A stretch of DNA of 64,000 bases from Ranitomeya imitator. Taxonomy: Eukaryota. Positions within the stretch are counted from its first letter, which is position 1. Every line of letters begins with the position of its first letter. The stretch lies in the NCBI RefSeq assembly GCF_032444005.1, contig NC_091284.1, positions 772,086,001 through 772,150,000 on the forward strand. Reading direction: 5' to 3'. This document shows positions 1-64,000 of this stretch, in pieces. A program made the position numbers and the translations under genes. Under the pieces are notes generated by a model. That model saw only the letters and a list, made by a program, of their open reading frames with translations. It made no database searches and had not been told where the DNA came from.

Positions 1-386
1 AATATTTTGCAGGCAGGAGTTCTGCTAACGCAACGCTACTCCTGCCTGCAAAACCCCAGCGAATGAAGGTAAAGTAGGTCAATGACCTATATTTAGCTTC
101 ATTTGCGGTGAGGCGCCCTCTGCTGGCTGTTCCTAGATCGTGGGAACTTTCCTAGAAAGCTCCCTGGCTCGAGATCATAAGAGGGCGCCCTCTGCTGGTT
201 GTCCTCATATGAACTCGAGCCAGGGAGATTTCTAGGAAAGTTCCCACGATCTAGGAACAGCCAGCAGAGTGCGCCTCACCACAAATGAAGCTAAATATAG
301 GTCATTGACCTACTTTACCTTCATTCGCTGGGGTTTTGCAGGCAGGAGTAGCGTTGCATTAGCAGAACTCCTGCCTGCAAAATATT
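1..386. repeat. Long near-perfect inverted repeat; arms 1-173 / 214-386, stem extendable to 184/203; each arm holds a nested hairpin
   Basis: Reverse complement of 1-173 matches 214-386 with a few mismatches; nested stem ttttgcaggcaggagt...actcctgcctgcaaaa at 5-53, mirrored in the right arm. Confidence 0.95.
113..274. promoter_or_regulatory. Three CTCF-core-like motifs (113-126 minus, 185-198 minus, 261-274 plus)
   Basis: GCGCCCTCTGCTGG twice (= CCAGCAGAGGGCGC on minus) and CCAGCAGAGTGCGC once; they match the CTCF core consensus CCASYAGRKGGCRS (third has one mismatch). Binding untested. Confidence 0.5.
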
Positions 387-1158
387 TTAACCCCTTCAGA
401 TGGATTTACATCGTTGGACATGACAGATCCTCGGAAGGTATGTATATTCTTGGTTTATTATTTTTTTTTATTTACAGATCGAGGGTCTTCAGTGAGTGGA
501 TTGAGAGTAGAATAAATTAATACAACAACCTTTGTGTTTTTTTCATTAAATTAATTTTTAATAATGTGTGTTTTTTTTAACCCTTTACTAGTATTGGATT
601 AATAATGGATAGGTGTCATAATTGACGCCTCTCCATTATTAATTTGGCTTAATGTCACCTTACAATAGCAAGGTGGCATTAACCCTTCATTACCCCATAT
701 CCCACCGCTACACGGGAATGGGAAGAGAGTGGCCAAGTGCCAGAATAGGCGCATCTTCCAGATGTGCCTTTTCTGGGGTGGCTGGGGGCAGATGTTTTTA
801 GCCAGGGGGGGGCCAATAACCGTGGACCCTCTCCAGGCTATTAATATCTGCCCTCAGTCACTGGCTTTACCATTCTGGCGGAGAAAATTGTGCGGGAGCC
901 CACGCCAATTTTTTCCGCCATTTAACCCCTTAATTTACTAGCTAGAACGGCCAAATTTTGCATAGACACACTACTAACATTAGTAGTGTGGAATATGCAA
1001 AAAAAATGGGGATATGAGATGGTTTACTGTATGTAAACCAGGTCTCATATCATGTCGGGTTTTAGGAAGGAGAAAGCAAAAGCCGGTAATTGAATTACCG
1101 GCTTTCTGCTATATCGCGCTGGATGAAATATTAATATATATACATATATGTGTCTACT

Positions 1159-1161
<3 letters not shown>

Positions 1162-1209
<48 letters not shown>
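1162..1209. repeat. (TA)n microsatellite
   Basis: Pure AT run of about 48 nt. Confidence 0.97.
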
Positions 1210-1211
<2 letters not shown>

Positions 1212-1848
1212 CAGTATATATGTTTTTTTTTTTTTTTATACACATGGATCCCTTGTATAGCCGTATGCCGGTTTTGCAAGCCTGCGATAAAAACACGCAT
1301 TACGGCTGCCATACGGATTACATAAGGAGGATGCCATGCGCAAAAAACGGTGACACACCCTGCCTACGGAGGAGCTACGGACCACTATTTTCGGGACTTT
1401 TCAGCGTATTACGGCCGTAATATACGGACCGTATTTTCATACGCTGTGTGTGACGCCGGCCTAACTTGTGTATTACATTTTTTATGGGTTTAACACAGAA
1501 AAAATATTAATCACGCCATTTTTTATGCTATATACAGATACCTGTAAATAATCTGATCGCTGTGTTGTGCAGGTTGTTACGATTACAGGAACACAAAATA
1601 TGTCCATGTTATGTGCTGATTTGTGACGTTTATTTTTATTTTTTAAAGTGCATTAATAATCACATTGTTTTAAGTGTTTTTCATTATTTTTTAGTAATTT
1701 TTAGGTTGAAAAAAATCTCTTTTATTCTCACTCTATAACAAACATACATAGAAATACACTGTTGTGTAATTTATCAGTATAATGTTTGTGGATTCAGAGC
1801 CTGCAATACAGATCAAGTACACAAAATTCTTCCTATTTCATCGCCAAA

Positions 1849-1912
1849 GCCCGTGGATCAGTAGCTTTAGCTCCTTCCTGTAATGTTGAAGGTTGTGGGT
1901 TCAATAACCAGG
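1849..1912 (+). other. Degenerate tRNA-like head (possible old tRNA-derived SINE)
   Basis: A-box-like TGGATCAGTAG (1854-1864), ccttc/gaagg stem, B-box-like GGTTCAATAACC (1898-1909), A-rich run after; no full cloverleaf. Confidence 0.3.
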
Positions 1913-2358
1913 AAGACTCACAAAAAAGAAAAAAATGATGGTTTTGTATTATTTTTATGGAACAAAGAAATCTGACTATTTCTTCACCTCTGGTATACAG
2001 GAAACATAGAAATACATTATTATATACAATGTATCTCTATGGTCATATATTATCTGTTTCTGGGTTCACTGCCTGCAATGCAGGTCAAGATTAACAAATT
2101 TGTCTATGTTTATCATTCTGGGCTGTGGCTTATACACAGAGCTGCTTCCTGTGAGCATTAACATGGGCGTTTGGAGAGGTGAATATGTCATCTAATTTAT
2201 GCACTTAGCAAAAGATGCGGCTCAGGAAGAGGAGCAACAACGACAACGATGGAGAGAGGTGAGTAATCAGAAGCTAGGACAAAAGCTCTGAGGAACCGCA
2301 ACGACAGAGGGCTGAGCTCTCAAATCAGAAATCTAGGATGGTGGCGAGCTATGTGTAA

Positions 2359-2507
2359 GGCCACGTGCACACATTGAGTATTTTGTGAACTTTTTACCTC
2401 AGTATTTGTAAGACAAAACCAGGAGTGTGTGAAAAATGCACTCCTGGTTTTGGCTTATAAATACTGAGGTAAAATACTGACCAAATACTCAACGTGTGCA
2501 CGTGGCC
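2359..2507. mobile_element. Palindromic PIF/Harbinger (Tourist-like) MITE
   Basis: TIRs ggccacgtgcacac / gtgtgcacgtggcc; TAA duplication at 2356-2358 and 2508-2510. Confidence 0.85.
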
Positions 2508-3034
2508 TAATACTAACATGACTGTGTGATTCCAGGAATGGTGCGCAGTGCCATGTGTTTTCAGATGTAGCCGCCTGGAGGAAATACTTCATAAACCACA
2601 AGTGTTTACATTTTAAATCATTTATTAATAATGAAGGAACAATAATGAAGTGGAGACCGCTCAATAATACCAAGAGTCAACACGGAAAAGCCTCAAAGTC
2701 CCTACAGAAATCAGTCCAGCTACCGGCACAAACAAACCTTACGATACCTTCACATAAAATGTTTTTTTTCAAAGCTGCATTTTTTGGGGGTTTTAAAAAT
2801 TCTGCTGCCAGATGTTTTTGGGAGACAATAGGGAAATGATAAAGGCAATACATGCTCTGAGATTTTAAGGTTCCATTATTTTTTTTGTTCATGTGTTTTT
2901 CAAAATAGTTTCATGCTTTAGGCTTCATTCAGTGAGCTCTTTAAAACAGGCCTAACGACATAGCAAGGGGCGGATGTTATACACCGAGGGCAATGGCTTT
3001 AAGTGAAAAACCTAAATTCAGTAATTAAGGCTAA

Positions 3035-5100
3035 TGTTAGAATCTGTTTAGTTTGTGACTATCCGCCATTTTCTTGTGGAGTTCTGGCTGCTGGTCTTAT
3101 TCCTCTGGTGCTGGGTTTGTCTTGGGTCAGGTGTTTGTTTCACTCTTTATTAACCAGCACCTGCCTCCCAGTGCTTGCTGGACAACAGTGTTTATCTGCT
3201 TGAGCTCTAGCTTGGTGCTTTGCTTTGTGTGTTATTTGTGCAGTGCTTGTACCTTTGGTTCTGCTAGCCTTAGTTTCTGTTTTCTATCGGTTTTTGCAGC
3301 CTTCGCTTTGTTTTCTATTAGGAGGTGACCCGTTTTTGTACCTAGTCCTTAGTTCTTTTAGGGAACCCCTTCCCCTTATCTATAGGTCTTCACATGAGAT
3401 TAACCTAGGATTGTCGGTGGGTCTAAAAACACCCCTCCCGGATTTCTGCAATATGAACAGCGTTCAAAGATCTTGCTCAGCGTCTGCAAGGGTTAATGTT
3501 GGAAGTTGCCAGCTTACAACAGCACATGAGTAATTGCCCTGCAATCCGCTCTGAAGTACCTAAGGTGGGTTTACCTGAATGTTTTTCTGGTAAACGGCAG
3601 GAATTTTTTTCGTTTAAAAATGCATGTTTACTTTATTTTCGCCTTAGGCTCAGGTCTTCAGGGGCTGAATTACAGCGTGTGGGGATTATTGTGTCGTTAT
3701 TGTGAGGTGAGCTGCAAGTTTGGGCATTTTCATTGACCCTTGTTTGATGTCAGTGGAAGCGTTTTTTTCTGCTATGGGGGTATTATATGATGACCGTGAT
3801 CTGGTCACTACAGCTGAGGCAGAACTCAAGCGGCTGAAACAGGGTTCTGGCGACGCTGAGAGATATTGTACCCAGTTCAGACAATAGTCTGCAGAGGTCA
3901 GCTGGAATGATCCAGCACTCAAGAGTCAATTTTTAGCAGGTTTGAATGACCGGGTTAAAGATTTGCTCATTGCATATCCTGCACCTGCTACGCTTGAGGC
4001 TGCTATGCAATTCGCTATCCGGGTGGATAGAAGCTTGAGAGGTAGACAGAATGAGGAGAAGGTTTCAATTTTGCTGGAGAGCCCCGTTGACTGTGGGGAG
4101 CCGATGCAACTTGGGGCGATGTCCTCTCATTCCCAGGAAAGGCAGACAAGATTCTCTGGGGGGCTATGCCTTTATTGTGGTAAGACTGACCATTTTATTA
4201 AGCAATGTGAAGGACGCATAAACAAGGAAAAGAGAAAAAAAATGGTCAATCAGAATAACCCTCCCTTTCGCATTGCATTTTTACGGTCGGCAGGAGTTTC
4301 TTATTCTGGTAGTTCTACCTGTCATGGTCATTCGATTGATTTTCAAGTGATGGTGGACTGTGGTTCTGCACTTAATTTGATTGATCAACAATTTCTATAC
4401 AAGTATAAGATTGATTCTGTACTTTTATCATGCCCTTTTCCTGTAGTGGCGATTGATAACACTCCTCTAGAGCATGGGTGCGTTTCTCGAAATGTCACCG
4501 GGTTTCCACTCACTGAGAATATGGAACACCAGGAATCTTTAGATTTGTTTGTACTTGATAAATTGCCTTTTCCAGTTGTCCTGGGGTTACCCTGGTTAAA
4601 AATGCACAATCCTGTACTGGACTGGTCGTCAAGTACGATAAGATCCTGGGGTCAGGAGTGTTATGGGAAATGTTGTGATGTACACATTGCTGCTGTTGTG
4701 AAAAATTAGCTATCTGAAGCCATTCAGGAATTCTGGAAACTATTTTCAGAAGTGGAGTCACAAGCTCTACCACCTCATAGAGATTATGAATGCGCTATTG
4801 AGTTCGTCCCAGGTGCTACTCTCCCTAAGAGTCGTTTATTTAATCTGACGATTCCCGAGAGGGAGGCCTTAAAGGAATACCTGCAGACTAGTCTTGCTGC
4901 AGGTCATATAAGACCCTCTAAGTCACCTGTGGCTGTGGGGTTCTTTTTTGTCCAAAAAAAGATGGGGTCCTAGGCCGTGTCTGGATTTCAGGGAGATTAA
5001 TAAGATCATTGTGCGCAATCCTCATCCCTTGCCGCTAATTCCGGATTTGTTTAACCAATTAGTTGGAGCCAAGTGGTTCTCTAATATTGATCTGTAGGGT
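3035..5100 (+). mobile_element. 3'-truncated, decayed Ty3/gypsy LTR retrotransposon (PEG10/RTL-like gag lineage)
   Basis: Putative TG...CA LTR 3035-3394 (weak); gag with stops (VPKVGLPECFSG...QRVGIIVSLL); CCHC knuckle CLYCGKTDHFIKQC at 4167-4208; protease-like VMVDCGSA; RT N-terminus [13 protein letters not shown]...[21 protein letters not shown]...LPLIPDLF; breaks off near 5097. Confidence 0.92.
3942..4709 (+). pseudogene. gypsy gag C-terminus (zinc knuckle) plus aspartic protease remnant
   Basis: ORF track 3942..4709 contains the CCHC and DCG motifs; flanked by stops and frameshifts. Confidence 0.85.
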
Positions 5101-5615
5101 CAGTTTTCCCCCTTCTACCTTAGTCCTGTGTTGCAGATCCGTATCAGCTAAAGTCAGACTTCCGAATATCATGGCCTGAGTCCAGACTATGATGTATGGA
5201 CCAGGTGTAGGTCACCTGTCCCAAACTCAACAACTCCATATATACCTATGACCAGAACATGATACATGGATGTCTGGATTAGGATGTGGATGTGCGACCC
5301 AATACTTTTCTCGATAGAGTATGCATAAGCCCACTCACTTTCACCCCTTAGTGACAAAGCTTGAATTGGTGCTTAATGACCGACTAATATTTATAACTGC
5401 GGAATATGTTGGGGCTAAATAATTAAAATTATTATTAATATTTTTTCATTTTTGCCTCGCCTCCTTAAAGCAGCCTGTTTTTCCATTCAAGTCCCCGTAT
5501 GAGGCTTTGCTTTATACATGACAACGTGTATTATTTTAAAGCAAAACTTTGAGGTATGTATAAATAACTGTATACCTTGTATAGTTTTCCTTTTCAGGAC
5601 AAATATATATATATA

Positions 5616-6704
5616 CTAGATGGTGGCCCGATTCTAACGCATCAGGTATTCTAGAATATGCATGTCCACGTAGTATATTGCACAGTCCACGTAGTATATT
5701 GGTCAGACACGTAGTATATTACGTAGTATATTGGCCAGTGACGTAGTATACAGCACAGAGCCACGTAGTATATTACCCAGTGACGTAGTATATTGGCCAG
5801 CCACGTAGTATATTGGCCAGCCACGTAGTATATTGGCCAGCCACGTAGTATATTGGCCAGCCACGTAGTATATTGCCCAGCCACGTAGTATATTGCCCAG
5901 CCACATAGTATATTGCCCAGCCATGTAGTATATTGCCCAGTGACGTAGCATACAGCACAGAGCCATGCAGTATATTGCACAGCGATGTAGTATACAGCAC
6001 AGAGCCACATAGTATATTGCCCAGCCACATAGTATATTGCCTAGCCACGTATGTCACAGGTTAAAAAATAAAAAATAAACATACTCACCTTCCGATCCGA
6101 GGGCCCCTTGTAGTTCTAACATAATCACCATACTTGTAGTTCTGTCGCCTGTGCGAGGTACAGGCGGCAGCTTCCGGTCCCAGCCTGCTCGCGCAGGCGC
6201 GCAGGGCCTTTGATGACGTTGCGGTCACATGACCGTGACATCATGGCAGGTCCTTCTGCCAGACCATCTGTGCCAACGGAACGTGGCGGTTACATCGCGA
6301 GGAGCGGGAAAGGAGGCGTAGGTGAGTATATAATCGTTTTTTATTTTTTAATTATTTTTAACATTAGATATTTTTACTATTGGCGTTGCATAAGCCGCGT
6401 CAGTAGTAAAAAACTTGATCACACAGGGTTAATAGCAGTGGTAACGGAGTGCGTTACCCGCGGCATAATGCGCGGTCCGTTAACGCCAGCATTAACCCTG
6501 TGTGAGCGGAGGGGTGTATGCGGGCGCCGGGCAGTCAGTGCGGGGAGTAAGGAGCTGCCATTTTCTCACGGACTGTGCGCGTCGCTGATTGGTCGCGGCA
6601 GCCATGACAGGCAGCTGCCGAGACCAATCAGCGAACAAATAACCATTACAGACAGAAGGACAGACAGACAGACGGAAGTGACCCTTAGACAATTATATAG
6701 TAGA
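5616..6704 (-). mobile_element. Non-autonomous Helitron
   Basis: Minus strand starts TCTACTATATAA (6704 down), ends CTAG (5619-5616) with sub-terminal hairpin cccgat/atcagg (5627-5646); inserted in an AT dinucleotide, no TSD. Confidence 0.8.
5667..6050. repeat. 20-bp minisatellite (ccacgtagtatattggccag and variants) inside the Helitron
   Basis: Direct tandem units visible. Confidence 0.95.
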
Positions 6705-7089
6705 TAAAAAAACAATTTTTGGTTAAGTTTATATTACATGTACGCCGCTAGGTTCAGATAGGGGCAGGACAGGTCTCATGAATTCTTTGAAACTCTGGGG
6801 AAACCGTTACTCAGGGGGACCATGTACTGCAACTTCCTCAGGCACAAGATGGATCCACTTGCTCACACAGATACAATTTATTGAGTCCTCATGAACAGAT
6901 GAACAGTGTAATTTAATGTCACAGCCAGGGCCGCCATCAGGGCATTACTGCCCTGACTGGCGTATGGGGCCCGGTGGGCAGAGGGGGCCCCTACTGGCAG
7001 GCTAAACCGGGCCCTTAGCAGCGCTGCGGCAGTTTAACTCTATTGACGTGCGGGCTGGGGGGGGGGGGGGCCCAGGATAGACTGTGAGA

Positions 7090-7850
7090 CACGGGGGCAG
7101 AATGCTGGATATTGGGGCAGAATGCTGGACATTGGGGCAGAATGCTGGACATTGGGGCAGAATGCTGGACATGGGGGCAGAATGGAGATACAGGGCATGA
7201 TTGGAGACATGGGGCAGGATAAAAGACATGGGGGCATGACTGGAGACACTGGGGGCATGACTGGAGACACTGGGGGCATGACTGGAGACACTGGGGGCAT
7301 TACTGGAGACACTGGGGCATGACTGGAGACAGATGAGGCAGAATGGAGACACAGGGGGCATGATTGGAGACACAGGGCAGAATTGCAGACATGGGGGCAT
7401 GATTGGAGACATAGGGGGCAGAATGGAGATACGGGCATGATTGGAAACACGGGGCAGAATGGAGATACAGGGTATGATTGAAGACACGGTGCAAGATGAA
7501 ACACATGAGAGCATGATTGGAGACAGATTGTGGAGGATCATGGGGCAGGATGGATACGATGGAGACAGATGGGGCAGGATGGAGACACAGGGGGCATAAT
7601 TGGAGACACAGGGCAGGATTGCAGACATGGGGGCATGATTGGAGACAAAGGGTGCAGAATGGAGAAAGGGGCATGATTGGAGACACTGGGGGCAGAATTG
7701 GAGACAGATCGTGCAGGATCATGGGGCAGGATGGATATGATGGAGACAGATGGGCAGAATGGGGAGATCATATGAGGCAGAATGGATACTCATGGGGCAG
7801 GATGGGAGAACATATGGCTGAAGCCAGGAATGAGACACATGGGGCTAGGA
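7090..7850. repeat. Purine-rich ~20-bp minisatellite (ggagacatgggggcatgatt-like) inside the hAT element
   Basis: Degenerate tandem units; source of the minus-strand Pro-rich ORFs. Confidence 0.85.
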
Positions 7851-8673
7851 TGGGGAATATTATTACCATAGGGGCTAATTAAGGGATATTATTACTGCAG
7901 TGCTATATTTATTTTATTTTTTGAGTATTCTGTTTTAAATGGGGGGGCAGTCCTGTTACTGTGTAGAGTGATACTATGTTGCCTTTTTTTCTTCATGTGG
8001 TGTAATGTAGAAGTTGGGAAAAATTAAGTAATGTTTCCAGGACACCACCCTGACAGCGCCATGGAGGTCGTCCTTCTTATCCATAGTGGGACAGGAAACC
8101 ACGAGAGTTTAAAAGGACCCTCCCCTTTCCACCCTTCAGTGTTTCTCCTGTCCCACTGCGGATGGGAATGACGAGAGCTCCGTCTGTGGTGGTGAGGATC
8201 GGGGAGGCTCGGCCTCTTCCTTCCCACTACAAGAACCTGATTGGCTGAAACCCGAGTAATGGGGTCCCTCAGCAGCACCGGTATAGCGCTGCTCCTGGTG
8301 AGGGGTCGCTTCCCCCTGGGGGGGATCTCGACCCTGGATGTAGCCCTGATGTACCTGCGTCCGGATGCCTCTGCAGGGTGCTTCCTTGACAAGCGGATCC
8401 CGGGGTGAGTGCAGGCCAAGATGAGAACGTGAGCTGTGGCCACGAGTGCAGACCGCATCGGCTTCCTGGAAAGTCACTTCCGGTTCATGGCTGCCACGCC
8501 CGTCACTTCCGGGTTGCGGACGGCAGCATGGGGCAGCGTCCTCTTCCCTCCTACTCTCCACGAGGAGGCCCCGGGGCAGGCGACATTAAGGATATAAAAG
8601 GTATGTGACACTGCTGTGTCCGGTGCTATCTGATTCTGCATGTGTTCAGTGGGTGCCAGCCTAGAGCAGCAGC

Positions 8674-10200
8674 ATGGAGCACACGAGATCTGAAACACTG
8701 CAGGAGAGCCAGGCACATGTGAGTCCCTGGCTGGGGGTCTGCTCCCTATAATTTCAATAAATTGTACGGGTCCATCAGGTGTTTATATTATCTGTTGTCT
8801 GCCCCATCGGTGGCTAAGAAATCCGGCAAGTGTAAGACGTGCCCCATCTGTGCCGTAAAGCTCAAAGACTCCTGGCAGAAATCGCTTTGCGAATCTTGCA
8901 CCAGCTCTATTGTGGGAGAAGAGCAAGCTTCCCTGATTTCAAACATGAGCGCCATTGTCAGAGAAGAGGTGCAGGCCTCGATATCTGGCTTAACCTTTCC
9001 CCAGCCCATCCAGTCTGACCCTCAGGATCCACAGAGATTATTATTATTATTATTTATTGTTATAGCGCCATTTATTCCTTGGCGCTTTACATGTAAGGAG
9101 GGGTATACATAATAAAAACAAGTACAATAATCTTAAACAATACAAGTCATAACTGGTACAGGAGGAGAGAGGACCCTGCCCGCGAAGGCTCACAATCTAC
9201 AAGGGATGGGTGAGAATACAGTAGGCGAGGGTAAAGCTCGTCATGCAGGGGTTTGGTCGATCGGTGGTTACTGCAGGTTATAGGCTTGTCGGAAGAGGTG
9301 GGTCTTCAGGCTCTTTTTGAAGAGATCTAGCAAAAGACAGAGGGAATCAGATCGGTCATCTGAGGACAGCTCTCTTGATTCAGATCTGGAAGATGAGGAG
9401 TTGATCAGGGAGCCTCCTGAAAGAGAGAAGAAATATTTGTTCTCATCTAATGATATAGATGAGCTCCTGGAGGCAGTTAGGCGGACTATGCAAATCGAGG
9501 ATCCCTCAACTACTCAGTCAGTTCAAGACGAGATGTTCGGGGAAATACGCTCTCAGAATTCGAAAGTATTTCCTGGAAATGCCCATATTCGTTCTATGAT
9601 CTTAGAAGAATGAGAAGAAGCAGAAAGGAGGATATCAATTCCTAGAGACTGCAGACTTCGCCTACCATTTGATCATGAGGAGGTCAAGGAGTGGGAAGAT
9701 ATCCCCAAGATTGACATTCCGCCTGCAAAAGTGTCTAAAAGAACCGCCATTCCATTCGAGGACTCCTCTAACTTAAAGGAGCCAATGGACCGTAAGGCAG
9801 ATGGGGTCTTAAAAAGAGCCTGGGAAAGTTCAGCGGCTGTAATCCGTACAAATATTGCGGCGACATCTGTGGCTCGAGCCATGCATTTGTGGGTAGATGA
9901 CTTGAAAGATCAATTGTCAGCTAGAACCCCTAGAGAGTCTATTATTAAAGCTATCCCTCTATTGAAACTAGCAACCGGATTTCTGCAGATGCTACTGCAA
10001 AATCGGTTAGGTTCACAGCTAGAGGCCAGTCTTTATCAAATGCAGCCAGGAGGGCTATATGGTTAAAGAACTGGTCAAGAGATGTTCATTCGAAAAATAA
10101 ATTGTGCTCTATTCCCTTTTCAGGAGGCAAAGTCTTTGGGCCCATACTTGATGATATTCTGGAGAAAGCTTCAGATGAAAAAAAGGGTTTCCAGAGGAAA
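8674..10200 (+). pseudogene. DIRS ORF1 (gag-like) disrupted by L2 insertion, stop at 9611 and a frameshift near 9985
   Basis: CPIC-x12-CESC motif; acidic/Ser-rich tract; PKID...MDRK; ARRAIWLKNW...SKNKLCSIPFSG...FG pattern typical of vertebrate DIRS ORF1. Start assumes the putative intron described in findings. Confidence 0.8.
9039..9320 (-). mobile_element. 5'-truncated L2 LINE 3' end inserted in DIRS ORF1
   Basis: Minus strand tagattgtgagccttcgcgggcagggtcctctc...gtaaagcgcc...ggcgctataacaataaa(taa)n; TSD AGAGAT 9033-9038 / 9321-9326; removal restores PQDPQR-SSKRQR. Confidence 0.85.
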
Positions 10201-10252
10201 AACGTAAGAAGTCCAGCCACCAGGAAATGACGCCACCAGGATAGGGGGGCGG

Positions 10253-12323
10253 TTGTTGAACTTCCTGGGAGATTGGGAGAGGATTACCAGAAGTCCTTGG
10301 GTCCTTCAGGTCATATCCCAGGGGTACAGAATAGAGTTCGACTCTCTTCCTCCAGAAAGATATTTTGTATCAAACGTCCATCTCTCCTCAGCCTCCCCTA
10401 TGTGGTCAGACATACAGGATCTTCTTCGAATGGAGGCAATAGCTCCTGTTCCTCCTCAACAGATAGGAAGTGGTCATTACTCAGGCCTCTTCTCTATAAA
10501 GAAACCTTCGGGGGAATCTCGAACTATAATAAACCTCAAGCCTTTAAACAAATGGCTGCAATACAAGAGGTTCAAGATGGAATCAATACGTTCCACAATT
10601 CCCCTGTTAGGAAAAAATGTGGTAATGTGTACTTTAGACTTAAAAAGTGTGTATTATAACGTACCAATCTTTCCAGGTCATCAAAAATACCTCAAGTTTG
10701 TGGTAGATATGGAAGGAAGGATCTTTCATTTTCAGTTTTGTTGCCTCCCATTTGGTCTGGCGACAGCGCCCAGAATTTTTACAAAACTTGTCGTAGAAGT
10801 ACAGGAAAGAAATATATCTTGGTACCGTGTTAGCCAGTAGATAGAAAAATGTTTAGAATTGAGAGTCCTCAGTGGTTGATACCTTTTAATGGCTAACTGA
10901 AAAGTTAGCCATTAAAAGGTATCAACCACTGAGGACTCTCAGTCGTAGAAGTAGGGTCTTATCTAAGAAAACGAGACATCACAATAATACCCTATTTAGA
11001 CAACTTTCTAATAGTGGCAGACACTGTGGGGAAGCTCAAAATCGACTGTCAGTTGGTGATTTCCACACTGCAAAAACTAGGTTGGGTGATAAACTGGTCA
11101 AAGTCAGACCTCACACCCAAACCAAGGATAAAATTTCTAGGCATTATCCTGGACTCAAATGTAAGAAAATCTTTTCTTCTAGACAAGAAGCGGTCCGACC
11201 TAATAATAAGGATTCGCCAATTTTCGAGGAGTCGAATCTCTATCAGGGATGCGATGAAGATACTGGGATTGATGACAGCCTGCATCCCATGTGTCAGCTG
11301 GAGCCAGTTTCATTCCCGTCGGTTACAGAGAGCAGGTCTCGCTTCTTGGGACAGAAGACAAACCTCACTGGACAAGGAGTTCCACCTATCCCATCTGGTC
11401 AAGCAGTCCCTATGGGACAGAAGACAAACCTCACTGGACAAGGAGTTCCACCTATCCCATCTGGTCAAGCAGTCCCTACACTGGTGGACTATTCCAAGAA
11501 ACCTACAAAGGGGCGTCCCATGGATCCAATCTCCATCTGTCACGGTGACTACAGATGCAAGCCAACTAGGTTGGGGCGGCCAGGTCCTTGGAAGATGCTA
11601 CCAGGGACAGTGGAATTCAACGGACAGCAAGAATTCCTCAAATCACAGAGAACTACATGCAGTTTGGAAGGTCATCTGTTCAGTGCAGGCCCTGCTAAGG
11701 AACAAACATCTAAAGATTTTCTCGGACAACATGACAACGGTAGCTTTTCTTCGCCACCAGGGTGGTCCAAGACATCCAAAACTACAACATCTGGCGGATC
11801 AGATCTTCAGATGGGCGGAGAAGTCGGTGCTCTCAATTTCTGCAGTGCATCTAGAAGGTTCGAGGAACCAAGTTGCAGATTTTCTGAGCAGAGAAAAACT
11901 ATTGACAACGGAGTGGGAACTGAACTGCGAAGTTTTCAGCAGAATATGAACACCGACAATGGACTTATTAGCGACCAGACGAAACGCGAAGGTCGGAACC
12001 TTTTATTCTCTGAACCCTCAAGAAAAACCTGTGGGAGTAGACGCTCTCTCTCTCAATCATGGAGCAGGGGTTTGTTATATGCTTTCGCCCTTATTGCATT
12101 GATACCGAGAATCCTCAGGAAAATATGCGAGGACAGAGCTCAGGTTATTTTGGTGGTTCCTTCCTGGTCCAAAAGAAGCTGGTTCCCTTTCCTGAGGAAG
12201 TTGTCGGTAGAGGAACCCTATCTCCTTCCGGAAAGGGAAGATCTACTCTTCCAGGGTCCGATTCTTCACCAGAACCCAGGAAGCCTCCAATTAGCAGCTT
12301 GGATCCTGAACGCCAGATCCTAA
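10253..12323 (+). pseudogene. DIRS reverse transcriptase / RNase H / methyltransferase-like ORF, disrupted
   Basis: LPFGLATAPRIFTK, YLDN (10993-11004; YxDD with D>N), TTDASQLGWG, SDNMTTVAFL, NQVADFLSR, then LYAF...IPRILRKI...VPSWSKRSWF; insertion at 10802 and frameshift near 11945. Confidence 0.93.
10802..10941. mobile_element. 140-bp insertion with perfect 39-bp hairpin, probably a Penelope-like pLTR fragment
   Basis: 12-bp TSD GTCGTAGAAGTA (10790-10801 / 10942-10953); arms 10860-10898 and 10903-10941, loop GAAA; removal restores KLVVEVGSYL. Family assignment is from recalled amphibian PLE termini. Confidence 0.6.
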
Positions 12324-13338
12324 AAGCAAAAGGGCTCTTCGAAGGAGTCATCTCCATACTTCAAGCAAGTAGGAAGCCGGTAACCTCCACAATCTATCTA
12401 AAGATATGGAAAAAATTCAGCAGTTTTTGTGGAGACACAACAGTCAATGTTGACCACCCTGAAATTCCTAAGATTCTTGATTTTTTTGAAGCAGGGATTC
12501 AAAAAAGGTCTTAAACCAAGTACTCTGATGGTCCAGGTGGCAGCCCTAAGTGTATTTTATGATTCTACCGTAGCTTCCCACCCTTGGATAGCTCGGTTTT
12601 CCAGAGCAGTTCAAAGGTTGAGATGCTTAATTAAGAAATCAGTCCCACCTTGGGATCTTAACCTTGTCCTTAACGAATTTTGTAAAGATCCATTTGATAT
12701 AACAAAAGAGATAGACATTGCTATACTTTCCTTCAAGACAGTCTTCCTAGTGGCCATTACATCGGCTAAAAGACTGGGGGAACTTCAGGCCCTGTCCACC
12801 CAAAATCCCTATCTACAAATATTTGACGATAGACTGGTTTTAAGACTGGATCCAGGTTTCCTTCCTAAAGTGGTCTCGGCTTCAAATATAAATCAGGAAG
12901 TAGTGCTTCCATCATTTTGCCAGTTTCCTAGAAATAACAAAGACATTTTTTTCCATAACCTGGATGTCAGGGAAACGGTACTTAAGTACTTAGAAGCAAC
13001 TAGGGCCTGGAGACAGGATAGTAATCTCTTTGTCCTTTATGGGGGTCCTAATAAGGGGAAAAAAGGCATCAAAATCCACCCTTGCGAGATGGATTAGGTC
13101 CACCATTAGTCTGGCTTATCAGGCACAAGGTAGGGATCCCCCAGGAAATCTTAAAGCTCATTCATCCAGGGCTATGGCGGCTTCATGGGCAGAGAAAGGG
13201 GGGGCTTCGGCAGATCAGATCTGCAGAGCTGCATCTTGGTCTAGCCTCAGTACCTTTTCTAAACATTACAAGCTAGATGTAGTTTCTTCTCAGCTAGCTT
13301 TTGGCAAGAAGGTGCTTCAGGCAGTAGTCCCTCCCTAG
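12310..13338 (+). pseudogene. DIRS tyrosine recombinase, frameshifted
   Basis: PWDLNLVL, AITSAKRLGELQAL (catalytic R), KAHSSRAMAASWA (HxxR), WSSLSTFSKHY (W...Y); split over ORFs 12059, 12429 and 13030. Confidence 0.93.
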
Positions 13339-13361
13339 GACCAAAATCTCATTTGGTACTT

Positions 13362-13447
13362 CTCCATGGTGCTGTCAGGTGGTGACCTGGAAAATGGTAA
13401 TTAGAGATACCGGTAATTGTATTTCCAGGAATCCATCCTGACAGCAC
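13362..13447 (+). other. DIRS internal complementary region (ICR)
   Basis: 13362-13393 is complementary to the left terminus; 13391-13447 is complementary to the right terminus and extension. Confidence 0.92.
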
Positions 13448-15581
13448 TGTTAGCTCCCTCCCTATTACAAATACGTTGTATACTTATGTGAAGTAACATT
13501 TGTATAAAAATTGTTATGTTCAAAATAAAATTCTCTTTTTGCATCCATCCAGATGTGTTACTTTGGAAAATCACTGAAGGGTGGAAGGGGGAGGGTCCTT
13601 TTAAACTCTCGTGGTTTCCTGTCCCACTATGGATAAGGAGGAGGACCTCCATGGTGCTGTCAGGATGGGTTCCTGGAAATACAATTACCGGTATGTCTAA
13701 TTACCGTTTTTCTGCAAGCGGAGCTCGAGATAACTGTGTTATTTCCTGCAGAGACGAGCCCTCGCTGGAAGAAGTGTTGGCGGTCTGTGCTGGATGAAAG
13801 ATGAAAAACAAAGATGAAGGACTTCACCTAGAGATGTCACTGGTGAGTCAGTGTGCTACCTGTACACTGACTCTATACACTGTATACTATATACAGAGGT
13901 CCTGTGTATAATATCACCAGTGATCACTGTATTACCTGTACACAGACACTGCATACTAAGTACAGATCTCCTGTGTATAATGGCACTTATGGTGATTGTA
14001 TTGTGGGTTTTTTTTTATTACTGATCAATATTGTAGTATTCAGTCACTATGTGGTGGTAATATGTGGTTTGTCATGGTGTTATGGTATTTGTTTCTTGCA
14101 TGTGATATTATTTGAAACTGGTGGTAATATGTGCTCTGGTCATGGTGTTGTGGTATTTGTTCCTTGTATGTGATATTATTGGTCATTTTAAAAATTGAAA
14201 AATAAATAAAAATATACCTAAATTTAAACAAATATTTAATAGGTTACAGTAGAGTAGGGCCCGGCCAAAAGTGTCTACCGTGTTATGGTGGCGGCTTAAA
14301 AAATCTTTTGGCAAAAACAAAATCCGCCTGGCTATTGGGGTGGAGGCGGGGCTGGGGTGGAGCCTGGGTGGGGTCTCAAGGGGCCCCGAAAATTTTGCCA
14401 GTATGGGGCCCCGAAATTTCTAGTGGCAGCCCTGGTAACAGCACATTCAGTACAATTCAAGTCTCTTAAGCACAGGCTTCATAAACAGCACAGCTGCTTC
14501 TTAGAGGCACATTGACTAACAGTCTCTTTAGATAGCACAGTTCAGCACAAATCAAGACTCTTTACAAAAGCGCAGGAGTATACAGGATTCCTTCTAGCAC
14601 AGTGTAATGGAGGAGGGGGGAGAGATTGCTGTGGGAGATTATCACTGTAACACAACTTCTTTCAGTCCTTATCTTTCCGCTCCTGTTAGACTTCCTCAAC
14701 TAGCAGTACAGGGGTAGCCCAACTCCACTCTGTACATGAATCCAGGATCCCTATGATTCACTTGCCTGAACTTCTGTGAGAGAGATCACAGAAACACAAA
14801 ACACACCACACTATGCTTTGACTGCTGCCAGAATTGTAAACAAGTTTCCCACAATTTCTGATAACCATTCCCTGTCTCCTATGACTGTGTTAACCCCTGT
14901 AGTTGCTGGATGCTTTTGAAGCAACAGCAGTTAGCACTATTTCTGCATGTCACATTTATTTCTTCACTTAGATATTTTACTGCTCACGATTCATGCCGTA
15001 ATCATAACCAATCTTTGTCACGAGGACTTTATTTTAACTCTTTGTTTGTAAATGTTTTATACATGTTTTTAGTTTTTTAAATATTTTGTTCCCCAAGAGA
15101 TCACAAAAGATCTCTGGGGAACATTTTATTTTATTGTATTGTTATTTTTTTCCACTGTAACTGAGGTATCCAAAGGGGCCCCAGTTACAAGGGAATAACA
15201 GCCCCTTTCCGTGCCAGGCCTTATTGGCAGTGCTTATCTGGATCTGCTGGGACCCAGCAGCTCTGTTCAGCTGGCAGAGACGTGGCGATCATGTGATCAC
15301 CAGGTTCTACAGGAGCATTGCCGATACTTCAGTACACATAAATAGCTCTTACTGTGCACTATTTAGCAAGCAACAAAGAAGACAGAATAAGTAATAAAGC
15401 ACTTCTGTCCTTTCCTCAGGGTTACCTACTATGCCTGACATCCAGGGACTAGACCGGCTCCTATTAGATTGCAGGAGTTTTAACCTCATTTAATAACTTT
15501 ATAATGGTGCAAAGTTAAAGCCAATACATACGGTACTTGGTCGGTGTGCTTGACAATTTGTATCGGCATGGTATGTGGTTG

Positions 15582-15623
15582 TTTCCTGAAGAAGAATTAC
15601 CTGTCACTTTGAAACTCGTTGAA
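15582..15623 (+). ncRNA. Degenerate minimal hammerhead-ribozyme-like motif (Penelope-type)
   Basis: ttc-CTGAAGA-ag...ttt-GAAA-ctcg-TT-gaa followed by AATAAA; stems II and III are weak. Confidence 0.35.
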
Positions 15624-16439
15624 TAAAAACCACAAGTTTTAAAAAATTCCTTTGAATTGACATCTTCATAAATCAGTGCAGAAGAGATTCATTAAACTCC
15701 TCAGATATGGAAAGTCTTCCAAAGCACGTTTGGCCAACCCCTGTACCTGTTCATCAGTACTGGAAATGATGGCATGGTTCACTTTTGTCTACCATTCACC
15801 ATTGCAGGAGTCCTCTTCCAGGCGGATTCTCCTAACAGATCTTCGGTGCTTGACCAACATCGGTTGTCTCCCAGATGTGAGTTAAAGAAGGCTCTGCTTC
15901 TTGACTGGCGTAGGTGTGGGGTTCAGGCCTTGACTAGCGTAATCTGGACTCTGGGTCTGACCTGGGGCCTCCGGAGTCGTGTTTGTAACCAGACAGCAGC
16001 TGGCTGGCACACAGTTCTCACTGAGGCCTGTCACTCCGGCTGCAGCGTCTTCGCCTGTGTATCTCTGTACCGCTCTCTCCTTTGGCGTCAAAACCCACTC
16101 AGGTTTGGTGTGCAGACCCTTAATAGTGAGGAAGTCTGTGATCAATGGCACTTGTCTAGGTGTTACATCAAAACATGACCTCCTGCAATTCTTCTTACGG
16201 TTAGTTCCGAATTGTCTCGTCTGAATGGTAGATGGCATAGATGGCAGCTTTCTCACACCAATTACACACCGCCGGGGTATTTGAGGAGTATTGTCAGATC
16301 CTTTTACACATCAATATTTAAAAATTATACAAGACTAAATACAGTTTCCTATGTTAATAATTGCAATGGTTTAACTAAAAATGAATGCCATACAGATGGT
16401 GTCTGCATGGCATGTATTTATTTTGCACTCCCATTGAAA

Positions 16440-16851
16440 CAGAGGGGAGTCTCAGCTCCGGCGCAGGCGTACTTTGTCTGCCCTGTTGAGGGCAAAGCAA
16501 AATACTGCAGTGCGCAGGCGCCGGGCCTCTCTGACCTTTCCGGCGCCTGCGCACTGCAGTACTTTCCTCTGCCCTCAACAGGGCAGACAAAGTACACCTG
16601 CGCCGGAGCCACGGCGTGAAGACCAGAAGAGGACGTCATGGAATGAAGATGGGAGGCGCCGGAGCGGACTTGAGACACCCATTTGACCAGACCGCAGCGG
16701 GACCACCCCTGGGTGAGTATAATCTAACCTCTTTTTCTCCTCTTTCAGGTTACATGGGGGGCTTATCTACAGCATTACAGAATGCTGTAGATAAGTCCCT
16801 GATGACGGTGAGCTTACCTCACCATCGATTTTTGGGGGTGACAGGTTCCCT
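16440..16851. mobile_element. Right part of a T2/Kolobok-type MITE with internal inverted repeat
   Basis: Terminus tgacaggttccct|TTAA (16852-16855); about 70-bp inverted arms 16455-16525 / 16540-16610. Confidence 0.7.
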
Positions 16852-17093
16852 TTAAACTCTTTACTGAATGGTAACTTGGTAAGGGCTATATACAGAATAC
16901 AAGGGATAGGGGTTTATGGACGTTTCCTTTACAGCATGAAGCATTATTCCACACAGTATCCTTCTTCTGTAGTTTACTCCAGTGCTTTCAAGGCACACTG
17001 TTTCTCCTTACTTCGCCACAACCCAGATTTAAAAGGGTATTCTATCTTCAAGATCCTATCCCAATATGTAGTAGGTGTAATAATAATAATATC

Positions 17094-17148
17094 GTTGGAC
17101 ACGATGATCCTGAAGGTCCCTTCCAACTCTAACATTCTATGATTCTAT
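17094..17148 (+). mobile_element. CR1 LINE 3' tail fragment
   Basis: gttggacacgatgatcctgaaggtcccttccaactctaacATTCTATGATTCTAT, the canonical CR1 hairpin plus (ATTCTATG)n tail. Confidence 0.85.
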
Positions 17149-17599
17149 CCATGGAGCTCTTTAATGCTACAGTCCTGATTCACAAGTCTCCTTTACTTGC
17201 TCTGCAGTTCTGCTTCCTATCTCTTCCACTACTGGCACTCTGGATCTACCGCTCGGGACCCTTCACTAGTCCTCTTCTCTCAGTCCTGCTAAGGCCCGTT
17301 ACCTTCTGCATTACAAGCTCAAGGTCTCGTGGCTACACGTCCTGTCCTACGACCCGTCACCGGAAGTCCACTCTGTCTCTTTCTGTCATATTTTCTTCAG
17401 GATCTCTTTTTCTTAGTCTCCTCTCAGTGTGAGTCGCCCTTTTTACAGCTCTGCTCACGTTACCCTCTGACATTCTAACTGCCTAACTTCAGAAAATCAG
17501 TCACTTTTCCTCGTCCTTGTGGACAATAACTCTTTCTTACTCTACAGTTAACTATCTACATTCTTATAGTTTACCCTACCTCTCTTAAAACGACATGCA

Positions 17600-17642
17600 C
17601 CCCTTCTGAGGAAGATTGAATATCGAAACGCGCGTTAAGGGG
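17600..17642 (+). ncRNA. Minimal type I hammerhead ribozyme
   Basis: Stem I cccctt/aagggg; core CTGAGGA plus extra A; stem II gat/atc; GAAA; palindromic stem III ACGCGCGT; predicted GUU cleavage after 17636. Confidence 0.7.
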
Positions 17643-19352
17643 CACACTGGTACGTGACTTCAGACAAGTTGTATCTTGATTACCTTTGATACTCTCAGTT
17701 GCTGCTACTGCGGTCTATTTAACCATTGCAGGTCATGGTCATTGCAGGTCATGGTGTGCACATTATGCTCTGTTTTTCCTTTGAACGCTTTGGATCTCAT
17801 TGATCCTACTACACTGCTTCAATAATCAAAATAAGAATTTTTTCTTTATATTCTTAGCCTTCAGATGAAAAACGGACAGATTTGATATGCAATTAGATAC
17901 TGGATTGATTTATCCCTTTCTATATATTTAATTGAAAATTGTCTGCACTATGCACTTTACCTAATCTTCACACCATATTCTTGAACGGCCCTATTATTCC
18001 TATGACTGGTATTGATGATATTATACTCGCCTTTACTCCATTTATATTGTCAAATATTTCTATCTCTCTTTAAACTGTCTGTCAGATTATTACTTGATGT
18101 TCGCTATTCTGCATAATCTGTATTGTTGCACTTTATGTATTATATCATTATCATGTACAGTGTCTGCGCTTTTTCTCATTTTTGTGGTTGAGTTGCATTT
18201 CCAATTTTTAATGGTTTTTAATTCAAATTATGTACTTTAATAAAATTATTTTCTATGAGAATCCACTCTGGAGGATTTTGTTTGTCTCTACATTTTCTTT
18301 GGTTACCTTATGCTCCTCCTATTTTGGTATTTTTTGAGCAGGTCATTTCGTATCTATCTTATAACACTGCTACACACTATACATATTACAACTTACAACT
18401 TACACTTACAACACTTCTCTCACTATGTACATTATACATTAGAATTCACAGGACACGATATATACAAAAGACACTTTTCACATTACAATATGCACACACA
18501 CCGCCATTGTTGTCTTCAGAGGTAGGAACATGAAAGGACAGTCCTTCATCCTGACACTTCTACTATTACTATTTACTGTTTAGTTAGGACTGCTCTATAT
18601 GGGTATACCTTGACGATTGGTGGAGCAGCTTAGTATACATTTTTTTTGCAAAAAAACGTATTAACTAAATACCCTGTTTTTTCCATCTTTTGACTAGCAC
18701 TTACTTGCTTATTACTGTGATTTTTTTTTTTACAACAGAGTATTTTTGACCTCACTGTGCTCTTTTGTGTCTTCAAGTTTCTTGGTGGTGTGTGAACAGG
18801 TTCCTACAGACTTGTTCAATGTGCAAGTAGCCTATGTATTTCTGGTTCTATTGCTATTTACTGCAGGGTATTTGCTCATTTTGTTTTTGTCTTAAGCTTC
18901 ATTTGAAAGATATCTGTACAATGTAATTCGACGTGTGTATGATGCGGTCGTGCAAACAAAGATTTGGGTGAATGATCTTTTATCGTTCCATTGTCATCTC
19001 GTGTGTATGACCAGCTACCTTCTCACATAACGGACATGATGAGACGCAGGAATCACGATAAAAGAGCACACCGTAGAGGATGGTAACATCCGGTTTCCAA
19101 TTTAGTCATACATTTCCAGGAGGAGTTACAGAGGAAAGGCACAAAATGCAACGTTTTAAGAAAAGGTATTGTTGTTTTTTTGTGGAATACAAGCATTTCC
19201 TAAAACAGAGATGTCAGGAGAGATGACAAACCCCTGTTAAACTCTCAACGGCTGAGTAAACTAGGACAAAGGAAACTGGATGGCCGAAAACATTTGATTA
19301 ATTATCATTTTCTTATTAGTTTTGTTTTTGCTATTCTACAGGGAGATACGAG

Positions 19353-19668
19353 CAGGCTTGGACTGGCCCACAGGAGAGCAGGAGAATCCTCCGGTGGGCC
19401 CCTGTACAAAAGTAGGCCACCACCTTCTTATATGAGCAGTACTTGACACTGTCAAGGTAAAAATATACGTTTTTATACTCTTTTGTACTTTTACTATATA
19501 CTTGAATCATTATGTACAGACAAAAGCAACATCTGATTAATTTACCAATCTACCCCGTTCATTGTTATATAAATTTGTGATTGAGGATAATGTCACATTT
19601 GCATGTAGTTGAAAAGTGGGGCCCTGAAATTGGTTACTGGTGGGCCTTTCCACCCCTGCCCGACACTG
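19353..19668. mobile_element. hAT-type MITE (caggct(c/t)ggactggccc family), degraded
   Basis: Termini resemble copies at 26659, 48390 and 58715; TSD not preserved. Confidence 0.55.
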
Positions 19669-19789
19669 GGACGGTTCTCGGGGGACTGATTTCTCATCCA
19701 TCACGTCGGATGCAGGATTTGGATCCAGAGACATTAGCGCAGCGTGCGTCCCCCGCGGTGTCATCCATCTAACTGCATATGGGGCTCTG

Positions 19790-20128
19790 GGTAATTGTGC
19801 TGTAAAATCCGGGCGATGCCCATGAGCTGTGATGAGCAGCCCTGGCAGAAGTCTACTGCTGGTGTGTCTTGTCAGGGATGGATTAGTCCTGCGTCAGGAG
19901 GGGAGGAGAGGGGCGGCTCATGCAGTACTAGAATGTGAGCTGGCTCCAGCAGCAGCTCAGACGATCCAGCAATGCCTATGCGTCCGATCCTCCGGCAGCC
20001 CGTCACGTTCCCTCTAAACTGTGCAATCTGGAACAGAAAGAGTTAAATGAGCAATCTAATGAGCCCGTAAAACGTTGACTGTTTTTTTATTTTTTTTAAC
20101 ATTATCGTTTTCAGCGCTCGTAGTGTGA
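19790..20128 (+). promoter_or_regulatory. GC/CpG-enriched putative promoter / 5' leader region of arhgap20
   Basis: Locally CpG-rich unique sequence with GGGGCGG GC box near 19910, upstream of the first coding exon; strong acceptor (poly-T tract, tttaac, ttttcAG at 20113-20114) suggests the coding exon may be 20115-20314 after an upstream non-coding exon. Confidence 0.45.
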
Positions 20129-20179
20129 ATGAAGCCTTGCGCTCCCCGCATCTGCTGCCAAGCCGCCGGGCATGAGTGA
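20129..20179 (+). promoter_or_regulatory. uORF1 (MKPCAPRICCQAAGHE*), in frame with the main ATG but stopped
   Basis: ATG 20129, TGA 20177-20179. Confidence 0.5.
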
Positions 20180-20213
20180 CCAATTGTGGGATTATTATTT
20201 GGAAAGATCTTAA
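20172..20213 (+). promoter_or_regulatory. uORF2 (MSDQLWDYYLERS*), stop overlaps the main start as TAATG
   Basis: gccgccgggcATG at 20172; TAA 20211-20213 shares its last A with ATG 20213. Confidence 0.55.
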
Positions 20214-20314
20214 TGGAAGCTATGTCACCTCAACAGGACAATGTAGGACAACAGCCTCGATCTTCATCCTTGACCGGGGAACCCAAAATATCTGGGGGCA
20301 ACGAAAACCGAAAG
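20213..20314 (+). CDS. arhgap20: Rho GTPase-activating protein 20, first coding exon (partial CDS, 34 aa, phase-0 donor)
   Basis: MEAMSPQQDNVGQQPRSSSLTGEPKISGGNENRK|GTAATT resembles the human ARHGAP20 N-terminus as recalled (MEAMSPQQETLGGQPGRSSSLTG...KK), which is followed by KMKTLA in the next exon; clean AAG|GT donor. Confidence 0.85.
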
Positions 20315-20840
20315 GTAATTTGTGACATTGGTTGGATGGATGCAGGGATTCGTCCGGTGAGGGAACATAGTGTCTTTTGGAAGATCACTGTCAGGTTATC
20401 AGGGGGATTGTAAATCTCCGCAGACCCTACAAAATGTCACCTCTTTGGGGATACTGGGACTTGTAGTTCCATTACAGGGTGGGGAGAGATAATAAATGTG
20501 TGCTGTCTCTCCAGAAGACCAAGAGATGTCCGGTAACAGATTTTTTTTTTAGTTCCACCATATAATATGTATACTGGCCATCTTCTTAGAGAAGACCACC
20601 CTCTTAGAAGACCACTTTTCCATGCAATTGTGAGCAGTGGTCTCAGAAAGGTCGGCTGTACTCTGGAGGATGTGTAGCTGAGCTGCAGATCACTTTACAG
20701 GTTGCTATATTAGGAGGGCTACAATCCGGGGGATCCTTCAGCCTCGGGGTGACGCTGCATGTCACATACTCAATCATTGACTCCTATGCTGGCTGCAGAT
20801 TGACAAATGTCTATAATGAGCAAGATCACTGACATGCAGC

Positions 20841-23800
20841 ACACAGATGTACATGGGATGTATACAGGGATCTGCACAGGGGTGTACATGGGATGTATAC
20901 AGGGATCTGCACAGGGGTGTACATGGGATGTATACAGGGATCTGCACAGGGGAGTACATGGGATGTATACAGGGATCTGCACAGGAGTGTACATGGGATG
21001 TATACAGCGATCTGCACAGGGGTGTACATGGGATGTATACAGGGATCTGCACAGGGGTGTACATGGGATGTATACAGCGATCTGCACAGGGGTGTACATG
21101 GGATGTATACAGGGATCTGCACAGGGGTGTACATGGGATGTATACAGCGATCTGCACAGGGGTGTACATGGGATGTATACAGCGATCTGCACAGGGGTGT
21201 ACATGGGATGTATACAGGGATCTGCACAGGGGTGTACATGGGATGTATACAGGGATCTGCACAGGGGTGTACATGGGATGTATACAGTGATCTGCACAGG
21301 GGAGTACATGGGATGTATACAGGGATCTGCACAGGAGTGTACATGGGATGTATACAGCGATCTGCACAGGGATGTACATGGGATGTATACAGGGATCTGC
21401 ACAGGGGTGTACATGTGATGTATACAGGGATCTGCACAGGGGTGTACATGGGATGTATACAGGGATCTGCACAGGGGTGTACATGGGATGTATACAGGGA
21501 TCTGCACAGGGGTGTACATGGGATGTATACAGGGATGTGCACAGGGATGTACATGGGATGTATACAGGGATCTGCACAGGCATATGCATGGGATGTATAC
21601 AGGGATCTGCACAGGGGTGTATATGGGATGTATACAGGGATCTGCACAGGGGTGTACATGGGATGTATACAGGGATCTGCACACGAATGTACATGGGATG
21701 TATACAGGGATCTGCACAGGCATATACATGTGATGTATACAGGGATGTGCACAGGCATATACATGGGATGTATACAGGGATCTGCACAGGAGTGTACATG
21801 GGATGTATACAGCGATCTGCACAGGGGTGTATATGGGATGTATACAGGGATCTGCACAGGGGTGTATATGGGATGTATACAGGGATCTGCACAGGGGTGT
21901 ACATGGGATGTATACAGGGATCTGCACACGAATGTACATGGGATGTATACAGGGATCTGCACAGGCATATACATGTGATGTATACAGGGATCTGCACAGG
22001 GGTGTACATGGGATGTATACAGGGATCTGCACAGGGGTGTACATGGGATGTATACAGGGATCTGCACACGAATGTACATGGGATGTATACAGGGATCTGC
22101 ACATGGGTGTACATGGGATGTATACAGGGATCTGCACACGAATGTACATGGGATGTATACAGGGATCTGCACAGGGGTGTACATGGGATGTATACAGGGA
22201 TCTGCACAGGGGTGTACATGGGATGTATACAGGGATCTGCACAGGGGTGTATATGGGATGTATACAGGGATCTGCACAGGGGTGTACATGGGATGTATAC
22301 AGGGATCTGCACAGGAGTGTACATGGGATGTATACAGGGATCTGCACAGGGGTGTACATGGGATGTATACAGGGATCTGCACAGGGGTGTACATGGGATG
22401 TATACAGGGATCTGCACAAGGGTTGTACATGGGATGTATACAGGGATCTGCACAGGAGTGTACATGGGATGTATACAGGGATCTGCACAGGGGTGTACAT
22501 GGGATGTATACAGGGATCTGCACAGGGGTGTACATGGGATGTATACAGCGATCTGCACAGGGGTGTACATGGGATGTATACAGGGATCTGCACAGGGGTG
22601 TACATGGGATGTATACAGGGATCTGCACAGGGGTGTACATGGGATGTATACAGCGATCTGCACAGGGGTGTACATGGGATGTATACAGGGATCTGCACAG
22701 GGGTGTACATGTGATGTATACAGGGATCTGCACAGGGGTGTACATGTGATGTATACAGGGATCTGCACAGGGGTGTACATGGGATGTATACAGCGATCTG
22801 CACAGGGGTGTACATGGGATGTATACAGGGATCTGCACAGGGATGTACATGTGATGTATACAGCGATCTGCACAGGGGTGTACATGGGATGTATACAGGG
22901 ATCTGCACAGGGGTGTACATGGGATGTATACAGGGATCTGCACACGAATGTACATGGGATGTATACAGGGATCTGCACAGGGGTGTACATGGGATGTATA
23001 CAGGGATCTGCACACGGATGTACATGGGATGTATACAGGGATCTGCACAGGGGTGTACATGGGATGTATACAGGGATCTGCACAGGGGTGTACATGGGAT
23101 GTATACAGGGATCTGCACAGGGGTGTACATGGGATGTATACAGGGATCTGCACAGGGGTGTACATGGGATGTATACAGGGATCTGCACAGGGGAGTACAT
23201 GGGATGTATACAGGGATCTGCACAGGAGTGTACATGGGATGTATACAGCGATCTGCACAGGGGTGTACATGGGATGTATACAGGGATCTGCACAGGGGTG
23301 TACATGGGATGTATACAGCGATCTGCACAGGGGTGTACATGGGATGTATACAGCGATCTGCACAGGGGTGTACATGGGATGTATACAGGGATCTGCACAG
23401 GGGTGTACATGGGATGTATACAGGGATCTGCACAGGGGTGTACATGGGATGTATACAGTGATCTGCACAGGATGTACATGGGATGTATACAGGGATCTGC
23501 ACAGGAGTGTACATGGGATGTATACAGGGATGTGCACAGGGATGTACATGGGATGTATACAGGGATCTGCACAGGGGTGTACATGTGATGTATACAGGGA
23601 TCTGCACAGGGGTGTACATGGGATGTATACAGGGATCTGCACAGGGGTGTACATGGGATGTATACAGGGATCTGCACAGGGGTGTACATGGGATGTATAC
23701 AGGGATGTGCACAGGGATGTACATGGGATGTATACAGGGATCTGCACAGGCATATGCATGGGATGTATACAGGGATCTGCACAGGGGTGTATATGGGATG

Positions 23801-25735
23801 TATACAGGGATCTGCACAGGGGTGTACATGGGATGTATACAGGGATCTGCACACGAATGTACATGGGATGTATACAGGGATCTGCACAGGCATATACATG
23901 TGATGTATACAGGGATGTGCATAGGCATATACATGGGATGTATACAGGGATCTGCACAGGAGTGTACATGGGATGTATACAGGGATCTGCACAGGGGTGT
24001 ATATGGGATGTATACAGGGATCTGCACAGGGGTGTACATGGGATGTATACAGGGATCTGCACACGAATGTACATGGGATGTATACAGGGATCTGCACAGG
24101 CATATACATGTGATGTATACAGGGATCTGCACAGGGGTGTACATGGGATGTATACAGGGATCTGCACAGGGGTGTACATGGGATGTATACAGGGATCTGC
24201 ACACGAATGTACATGGGATGTATACAGGGATCTGCACATGGGTGTACATGGGATGTATACAGGGATCTGCACACGAATGTACATGGGATGTATACAGGGA
24301 TCTGCACAGGGGTGTACATGGGATGTATACAGGGATCTGCACAGGGGTGTACATGGGATGTATACAGGGATCTGCACAGGGGTGTATATGGGATGTATAC
24401 AGGGATCTGCACAGGGGTGTACATGGGATGTATACAGGGATCTGCACAGGAGTGTACATGGGATGTATACAGGGATCTGCACAGGGGTGTACATGGGATG
24501 TATACAGGGATCTGCACAGGGGTGTACATGGGATGTATACAGGGATCTGCACAAGGGTTGTACATGGGATGTATACAGGGATCTGCACAGGAGTGTACAT
24601 GGGATGTATACAGGGATCTGCACAGGGGTGTACATGGGATGTATACAGGGATCTGCACAGGGGTGTACATGGGATGTATACAGGGATCTGCACAGGGGTG
24701 TACATGGGATGTATACAGGGATCTGCACAGGGGTGTACATGGGATGTATACAGGGATCTGCACAGGGGTGTACATGTGATGTATACAGGGATCTGCACAG
24801 GGGTGTACATGTGATGTATACAGGGATCTGCACAGGGGTGTACATGGGATGTATACAGCGATCTGCACAGGGGTGTACATGGGATGTATACAGGGATCTG
24901 CACAGGGATGTACATGTGATGTATACAGCGATCTGCACAGGGGTGTACATGGGATGTATACAGGGATCTGCACAGGGGTGTACATGGGATGTATACAGCG
25001 ATCTGCACAGGGGTGTACATGGGATGTATACAGCAATCTGCACAGGGGTGTACATGGGATGTATACAGGGATCTGCACAGGCATATACATGTGATGTATA
25101 CAGGGATCTGCACAGGAGTGTACATGTGATGTATACAGGGATCTGCACAGGGGTGTACATGGGATGTATACAGCGATCTGCACAGGGGTGTACATGGGAT
25201 GTATACAGGGATCTGCACAGGGGTGTACATGGGATGTATACAGCGATCTGCACAGGGGTGTACATGGGATGTATACAGGGATCTGCACAGGGGTGTACAT
25301 GGGATGTATACAGGGATCTGCACAGGGATGTACATGTGATGTATACAGCGATCTGCACAGGGGTGTACATGGGATGTATACAGGGATCTGCACAGGGGTG
25401 TACATGGGATGTATACAGGGATCTGCACAGGGGTGTACATGGGATGTATACAGGGATCTGCACAGAGATGTACATGTGATGTATACAGGGATCTGCACAG
25501 GAGTGTACATGTGATGTATACAGGGATCTGCACAGGGGTGTACATGGGATGTATACAGGGATCTGCACAGGGGTGTACATGGGATGTATACAGGGATCTG
25601 CACAGGGATGTACATGGGATGTATACAGGGATCTGCACAGGGGTGTACATGGGATGTATACAGGGATCTGCACAGGGGTGTACATGGGATGTATACAGGG
25701 ATCTGCACAGGGATGTACATGTGATCTGCACAAGG
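20841..25735. repeat. 35-bp minisatellite (gatgtatacagggatctgcacaggggtgtacatgg), about 140 units, in arhgap20 intron 1
   Basis: Direct tandem array; variant units recur at higher-order offsets of 2135/2170 bp. Confidence 0.98.
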
Positions 25736-25919
25736 ATGTACCCAGGGATGTACATGGGATGTAAAAAGCAATGTACATGGTATCTGTACAGGGATGTACA
25801 CAGGGATATACCGGTACTCTACACAGGGATGTACACAGAGAGGTACGCAGGGATTTACAAAGGGATGTACACAAATATAGACACAGGGATATAGACAGGA
25901 ATGTACAGTGATATCCATG

Positions 25920-26190
25920 GGTGTACACAAATATACACACAGGGATGTGCACAAATATACACACAGGGATGTGCACAAATATACACGTATGGATGTGCAC
26001 AAATATACACACAGGGATGTGCACAAATATACACACAGGGACGTGCACCAATATACACAGGGATGTGCACAAATATACACACAGGGATGTACACAAATAT
26101 ACACACAGGGATGTACACAAATATACACACAGGGATGTGCGCAAATATACACACAGGGATGTGCACAAATATACACAGGGATGTGCACAG
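25920..26190. repeat. 24-bp minisatellite (acagggatgtgcacaaatatacac) adjoining the 35-mer array
   Basis: Tandem units sharing cagggatgtgcaca with variant 35-mers. Confidence 0.9.
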
Positions 26191-26658
26191 ACATATAGTC
26201 AGTGATGTACATAGGGAGGGAGGGAGCTGCATCCGGTTTTTACCTTTTCACTATTTTACCTTTTCACTGCTTCATATGAGAAACCCTTATTTATAACAAC
26301 TCACACATCATTTCCACTTTCGGGATGAAGCAGAGCTGATTTTGTCATTTCACTGTTACCTTTCTGCTCCCTGCAAATATTTAATCTGAAGATTTCAGGA
26401 ATCTCACACATGACAGGTTGTGATGCCATGATGACTTGTGCCTATAGCAATCTTGGCTCTGCTGCATCTCTACATAATCAGGGTGTTTTTTTTTTTATTA
26501 TCGCTTGGTTAGTAAATGCATTTCCTCTATCCTTGGAATTATGCAATAGAAAAAGGGAAATTGTCTGTATACAGAGGCTGAAACATGTGCTGTGTTGTGG
26601 GGCACTGTTAACTCAAAAGTGACTGGACATTCTTTAATACACAATATTATGACACATT

Positions 26659-26923
26659 CAGGCTCAGACTGGCCCATAGGGTTACAGGGTAATCCCCCAG
26701 TGGGCCCCTGTGCAGATCTGGGCCCCCAACCCTACTTGGCATAATTCGATTGATTCTGTATAGAAAAAAGCAACATCTCATCATTCATTAATCAAACTAC
26801 CCAGTTTATTATTATATAGAGATATAGGTAAATTCGTTAACGAGGGTAGTGTAATATTTATATGCAAGTGGGCCCCCAAAGTCAGTGTTACTGGTGGGCC
26901 CTTGGCGCCGCAGTCCGACACTG
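26659..26923. mobile_element. hAT-type MITE
   Basis: Termini caggctcagactgg / cagtccgacactg; same family as 58715-58981. Confidence 0.65.
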
Positions 26924-29749
26924 AACATTTTACACAATTTAATACAATATTATCACATAATGTACAATAATATAACACAGTGCAAACATAAAACACAATA
27001 TTGTAATGCAATACACAATATTATAGAAGAATATGCAATAATATGTAATGACACGATTGTGTTAGGTGTGATTTGTATCATTATATATGAGGGAGTCCCG
27101 GTTAGGGCTGGTTGACACATGGAAAAGAATGGACAGTACTCAGACCAATGTTATTCAATGGGCCAGAGCAGATGAGCGATTTTTGTCACCCATTTAATGG
27201 ATGTGCAAATAAAATCAGATCCCATATGGAGCCACAGTAAAGTATCCGTTTTTTATGGGTACATTGCAATTCTGTACCAGGAAACTGTAAATTGTCCTAT
27301 AAATGATTAATCGCGGCTGTAAATAAACAGATTGTACACTGAAGACAAGGGAGAAAAAAGTCCCACTTTTCCGGATGAAACTGAATGATACTTCATACTT
27401 TCGGGTGTACCGACCCTCATAGCAAACCTTTTTTACATGGAATTCCCTTAACGGGTCTCCACTACTAGGACAACCTCTTCTCAATCTTAATGTTTGGCCC
27501 CCATGAAATAAAAAAAGCCTATATTCACCTCCCGTGCCGGCACCGTTCCAGCAGTGTCGTCCCTCACTGTCCCGGAGCTCTCATATGGTTGTTTTGAGGC
27601 ATGAGCCCGGTGGCCAATCAGTCGAAGGCAGAGACAGTGACGCCAACACTGATTGGGTGCCAGGGTCACGTGTCATGCAGCTGCACAAGAGTCCTGGGAC
27701 TGTGAGGGCTGACACCGCAGGAACGGTGCCGGCAAGGGAGGCGAGTATAAGCTTTTTTATTTTATCCGGGCCAACCGGAGAAGACGTTGTCCTAGTAGTG
27801 GACAGCCCATTTATTTTCTCATTAATGACACATTATTATACACTGTATATATATCATATATTACTTTCTGGATTATGGGTAGTTCAATAAAACTCGCATA
27901 AAAAGTCACCTGTAAAATGAAGTCGTTCTGCAAAACAGAAGTGGTCAATTTTGCTTTTAAACTCTAGTTTGTAGTCACCTTGTGATGGGGTTTGAGTGAT
28001 GATATAATATCAGAATTATTTTTCTTAAAAACAGGTAAGGCATTTAAAGAGAAAAAGGATTATTGTGATTTATTAATGCATTCATTATTTTATAGCGCCA
28101 ACATACTTCACAGCGCCATCATCGCTCCGTGTATCTGGAAATCTGAATTCAAAATGAAAGATCAGAACAAGTTTGACCAAAAGCAAGTAAAGTGATAATG
28201 GAGATCCCACTATCCCCGATCACTTTATTGCCACTGCTCCTGTGCTGCCGGCGGGTCTTTGTTTGCTTGGCTTCAGTGATGACGTGCCGTTCACACACGA
28301 CCTCTGCAGCCAATCACTGCCTCGGTGACCTGTGCTGTAGACCACTGCAGCCAATGATTGGCTGCACCAGCCCTCGTGTGAATAAAGAGCGGAAGGGATC
28401 ACAAGTGCGGGAGCGCTTGAGCAGCGGTGGTTTTATTGGTGAACATAGATTATTTTGCCATCGCAGTTTATGACATCACTATATACCTGTCTTTGGCCAA
28501 TTGTTTTTTGATCTCACAAAATCCTTTAAGCTATTACTGTGTTTTTAGGAGTACAGGAGAAGAACATACAAATCATGCAATCATGTTACAGGTTTAGAGG
28601 TGGCAATGTGCATCAGAAGGGACCCAGCAAATGGAGCTTTGATAGCAGCAGATAAACCTGGGTAACAGCTGTATAGCACAGCTCCTGAGTCTGGTCCATA
28701 CATGTGGTCCACCATACTTCTACAGCAGATGTCAGAAGTTGGAACCTGGGCAGAGTAAGCTTGCACTCTTGACCCTTGCCCAGTCTTGGCGAGTGCTGGC
28801 AGAAGTCCTGGGCCAACGGACCACCTCCACATTTGCTAGCAATGCAATCCATCCACAGATGGAAGTCCATCCAGTTCTCCCAAAATGATGGAAAATGTCT
28901 AATTTTCTTACATCTTTGATGGAAATTGCAATCTCTTGAGTGGCTCTGTGCACATGAGTTATTTGAGGAGTGTTTGGAGCAGAAACTGAGAGGAAACTGA
29001 ACGGAAATTCTCCAAATCCTCCTCCAATTCTCCAAACTCTTCAAAAACTTGGAGGTTCTGCTTAGTTTCTGTTTTGAAAGCCCAGCAAAAAAGCCTCTGT
29101 GTGCACATAGCCATTCACGACTGATGTGATGTGAGATAAATTGGTTCTACCAGTCATTGAATACCAGTATTAATAAGTGAAACGTTGGGCACATTAATGG
29201 TCTCTCTATGATTGTGAGATCTTGAATGAGGCTTCTTAGACACTTCTCATATGACCCTCAGCATCCTGCAGCTTAGGGAGATCCCAGTCCAGGATTTCTA
29301 GAAGACTTTCATATATATAGCTTGTGGTAGATAAAAGTGCAATGATTGCCAGACATGTCCTCATTTATGTCAGGATTGCAGCATTCATCTCCATGAGATC
29401 TGTCGGGAGGGAAACCTGTTATACCAGCTATGTCCATCCTGTGCCGTACATCTCTGCTCTGATCTCCGTGTCTGCACTGCTCTACTGTTTAGTTTAATTA
29501 AAATGAGTGGTAATTCTGTGTTTATCTAGAAGGCAGCGCCGCATTGTCATCGTCATTGCAGAAACCATTGGTGTGTTGTTTGTAGAGTACCTGCCACACT
29601 ATGGCGGATGCTCGCTTTACAGACATCCCTCACATGACTGTAAATGGCTTGTAGCAAGATTTGGTGACAGCAGGCACTGAGAATTCATTTTGCACAGTGA
29701 GGATCCCATCCAAACATTCATATAAAGCCTGTACTAGGAGAAACAATAC

Positions 29750-30215
29750 CTGTGCCATCAGTGTTTTGCATCAGGGTGCCATCAGTGTGCCATCAGTGTG
29801 CCATCAGTGTGCCATCCATGAGCCATCAGTGTTTTGCATCAGTATGCCATCAGTGTGTCATCAGTGTGCCATCCATGAGCCATCAGTGTGTCATCAGTGT
29901 GCCATCCATGAGCCATCAGTGTGCCATCAGTATGCCATCAGTGTGTCATCAGTGTGCCATCCATGAGCCATCAGTGTTTTGCATCAGTATGCCATCAGTG
30001 TGTCATCAGTGTGCCATCCATGAGCCATCAGTGTGTCATCAGTGTGCCATCCATGAGCCATCAGTGTGCCATCAGTATGCCATCAGTGTGTCATCAGTGT
30101 GCCATCCATGAGCCATCAGTGTGTCATCAGTGTGCCATCCATGAGCCATCAGTGTGCCATCAGTATGCCATCAGTGTGTCATCAGTGTGCCATCCATGAG
30201 CCATCAGTGTTTTTC
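29750..30215. repeat. ccatcagtgtg-based minisatellite (11-bp core, about 33-bp higher unit)
   Basis: Tandem units; followed by a MITE-like end ...gtgaaggaggccTAA near 30530. Confidence 0.9.
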
Positions 30216-30574
30216 CAGTATGGCAAAGATAATAGAAATTACAAAGCTTCTCCTATACTTTGCAATGTTAAACATGTACAGCACATGGACTGCACACTGA
30301 TGCCATCCATGTGCTGTTTTAAACTGAGTCATAAATTTGCATTGACCCCTGATATTTGTGATGCCTGTAGAAAACGGACATGTCTCCATGTAGTTTGCAT
30401 GGACACATGGTCTGTGTAAAAAAAAAAAACGTGCACATGTGTACAGCTGCATAGATTATAATGGTTACATGTGGTATTCATGAAAAAAATGGATGCCATA
30501 TGTACTACAAACATGGACATGTGAAGGAGGCCTAAGGTGCAGACCAAACAGTACAGCCTATAATGAAGCATGGC

Positions 30575-30910
30575 GGAAACTCATTCATGCTTACAATGAA
30601 GCATGGCAGTAGCATTTGTGATGCCGACAGTGAAGCATGGCAGTAGCATTTGTGATGCCGACAGTGAAGCATGGCAGTAGCATTTGTGATGCCGACAGTG
30701 AAGCATGTCGGTGGCTCGGTCATGCTAACAGTGAAGCATAACGGTGGCTCAGTGATGCCTACAGTGAAGCATGGCAGTAGCATTTGTGATGCCAACAGTG
30801 AAGCATGTCGGTGGCTCGGTCATGCTAACAGTGAAGCATAACGGTGGCTCAGTGATGCCTACAGTGAAGCATGGCAGTAGTTCGGTGATGCCTACACTGA
30901 AGCATGGCGG
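30575..30910. repeat. 34-bp minisatellite (gcatggcagtagcatttgtgatgccgacagtgaa)
   Basis: Tandem units, two alternating variants. Confidence 0.88.
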
Positions 30911-30979
30911 TGACTCAGATATAGTCTGGAGATGTTTTACTTCATGTGGCACTGGAAACCCCCCAAGGCTTTGTTTCAG

Positions 30980-31210
30980 AAGATTCGGGAGTAGTCGTCA
31001 CAGTTGCCTGACATGAACTCCATAGAAATGATTTGGTGGGGAGGAATGTGAATAAGACAATTGCACCTCCCAAATCTAGGACTATTAGTGACCTGGAGTC
31101 CATTATCCATGAGCAATGGGTTAAGATTCCTCAGGAATGCTGGCAGATGCTGGTGTCTGGGTTGGCATTATATTTGCAACAGGTTATAAGAGCTTACTAA
31201 GTACTGACGA
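30980..31210 (+). pseudogene. Old Tc1 transposase C-terminal remnant
   Basis: SSQLPDMNSIEMIW (approximates WPSQSPDLNPIENLW), ...EQWVKIPQE...QMLVSG...LQQVI..., ending TKY-like. Confidence 0.7.
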
Positions 31211-32194
31211 CGCTTTTCATGGCGCGGCGAAAGATTCTGATACTGCTGTGGTCGGTAAAAGTTGCATTTTCCACTGAATGTGGAGAAACCACTTGTTATA
31301 TAAGTGGTGTTCAACTACTTACATTGCCTTTTTTTAATTGGTTTATACATTTTGCCAATAAACCTAATTTGTAATTGGGGTTGTATTGTATCATTTTGAT
31401 TGCAACTATAAATCTTTCTGCTGTATGTTGTCTTCTCCAACCCCAGGGTGCAAATTTTGAGATCATAGCTGCCAGTATCATACTACTTAGCGATATAACA
31501 TTAACCAGTTGTTAGGGATGCACTGACTAGCTCCAAAGAAAAGCCTGTCCGGCACAGATCGGCTGTCCTGTTTACAGCTGGATTGACACAGCAGAGAAGG
31601 AAAAAGCAGCTTGGCAGACACCATGTCCTACAATTCAAGAAAATATAAGGACCACAGGTTCTGAATAGTAGGGCACCCCCCAGTGATCAGCTGTCATTAG
31701 ACAGGGATCCCGGCAGCAACTGTGCAGTTTCTATACAGTGCCTCCGCAGGTGAAATTAGCATTACACATCACACCAGTGTCCATATAATGCACAGATGTG
31801 CTGGGTCCTCCAAAGAAAAAAATGCTATTTGTAAATGAGATTACCAAACAAGTGATTTAATTTAAAACCATTTTTAACAATTAAATGACAAAATTCAGCT
31901 CTGTTTCAACAGTTCTGTACATTGCACATATGAAGGTCTCTTACACTATAGACTATTATATATGAGACATACTACTAACCTCATCCACATATAGCTGTTG
32001 TTCACATGGGCAAATTAAAATGGCCTTTCAGTCATACTCCATTTACTTATATATTTACTATGCTTGGATTTTCCTTTTTCTTTTCCTGCTGTTTTTATTG
32101 TGTCCATTCAACTATTGCAAGAGCTTTTGCTGCTATAATCTAGTTTTGATGGTGAAGTAGTTATCAATAAAGCTGTGATAAAATTATACTGGCG

Positions 32195-33285
32195 GCTTTT
32201 GATGGACTTGTGGTGGATGAGCTGGACTTTATGTCTGCATTTATGGGCACCACAGCTGGTGGAGAAGCTGGACTTCATGTCTGCATTTTTGGGCACCACA
32301 TCTGGTGGAGGAGCTGGACTTCGTGTCTGCATTTTTGGGTACCACGTTTGGTGGAGAAGCTGGGCTTTATGTCTGCATTTATGGGCATCACAGCTGGTGG
32401 AGAAGCTGGACTTCATGTCTGCATTTATGGGTACCATGTCTGGTGGAGAAGCTGGACTTTATGTCTGCATTTTTGGGCATCACATCTGGTGGAGGAGCTG
32501 GACTTCGTGTCTGCATTTTTGGGTACCACGTTTGGTGGAGAAGCTGGACTTTATGTCTGCATTTATGGGCACCACGTCTGGTGGAGGAGCTGGACTTTAT
32601 GTCTGCATTTTTGGGTACCATGTCTGGTGGAGAAGCTGGACTTTATGTCTGCATTTATGGGTACCACGTCTGGTGGAGAAGCTGGACTTTATGTCTGCAT
32701 TTATGGGCACCACATCAGGTGGAGGAGCTGGACTTCATGTCTGCATTTTTGGGTACCACGTCTGGTGGAGAAGCTGGACTTTATGTCTGCATTTATGGAT
32801 ACCACGTCTGGCGGAGGAGCTGGACTTTATGTCTGCATTTATGGGCACCACAGCTGGTGGAGGAGCTGGACGTTTTGTCTGCATTTATGGGCACCACATC
32901 TGGTGGAGGAGCTGGACTTCATGTCTGCATTTTTGGGTACCACGTCTGGTGGAGAAGCTGGACTTTATGTCTGCATTTATGGGCACCACGTTTGGTGGAG
33001 AAGCTGGACTTCATGTCTGCATTTATGGGTACCATGTCTGGTGGAGAAGCTGGACTTTATGTCTGCATTTATGGGCACCACGTTTGGTGGAGAAGCTGGA
33101 CTTTTTGTCTGCATTTATGGGCACCACGTCTGGTGGAGAAGCTGGACTTTATGTCTGCATTTATGGGCACCACGTCTGGTGGAGAAGCTGGACTTCATGT
33201 CTGCATTTATGGGTACCATGTCTGGTGGAGAAGCTGGACTTTATGTCTGCATTTATGGGTACCATGTCTGGCGGAGGAGCTGAGC
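32195..33285. repeat. 46-bp minisatellite (gtctgcatttatgggcaccacgtctggtggagaagctggactttat), about 24 units
   Basis: Period 46 (e.g. 33061 to 33107). Confidence 0.97.
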
Positions 33286-34097
33286 AATATCACCACAGTT
33301 AACGTGCCAAGGAAGAAAGTGTTATCTGCATAAACTAATTGATATTTGACCCTTGGATTAAAATTAGAAGCCAAAGTCAAGAATTTCCCCAAAATAACAC
33401 AAAACAGCTGTAAATCCCCCATACACTGATATTTTTTTTTATTTTTGATGATACATTTTATTATTGTACAACTACAGTGCTGTCGGTTAATCCAAAAGGT
33501 TAATAAACCAGAATATTTAACCCCTTAATGACTGTCGATACGCCTTTTAACTGCGGCAGTTAAGGGTACTTGCCTCAGCAACCCTTTTTAACGGCGCTGA
33601 GAAATAAATGTATAGCACCCCGCTGAGTCGGAATCTCTCCGGGGTCTCAGCTACCATAGACCCCAGAGAACATGATTCGGGTTGGTTTTTACAAATCCCA
33701 TTGTTGCGATCGCCGTTGATAACGGAATAATGGCAAACGCATAAAAAAGGCAGATATCGCATTTAATTTCTCTCTCCTCTGATGTGATGACACATCAGAG
33801 GAGAGAGAAATGGGGTCCCCTGATCCCCTGGTACCTCAGTTGTCCCTGCAACCCCCCCGTAAAGTCCCCTGGGCTGCTGGCATCTTCTTCCGGGAGAAAA
33901 TTGCGGGTGCATGCCCAGTGCCGGCCGTCACCCAGCAACAATAGGAAATTTTTCCAATTGGTTCATTTTGATTACTGTGATAGACCCTATCACAGTGATT
34001 AAAATCAAAAACATTGTAAATCAAACTCCCCTTTATCATCCCCTTAGTTAGGTAAAAATAATAAAATTATAAAAAATAATTTATTTCCATTTTTCCA

Positions 34098-34560
34098 TTA
34101 GGGTTAGAGTTGGGCTAAAGTTAGATTTGGGCTAAAGTTAGGGTTGGGCTAAAGTTAGGGTTGGGGTTGGGCAAAAGTTAAGGTTGAGCTAAAGTTAGGG
34201 TTAGGCTAAGGTTAGGGTTGGGCTAAAGTTAGGGCTAGGGTTTGGCTAAAGTTAGGGTTAGGGTTGGGCTAAAGTTAGGGTTGGGCTAAAGTTAGGGTTG
34301 GGCTAGGGTTAGGGGTTGAGCTAGGGTTAGGGTTGTGGCTAGTGTTAGGATTGGGCTAAAGTTAGGGTTGAGCTAGGGTTAGGGTTGTGGTTATGGTTGG
34401 GATTACGGTTAGGGTTGGGATTAGGGTTAGGGGTGTGTTGGTGTTAGGGTTATGTTTGGGGTGTGTTGGGGTTAGGGTTGTGGTTAGGATTATGGTTAGG
34501 GTTGGGATTATGGTTAGGGGTGTGTTGGGGTTAAGGAAGGGGTTAGAATTGGGGTGGTTA
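34098..34560 (+). repeat. Telomere-like degenerate (TTAGGG)n array inside the piggyBac-like element
   Basis: Many TTAGGG units interleaved with ttgggctaaag, ttgtgg and gggatt variants. Confidence 0.9.
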
Positions 34561-35185
34561 TGCTGTTTGGGTACATCAGGGGGTCTCCAAATGTGACATG
34601 GCCCAACCATTGATTCCAGCCAGTTTTGCGTTCAAAAAGTCAAATGGTGCTCACTCCCTTCTGAGGCCTGCTGTGCGAACAAACAGTGGCTTTCCCCCAC
34701 ATATGGGGTATCGGCGTACTCAGGAGAAATTGCACAAGAAATTTTGTGGTCCATTTTCTCCTGATACCCTTCTGAAAATAAAAAAAAATTGGTTCCAAAG
34801 TATTTTTTTTGTGAAAAAAGTAAAATGTTCATTTTTTCCATCCACATTGCTTTAGTTCTCCTGAAGCAACTGAAGGGTTAATAAACTTCTTGAATGTGGT
34901 TTTTCGCACTTTGTGGGGTGCAGTTTTTAGAATGGTGTCACTTTTTTGGTATTTTGTGTTATATTGACCCCCAAACTCACTTCAAATGTGAGGTGGTGCC
35001 TAAAAAAAATGATTTTGTAAATTTTGTCAACTTAACCCTTATAATGTCCTACCCAAAAAAAATATGTTTCCAAAATTGTGCTGATGTTAAGTTGACATGT
35101 GGGAAATGTTACTTATTAACTATTTTGTGCGATATGACTCTCCGATTTAAGGGTACAAAAATTAAAAGTTTGAAAATTGCAGAAT

Positions 35186-35372
35186 CTGTAGACTGTGAGC
35201 CCTCGCGGGCAGGGTCCTCTCTCCTTCTATACTTATGTGTGCCTTGTTTTTGCTCATGTTTATTGTACTTGTCTATGTATGCCCCTTTTCACATGTAAAG
35301 CACCATGGAAAAATTGTGCTATAAAAATGTCTAATAAAAATGTCTAATAATAAAAATGTCTTATAATAATAA
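35186..35372 (+). mobile_element. L2 LINE 3' end inserted in the piggyBac-like element
   Basis: ctgtagactgtgagccctcgcgggcagggtcctctc...gtaaagcacc...A-rich/(taa) tail; homologous to 9039-9320. Confidence 0.8.
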
Positions 35373-36094
35373 TTTTTTACATTTTTGCCAAATTTTCTTA
35401 TTTTTCATAAATAAATGCAAGTTATATCAAAGAAATGTTACCACTAATATGAAAAACAATCTCAGAATCCAAGGGATATGTTGAAGCGTTCTAGAGCTAT
35501 AACCTCATAAAGTGACAGTGGTCAGAATTGTAAAAATTGACTTGGTCATTAAGTACCAAATTGGCTCTGTCACTAAGGGGTTAAGAAAATAAAAATGAGG
35601 TTATGTCTTTCTCAGGGGAATATCTGTGTGCGGAATTGTTCGGCAATTAAATAAAACACTTAAATTTTCCATCTCAATTATTTTCATCAGTTAAAGTGAG
35701 ACTATTAGACTCAAAATATACAAAAATACAGTTCTGATATTTCCAGAAAAAATATCAGTGATGAATATAGTCGCCCTACTTATGAATTGGCCACAAGCGT
35801 GCACTGGATACTGTCCACAGCATAGTCAATCGGGGAGGTCACGCCTGGGTGAATGAAGGAAGTCAGGAAGTTGACGTGACATTGGGGGATGTCAGCGGCG
35901 GCTGCAGCCGGGGTCACATGATGCAGACTGAGCGAGCAGCAATAGCGCCACTCACAGGAAATATATTGTAATGTAAGGTATTTACCAAAATACTTATTTA
36001 AAAGGATTAAATCAGTGGGCGAATTATACATTGTAGTGGACCACCTCTTTAAATCTCTTTTTCGGCTCATTTTACCAAGTTGGATAAGAATTCT

Positions 36095-36453
36095 TGCGGT
36101 GGATACCGCGTTCTCCACAGACCAGACACACAGGCTCTAGATCTCTAAAGGCAAACCGCCGGATCCGGCTATACTCCTAAGACACTGGCTGTGTTCACCT
36201 ATTCCTATGATCTTAATGAGAACCCACAATCTTTTGGGTCCACCTGCTCCCATTCACAATTTACCACTGTGACTGATGAAAGTCCTGCTGTAGGACCGAA
36301 ACGTTTCTTCTGTTACTAAGCGTGGATACCATTAAACCACTTATCTGATCAAGTTAAGTTTGAGTGACGAGTTTTTTTTTCTACAATTTATGGTGTTGGA
36401 ACCTACTCTGGCACCTCTGAACGGCTGTGCACGCGCTCACTCTTATAAATAAA
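36095..36453 (+). mobile_element. 359-bp insertion with 14-bp TSD, probably a Penelope-like pLTR fragment
   Basis: TGGATAAGAATTCT at 36081-36094 and 36454-36467; contains a hammerhead-like core at 36273. Confidence 0.65.
36271..36310 (+). ncRNA. Degenerate hammerhead-ribozyme-like motif
   Basis: CTGATGA-aa-gtcct/aggac stem II-c-GAAA-cgtttc; stem I only ga/tc. Confidence 0.4.
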
Positions 36454-38262
36454 TGGATAAGAATTCTACACCTTGATAAAGGGTGTTTTTTCCTTAGGCC
36501 TCACCCCACTTATACAACAAATACACATCTCCTGATATGCTTAATCTAATAAGCAGGTTTATACAGCCTGGATTGTCAGTCTAATGTGTATGGGTTCCTT
36601 AACTATCTGTATCTGTCTGAGAAAATTGTCTCTAAAAGGCTACCTTGGATAGACGTAGTGCAAGCCGCTCTTAACTTACTAGGTCCCAGAGGTACCCCGG
36701 CTTCTGCCCTTTAAACCCTATGCAGTGACTTAGACTTTCATCCATGGAGTAACAGTCAACTGGGGGAGCGAGATTGAAGCAAGAGAGGACAAACTAGCTG
36801 GGTCAATAACTAGAGAGACAAAAATGGGACAAAATGAGGAGACATTGCAATGTCAGAGGAATGGTCTGTGTCAGGTATCGGGAGGTCAGTGCTAGTGGAG
36901 TCACGCAAGCCAAGGTCAAAGTTGGGGGAAGCACAGAGTCAAATGAATTCGTGATCACAAGTTTGGTCAAGAACAGAATACAACAACAAGAATAACATAG
37001 CAAAAGTATGTTGATAAACCAATAACAATAACTGGCAACTTCCAGCATACTACTGTGGGTTTTTATTAGGACAAGGTGTTACCCTGTTGGCCATAGCACG
37101 AAATACAAATTACATCCAAAATTAGGCTGCTTAGCAGAAACAGTACTTGAGTGGCAGGCAACATTATGCCCAGCAATTGGGAGAGCACAGCATTCAGGCA
37201 AACAGCGCAATCATGCCACTGGTCCAAATTGTCTATCAATCAGGAGCCCACCGCCCCCCTGACAAGCAGGAAGCCAGGAGGCAGGAGAGTAGTGTTCAGC
37301 AAAATGAGATGATCCATTTAACTATCTCTTCACAGAAACTTGTTTTCATCTCAAACTAGAAATGCTATGAGCAAGTCTAATGGTTTGGGAAAGTGCATTC
37401 CACATAACAGATGCAGCACAGGAGGATTCCTGCAGGCAGGACTCGACAATGCCATAGATTTTTCCATCATATGCTTTATAGAAATAACCTTTATTTCATG
37501 ATGACACATTCTCTTACGTTTTACTTGGGGTCATCATCTGCATTAAGTTGTCCTATCTAGGTATTCTGCTCCTGTGTTCTACAGTAATACATATTTAAGG
37601 GTTGTCTCAGGTGCTTAAATTGGTAACGTTTCAAAGTTCTTGTAAAAATAATTTTGGCATTTTACCTTATATTCTGACTCCTCTTTTTTTTTCAAGAATG
37701 GAGGGATCTTTAATTTTGTAGTGTACAGCTCGCTAGTTAACTGGCCTCCTATGCAGTCTCAGATTGGCCAGTTCCTTAGGCAAGGCGTGTGTGCCACTTG
37801 TGGACTCCATGCTCTACAGCTTGCTAGCATATCTCTGAAGCTAGAAGGATCACTGGTTTGGACTAGTAAAGTTGCCTCTGTCAGCAGCCAGGAAGTTGCT
37901 CAGTTTGGGCTGGCAGTACCACCTTGCCACTGGTCCGAACTTTTTCTAAAAATATACATGTGTATGTATGTACAGAGTGTGTTTACACATGTGTATGTAC
38001 AGTATGTGCAGTGTGTGTATGTATGTGCAGTGTGTATATATATTATATAATTATTATATTACTAGATTGTGGCCCGATTCTAACGCATCGGGTATTCTAG
38101 AATATGCATATCCCCGTAGTATATGGACAATGATGATTCCAGAATTCGCGGCAGACTGTGCCCGTCGCTGATTGGTCGAGGCAACCTTTATGACATCGTC
38201 GCCATGGCAACCATTATGACATCATCGTCGCTGTGCCCGTTGCTGATTGGTCGAGGCCGCCA

Positions 38263-38510
38263 GGCCTCAGACGGGCCAAAGATCTCCGTCGAGGTATCCT
38301 GGACGGGGCGCCTCCCGTGCAACGAACGGAGCTTGCCAACCAGATTTCCCACGCTGGTGAATACCTGGTCTCCGCCTCCCTGGATGCCGCGTCTTGTGCG
38401 GCTCAGGCTTCCAGCAATGCTGTTGCCATCCGCTGGACCGTTTGGCTCAAGGCCTGGCAGGCGGACTTATCTTCCAAAAAGTCCCTTACCTGTCTGCCCT
38501 TCCAGGGTGC
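38263..38510 (+). pseudogene. Captured DIRS ORF1 (gag-like) fragment from a different DIRS family
   Basis: EYLVSASLDAASCAAQASSNAVAIRWTVWLKAWQADLSSKKSLTCLPFQG aligns by eye with ARRAIWLKNWSRDVHSKNKLCSIPFSG of the DIRS at about 10040-10125. Confidence 0.8.
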
Positions 38511-38539
38511 CGGGGGGCCCCGGCACGGTCCGGCCGTGG

Positions 38540-41500
38540 ATAGAAGTGTCAGGAGGACTGTCAGGAGGACTGATCAATATAGAGGTATCAGGAGGACTGA
38601 TCAATATAGAAGTGTCAGGAGGACTGATCAATATAGAAGTGTCAGGAAGACTGATCAATATAGAAGTGTCAGGAGGACTAATCAATATAGAAGTGTCAGG
38701 AGGACTGATCAATATAGAAGTGTCAGGAAAACTGTCAGGAGGACTGATCAATATAGAGGTATCAGGAGGACTGATCAATATAGAAGTGTCAGGAGGACTG
38801 ATCAATATAGTGTTGGCGCTATATAAATAAAAATTATTATTATTATTATATAGAAGTGTCAGGAGGACTGATCAATATAGAAGTGTCAGGAGGACTGATC
38901 AATATAGAGGTATCAGGAGGACTGATTAATATAGAAGTGTCAGGAGGACTGATCAATATAGAAGTGTCAGGAGGACTGATCAATATAGAGGTATCAGGAG
39001 GACTGATCAATATAGAAGTGTCAGGAGGACTGATCAATATAGAATGTCAGGAGGACTGATCAATATAGAAGTGTCAGGAGGACTGATCAATATAGAAGTG
39101 TCAGGAGGACTGATCAATATAGAAGTGTCAGGAGGACTGATCAATATAGAAGTGTCAGGAGGACTGATCAATATAGAGGTATCAGGAGGACTGATCAATA
39201 TTGAAGTGTCAGGAGGACTGATCAATATTGAAGTGTCAGGAGGACTGATCAATATTGAAGTGTCAGGAGGACTGATCAATATTGAAGTGTCAGGAGGACT
39301 GTCAGGAGGACTGATCAATATAGAGGCATCAGGAGGACTGATCAATATAGAAGTGTCAGGAGGACTGATCAATATAGAAGTGTCAGGAGGACTGATCAAT
39401 ATTGAAGTGTCAGGAGGACTGATCAATATTGAAGTGTCAGGAGGACTGATCAATATTGAAGTGTCAGGAGGACTGTCAGGAGGACTGATCAATATAGAGG
39501 CATCAGGAGGACTGATCAATATAGAAGTGTCAGGAGGACTGATCAATATAGAAGTGTCAGGAGGACTGATCAATATAGAAGTGTCAGGAGGACTGATCAA
39601 TATAGAGGTATCAGGAGGACTGATCAATATAGAAGTGTCAGGAGGACTGATCAATATAGAAGTGTCAGGAGGACTGATCAATATAGAGGTATCAGGAGGA
39701 CTGATCAATATAGAAGTGTCAGGAGGACTGATCAATATAGAATGTCAGGAGGACTGATCAATATAGAGGTATCAGGAGGACTGATCAATATAGAAGTGTC
39801 AGGAGGACTGATCAATATAGAGGTATCAGGAGGACTGATCAATATAGAAGTGTCAGGAGGACTGATCAATATAGAAGTGTCAGGAGGACTGATCAATATA
39901 GAAGTGTCAGGAGGACTGATCAATATTGAAGTGTCAGGAGGACTGATCAATATAGAAGTGTCAGGAGGACAGATCAATATAGAAGTGTCAGGAGGACTGA
40001 TCAATATAGAAGTGTCAGGAGGACTGATCAATATTGAAGTGTCAGGAGGACTGATCAATATAGAAGTGTCAGGAGGACTGATCAATATAGAAGTGTCAGG
40101 AGGACTGATCAATATTGAAGTGTCAGGAGGACTGATCAATATAGAAGTGTCAGGAGGACTGATCAATATAGAAGTGTCAGGAGGACTGATCAATATAGAG
40201 GTATCAGGAGGACTGATCAATATAGAAGTGTCAGGAGGACTGATCAATATAGAATGTCAGGAGGACTGATCAATATAGAGGTATCAGGAGGACTGATCAA
40301 TATAGAAGTGTCAGGAGGACTGATCAATATAGAGGTATCAGGAGGACTGATCAATATAGAAGTGTCAGGAGGACTGATCAATATAGAAGTGTCAGGAGGA
40401 CTGATCAATATAGAAGTGTCAGGAGGACTGATCAATATAGAAGTGTCAGGAGGACTGATCAATATAGAAGTGTCAGGAGGACTGATCAATATAGAAGTGT
40501 CAGGAGGACTGATCAATATAGAGGTATCAGGAGGACTGATCAATACAGAAGTGTCAGGAGGACTGATCAATATAGAAGAGTCAGGAGGACTGATCAATAT
40601 AGAGGTATCAGGAGGACTGATCAATATAGAAGTGTCAGGAGGACTGATCAATATAGAGGTATCAGGAGGACTGATCAATATAGAAGTGTCAGGAGGACTG
40701 ATCAATATAGAAGTGTCAGGAGGACTGATCAATATAGAAGTGTCAGGAGGACTGATCAATATAGAAGTGTCAGGAGGACTGATCAATATAGAAGTGTCAG
40801 GAGGACTGATCAATATAGAAGTGTCAGGAGGACTGATCAATATAGAAGTGTCAGGAGGACTGTCAGGAGGACTGATCAATATAGAGGTATCAGGAGGACT
40901 GATCAATATAGAAGTGTCAGGAGGACTGATCAATATAGAAGTGTCAGGAGGACTGATCAATATAGAGGTATCAGGAGGACTGATCAATATAGAAGTGTCA
41001 GGAGGACTGTCAGGAGGACTGATCAATATAGAGGTATCAGGAGGACTGATCAATATAGAAGTGTCAGGAGGACTGATCAATATAGAAGTGTCAGGAGGAC
41101 TGATCAAGATAGAGGTATCAGGAGGACTGATCAATATAGAAGTGTCAGGAGGACTGATCAATATAGAAGTGTCAGGAGGACTGATCAATATAGAAGTGTC
41201 AGGAGGACTGATCAATATAGAAGTGTCAGGAGGACTGATCAATATAGAAGTGTCAGGAGGACTGATCAATATTGAAGTGTCAGGAGGACTGATCAATATA
41301 GAGGTATCAGGAGGACTGATCAATATAGAAGTGTCAGGAGGACTGATCAATATAGAGGCATCAGGAGGACTGATCAATATAGAAGTGTCAGGAGGACTGA
41401 TCAATATAGAAGTGTCAGGAGGACTGATCAATATAGAAGTGTCAGGAGGACTGATCAATATAGAGGTATCAGGAGGACTGATCAATATAGAAGTGTCAGG

Positions 41501-42287
41501 AGGACTGATCAATATAGAAGTGTCAGGAGGACTGATCAATATAGAGGTATCAGGAGGACTGATCAATATAGAAGTGTCAGGAGGACTGATCAATATAGAA
41601 TGTCAGGAGGACTGATCAATATAGAGGTATCAGGAGGACTGATCAATATAGAAGTGTCAGGAGGACTGATCAATATAGAGGTATCAGGAGGACTGATCAA
41701 TATAGAAGTGTCAGGAGGACTGATCAATATAGAAGTGTCAGGAGGACTGATCAATATAGAAGTGTCAGGAGGACTGATCAATATAGAGGTATCAGGAGGA
41801 CTGATCAATATAGAAGTGTCAGGAGGACTGATCAATATAGAAGTGTCAGGAGGACTGATCAATATAGAAGTGTCAGGAGGACTGTTCAATATAGAATGTC
41901 CGGAGGACTGATCAATATAGAGGTATCAGGAGGACTGATCAATATAGAAGTGTCAGGAGGACTGATCAATATAGAGGTATCAGGAGGACTGATCAATATA
42001 GAAGTGTCAGGAGGACTGATCAATATAGAATGTCCGGAGGACTGATCAATATAGAGGTATCAGGAGGACTGATCAATATAGAAGTGTCAGGAGGACTGAT
42101 CAATATAGAGGTATCAGGAGGACTGATCAATATAGAAGTGTCAGGAGGACTGATCAATATAGAGGTATCAGGAGGACTGATCAATATAGAAGTGTCAGGA
42201 GGACTGATCAATATAGAGGTATCAGGAGGACTGATCAATATAGAAGTGTCAGGAGGACAGATCAATATAGAAGTGTCAGGAGGACTG
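38540..42287. repeat. 27-bp minisatellite (atagaagtgtcaggaggactgatcaat), about 139 units
   Basis: Highly homogeneous array with gaggtatc, attgaag, gaggcatc, 26-nt and 12-nt variants. Confidence 0.98.
38811..38847 (+). mobile_element. 37-bp extreme 3' tail of an L2-type retroposon
   Basis: tgttggcgctatataaataaaa(att)n flanked by ATATAG TSD (38805-38810 / 38848-38853). Confidence 0.75.
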
Positions 42288-42805
42288 ATTCTAGAATATG
42301 CATGTCCCCGTAGTATATGGACAATGATGATTCCAGAATTCGCGGCAGACTGTGCCCGTCGCTGATTGGTCGAGGCAACCTTTATGACATCATCGTTGCC
42401 ATGGCAACCATTATGACATCATCGTCGCTGTGCCCGTTGCTGATTGGTCGAGGCCTGGCGGCCTCGACCAATCGGAGACGCAGGATGTCTACGTCCTTTA
42501 TGACATCATCGTCGCTTTGCCCGTTGCTGATTGGTCGAGGCCTGGCGGCCTCGACCAATCAGAGACGCTGGATTTCTACGTCGATGCTGTGCCGCTCTCT
42601 GATTGGTCGAGGCCTGGCGGCCTCGACCAATCAGAGAGCCGGGATTTCCAGGACAGACAGACAGACAGACAGACAGACGGAAAAAACCCTTAGGCAATTA
42701 TATATATAGATTATAATATTATATATTTAATAAATGTTTTGTTCAAGAATAAATGTGAATTGTTGTTGATAAAAAAAAGACATTCCCTAAAAATAAGCCC
42801 TAGCC

Positions 42806-42991
42806 CAGTGTTCCCCAAGTCCGGTCCTCAAGAGCCACCAACAGGTCATGTTTTCAGGATTTCCTTAGTATTGCACAGGTGATGGAATTATTGCCTGTGC
42901 AGGTGATGCAATTATCACCTGTGCAATACTAAGGAAATCCTGAAAACATGACCTGTTGGTGGCTCTTGAGCACCAGACTTGGGGAACACTG
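42806..42991. mobile_element. Palindromic hAT-type MITE
   Basis: TIR cagtgttccccaagtc / gacttggggaacactg; 8-bp TSD ccctagcc / ccctaacc; almost fully self-complementary. Confidence 0.9.
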
Positions 42992-45900
42992 CCCTAACCC
43001 ATCTTTCAGAGCAGAAAATAACATTAGACCCTGTTTTATTTTTGGGGAAACACGGTCTCATTTGGATGTACACTTTATCAGCATGATTAAACATTTTCCC
43101 ATCCACCTCTTAAAAATGACGAGAGTAGCATGAGGCATAATGTAATTTTCAACTTTTTAATGCCGAAAATTGCCTTAAAAGGTGTGAAAATTTATTTTTT
43201 ATAACTTTATGGTAAGAGGAATAAAAAGGTAGAAGGCAGACATGGTAGCATTTTTAGACCTTGACATCATGTTATTACTATAATACCGTACTTTAAAAGT
43301 GAATTATTTTGCATGTAGAAGCTGAACTGAAATTCCAAGAAGACAAACAGTACAATGTTGTCGAATGGGGTTTTAAAGTGTACGCTAAATGAAGGTGGGA
43401 GTCCTGGCTGGGTGTGTGGGCTACAGCTATGGGGGCAGCCGCATGTTACTGATGTTTTTGGTTTGCCTGGACTAGAGGTTGAGAACTTCAATGAGGGAGA
43501 CCACCAGTCAAAAATAAACTTTTTACTTAACCATAGCTCATTGGAAATTTTGTATAATAGGTAGCGGGTCCACAACTTTATGAACTTTTCTTTCCCGATA
43601 CAGAGAATTTTTCAAACATAGTCTCAATTCCTTCCTCATTACTCGTTTGTTCTCTTTCTCCGTTGTTTCATTTTCCTTCACAACATCCCAGTTCAGTATT
43701 ACAGTCCAGTTAGCAAGAGTCCTATTCTCAACTCACGGTTCCATGTCTTCTTTTCTCTCAAAGGAATTAGGTTGCCAATATGGCTAGTACTTAGTTTCTC
43801 TGCTATTGATGCTCTGGAACTCCCACATGTGGCACTCTCTGCGTCTCACATATTCTGTCCCATCTTGGCCCATTACCTCTCTGAGTTATAAACTCGGGGC
43901 TGTACTGCTAGGTGTTCTCTACCAGGACCCGTATCCAATTAACCACTCTGTCCTTCCATCGGTTCTCCTTTCTTCTATTCTCCGGATCACTCTAACCACT
44001 GTATTGGTCTTCAATCACTTCGGCACACCCATGTCATGCGGAACTGCTTACTGTCTAGACCTTAGGTCTACTTCAGACTCGCACTGGGCTTTATCCATTG
44101 TCCTGACAGGAAGCTGTCTCTATCCCTTCACCTTATCCTCCTCCCACCCTGGGCTAGTCCCAATCATTAACTCTAACTCTCCCTACTGTCAGATAGAACA
44201 CAATACCAACACTATTAACGCATGTCACAGTTCACATTACACAATACAACAACAAGCTTGTTCTTCAAGGAGGAACGTCAGCAGTATGTCCATCTTTTTA
44301 CAGAAGTAAGCTGCAGCTACCTACTATTTCCGGGCAGTGAATATAATAGAGCAAGCCCCCTATCAGGATAAGTAGCCGACTGTACTACACAGACAGTCTA
44401 CAACACTGGCAGACACCGACAGAAGAGGCCTCCTGTGCAAGAACAATATATGTGCCCTTTGCAATCCAATAATTCATCATAATGCACAAGTACACCTAGT
44501 TTGGAGGTAGAAATGGCCCCATTACCTTTTGGGCCACTGCATAGGCTGCATCAATGATATGTTCACCCCCGGTCCACAGGTCTGCCAGAGAAAGAACCAC
44601 TCTGTATTAGTGGCTGTCCTGTCTGGCTTAAAGGGGTGTCCCATTTGGGGCATTTGTGGCACATCAATAGGATATACCATAGATGTCTGAAAGATGCTAG
44701 GACATCTGTCTCCAGTATGGAGCCTTGTTATATGCTACCAAGAATGGAAAGATAGCTGGGTATGCGCGACTCTAACCATTAATTTCTATGGGAGCTCTGA
44801 AAATTGCTGATGTGCTATAAATCTCCTAGAAGACACAGCCCCTGTTAAAGAAGAGATTCTGCAAGTAGGGAAACCCAATGGACTGGACAGGGACACATAT
44901 TTTGGCCCTTTAAATATTATTTTTGATTGGATAAAATCAAGAGACTCAGAAAGAAGATTATTCAGTTTTGCACTTTGTCTAACATCCGTGGAGACGCAGC
45001 CTCTATGATAGACGTTAGTTGACACCATGTCACAGCTTTAAGGAATATGTTTTGAGTATGAAAGCTCCAAACAAAAACATATAAAGTTTACATGCAAATG
45101 TAAGGAAGACAGCAAACAGACAGGATCGGTGTTTATATGCAAAAGACTGACATATGCGCTGCATTCGCCTTATTCCTGCTCTGGAGCAAATGAATTCTGC
45201 ATGACTCCAGAAGACAAAATAAATCTGTTACTTCATCGTGTAATGTAATTAAGGGCTGTATCTACAACAAACATCAGATCACATATCAGCTTCATCTAGC
45301 TACAAGATAAACATATTAACTTCCATGGTTTTATAGAAAGTTGCACTTACAATTACATCCTCTCCATATTTAAGATCTCAGTCTTCTGAACCCTCTTCAT
45401 AACATCCAGTGGAACACTTGTCCACTCCATAGAGCCAGCCGATGTCATAGCTATATGGGCCCCGTAGAGAGGTACAGATTGGTGTTACCTCTCATTTTAA
45501 TGGCCAGTGAGAACCTCTATAGGGATCCGCTCACCATACAATGTGAGGAGTCAACTCAAGGATCACACTATGGGAATGACGGCAAACAAGCACCAAGTCC
45601 TCCTGCTTCATGTAGATCAGGTTGTGGTAATGTTCGCCAAAAGATAGTCCCATGTTAATTTTTCACTTTATACAGTGCACAAATTGCCCCCAGAGTGATT
45701 AACTCAAGATTAACAAGACAGTAGCCCCAGTAGGTTTCCACTCCATTACTATGCTGCAGGCTGTGGCTCCAGTCTTCCTCTTTGCTCTATTACAAGGCAT
45801 CAGTTAAGTCGGTAAGCGTGACCATCATACGGGAGATTACCAGGAAAAGGGAATGAGGGCAAACATCCACCAAATCCTACTGCCTCATGGAGTTCAGGAT

Positions 45901-46272
45901 AAGTTAAGGCCGGCCAGAAGAAAAAATGGAAGTTGATCCTGCTCTAATGAACAAGCAAGCAATCTACTTTTTTACATAGATAAGATACAGAAGATATATT
46001 GTAAAACTTCATGTTAGGATAGAGCGATCATCGCACTAACATCAACATCTGAGGATTGCTTCATGTTCGTTGGAGCCAGATCAACTTCCATTTTTGTCTA
46101 CATTTACGTGCCATGGCAGAGCCGTCATCCGAGCACTGGACAGCACAGGAATAGCAACGGTGAGCTAGAAGAAAGCCCAATTTTAATATTTTAGTTTAAA
46201 TGATGCTCAGAGTGCCCCCAGAGCGGTGAACTGAACATTTGCAAGCCAGGAACCCATCAGTCTTCACTGTTA

Positions 46273-46914
46273 AGGTACCTTCACACTGAGCAACTTTAGA
46301 ACGATAATGATAGCGATCCGTGACGTTGCAGCGTCCTGGATAGCGATATCGTTGTGTTTGACACGCAGCAGCGATCAGGATCCTGCTGTGACATCGCTGG
46401 TCGGAGCTAGAAGGCCAGAACTTTATTGCGATGTGTTCACTGGTAACCAGGGTAAACATCGGGTTACTAAGCGCAGGGCCGCGCTTAGTAACCCGATATT
46501 TACCCTGGTCACCATTGTAACCCCGGCGTCAGCTTCCCTGCACTGTGTCAGCGCCGGCTGGCCGTAAAGCAGAGCACAGCGGTGACATCACCGCTCTGCT
46601 TTACGGCCGGCGCTTACACAGTGCGGGGAAGCTGATGCCGGGGGACGCGACAGACACAGGAATGTAAGTATGTAGTGTTTGTTTGTTTTTTACATTTACA
46701 GTGGTAACCAGGGTAAACATCGGGTTACTAATCGCGGCCCTGCGCTTAGTAACCCGATGTTTACCCTGGTTACCCGGGGACTTCGGCATCGTTGGTCGCT
46801 GGAGAGCTGTCTGTGTGACAGCTCTCCAGCGACCACACAACGACTAAATAGCGACGCTGCAGTGATCGGATCATTGTCTATATTGCTGCAGCGTCGCTTA
46901 ATGTGACGGTACCT
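46273..46914. mobile_element. Harbinger-type MITE (aggtacc TIR family)
   Basis: aggtaccttcaca / tgtgacggtacct; TTA on both sides; internal inverted ggtaaccagggtaaacatcgggttacta repeats. Confidence 0.85.
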
Positions 46915-47550
46915 TTAGTCCCATGTTAATTTTTCACTTTATACAGTGCACAGATTGCCCCCAGAGTGATTAACTCAAGATTAACAAGACAGTAGCCCCA
47001 GTAGGTTTCCACTCCATTACTATGCTGCAGGCTGTGGCTCCAGTCTTCCTCTCTGCTCTGCTCGGTTGTGTCAGATAGACTAGTGACCATAGCCATCGTA
47101 GAGATTATTGATGCACTGGAACCTGGAAAGGGAATGAGTGCACACAAACACCAATCCCTACTACTTTATATAGTTTTGATTATGGTGATGTTAGCCACAG
47201 TAAAGCTCTGTTTTATTAAAATTCATAGAGAGCCCCCGGGGGGATGAACTGAAAATTCGCCAGCCAGTAACTTATCAGTGTTCCCTGTTCTACTTCAGGC
47301 TGTTACTCCAGTCTTCCTCTCTGCTCTGCGCAGTTGTATCAGATAGGCTGGTGACCATAGAAATGATTGACGCACTGTAACATGGGAAGGAAATGAGGGA
47401 AAACAAGCAGAAAGCACTCCTGCCTCGTGTAGTTTAGGTGATAGTGATGTTAGCCACAATAAAGCCCCATTTTAATCTTTCACTTTGTAAAATACACATT
47501 GTGTCTCAACAATGATTCATAGAAAATTGACAAATAAGTAGCCCCAGTTA

Positions 47551-48122
47551 GGCCTCTTTCACACTTCCGTCGGCAGTGTCCCGTCCTAATGCGTCGGGAA
47601 GACGTACCGACGGATGTTTATAAAATAGTGTTAAAACGCACGCAACGCATCCAGTGTTATGACGGATGCGTCGCCTGAGTTTTTCTAGTGTAGATGTGGG
47701 ATTTCGCATTCTGGGGACGAGAGAGAGAGAGACTTTTCCCCGAGTTGGAATACGCTTCCAGGCATGCTTAGATGTAAAAACTGCATCCGTCACTGGATTC
47801 GGGCATTTCACAGTGTGCGCAGGATCCAGCGTCCATAGGCGCCCTTTCTTTGGAACGACGTATGCCGCAGGAGGCATCGAGGAACGTTTTTCCACTGCAG
47901 ACAAAAAACGTTTCATGGAAAGTTTTTCGGAAAAGACGGGCCGTCAAATTCCGCAGGATCCAGTGCTCGACGGACGAAACATGTGCCCATCCTTCGCGAT
48001 ACGTCGCTAATACAAGTCTATGAGAAAATGCAGGATCCTGCAAATTTTTTTTGCAGGATCCTGTTTTCTCAAAAAACGACGTATCTCGACAGGACTACAA
48101 AGACGGAAGTGTGAAAGAGGCC
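47551..48122. mobile_element. Harbinger-type MITE
   Basis: Perfect 21-bp TIR ggcctctttcacacttccgtc / gacggaagtgtgaaagaggcc; TTA TSD (47548-47550 / 48123-48125). Confidence 0.9.
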
Positions 48123-49404
48123 TTAGTCTCCACTCCTAAGCTGCGGGCTGTAGCTCCAGTCCTCCTCTCTGCTCTGCTCAGTTGTATCAGATAGGTCAGT
48201 GAGAAAACTCCAACTACTGCTGTCTCATGTAGTTCAGGGTGTAGTAAATTTAACAAGAAGGACTCCCCACTTTAGTCTTTCCTGGAGCAGTGGGGGCCCT
48301 AGGCAGCTGCTGGCCAGTATGCCAGCAGGTGTCAGTGCCTGGGCCCACCGGAGAATCCTCCGGTTCTCCGGTGGGCCAGTCCGAGCCTGCTTGTGTCACC
48401 CTCTTCCTTCTATATAAACCTCTGCAATATAGATTTAGTCCTAAGTACAGCTGAGACCTGTATACAACGGTATCCTGTCTGGAGAATACTTATTAACGCC
48501 AGACATTTTGCTAATACAGATTCCCTTACATTTTCAGCACATCAGAGTGTTTTATGCGCCAGCACATTTATTTTTGTTTAGTGGTGGAACAATAGTACCA
48601 AACTCTCAACTATGAGTAATCTGTATAGGATGAAGTTTTAATGTCGGGAGTCGGAGTTCTGCCACTTTTCCACTGATGTGAATGAGATTGCGTCACCCCA
48701 GACGTGAGGTCCACACCATGAATACTCCTCAAAACATGTCTGTATTAATCTCCATCACTAATATTTGTGTGTACTCTGTTATAATTTCCAACAGACGATT
48801 CTATGAAGCAAACACAATGCCGCTGCCAATGTCAAGATCATTTATTTGCGAAGAAATTCCCCCTCTCCCTCATATTTGCACATTTTTCTTTGCTTGTCAC
48901 GTGGCAAATATTTCTCTCGATTTATTCCGTTTCCAACATATATGAACATTTTTGGAAGTTCGGCCTCCGTCTTGTTGGGGTCTGAAATCCTCTGTGCGCG
49001 AGTGACTGTACTAAGCGGAGGATAAAGGTCTGTAGGCCGCAGGCCGCGCTATGATTTGGGATTTTTACAGGCAGGTACCATAAAACTTAATAACACATCC
49101 GGACTTACCCCAGCACTTTGAAGTTAGAGCATAGCGCCAAATCTTTACTGGAAGGACTGGATTTGAGTTCTGAAACCTGGGATTTGTTCTCAATGCCTTC
49201 TTTAAACTCCCGGCATCCTTGTGAATTTACTGAGGATTGTGTTTTTCTATATGATTGACAGCTAGCAAGGTGGAGGCATTTGGTTGTGTGCCTTTGTTGC
49301 TGCACTTTGTAAAGGTGTTGTTTTTTTATAGATTCAATATAGTTTGCTCATGTAACTGAGCAAATAAACTTTTTTGCACCTTGTCCTAATCTAACACAAG
49401 GTAA

Positions 49405-49817
49405 AGGTACCGTCACACATAACGATATCGATATCATTAACGAAATCGTTCTGTGTGACAGCGACCAACGATCAGGCCCCTGCTGAGAGATCGTTGGTCG
49501 CTGGGGAAAGTCCAGAACTTTATTTCGTCGCTGGACTTCCCGCAGACATCGCTGAATCGGCGTGTGTGACACCGATCCAGCGATGTCTTCACTGGTAACC
49601 AGGGTAAACATCGGGTTACTAAGCGCAGGACCGCGCTTAATAACCCGATGTTTACCCTGGTTACCATTGTAAATGTAAAAAAAACAAACACTACATACTT
49701 ACATTCCGGTGTCTGTCGCGTCCCTCCCCTTCAGCTTCCCAGCGACCACACAGCGACGCTGCAGAGGTCGGCATCGTTGTCTAGATCGCTGCAGCGTCGC
49801 TAAATGTGACGGTACCT
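49405..49817. mobile_element. Harbinger-type MITE, same family as 46273-46914 (internally deleted)
   Basis: aggtaccgtcaca / tgtgacggtacct; TAA/TTA flanks. Confidence 0.85.
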
Positions 49818-52800
49818 TTAGTTATAGCCACATTTCAGCCATACTTACCAACATTAAGGTTGATAGAAAAGGTACATTTAAAGAGTTAATGTCATTTTAT
49901 TTTGTCCATAAATGAATGGTACATGTGAAAATAAAAAAAACAACAACTTTGTAATATCTCTTTCTCAGAAGTCAGCTCCTGGACTAAAAATTCTCCATCC
50001 ATTCTCAAATAAGCACGGATTTTCTCAATACTTAGATAGATGTCAGTTGGTGCTCTTAAAGTTCTATGGAGAAATGTAACTGTGGTTTGAGTAGAACTTG
50101 CAGCAAAATGTCCGTATCCACCTCTAGCGCCTCCTCCTAGAATGTTATGAGCACCAACTGCCATCTTCTATCTCAGTAATGTGAAAATGAGTCTTCACTG
50201 AGTACAGATTTTATCCATAAATTGAGAGCGAAGGATCAGTCCAGGTGGTGAAAGAAGCAGATTTCTCAGATAAGATATATAGCTCTGGCAAAAATTAAGA
50301 GACCACTGCAAAATTTTCAGTTCGTCTGATTTTTCTCTTTATAGGTATATTTTTGAATAAAATGTAAATTGTTCTGTTATTCTATAAACTACTGACGACA
50401 TGTCTCCGAAGTTCCAAGCAATAAATTTTGTATTTATTTTCTGAAAATGAGAAATGGTCAAAATAACAAAAAAGTGCATTGCTTTCAGACCTCAACTAAT
50501 GTTAAGAAAACAGGTTCATAATCATTTAGAAACAACAATACTAATGTTTTAACTCCGGAAGAGTTCAGAAATCAATATTTGGTGGACTAACCATGATTTT
50601 TAATCATAGCTTTCATGCGTCTTGGCATGCTTTCCACCAGTCTTTCACATAACTTTTGGGTGACCTTATGTCATTCCTGGCACAAAAATTTAAGCAGTTC
50701 TTCTTTGTTTGATGGCTTGTGACTATCCATCTTTTTCTTGATTACATTCCATAGGTTTTGAATGGGGTTCAGGTCTGGAGATTGGGCTGGCCATGACAGG
50801 GATTTGATGTGGTGGTCCTTCATCCACACATTGATTGACCTAGCTGTGTGGCATGGCGCATTGTCCTGCTGGAAAAAACAGTCCTCAGAGTTGGGGAACA
50901 TTGCCTGAGCAGAAGGAATCAACTGTTTTTCCAGGATAACCTTGTTTGCGGCTTGATTCATCCGTCCTTCGCAAAGATTAACCTGCCCAATTGCATCCTT
51001 GCTGAAGCATCCCTAGATCATCACCTATCGTCAACCAAATTTCAGAGTGGGTGCAAGACACTGTGCCTTCTATCTACGCCTCTCCAGATTTCCATCTAAC
51101 CATTAGACGACCAGGTGTTGGGCAAAGCTGAAAATTAGACTCATCAGAGAAGATTACCTTACTCCAATCCTCTATGGTCCAATCATTATGGTCTTTGGCA
51201 AACTTCAGCCTGACTCTCCTTTGCTTCTCATTGATGAAAGGCTTTTTTCTAGCATTACATGGCTTGAGTCCTGCCTCTAGGAGCCTGTTATGAACTGTTC
51301 TTGCCGTGCACTTCACCCCAGCTGCCATTTGCCATTCCTTTTGTATTGATCCTGTGATTGCTGAGTGACATTCGAATGAGATGACGGTCATCCCGGTCAG
51401 TGGAGAGTCGTTTTTGCCCTCTGCCGGTCTGTAGCTTCATTGTCCCTAATGTCTGCTGCTTGACCTTGTTGTAATGGACTGCCGTCTTAGAAATTTTTTT
51501 TTTTAACCAATAAATTTTTATTGAGAAATTGCATAATAAACCACACATCAGTGAACTTCGGGAAGAGGAGGGGGAGGAAGGGAGGGGAGGGCAATCGGAG
51601 AGGGAAGGGGGATGCGGGGAAAAATCCAGTGCAAAATACATAAAGACCACAAAATAATCAGTACAAAATACACAAGTACAGTGTCAAGTACAGCAAAAAA
51701 AGGAAATTAAAAAAAAACATACTTTTTAAATGAGGGCAAGAGCAGACTGGGAGATGAATGTGGAGGACACCCAGGGGTCCCACCATGAGAGGACCCTAGT
51801 TTTCCTCGACAAACCCTGAGCCATAATAACCTCATAGCAGAAGTGTAAATCGATTTTGGCAATCAGTTCGGCTCTGGAAGGGAGATCCGAGGACTTCCAA
51901 TGTTTCGCAATACATTGTCTGGCGGCAACTAGGACATTAGCGACTATGGGCCGGAGAGGTGAGGGGAGATCGATGAGGGAAATGCCCAGGACAGCGAGCT
52001 GACCATTCACCGCCAGGGGGAGATGAGTCAGATCGGTAATCAATGCCTCCACCTCATGCCAGAAAGCCTGAATCCGCGGGCACGACCACCAGACATGGGA
52101 GGAGGAACCCAGGGTGCCACACCCCTTCCAACAAAGAGGGGAGGAAGACGGGGAAAACTTCGCCAAGCGGACAGGGGTAATGTACCAATGCAGCTGTATC
52201 TTTTTCACCTGTTCCAAGTGGCCGATACATGAGGAGAATTTAGAGGGATGTATCATTGCAAACTGCCAATCCTCCAGGGAGGCCTCAAAGCCCAACGAGG
52301 CCTCCCAGGAAGTCATAAATTGAAATTTGTCAGTGGAACCATGGGATATGAGAGCTTTGTAGATAATGGAGATGCCATGGGGCAATATAGTGGCTGGTCT
52401 GAAGAACCTATGAGCCGGATCCTCTGTTAAAGGCGGGGGCGCCCCGAACGGCCGACGTGACCTGATAAAGCTACGGAGCTGAAGATATTGGAAAAAGTCA
52501 GCGATATTTAGGGAGAATCTCCCTGAGAGGTCCTCAAATGACAGAAGGCCATCTGAGCCAAATAGGTCCGCCACCCGGAGCACCCCACGGCGTCTCCAGG
52601 AGGAAAGAGAAATGTGCCCGATAGCATACTCCAAAGCCTGCAAAGAGACATAATCATACATGAACCCCAAATGAGAGGAGCTAAGCAGCGCCCAGAGTTT
52701 AGCAGCGTTCCTGATAGAGCGGAGACAAGGGCCCACAAGAGGAACCCGAAGCAGCTGAAGTTCTAAGAGTAATTTAAGCGAGTTTTGGGGGGCAAAGTGA

Positions 52801-53430
52801 GACTCAATAAGGAACCAGGGCAAGCATGAGTTCCCCTCCCACCATATTTTAAGGGGCTCAAGGATCGCCGCCCTATAGTAAGACTGCACCGCAGGAGCGC
52901 CCAGCCCACCCACAGAGTACGGGAGGGACATAATCCGACGCCTGACCCTGTGTGGCTTCTTGTTCCAAATAAACCGATCTATAAGCGATTGAAAAGCTGA
53001 AATAAACTTCGAGGGGATAAAAAGGGGGAGGCAACGGAAGAGATACATAATTTTAGGTAGGAACAACATTTTAGTAGTTTGTATGCGGGCCATCCATGAG
53101 AGTGTCGCATTCGATAAATGATCCATGCCCTTCCTGACCTCCGCAAGAGTTTCCTCACAATTTGCGCGAACTATATTGTCTAACCCAGTTACCCTGATAC
53201 CTAGGTACGTGAAGCCCAGGGGAGCCCAAATGAACGCGTATTGTGATTGAATTTGGATTTGAAGGGGGGCCGCGAGAAAAAGGGGAAAGATTGTGGATTT
53301 AGTCAAATTAAGTTTGTAGTATGAAACCGCCGAGAACTCAGTTAAAATGGAGGTGATCGCGTTCAACGAGGTTAAAGGTGAGGTGCAGGTCAGTGCCACA
53401 TCATCGGCGTAGAGACCAATTTTGTGTTCA

Positions 53431-53597
53431 AATAATGTAATGGCGGCCGACAGCACTACTGCAGCATAAAGTGGTTGCTCGTCCTAACTCCACAGGACCC
53501 AAGTGGAGAGGTACATACCAACGTATTGAAGTGAAGGACAGCATCCAATCCAGCTGAAGAAAAGAAAACACTTTATTGTGCCATAGGTCCTTCACTT
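53431..53597 (-). mobile_element. 167-bp insertion with 14-bp TSD and terminal inversion, probably Penelope-like
   Basis: CAATTTTGTGTTCA at 53417-53430 and 53598-53611; aagtgaaggac...gtccttcactt inverted pair; removal restores EHKIGLYADD. Confidence 0.6.
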
Positions 53598-54379
53598 CAA
53601 TTTTGTGTTCAGTTCCCCCCACCACAATTCCCTTTATGTCCGCACTTTGCCTGACCATTGCAGCCAAGGGCTCCATGACCAGAGCAAAAATGATAGGGGA
53701 GAGGGGGCAGCACTGACGCGTACCGTTCCGAATGGGAAATGTCCGAGACCCAAAACCCGCCGATCGAACCGACGCACAGGGGTTGGAATATAATGCCATG
53801 ACCACTCTACCAATCTGCCCGGTGAGCCCAATTTTCTCCAATGTGAGTTCAATATATCCCCAGTGCACCCTGTCGAACGCTTATTCGGCATCAAGCGACA
53901 GAAATACACTGGGGAGGCCACCCCTCTCCACCACATCCAAAAGATCTATCAGGCGCCTGGTGCCATCCCTGGTCTGTCTGCCAGGAACAAACCCAACCTG
54001 GTCTGGGTGAATGAGGCTAGGGAGAACCAAGAATAATCTGTTGGCCCAGATTTTTGCATAAATCTTAACGTCGCAGTTTAAGAGTGCTATCGGGCGGAAG
54101 TTCCCCGGAGATGTTGGGGGTTTCCCTTGTTTGGGGAGAGTTGCTATGGAAGCCTCCGACCCCTCAGCCCTAATACTGCCTGTCGACAACCAATTATTAA
54201 AAAGGCGCAAAAGATAAGGGGAGAGGACAGAAAAGAACTGGGCATAGTAAAGAAAAGAAAAGCCATCTGGCCCAGGGGAGGAACCCTTATTGGCCTCTCT
54301 GGCAATCTGCGAGAGCTCAGACTCGACAATGGGGGAGTTTAGGAAGGAGAGCTGTTCCGCAGTGACCGAGGGGAGATTA

Positions 54380-54684
54380 GGCTACGTTCACATTGGCGTT
54401 CCGCCAATGTGCGTCGCTGTTGCGCCGGCGACGCAGCGGCGACGCAGCGGCGACGCGCCCCTATGTTTAACATAGGGGACGCGTGCGTTTTTAGGGTGGC
54501 GTTTTTCGACACTTGCGTCGTTTCCGACGCTAGCGTCGGACGCAAGAAAATGCAACAAGTTGCATTTTCTGTGCGTCCGATTTTAGTCAAAAAACGACGC
54601 ACGCGTCGCAAAACGCGCGTTTTTTTGTGCATCGCGCGTTGCGTCGCCGACGCAGGGCGGCGCAATGCTAGTGTGAACGTAGAC
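54380..54684. mobile_element. Harbinger-type MITE inserted in L1 ORF2
   Basis: ggctacgttcaca / tgtgaacgtagac; TTA TSD 54377-54379 / 54685-54687; removal restores LERANLPSV. Confidence 0.88.
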
Positions 54685-56344
54685 TTAGCCCTCTCCAAGA
54701 ATGCCAAAATTGACTCCCGCGAAGGCTGGGGAATCCCTGGGTCAGACCCGAGGTCATAGAGAGAGGAATAATAAGATGCAAATTCCTCAGCAATATGAAT
54801 AGGGTTGCACACCCGGGAACCGTCAGGCCTGAGCAAGAATGGGATCTTGGATTGAGCCTCCCTCTTCCTAACACGTCTGGCCAGAACAGCACCCGCTCGG
54901 TCCCCCATTGTATAAAATTTAGCTCTAGTTTTCCTCAGAGTCTTCTCAGCTTTATGGAGGAGCAGGTTGCGGACATGCATGCGAGCAGTAGAGAGATCAG
55001 AGAAAAGCGCTGGTGTAGGAGATAGTTTGTAAGCAGTCTCGAGATGAGTTAATTCATCTAGGGCAGATTGGAGAGCTGCATTATTCTTCCTTTTGGCCGT
55101 TGCCGCCATCTTAATGAGACAACCCCTAATTACCGCCTTGTGGGCAAATCAAAGGGTGTCGTCACATATGTCAGGAGTATCATTGGAGGCAAAAAATTCC
55201 CGCAAGGCCTCCTCTATACCCCGGGAGTTGGATTGGTCAGCAAGGAGATGGGCGTTGAGACGCCAGTGTGCGGGAGGCCTGATGGCCAAGGGGTCTTTTA
55301 GAGTAAGGGACACCGGGGCATGATCCGACCAGGTGATACTGCCTATATCTGCTGAGATGCAGTGAGGAAGAGCCACGTCATTCACCAACACAAAATCAAT
55401 CCTGCTGTAGGAGCCGTGCCTGGGAGATAAGAACGTGTAGTCTCTCTCGCTGCAATGCAGATATCTCCAGATATCATGCAGGTTGAAAGAATTAGTTAGA
55501 GGACCTGCTTCGCATCTTGACAGGGAGGAGGCAGAACAGTCCAGATCTCTAGACATTGGAGCATTGAAATCACCAGCAATCAGTTTGTGGCCGTGTTGGA
55601 TGTCGTGTAGAATTTTGAAAACCCCCTCCAGAAATTTGAGCTGCCCTACATTAGGGACATAGATCGAGGCAATGGTGTAGGGTGCATTGTTAATAAGGCA
55701 TAGAACCACAATGAACCTACCCAGTGGATCCGCTATAGAGCGAACCAGCTGAAAGGAGTTGGCCCTGCTAAAGAAAATGGCTACTCCCGCTTTTTTTGAC
55801 GGGCCATTAGCAAAAAATTGCTGCGGGTATAAACCTGAGTGCATTCTGGGGTTATCACATTCCAGCAAGTGTGTTTCCTGAAGACATAGAATATCATGTT
55901 GGGATTTGCCCAACTGACGCCACACAACAGACCTCTTGCCCGGAGAGTTGAGACCATTAACATTAATTGAATACAACGAAATACTTATAATGAGGTCATG
56001 TAAACAGTTTTGTAATCATCTGGACACCGATAACCTGTGTATGAGAATAGAAGACATGTGGCCAGTAAACTAGAGCATACATGTGGGAAGACCGGGAGAA
56101 GGGAAGAAAAAAAGGGAGGGCACAAACAAGACATACGACAAATAACAAATAAACCAGTGGACCGAGGTCCATTCAGGGAAACCCTGAGTCTAAAAGGTGA
56201 GAATCAGAAAAACAGTTCACCTTTGGGTTAAACAAAAACTGCGGATACACTCGAAAGAGGGACCAGCGCAGCTTAAAAACAAGAAAAAAGAAAACAAAGT
56301 AAATCCGTGCGGGAAAATAGCCAGGAACCATAGATGCAGTGGGC

Positions 56345-57400
56345 TCAGGCCACCTCCCAGTCCGGTGTAATGCGGGCCCTGAGGCCTCCGCCACCTCCAG
56401 GCTTAGAAAGGGTCACAGAGACCGGAGAGTCAGGAGTTGAAAGTCCCCATTTGGAGAGAGCGGTAGCTGCGTGAGACGGAGTCAGACAGGTGGTGATCGA
56501 TCCATCTTTGCGGATGAGGAGCTTGGTCGGAAACCCCCAGCGGTACTGGATGCCTTTCTCTCTGAGGATCGTAGTATAGGGGGCAAAGGCCCTCCGCAGG
56601 GCCAATGTACCCGGGGAGAGATCTGGAAAAACAGAGATGCGTGCAAATCTTTCAGGGAGGGCTGGATTCTTCCTTAGAGCCTGGAGAAAATCTTCCTTCA
56701 TTTCGTAGAAGTGTATGCGTGCCAGCACGTCTCTTGGGACAGAGGGACCCAGGCCAGACGGTTTAGGGATCCTGTGCACACGGTCAATTATGATATCCTT
56801 AGGAGCAAACTGAGGGAGAGCTGCAACCATAAAGTCCTGCAAAAATAGCTTCAAATCCCCTGCAAGGACAGATTCCTCAATGCCTCTGAGCTTAACGTTG
56901 TTTCTCCTGGACCTGTCTTCCAGGTCCAGGGCTTTAGAGTGGGTTTTAGTGGCCAGGGTTTGCAGGGTCTCATGGGCGTCCCAGAGTTCGTTATGGGTAG
57001 AGACCAGCTCCGCCATCTTGCGTTCCAGGCGGTCAGTGCGATTACCCAGCTCCACCACCTCCCCTCTTAGTTCAGCCAGCATAGTGCGCATATCCTCTTG
57101 AATGGAGGTTCTGAGGTCTCCAAGCAAGCCCTTGAGGAGAGCAGCAGTCACCGGACCGTCAGCTGAATCCGACGCCGCAGCGCCTGAATGCGACGCTGCT
57201 CCGCCTGAATGCAACGCTGCTCCGCCTGAATGCAACGCTGCACCACTTGATTGCGACGCTTGAGCGTTGCGTTGCGAAGAGCGGGAAGGCCTGGGGGAGG
57301 ACGGCGCCATCTTGGATTTCGGCGGTGGCTGTGGGGTGGCCGCAAAGAAATCAGGAATTCTCCTGGAGGGATCACGGGCGCCCGCTTTAGATTTCCCCAT
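56345..57400 (-). CDS. L1 ORF1p, intact 351-aa reading frame
   Basis: ATG to stop uninterrupted; coiled coil then LEDRSRRNNVKLRGIEE, RRM (IIIDRVHR, PRDVLARI), CTD (YRWGFP). Confidence 0.85.
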   Translation of the reverse strand: MGKSKAGARDPSRRIPDFFAATPQPPPKSKMAPSSPRPSRSSQRNAQASQSSGAALHSGGAALHSGGAASHSGAAASDSADGPVTAALLKGLLGDLRTSIQEDMRTMLAELRGEVVELGNRTDRLERKMAELVSTHNELWDAHETLQTLATKTHSKALDLEDRSRRNNVKLRGIEESVLAGDLKLFLQDFMVAALPQFAPKDIIIDRVHRIPKPSGLGPSVPRDVLARIHFYEMKEDFLQALRKNPALPERFARISVFPDLSPGTLALRRAFAPYTTILREKGIQYRWGFPTKLLIRKDGSITTCLTPSHAATALSKWGLSTPDSPVSVTLSKPGGGGGLRARITPDWEVA

Positions 57401-58714
57401 ACACTCACCACCGCACCGGGAACCGATACCGATATCGCGGAGGTGAACGGGAACGCCGAGGAGGTAGATATGGGCCGCTTTAAGGTTCCTAGCTGTGGAG
57501 CTCCCGCTCTGTGCGACCTACTCCATCAGCAGACAGGCCACGCTCACTGTGTCCTTCTACCAGTAAAGTCAGAATTGAGCCATTCTTTCCTAACTCAACA
57601 CTTTTCTTTTCAACTCCTTTGGCATGGTTAAAAGTTATTTTTTCATTCCTATTACTTTTGGGATATAACTAGCATTTGTTTTGCCATCCAGCTTATCCTA
57701 TTGCAAGAGGATTGTGAACACCACAGCAGGGTTTTTTATACTTTCCTTCGCTAAATAAGATTTGGTTCAGGTGATCACCTAATCAGAAGCACCTTAAGTA
57801 GAATGAGGTGTCCTCAGGTTGGAATTCAACTGACACTGGAATGGAATGGCTGTCAGATATGTAGAGAAGCTGATTTTTATAAAACTGTGCAGTGGTCTCT
57901 TATTTTTTTGCCAAAGCTGTATATTACAGAGTTGCTTATTTTCATGTTTAATAACGATTTATGACTTACAAATAAAAACGACTCTTATGCTTTCAGTCCT
58001 CAGGAATTACCTGCCCTGCCCAGGAATGTGCACTTTTATGTGACCGTTACATACATCCCACCATTTTTCTGAAGCTCTGAATTTGCCAGAATTGTATAAT
58101 AACAGTAATAGGGACCATCCTAGTAAATTCTGGAGTATGGACAGCTATGATTTCAGTATTTAACAGCTGGACCCTCTACCATCAACATATAATAAAACGC
58201 CACGGTGTTCTATGTTCAGTTCAGTAGAATCATACAGCCCCCAAAATCTTGTGACTCGGAAAGTGACTCTAAAATGAGACCCTATTATGGCCATGTAAAG
58301 GGTTTGTCTAGTTTTAGAAAGTTAGCAGTGGCCACAAAGATCATCTCTTACGTCTGAAGACCAGGCACATTTATGATTGACTCATACAGCTCATTGATAT
58401 CAAAGGTTAATGTGTAATGCTTCATTTTCCCTGTGGTGGCGCTAAATACCCGTTTTTTTATTTTTATTTTTAATGACGACTTTAAGGAGGGTCTGAGGAT
58501 GAGCACCTGCCCATCTGTTACTGGGTCCATGGACATTAGCACATAAAAACATGGATCCAAAACATATTGTGTTCATCATGTGTTCAAATTGCATTTTTTC
58601 TTTTGCAAAATAAAATCTTAGTACGTCCCCACCCAAATAATAGGGTGGATATAAAAAAGCTAGAAATAGTGAAGACATTTTGCCAAAGAAATAGAAGCCA
58701 GCGACATGTATACC

Positions 58715-58981
58715 CAGTGTTGGACCGGCGTGCCAAGGGCCCACCAGTAACAATGACTTTGGGGGCCCACTTTTCACCTGCATACAAATATTACCCTTTT
58801 TCAAAAATATACCTATATCTCTACCTAATAATAAACTGGGTAGTGTGGTTAATGAATGATGAGATGCTGCTTTTTTCTGTACAGAGTGAATCAAGTGAAT
58901 TATGCCATGTACTACCCATATATTGGGGTTGGGGGCTCACCGGGGGATTCCCCTGTTCCCCTATGGGCCAGTCCGAGCCTG
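58715..58981. mobile_element. hAT-type MITE
   Basis: Perfect 8-bp TSD TGTATACC (58707-58714 / 58982-58989); termini cagtgttggacc / cagtccgagcctg. Confidence 0.85.
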
Positions 58982-59261
58982 TGTATACCACATTCATAGA
59001 TACAAGGGGACAAAACCTCACTGTTGTCCACTGAAATCATTTTCTACCTCTTGTTTATCCATTCAGAATTAAAGTACAATTCCGGGGTTTTGTATAGGTA
59101 TCAGTAATGTATGTTCCCTGTGTCATAAATTACTTACCGGTCTCTTCCCATCACCTTCTGCACCTTGTGACCACAGTCATGAGTGGCCGGACCGCTCCAG
59201 TGATTGCTGGGCAGACCAGAAGTCTGAAACTCAGACCAAGGGTCTCATAGACTTACATTAA

Positions 59262-59715
59262 AGGCGTTGCCCACTACTCAAACAACCCCTATGTTTCCTC
59301 CCCATGAAAATAGTACTATTTTTACTCACCTATGGTGCCGGTGCCATTCAAGCGTTGTCAGCACTGGCTCTCCCAGGGCTCCCGTGACATTTTTATGTCA
59401 TACGACCCCTGTGGCCAATCAGCGCTGGTTCCCTTCTCTGCCTTTGGACACATCAAGATGTCTGGAGGAAGCGAGAGCTGCTGCTGCCGTGTCACGTCCT
59501 TCGTATGTCAATTCCGACCATAGGAGGGGAAGTGAAGCCAGCGCTGATGGGCCACAGGGATTGCATGACATAAAAATATGAAGAGATCCCAGGAGATCCA
59601 ATGCCGACACTGCTGGAATGGCTCCGGCACCGGAGGTGAGTATAATAGGTGTCACTATTTTACTGAGGGGAACCATCGGGTTTCAGAAGGGGTTATCCAA
59701 GTAGTGGACAACCCT
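59262..59715. mobile_element. T2/Kolobok-type MITE
   Basis: TTAA|aggcgttgcccactact ... agtagtggacaaccct; internal inverted segments. Confidence 0.65.
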
Positions 59716-61460
59716 AAGTGAGACTGTGACTGTTACCTTCTACTTCCAGCTAGTCAGGGCTGCGACCACAAGACAGTGAATAGCGACTGGAGTAGTGCTG
59801 GAACCAGTAGAAGATGGCCACTGGTAAATATTTAGTTATGTGGGGAACATACATAATTCGATGGACATTGCAGACGTTCTATGAAACTCGGTCTGAGAAC
59901 GAAATGCAATGTGCAGTCTATCCGACTGAAACTCAAGTGGCAATCGGACTGCACTCAGATGTCATCCAAGTGCAGTCTGATAGTTTCCACGTATCCATTG
60001 ACTTGCATAGCCTAGGGTGGTCTGAATATCAGATCAAACTCAGACAAGCAGTGATTTTTTTTTTTAGACATTGGACATGTGCACTGCCCCGTAAAATAAC
60101 ATCAGTCTGGGTGTGAACAAACGTTTTGTCAGATCGCACTTGGACCGATTATACAGGCCTCTGCACCTGTCCTAAAATGTGAGAATACTTCTTTAATGCA
60201 ATTTGCTAATATTTTCACCTACAAAGCAAAGTGTGAGGGATGAGCATCTGCGGGGTCTTCCCACATGGGGGTCAGATGAAGTAATGACGACCTGAACCCA
60301 AATAACGACGGCTGGGTCAGCGCAGGTCGCAGTGAATAACGTACCCAAACAGAAACCATCCTTTACGCTGAGCCGTAGATTGGTCGGTTTCGGCTCTGAT
60401 GTGTGTTTTGGATGCTTGTTTTTTGCTGATTCCACTTTCCTGCCAAATAGTCGTTCTCTGGGGAAATAAAATACGTCTGCGATTTCTTCCAAGTCAGCTC
60501 TATTGAAAAAAAAAATGTATTACAATATTATGGTATGCATTAAGCGGTTTTCAACCTCAGGTGCTCCGTGTGTGAAAAGACGATGGGTGGGGATAAAGGA
60601 AGTAAGACCCAACAAAACAACCTAAAAACATCGAGTCATTTTACAGCATAGTATTCTGAGTGAGGTTGCAGACGGCGGCAGACAAGTATTTATTTTAAAA
60701 CGGCCATTAAAATTCTGCTAATCATAGGTTGTCTCACTGTAAAGAATATATCAGCCGTAATCTGCAGCAGAACTTGAAAGGAAGTGTCCAATATCCCTAC
60801 ATCGCCCCCGCAGGCGGAATTGGGTATTACACAGTGGGCAGTGATGTAAAGGTAATGTATGGATATTCTGATAGACTGTCCTTGTAGATATTCTCCACGC
60901 TGGCAGCCCCTGTTAGTAATTTAATATGTCCTTATAGGCTATTTGAAAATTACATTTTTTTTCTCGACGACCCTTTAAAATGACCACATTGCTGATACAT
61001 ATTATACACGGTCATTCTGAAAAATTCATCTGAAATCGAGAGTGTGATAAACCTTGGAGATAAGGAGACGTGAGACCGAATTTGTTCTCTCTCCACAGAG
61101 ATACAACATTGCTGTATGGCTTAGGTGGATGAGCCCCCCAGTCTCCCCACGAATAACCTATAAAGACTTTCATGCTCCAAGCACTAGATTTTAGTTCCGG
61201 TTTTAACCATCAATTAAATTAAATATATTACTCCAGTTAAAATCACTTTGAAAGAACTTTGGAATAAAAATCTGTATATTTTGAGAAATGCCCAGTGAGT
61301 TTTAAGAGACTGTATCCTCTCATTTCCTTACTATTGAGAAAGCTGCAATGAAACACACTTTTCTAGTTTCCATTTTTATGATCTTATTATTCTGATTTCT
61401 GAGCTGTGAATGTTACAGTCCATTGACATTAGAAACATTTTTTTTAAATGACGCTTATAG

Positions 61461-64000
61461 TTGTGGGTATGCTCTCTGATATGTGTGGAACTTACCCGTC
61501 CATTTTTGTGGGCATGCTCTATGACATGTGCATTGTTGTGGGCATGCTATATGATATATTCATTGTTGTCGGCATGCTCTGATATTCACAATGTTGTGGG
61601 CATGCTCTATGACATGTGCATTGTTGTGGGCATGCTCAATGATATTGACAATGTTGTGGGTATGCTCTATGACATGTGCATTGTAGTGAGCATGCTCTAT
61701 GACATGTGCATTGTTGTGGGCATGCTCTATGACATTTGTATTGTAGGCATGCTCTATGATATGTGTATTGTGTGCATGCTCTATGACGTACATTGTTGTG
61801 GGCATGCTCTATGATATGTGTATTGTTGTGGGCATGCTCTATGATATGTGTATTGTTGTGTGCATGCTCTATGACATGTGCATTGTTGTGGGCATGCTCT
61901 ATGACATGGGTATTATTTGTGGACATGCTCTATGATATGTGCATTCCTGTTGGCATACGTGCATTGCTGTGAGTGTGTGCTATGATATGCAATAATAATA
62001 ATTGTTATTTCCATAGCACCAACATATTCCACACCACTTTACAATTCAGAGGGGACATGCACAGACAGTAAAAACATTATCGAATAGCTCGTAATTCAAC
62101 GGACACTAACAGGAGTGAGGGCCGTGCTCGCAAGCTTACAATCTATGTGCATTGCTGTGAGCGTACTCTGTGATATATGCATTGTTGTGGGCATGCTCTG
62201 AGATATGTACATTATTGTCGGCATGCTCTGTGATCTGTGCATTGTTGTGGGCATGCTCTGTGATATGTGCATTGTTGTGGGCATGCTCTGTGATCTGTGC
62301 ATTGTTGTGGGCATGCTCTGTGATATGTGCATTGTTGTGGGCATGCTTTGTGATATGTGCATTGTTGTGGGCATGCTCTGTGCTGTGATATGTGCATTGT
62401 TGTGGGCATGCTCTGTGATGTGTGCATTGCTGTGGGCATGCTCTGTGATATGTGCATTGTTGTGGGCATGCTCTGTGATATGTGCATTGTTGTGGGCATG
62501 CTCTGTGATATGTGCATTGTTGTGGGCATGCTCTGTGATATGTGCATTGTTGTGGGCATGCTCTGTGATATGTGCATTGTTGTGGGCATGCTCTGTGATA
62601 TGTGCATTGTTGTGGGCATGCTCTGTGATATGTGCATTGCTGTGGGCATGCTCTGTGATATGTGCATTGTTGTGGGCATGCTCTGTGCTGTGATATGTGC
62701 ATTGTTGTGGGCATGCTCTGTGGTATGTGCATTGTTGTGGGCATGCTCTGTGATCTGTGCATTGCTGTGGGCATGCTCTGTGATATGTGTATTGTTGTGG
62801 GCATGCTCTGTGATAAGTGCACTGCTGTGGGCATGCTCTGTGACGTGTGCATTGCTGTGGGCATGCTCTGTGATAAGTGCATTGCTGTGGGCATGCTCTG
62901 TGATATGTGCATTGTTGTGGGCATGCTCTGTGATATGTGTATTGTTGTGGGCATGCTCTGTGATAAGTGCATTGCTGTGGGCATGCTCTGTGACGTGTGC
63001 ATTGCTGTGGGCATGCTCTGTGATAAGTGCATTGCTGTGGGCATGCTCTGTGGTGTGTGCATTGCTGTGGGCATGCTCTGTGATAAGTGCATTGCTGTGG
63101 GCATGCTCTGTGGTGTGTGCATTGCTGTGGGCATGCGCTGTGATAAGTGCATTGCTGTGGGCATGCTCTGTGGTGTGTGCATTGCTGTGGGCATGCTCTG
63201 TGATAAGTGCATTGCTGTGGGCATGCTCTGTGGTGTGTGCATTGCTGTGGGCATGCTCTGTGATAAGTGCATTGCTGTGGGCATGCTCTGTGGTGTGTGC
63301 ATTGCTGTGGGCATGCTCTGTGGTGTGTGCATTGCTGTGGGCATGCGCTGTGATAAGTGCATTGCTGTGGGCATGCTCTGTGGTGTGTGCATTGCTGTGG
63401 GCATGCTCTGTGGTGTGTGCATTGCTGTGGGCATGCGCTGTGATATGTGCATTGTTGTGGGCATGCTCTGTGCTGTGATATGTGCATTGTTGTGGGCATG
63501 CTCTGTGGTATGTGCATTGTTGTGGGCATGCTCTGTGATCTGTGCATTGCTGTGGGCATGCTCTGTGATATGTGTATTGTTGTGGGCATGCTCTGTGACG
63601 TGTGCATTGCTGTGGGCATGCTCTGTGATAAGTGCATTGCTGTGGGCATGCTCTATGATATGTGCATTGTTGTGGGCATGCTCTGTGATATGTGCATTGT
63701 TGTGGGCATGCTCTGTGATATGTGTATTGTTGTGGGCATGCTCTGTGATAAGTGCATTGCTGTGGGCATGCTCTGTGACGTGTGCATTGCTGTGGGCATG
63801 CTCTGTGATAAGTGCATTGCTGTGGGCATGCTCTGTGGTGTGTGCATTGCTGTGGGCATGCTCTGTGATAAGTGCATTGCTGTGGGCATGCTCTGTGGTG
63901 TGTGCATTGCTGTGGGCATGCTCTGTGATAAGTGCATTGCTGTGGGCATGCTCTGTGGTGTGTGCATTGCTGTGGGCATGCGCTGTGATGTGTGCTTTGC
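61461..64000. repeat. 30-bp minisatellite (tgtgggcatgctctgtgatatgtgcattgt), runs off the window end
   Basis: Tandem units; 35-bp variants with an extra tgctg. Confidence 0.98.
61992..62144 (-). mobile_element. L2 3' fragment inside the 30-bp array
   Basis: Minus strand tagattgtaagcttgcgagcacggccctc...gtaaagtggtgtggaatatgttggtgctatgg...(att)n. Confidence 0.75.

What the first reader, a model, noticed from the sequence alone, without database searches (positions are those of the whole stretch)
38062..42710. Chimeric Helitron: 5' part of one copy, about 4 kb cargo (27-mer array plus DIRS gag fragment), then the 3' terminator of a second copy
Read on the minus strand, the element runs from TC (42710) to an internal CTAG (42291-42294) about 30 nt short of where its hairpin terminator should be. 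It then passes through the 27-bp array and a 250-bp piece of a foreign DIRS ORF1, and re-enters a second, slightly different copy (38258-38094; two substitutions and a 3-nt indel relative to the first) that supplies the hairpin and CTAG. This is the structure predicted by end-bypass or chimeric capture models. Here the cargo is another retroelement's gag plus a satellite, so the unit could spread a minisatellite by rolling-circle transposition. On the plus strand the parts fuse into open frames (38123-38830, 38233-38826).
Basis: partly seen in the sequence, partly recalled or inferred. Interest (0 to 1): 0.7.

Follow-up and report, generated by a model that had tools for sequence, protein, structure and literature searches.

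The report
Patchwork Helitron carrying a travelling minisatellite
This is a one-off patchwork of a small rolling-circle jumping element, two halves from different subfamilies around a 27-base repeat and a scrap of another mobile element, likely stitched together by DNA repair, and the same element family flanks this repeat at nearly every other site checked, so it likely spreads the repeat through the genome.

Summary
The anatomy is real: TC (42710), 423 bp of one non-autonomous Helitron subfamily, a 3.75-kb 27-mer array, a 32-nt palindromic linker, 235 bp of DIRS ORF1, then the 3' 207 bp of another subfamily (hairpin, CTAG), all at one A|T site in an older repeat. The internal CTAG is not a terminus. 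Two junctions searched exactly are single-copy, so there is no sign that this chimera has moved. Read-through is not supported: the DIRS piece is identical to a copy on another chromosome that simply continues as DIRS. The array is an inner piece of a 16-locus array-bearing Helitron lineage marked by a shared 37-nt insert, with both of that lineage's ends replaced. Template-switch or filler repair from several donors fits best. One junction recurs 111 times on at least six chromosomes, and two arrays span about 70-85 kb. Helitron-borne minisatellites, compound Helitrons and filler capture are all published, so this is a new member of a known kind. The scan's earlier notes held nothing like it.

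The parts
38062..38268 (-). 3' part of Helitron copy 2 (young subfamily): CTAG end 38065-38062, terminator stem 38073-38092, internal 14-bp-stem hairpin with flipped loop 38259-38262
38269..38272 (.). 4 extra bases between copy 2 and the DIRS piece
38273..38507 (+). 235-bp piece of DIRS retrotransposon ORF1, antisense to the Helitron; identical to L002 (G000:C1:338783648-338783882)
38508..38539 (.). 32-nt GC-rich linker of two adjacent snap-back palindromes; a 22-nt exact probe matches only here; no donor word over 7 nt in the neighbouring parts
38540..42289 (.). 27-bp minisatellite array, about 139 units; inner piece of an array-bearing Helitron lineage (closest unit order: L212, G000:C4:219.15 Mb)
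38811..38847 (+). 37-nt insert ending in (ATT)n with a 6-bp duplication (38805-38810, 38848-38853); looks like a LINE 3' tail (label recalled, from no call); inherited, shared by 16 loci
42288..42710 (-). 5' part of Helitron copy 1 (another subfamily): TC end at 42710, lacks the last 32 nt with the terminator; 2-nt overlap with the array at 42288-42289
37950..38061 (+). left host flank, part of an older dispersed repeat; A of the A|T target at 38061
42711..42800 (+). right host flank, continuation of the same older repeat; T of the A|T target at 42711

Best explanation
This is a single-copy composite non-autonomous Helitron made of four donors, likely stitched together at this site by template-switching (filler) repair when a copy-1 strand broke or stalled at its terminator hairpin. 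Shown: the four parts have separate sources elsewhere in the genome (copy-1 subfamily, a 16-locus array-bearing Helitron lineage, a DIRS copy on C1, copy-2 subfamily). Both Helitron breaks lie at hairpins, and the unit has intact outer ends at one A|T site. Inferred: synthesis began at copy 1's TC end and stopped 1-3 nt before the terminator stem. It jumped by a 2-nt overlap onto an array template, made a snap-back linker of the polymerase-theta type, copied 235 bp of DIRS, and finished on a copy-2 template entered at its internal hairpin. I lean to this happening during integration; repair of a break in a tandem pair already at the site cannot be told apart. At family level the array rides inside these Helitrons and is likely moved by rolling-circle transposition, then lengthens in place. 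This chimera has usable ends and could move, but shows no daughter.
For: Separate donors: copy-2 subfamily, copy-1-like copies at 99%, DIRS 235/235 to L002, next best 98% among 39 other scored places. Array lineage: the insert junction has 51 matches that I group into 16 loci on C1-C5. The 17 best unit-order scores among 73 array stretches are lineage members or close kin, L212 first. The lineage's own left and right junctions are absent from the window. Single copy. No read-through at the DIRS donor. Linker has a perfect 9-bp inverted repeat, reached by 51 of 5000 dinucleotide shuffles; similar palindromic linkers join array to Helitron at C3:769.9 Mb. Hairpin breaks recur with different junctions. 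Of 29 copy-1-like copies, 5 are cut or altered in the last 32 nt; 2 of these 5 and 0 of the 24 intact ones have the array within 1.5 kb (Fisher p about 0.025, by hand). Family level: 42 of 44 loci chosen by array sequence have the Helitron within 60 nt of an array end in the same orientation, against 0.2% of 150,780 control bases. One TC-end|array junction has 111 exact matches; lineage members have different outer flanks.
Against: No read or contig bridges any junction. The linker's folding energy is not unusual for its composition (z -0.86, 36 of 200 shuffles as good), and the 9-bp test was chosen after seeing the sequence. Overlaps at the joints are short or absent (2 nt at array|copy 1, none at either DIRS end), so microhomology is weak. 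Only 40 of 1486 DIRS candidates were scored, so other identical donors may exist. Junction searches were exact and in one assembly; the copy-2|DIRS junction was tested only by the DNA search. A pre-assembled donor missing from this haplotype is not excluded. L051 holds a copy-2-type and a copy-1-type copy side by side with an array, which hints that such pairs can pre-exist. No autonomous RepHel partner was sought.
Confidence: 0.6

Rival explanations
1. Compound (end-bypass) transposition: the pieces lay side by side at a donor locus, replication from copy 1 ran past a missing terminator to copy 2's CTAG, and the whole unit was inserted here.
For: Intact outer ends from two subfamilies at one A|T site in a repeat that is continuous in paralogs. 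Copy 1 lacks exactly its terminator. The family's commonest junction (TC end|array, 111 matches, host DNA beyond the CTAG end) has this pattern. Published for bat Helitrons (PMC4778049, PMC4224331).
Against: No donor locus with these junctions. The DIRS donor has no array or Helitron on the needed side. Copy 2 is entered mid-element at a flipped hairpin through 4 extra bases, and the linker has no source; read-through makes neither. The model moves a chimera but does not explain how this one was built.
Confidence: 0.15
2. Stepwise origin at this site: copy 2 and copy 1 (or a copy-2 array element and copy 1) inserted head to tail, and a later break deleted the middle and was filled with array and DIRS sequence.
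For: Head-to-tail pairs are common: 8 of 24 intact copy-1-like copies abut the 5' end of another copy. L051 has both subfamily types adjacent. The hairpins are plausible break sites.
Against: Needs two insertions plus a 4-kb filler event. No intermediate allele seen, though none could be tested. It shares the filler step with the best explanation and differs only in timing.
Confidence: 0.2
3. Assembly artefact joining repeats from different loci.
For: No contig of four public runs bridges a junction; all parts are repeats.
Against: Both flanks belong to one host repeat in the right order. The linker is new sequence that a mis-join would not create. The array has its own unit order, unlike any sampled paralog. 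Other loci show the same kinds of joints.
Confidence: 0.05

Closest known systems
Minisatellite-carrying rolling-circle elements: oyster Cg_HINE Helentrons (PMC7492417, passages seen), Xenopus Heli2Xen with 166-bp arrays, and DINE/HINE of Drosophila as cited in PMC12001565 (abstract and passages seen)
   Same: A non-autonomous element disperses a central tandem array in fixed orientation to its ends, with a microsatellite near one end and no target duplication.
   Different: Here the ends are canonical TC/CTAG with an A|T target, not Helentron ends with a TT target. The unit is 27 bp and shows no significant likeness to the element. Most family members lack the array, and the array joins the element at many different points.
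Compound Helitron HelibatN539 and de novo 3' ends in Myotis; Helraiser read-through (PMC4224331 passages; PMC4778049 passages and section 12)
   Same: 5' end of one copy, 3' end of another, cargo between; the upstream copy lacks its terminator hairpin.
   Different: There the cargo is the DNA between two neighbouring copies at a donor locus and the compound spread. Here the cargo comes from at least two unlinked sources, has a sourceless linker, and the compound is single-copy.
Filler-DNA capture in insect Hel1 (PMC6544945, passages seen) and polymerase-theta stem-loop insertions (PMC11292364, abstract seen)
   Same: Internal pieces from unlinked loci, short or no end homology, inverted-repeat inserts at a joint.
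   Different: Hel1 fillers are 35-108 bp inside one element; here 4 kb joins halves of two subfamilies. Polymerase theta is inferred from the linker's shape only.

Membership tests
Canonical Helitron (non-autonomous) | 5'-TC and CTAG-3' termini | tested here: met
   TC at 42710-42709, CTAG at 38065-38062; 24 of 29 copy-1-like copies have the same 3' end with at most 1 mismatch
Canonical Helitron (non-autonomous) | Hairpin about 11 nt before the 3' end | tested here: met
   6-bp stem 38073-38092, 11 nt from the end; z -1.89, 12 of 200 shuffles as good; present in the intact copies
Canonical Helitron (non-autonomous) | Insertion between A and T | tested here: met
   A 38061 | T 42711; 24 of 24 intact copies have the matching base beside the CTAG end
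Canonical Helitron (non-autonomous) | No target-site duplication | tested here: inconclusive
   Host repeat continuous in paralogs, but the AT-only stretch at the site is about 20 nt longer and low in complexity
Canonical Helitron (non-autonomous) | Autonomous RepHel partner with the same ends | not tested
   All 12 own-genome searches went to junctions and donors
End-bypass / compound Helitron | Ends from two different copies, upstream copy without terminator | tested here: met
End-bypass / compound Helitron | Cargo lies contiguously downstream of a Helitron at a donor locus | tested here: not met
   L002 continues as DIRS; no DIRS piece or linker in 79 array-locus stretches
End-bypass / compound Helitron | The compound occurs at more than one site | tested here: not met
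   1 match each for two junction probes; one assembly only
Filler-DNA capture | Internal pieces from unlinked donors | tested here: met
   DIRS donor on C1; array lineage on C1-C5
Filler-DNA capture | Short homology at the joints | tested here: inconclusive
   2 nt at array|copy 1; 4 and 32 extra bases at the DIRS ends
Tandem-repeat-carrying rolling-circle element (family level) | Array bounded by element sequence in fixed orientation at dispersed sites, shared junctions with different flanks | tested here: met
   42 of 44 loci; 111 matches of one junction; different flanks
DIRS retrotransposon (source of the 235-bp piece) | ORF1 overlapping a reverse-transcriptase frame | tested here: met
   Paralog L010: PF11560 in ORF1, RVT_1 E 4.8e-18 in the overlapping frame
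DIRS retrotransposon (source of the 235-bp piece) | Tyrosine recombinase and inverted terminal repeats | not tested
   Loci too short; the name DIRS rests on ORF layout and on recall

The most novel reading that the evidence does not exclude
A young, canonical Helitron family in this amphibian-like genome is caught building satellites. It took up one 27-bp array, spread it to several hundred sites, and seeded 70-85 kb arrays that still have Helitron ends. Its hairpins are hot spots where an integrating strand aborts and is stitched by polymerase-theta-type end joining to other mobile DNA, such as other Helitron subfamilies, array elements and DIRS. Helitron capture here would then be multi-donor patching at integration, not read-through.
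Probability: 0.3. Interest if true: 0.65.

Novelty: new member of a known kind. Interest (0 to 1): 0.4.

Why it matters
How Helitrons take up foreign DNA (end bypass or filler repair) and how dispersed minisatellites become long satellites are both open questions. This locus is recent enough that its donors can be named, one with 100% identity, and it points to filler repair. The family offers hundreds of young array junctions that can be ordered into lineages, up to arrays of about 70-85 kb, so both questions can be tested in one genome. The locus itself is a single-copy accident with no sign of function.

Tried and rejected
Local duplication of 165 bp around an insertion: rejected, copy 2's alleles belong to a separate subfamily. 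Internal CTAG as terminus: rejected. Flipped-loop probe as a specific junction: of 513 matches, 25 of the first 30 were the ordinary hairpin read on the other strand with one base change; 5 were true flips, 1 of them followed by the array. Origin of the 27-mer from the Helitron's own 5' end: the unit's reverse strand begins like the TC end, but 146-156 of 1000 shuffled units align as well; not supported. Donor of the linker among the neighbouring parts: longest shared word 7 nt. The 37-nt insert as a local later insertion: rejected, it is inherited. Fused ORFs as new genes: rejected. Public runs: only short-read contigs of 2 samples were laid; none bridges a junction or the empty site; the linker bin has no cover in 4 of 4 runs, and the same-species sample differs from the assembly at 37911, so it may be another haplotype; no conclusion drawn. 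A relative's contig covers the left flank to 38018 only. Rfam: 0 matches in 37500-43500. The nearest lineage member on the same chromosome (C3:769.9 Mb) is not the closest in unit order. Earlier findings: one unrelated retrozyme note, none by sequence.

Full report
Setting. The window is G000:C3:772086001-772150000 in a 5.96-Gb genome of 1672 contigs. I call it amphibian-like from its size and repeats; that is my recall, from no call.

Anatomy. On the minus strand the unit runs from A|TC at 42711/42710 to CTAG|T at 38062/38061. Copy 1 spans 42710-42288 and lacks the last 32 nt of the family's 3' end. It stops 1-3 nt before the terminator stem and runs past the internal CTAG, so that CTAG was not used as an end. 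Next come the 27-mer array (38540-42289, 138.6 copies), a 32-nt linker (38508-38539), 235 bp of DIRS ORF1 (38273-38507), 4 extra bases, and copy 2 (38268-38062). Copy 2 is entered inside a hairpin whose 4-nt loop is inverted relative to copy 1; the intact hairpin folds with z -6.67.

The Helitron family. A search with copy 1 gave 2442 candidates, 40 scored, the best at 99%. Of 29 fetched copies, 24 have an intact CTAG end with the A|T target base, 5 are cut or altered in the last 32 nt, and 8 of the 24 abut another copy head to tail. Copy 2's alleles mark a separate young subfamily: 22 other copies are 100% identical over 197 nt or more, among 39 other scored places. The two parts are therefore independent copies, not a local duplication.

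The site. Both flanks belong to one older dispersed repeat. Many of 29 paralogs run from the left-flank motif into the right-flank motif without a break; others share only the right part. The AT-only stretch at the site is about 20 nt longer than in paralogs, so a small duplication or filler cannot be excluded.

The DIRS piece. It is 235/235 identical to L002 on C1; the next best of 39 other scored places is 98%, and only 40 of 1486 candidates were scored. A fuller paralog has PF11560 in ORF1 and RVT_1 in an overlapping frame. L002 continues as DIRS beyond 38507, the side from which read-through would arrive. The only Helitron remnant within 1.5 kb is degraded, 490 bp away on the other side and in the opposite relative orientation.

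The array is a family cargo. A two-unit probe has 16,424 exact matches and its reversed control 0; scaled by 24 sampled stretches, with a probe shifted by one base, that is roughly 60,000 units or 1.7 Mb. I tallied 46 other array loci. Two were found through the Helitron and are set aside. Of the 44 chosen by array sequence, 42 have the Helitron within 60 nt of an array end in the same orientation. One showed no end in the fetched stretch and one (C3:769.9 Mb) has it in the opposite orientation. Thirteen stretches chosen on a Helitron junction (L227-L239) were left out of the tally. In 48 control loci 328 of 150,780 bases lie that close to the Helitron. Palindromes give hits on both strands, so I checked orientation by eye. 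One junction, TC end directly against the array, has 111 exact matches, on C1-C6 among the 100 listed. I group the C1 matches into 31 loci; 6 of the 20 C1 arrays are among them, which gives about 100 arrays on C1 and about 500 in the genome, a rough figure. Arrays at C1:1243.34-1243.41 Mb and C4:423.61-423.69 Mb span about 72 and 85 kb by probe positions and have Helitron sequence at the ends fetched; their middles were not read.

The window's array has a pedigree. Its 37-nt insert with a 6-bp duplication is shared: 51 matches that I group into 16 loci on C1-C5, the window included. I fetched part of all 15 others. Most lineage members share their own left, inner and right Helitron junctions and have different outer flanks. 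By order of rare units the window is closest to L212 on C4 (13 shared words, next 9). The window has none of the lineage's junctions: it holds an inner piece with both ends replaced.

This chimera is single-copy. The array|copy-1 probe and the linker probe match once each. The search across copy 2, DIRS and linker matched end to end only here among 40 scored. No DIRS piece or linker occurs in 79 stretches from array loci. Contigs from four public runs of two samples bridge no junction.

Mechanism. Four donors on several chromosomes, breaks at two hairpins, a flipped loop, a 2-nt overlap and a sourceless palindromic linker point to template switching and filler repair. The linker's 9-bp inverted repeat is reached by 51 of 5000 dinucleotide shuffles (post hoc), but its folding energy is unremarkable. 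Similar linkers occur at C3:769.9 Mb. Similar terminator cuts occur at L051, L052, L130 and L201. Whether the stitching came during integration or later in a tandem pair is open. The family's commonest junction does fit the compound model, so end bypass likely helped to found array lineages even though it does not explain this locus.

Literature. PMC12001565 (abstract, passages) reports minisatellite-bearing Xenopus Helitrons and cites DINE/HINE, bivalves and bats. PMC7492417 (passages) shows oyster Helentrons dispersing arrays in fixed orientation. PMC4778049 (passages, section 12) shows terminator bypass and new 3' ends. PMC4224331 (passages) describes a compound Helitron. PMC6544945 (passages) supports filler capture. 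PMC11292364 (abstract) describes stem-loop insertions by polymerase theta. Four searches listed no paper whose title or abstract start describes this family or its 27-mer; I read no supplements, and Repbase and Dfam were not available, so it may be catalogued there. The labels LINE tail, MITE and amphibian-like are recalled.

Verdict. Observation partly confirmed, interpretation partly supported. A real but single-copy composite within a family that does spread a minisatellite; new member of a known kind; interest 0.4.

Noticed in passing
G000:C1:1243.34-1243.41 Mb (L138, L139) and C4:423.61-423.69 Mb (L215, L216): Arrays of the same 27-mer spanning about 72 and 85 kb, with Helitron sequence at the fetched ends; the C4 one repeats the 37-nt insert 17 times and changes strand.
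   Followed up: partly
L240 (G000:C3:769.91 Mb, 2.2 Mb from the window): Scrambled locus of array and Helitron pieces in both orientations, joined by three GC-rich palindromic linkers; its first copy is cut just before the CTAG end.
   Followed up: partly
L052 (G000:C1:198.97 Mb), right end: A copy-1-type Helitron cut inside its terminator loop sits between two copies of the same 41-nt host stretch, an unusual duplication for a Helitron.
   Followed up: no
L002 (G000:C1:338.78 Mb): The DIRS donor departs from the family sequence 7 nt upstream of the captured piece and looks internally deleted there.
   Followed up: partly
window 5616-6609: Older Helitron-related 3' end beside a 20-bp array (5666-6051), likely a second Helitron family with its own internal minisatellite; loose ends of public contigs show the same switch at 38124.
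   Followed up: no
window 42801-42996: Small element with 83-bp inverted arms inserted in the right host flank; many paralogs of the host repeat lack it.
   Followed up: partly
window 20848-26217, 32211-33282, 34098-34555, 61501-63999: Other tandem arrays: 35-mer (140 copies), 46-mer (23), degenerate TTAGGG-like stretch, 30-mer (83).
   Followed up: no
L090, L091, L105, L112, L118, L142, L145, L148, L157: The 4-nt loop of the family's 14-bp-stem hairpin occurs inverted in otherwise normal copies, like flip/flop hairpin ends.
   Followed up: partly
L121, L125, L127, L131, L134, L250: Higher-order repeats of array block plus Helitron 5' fragment inside single loci.
   Followed up: no
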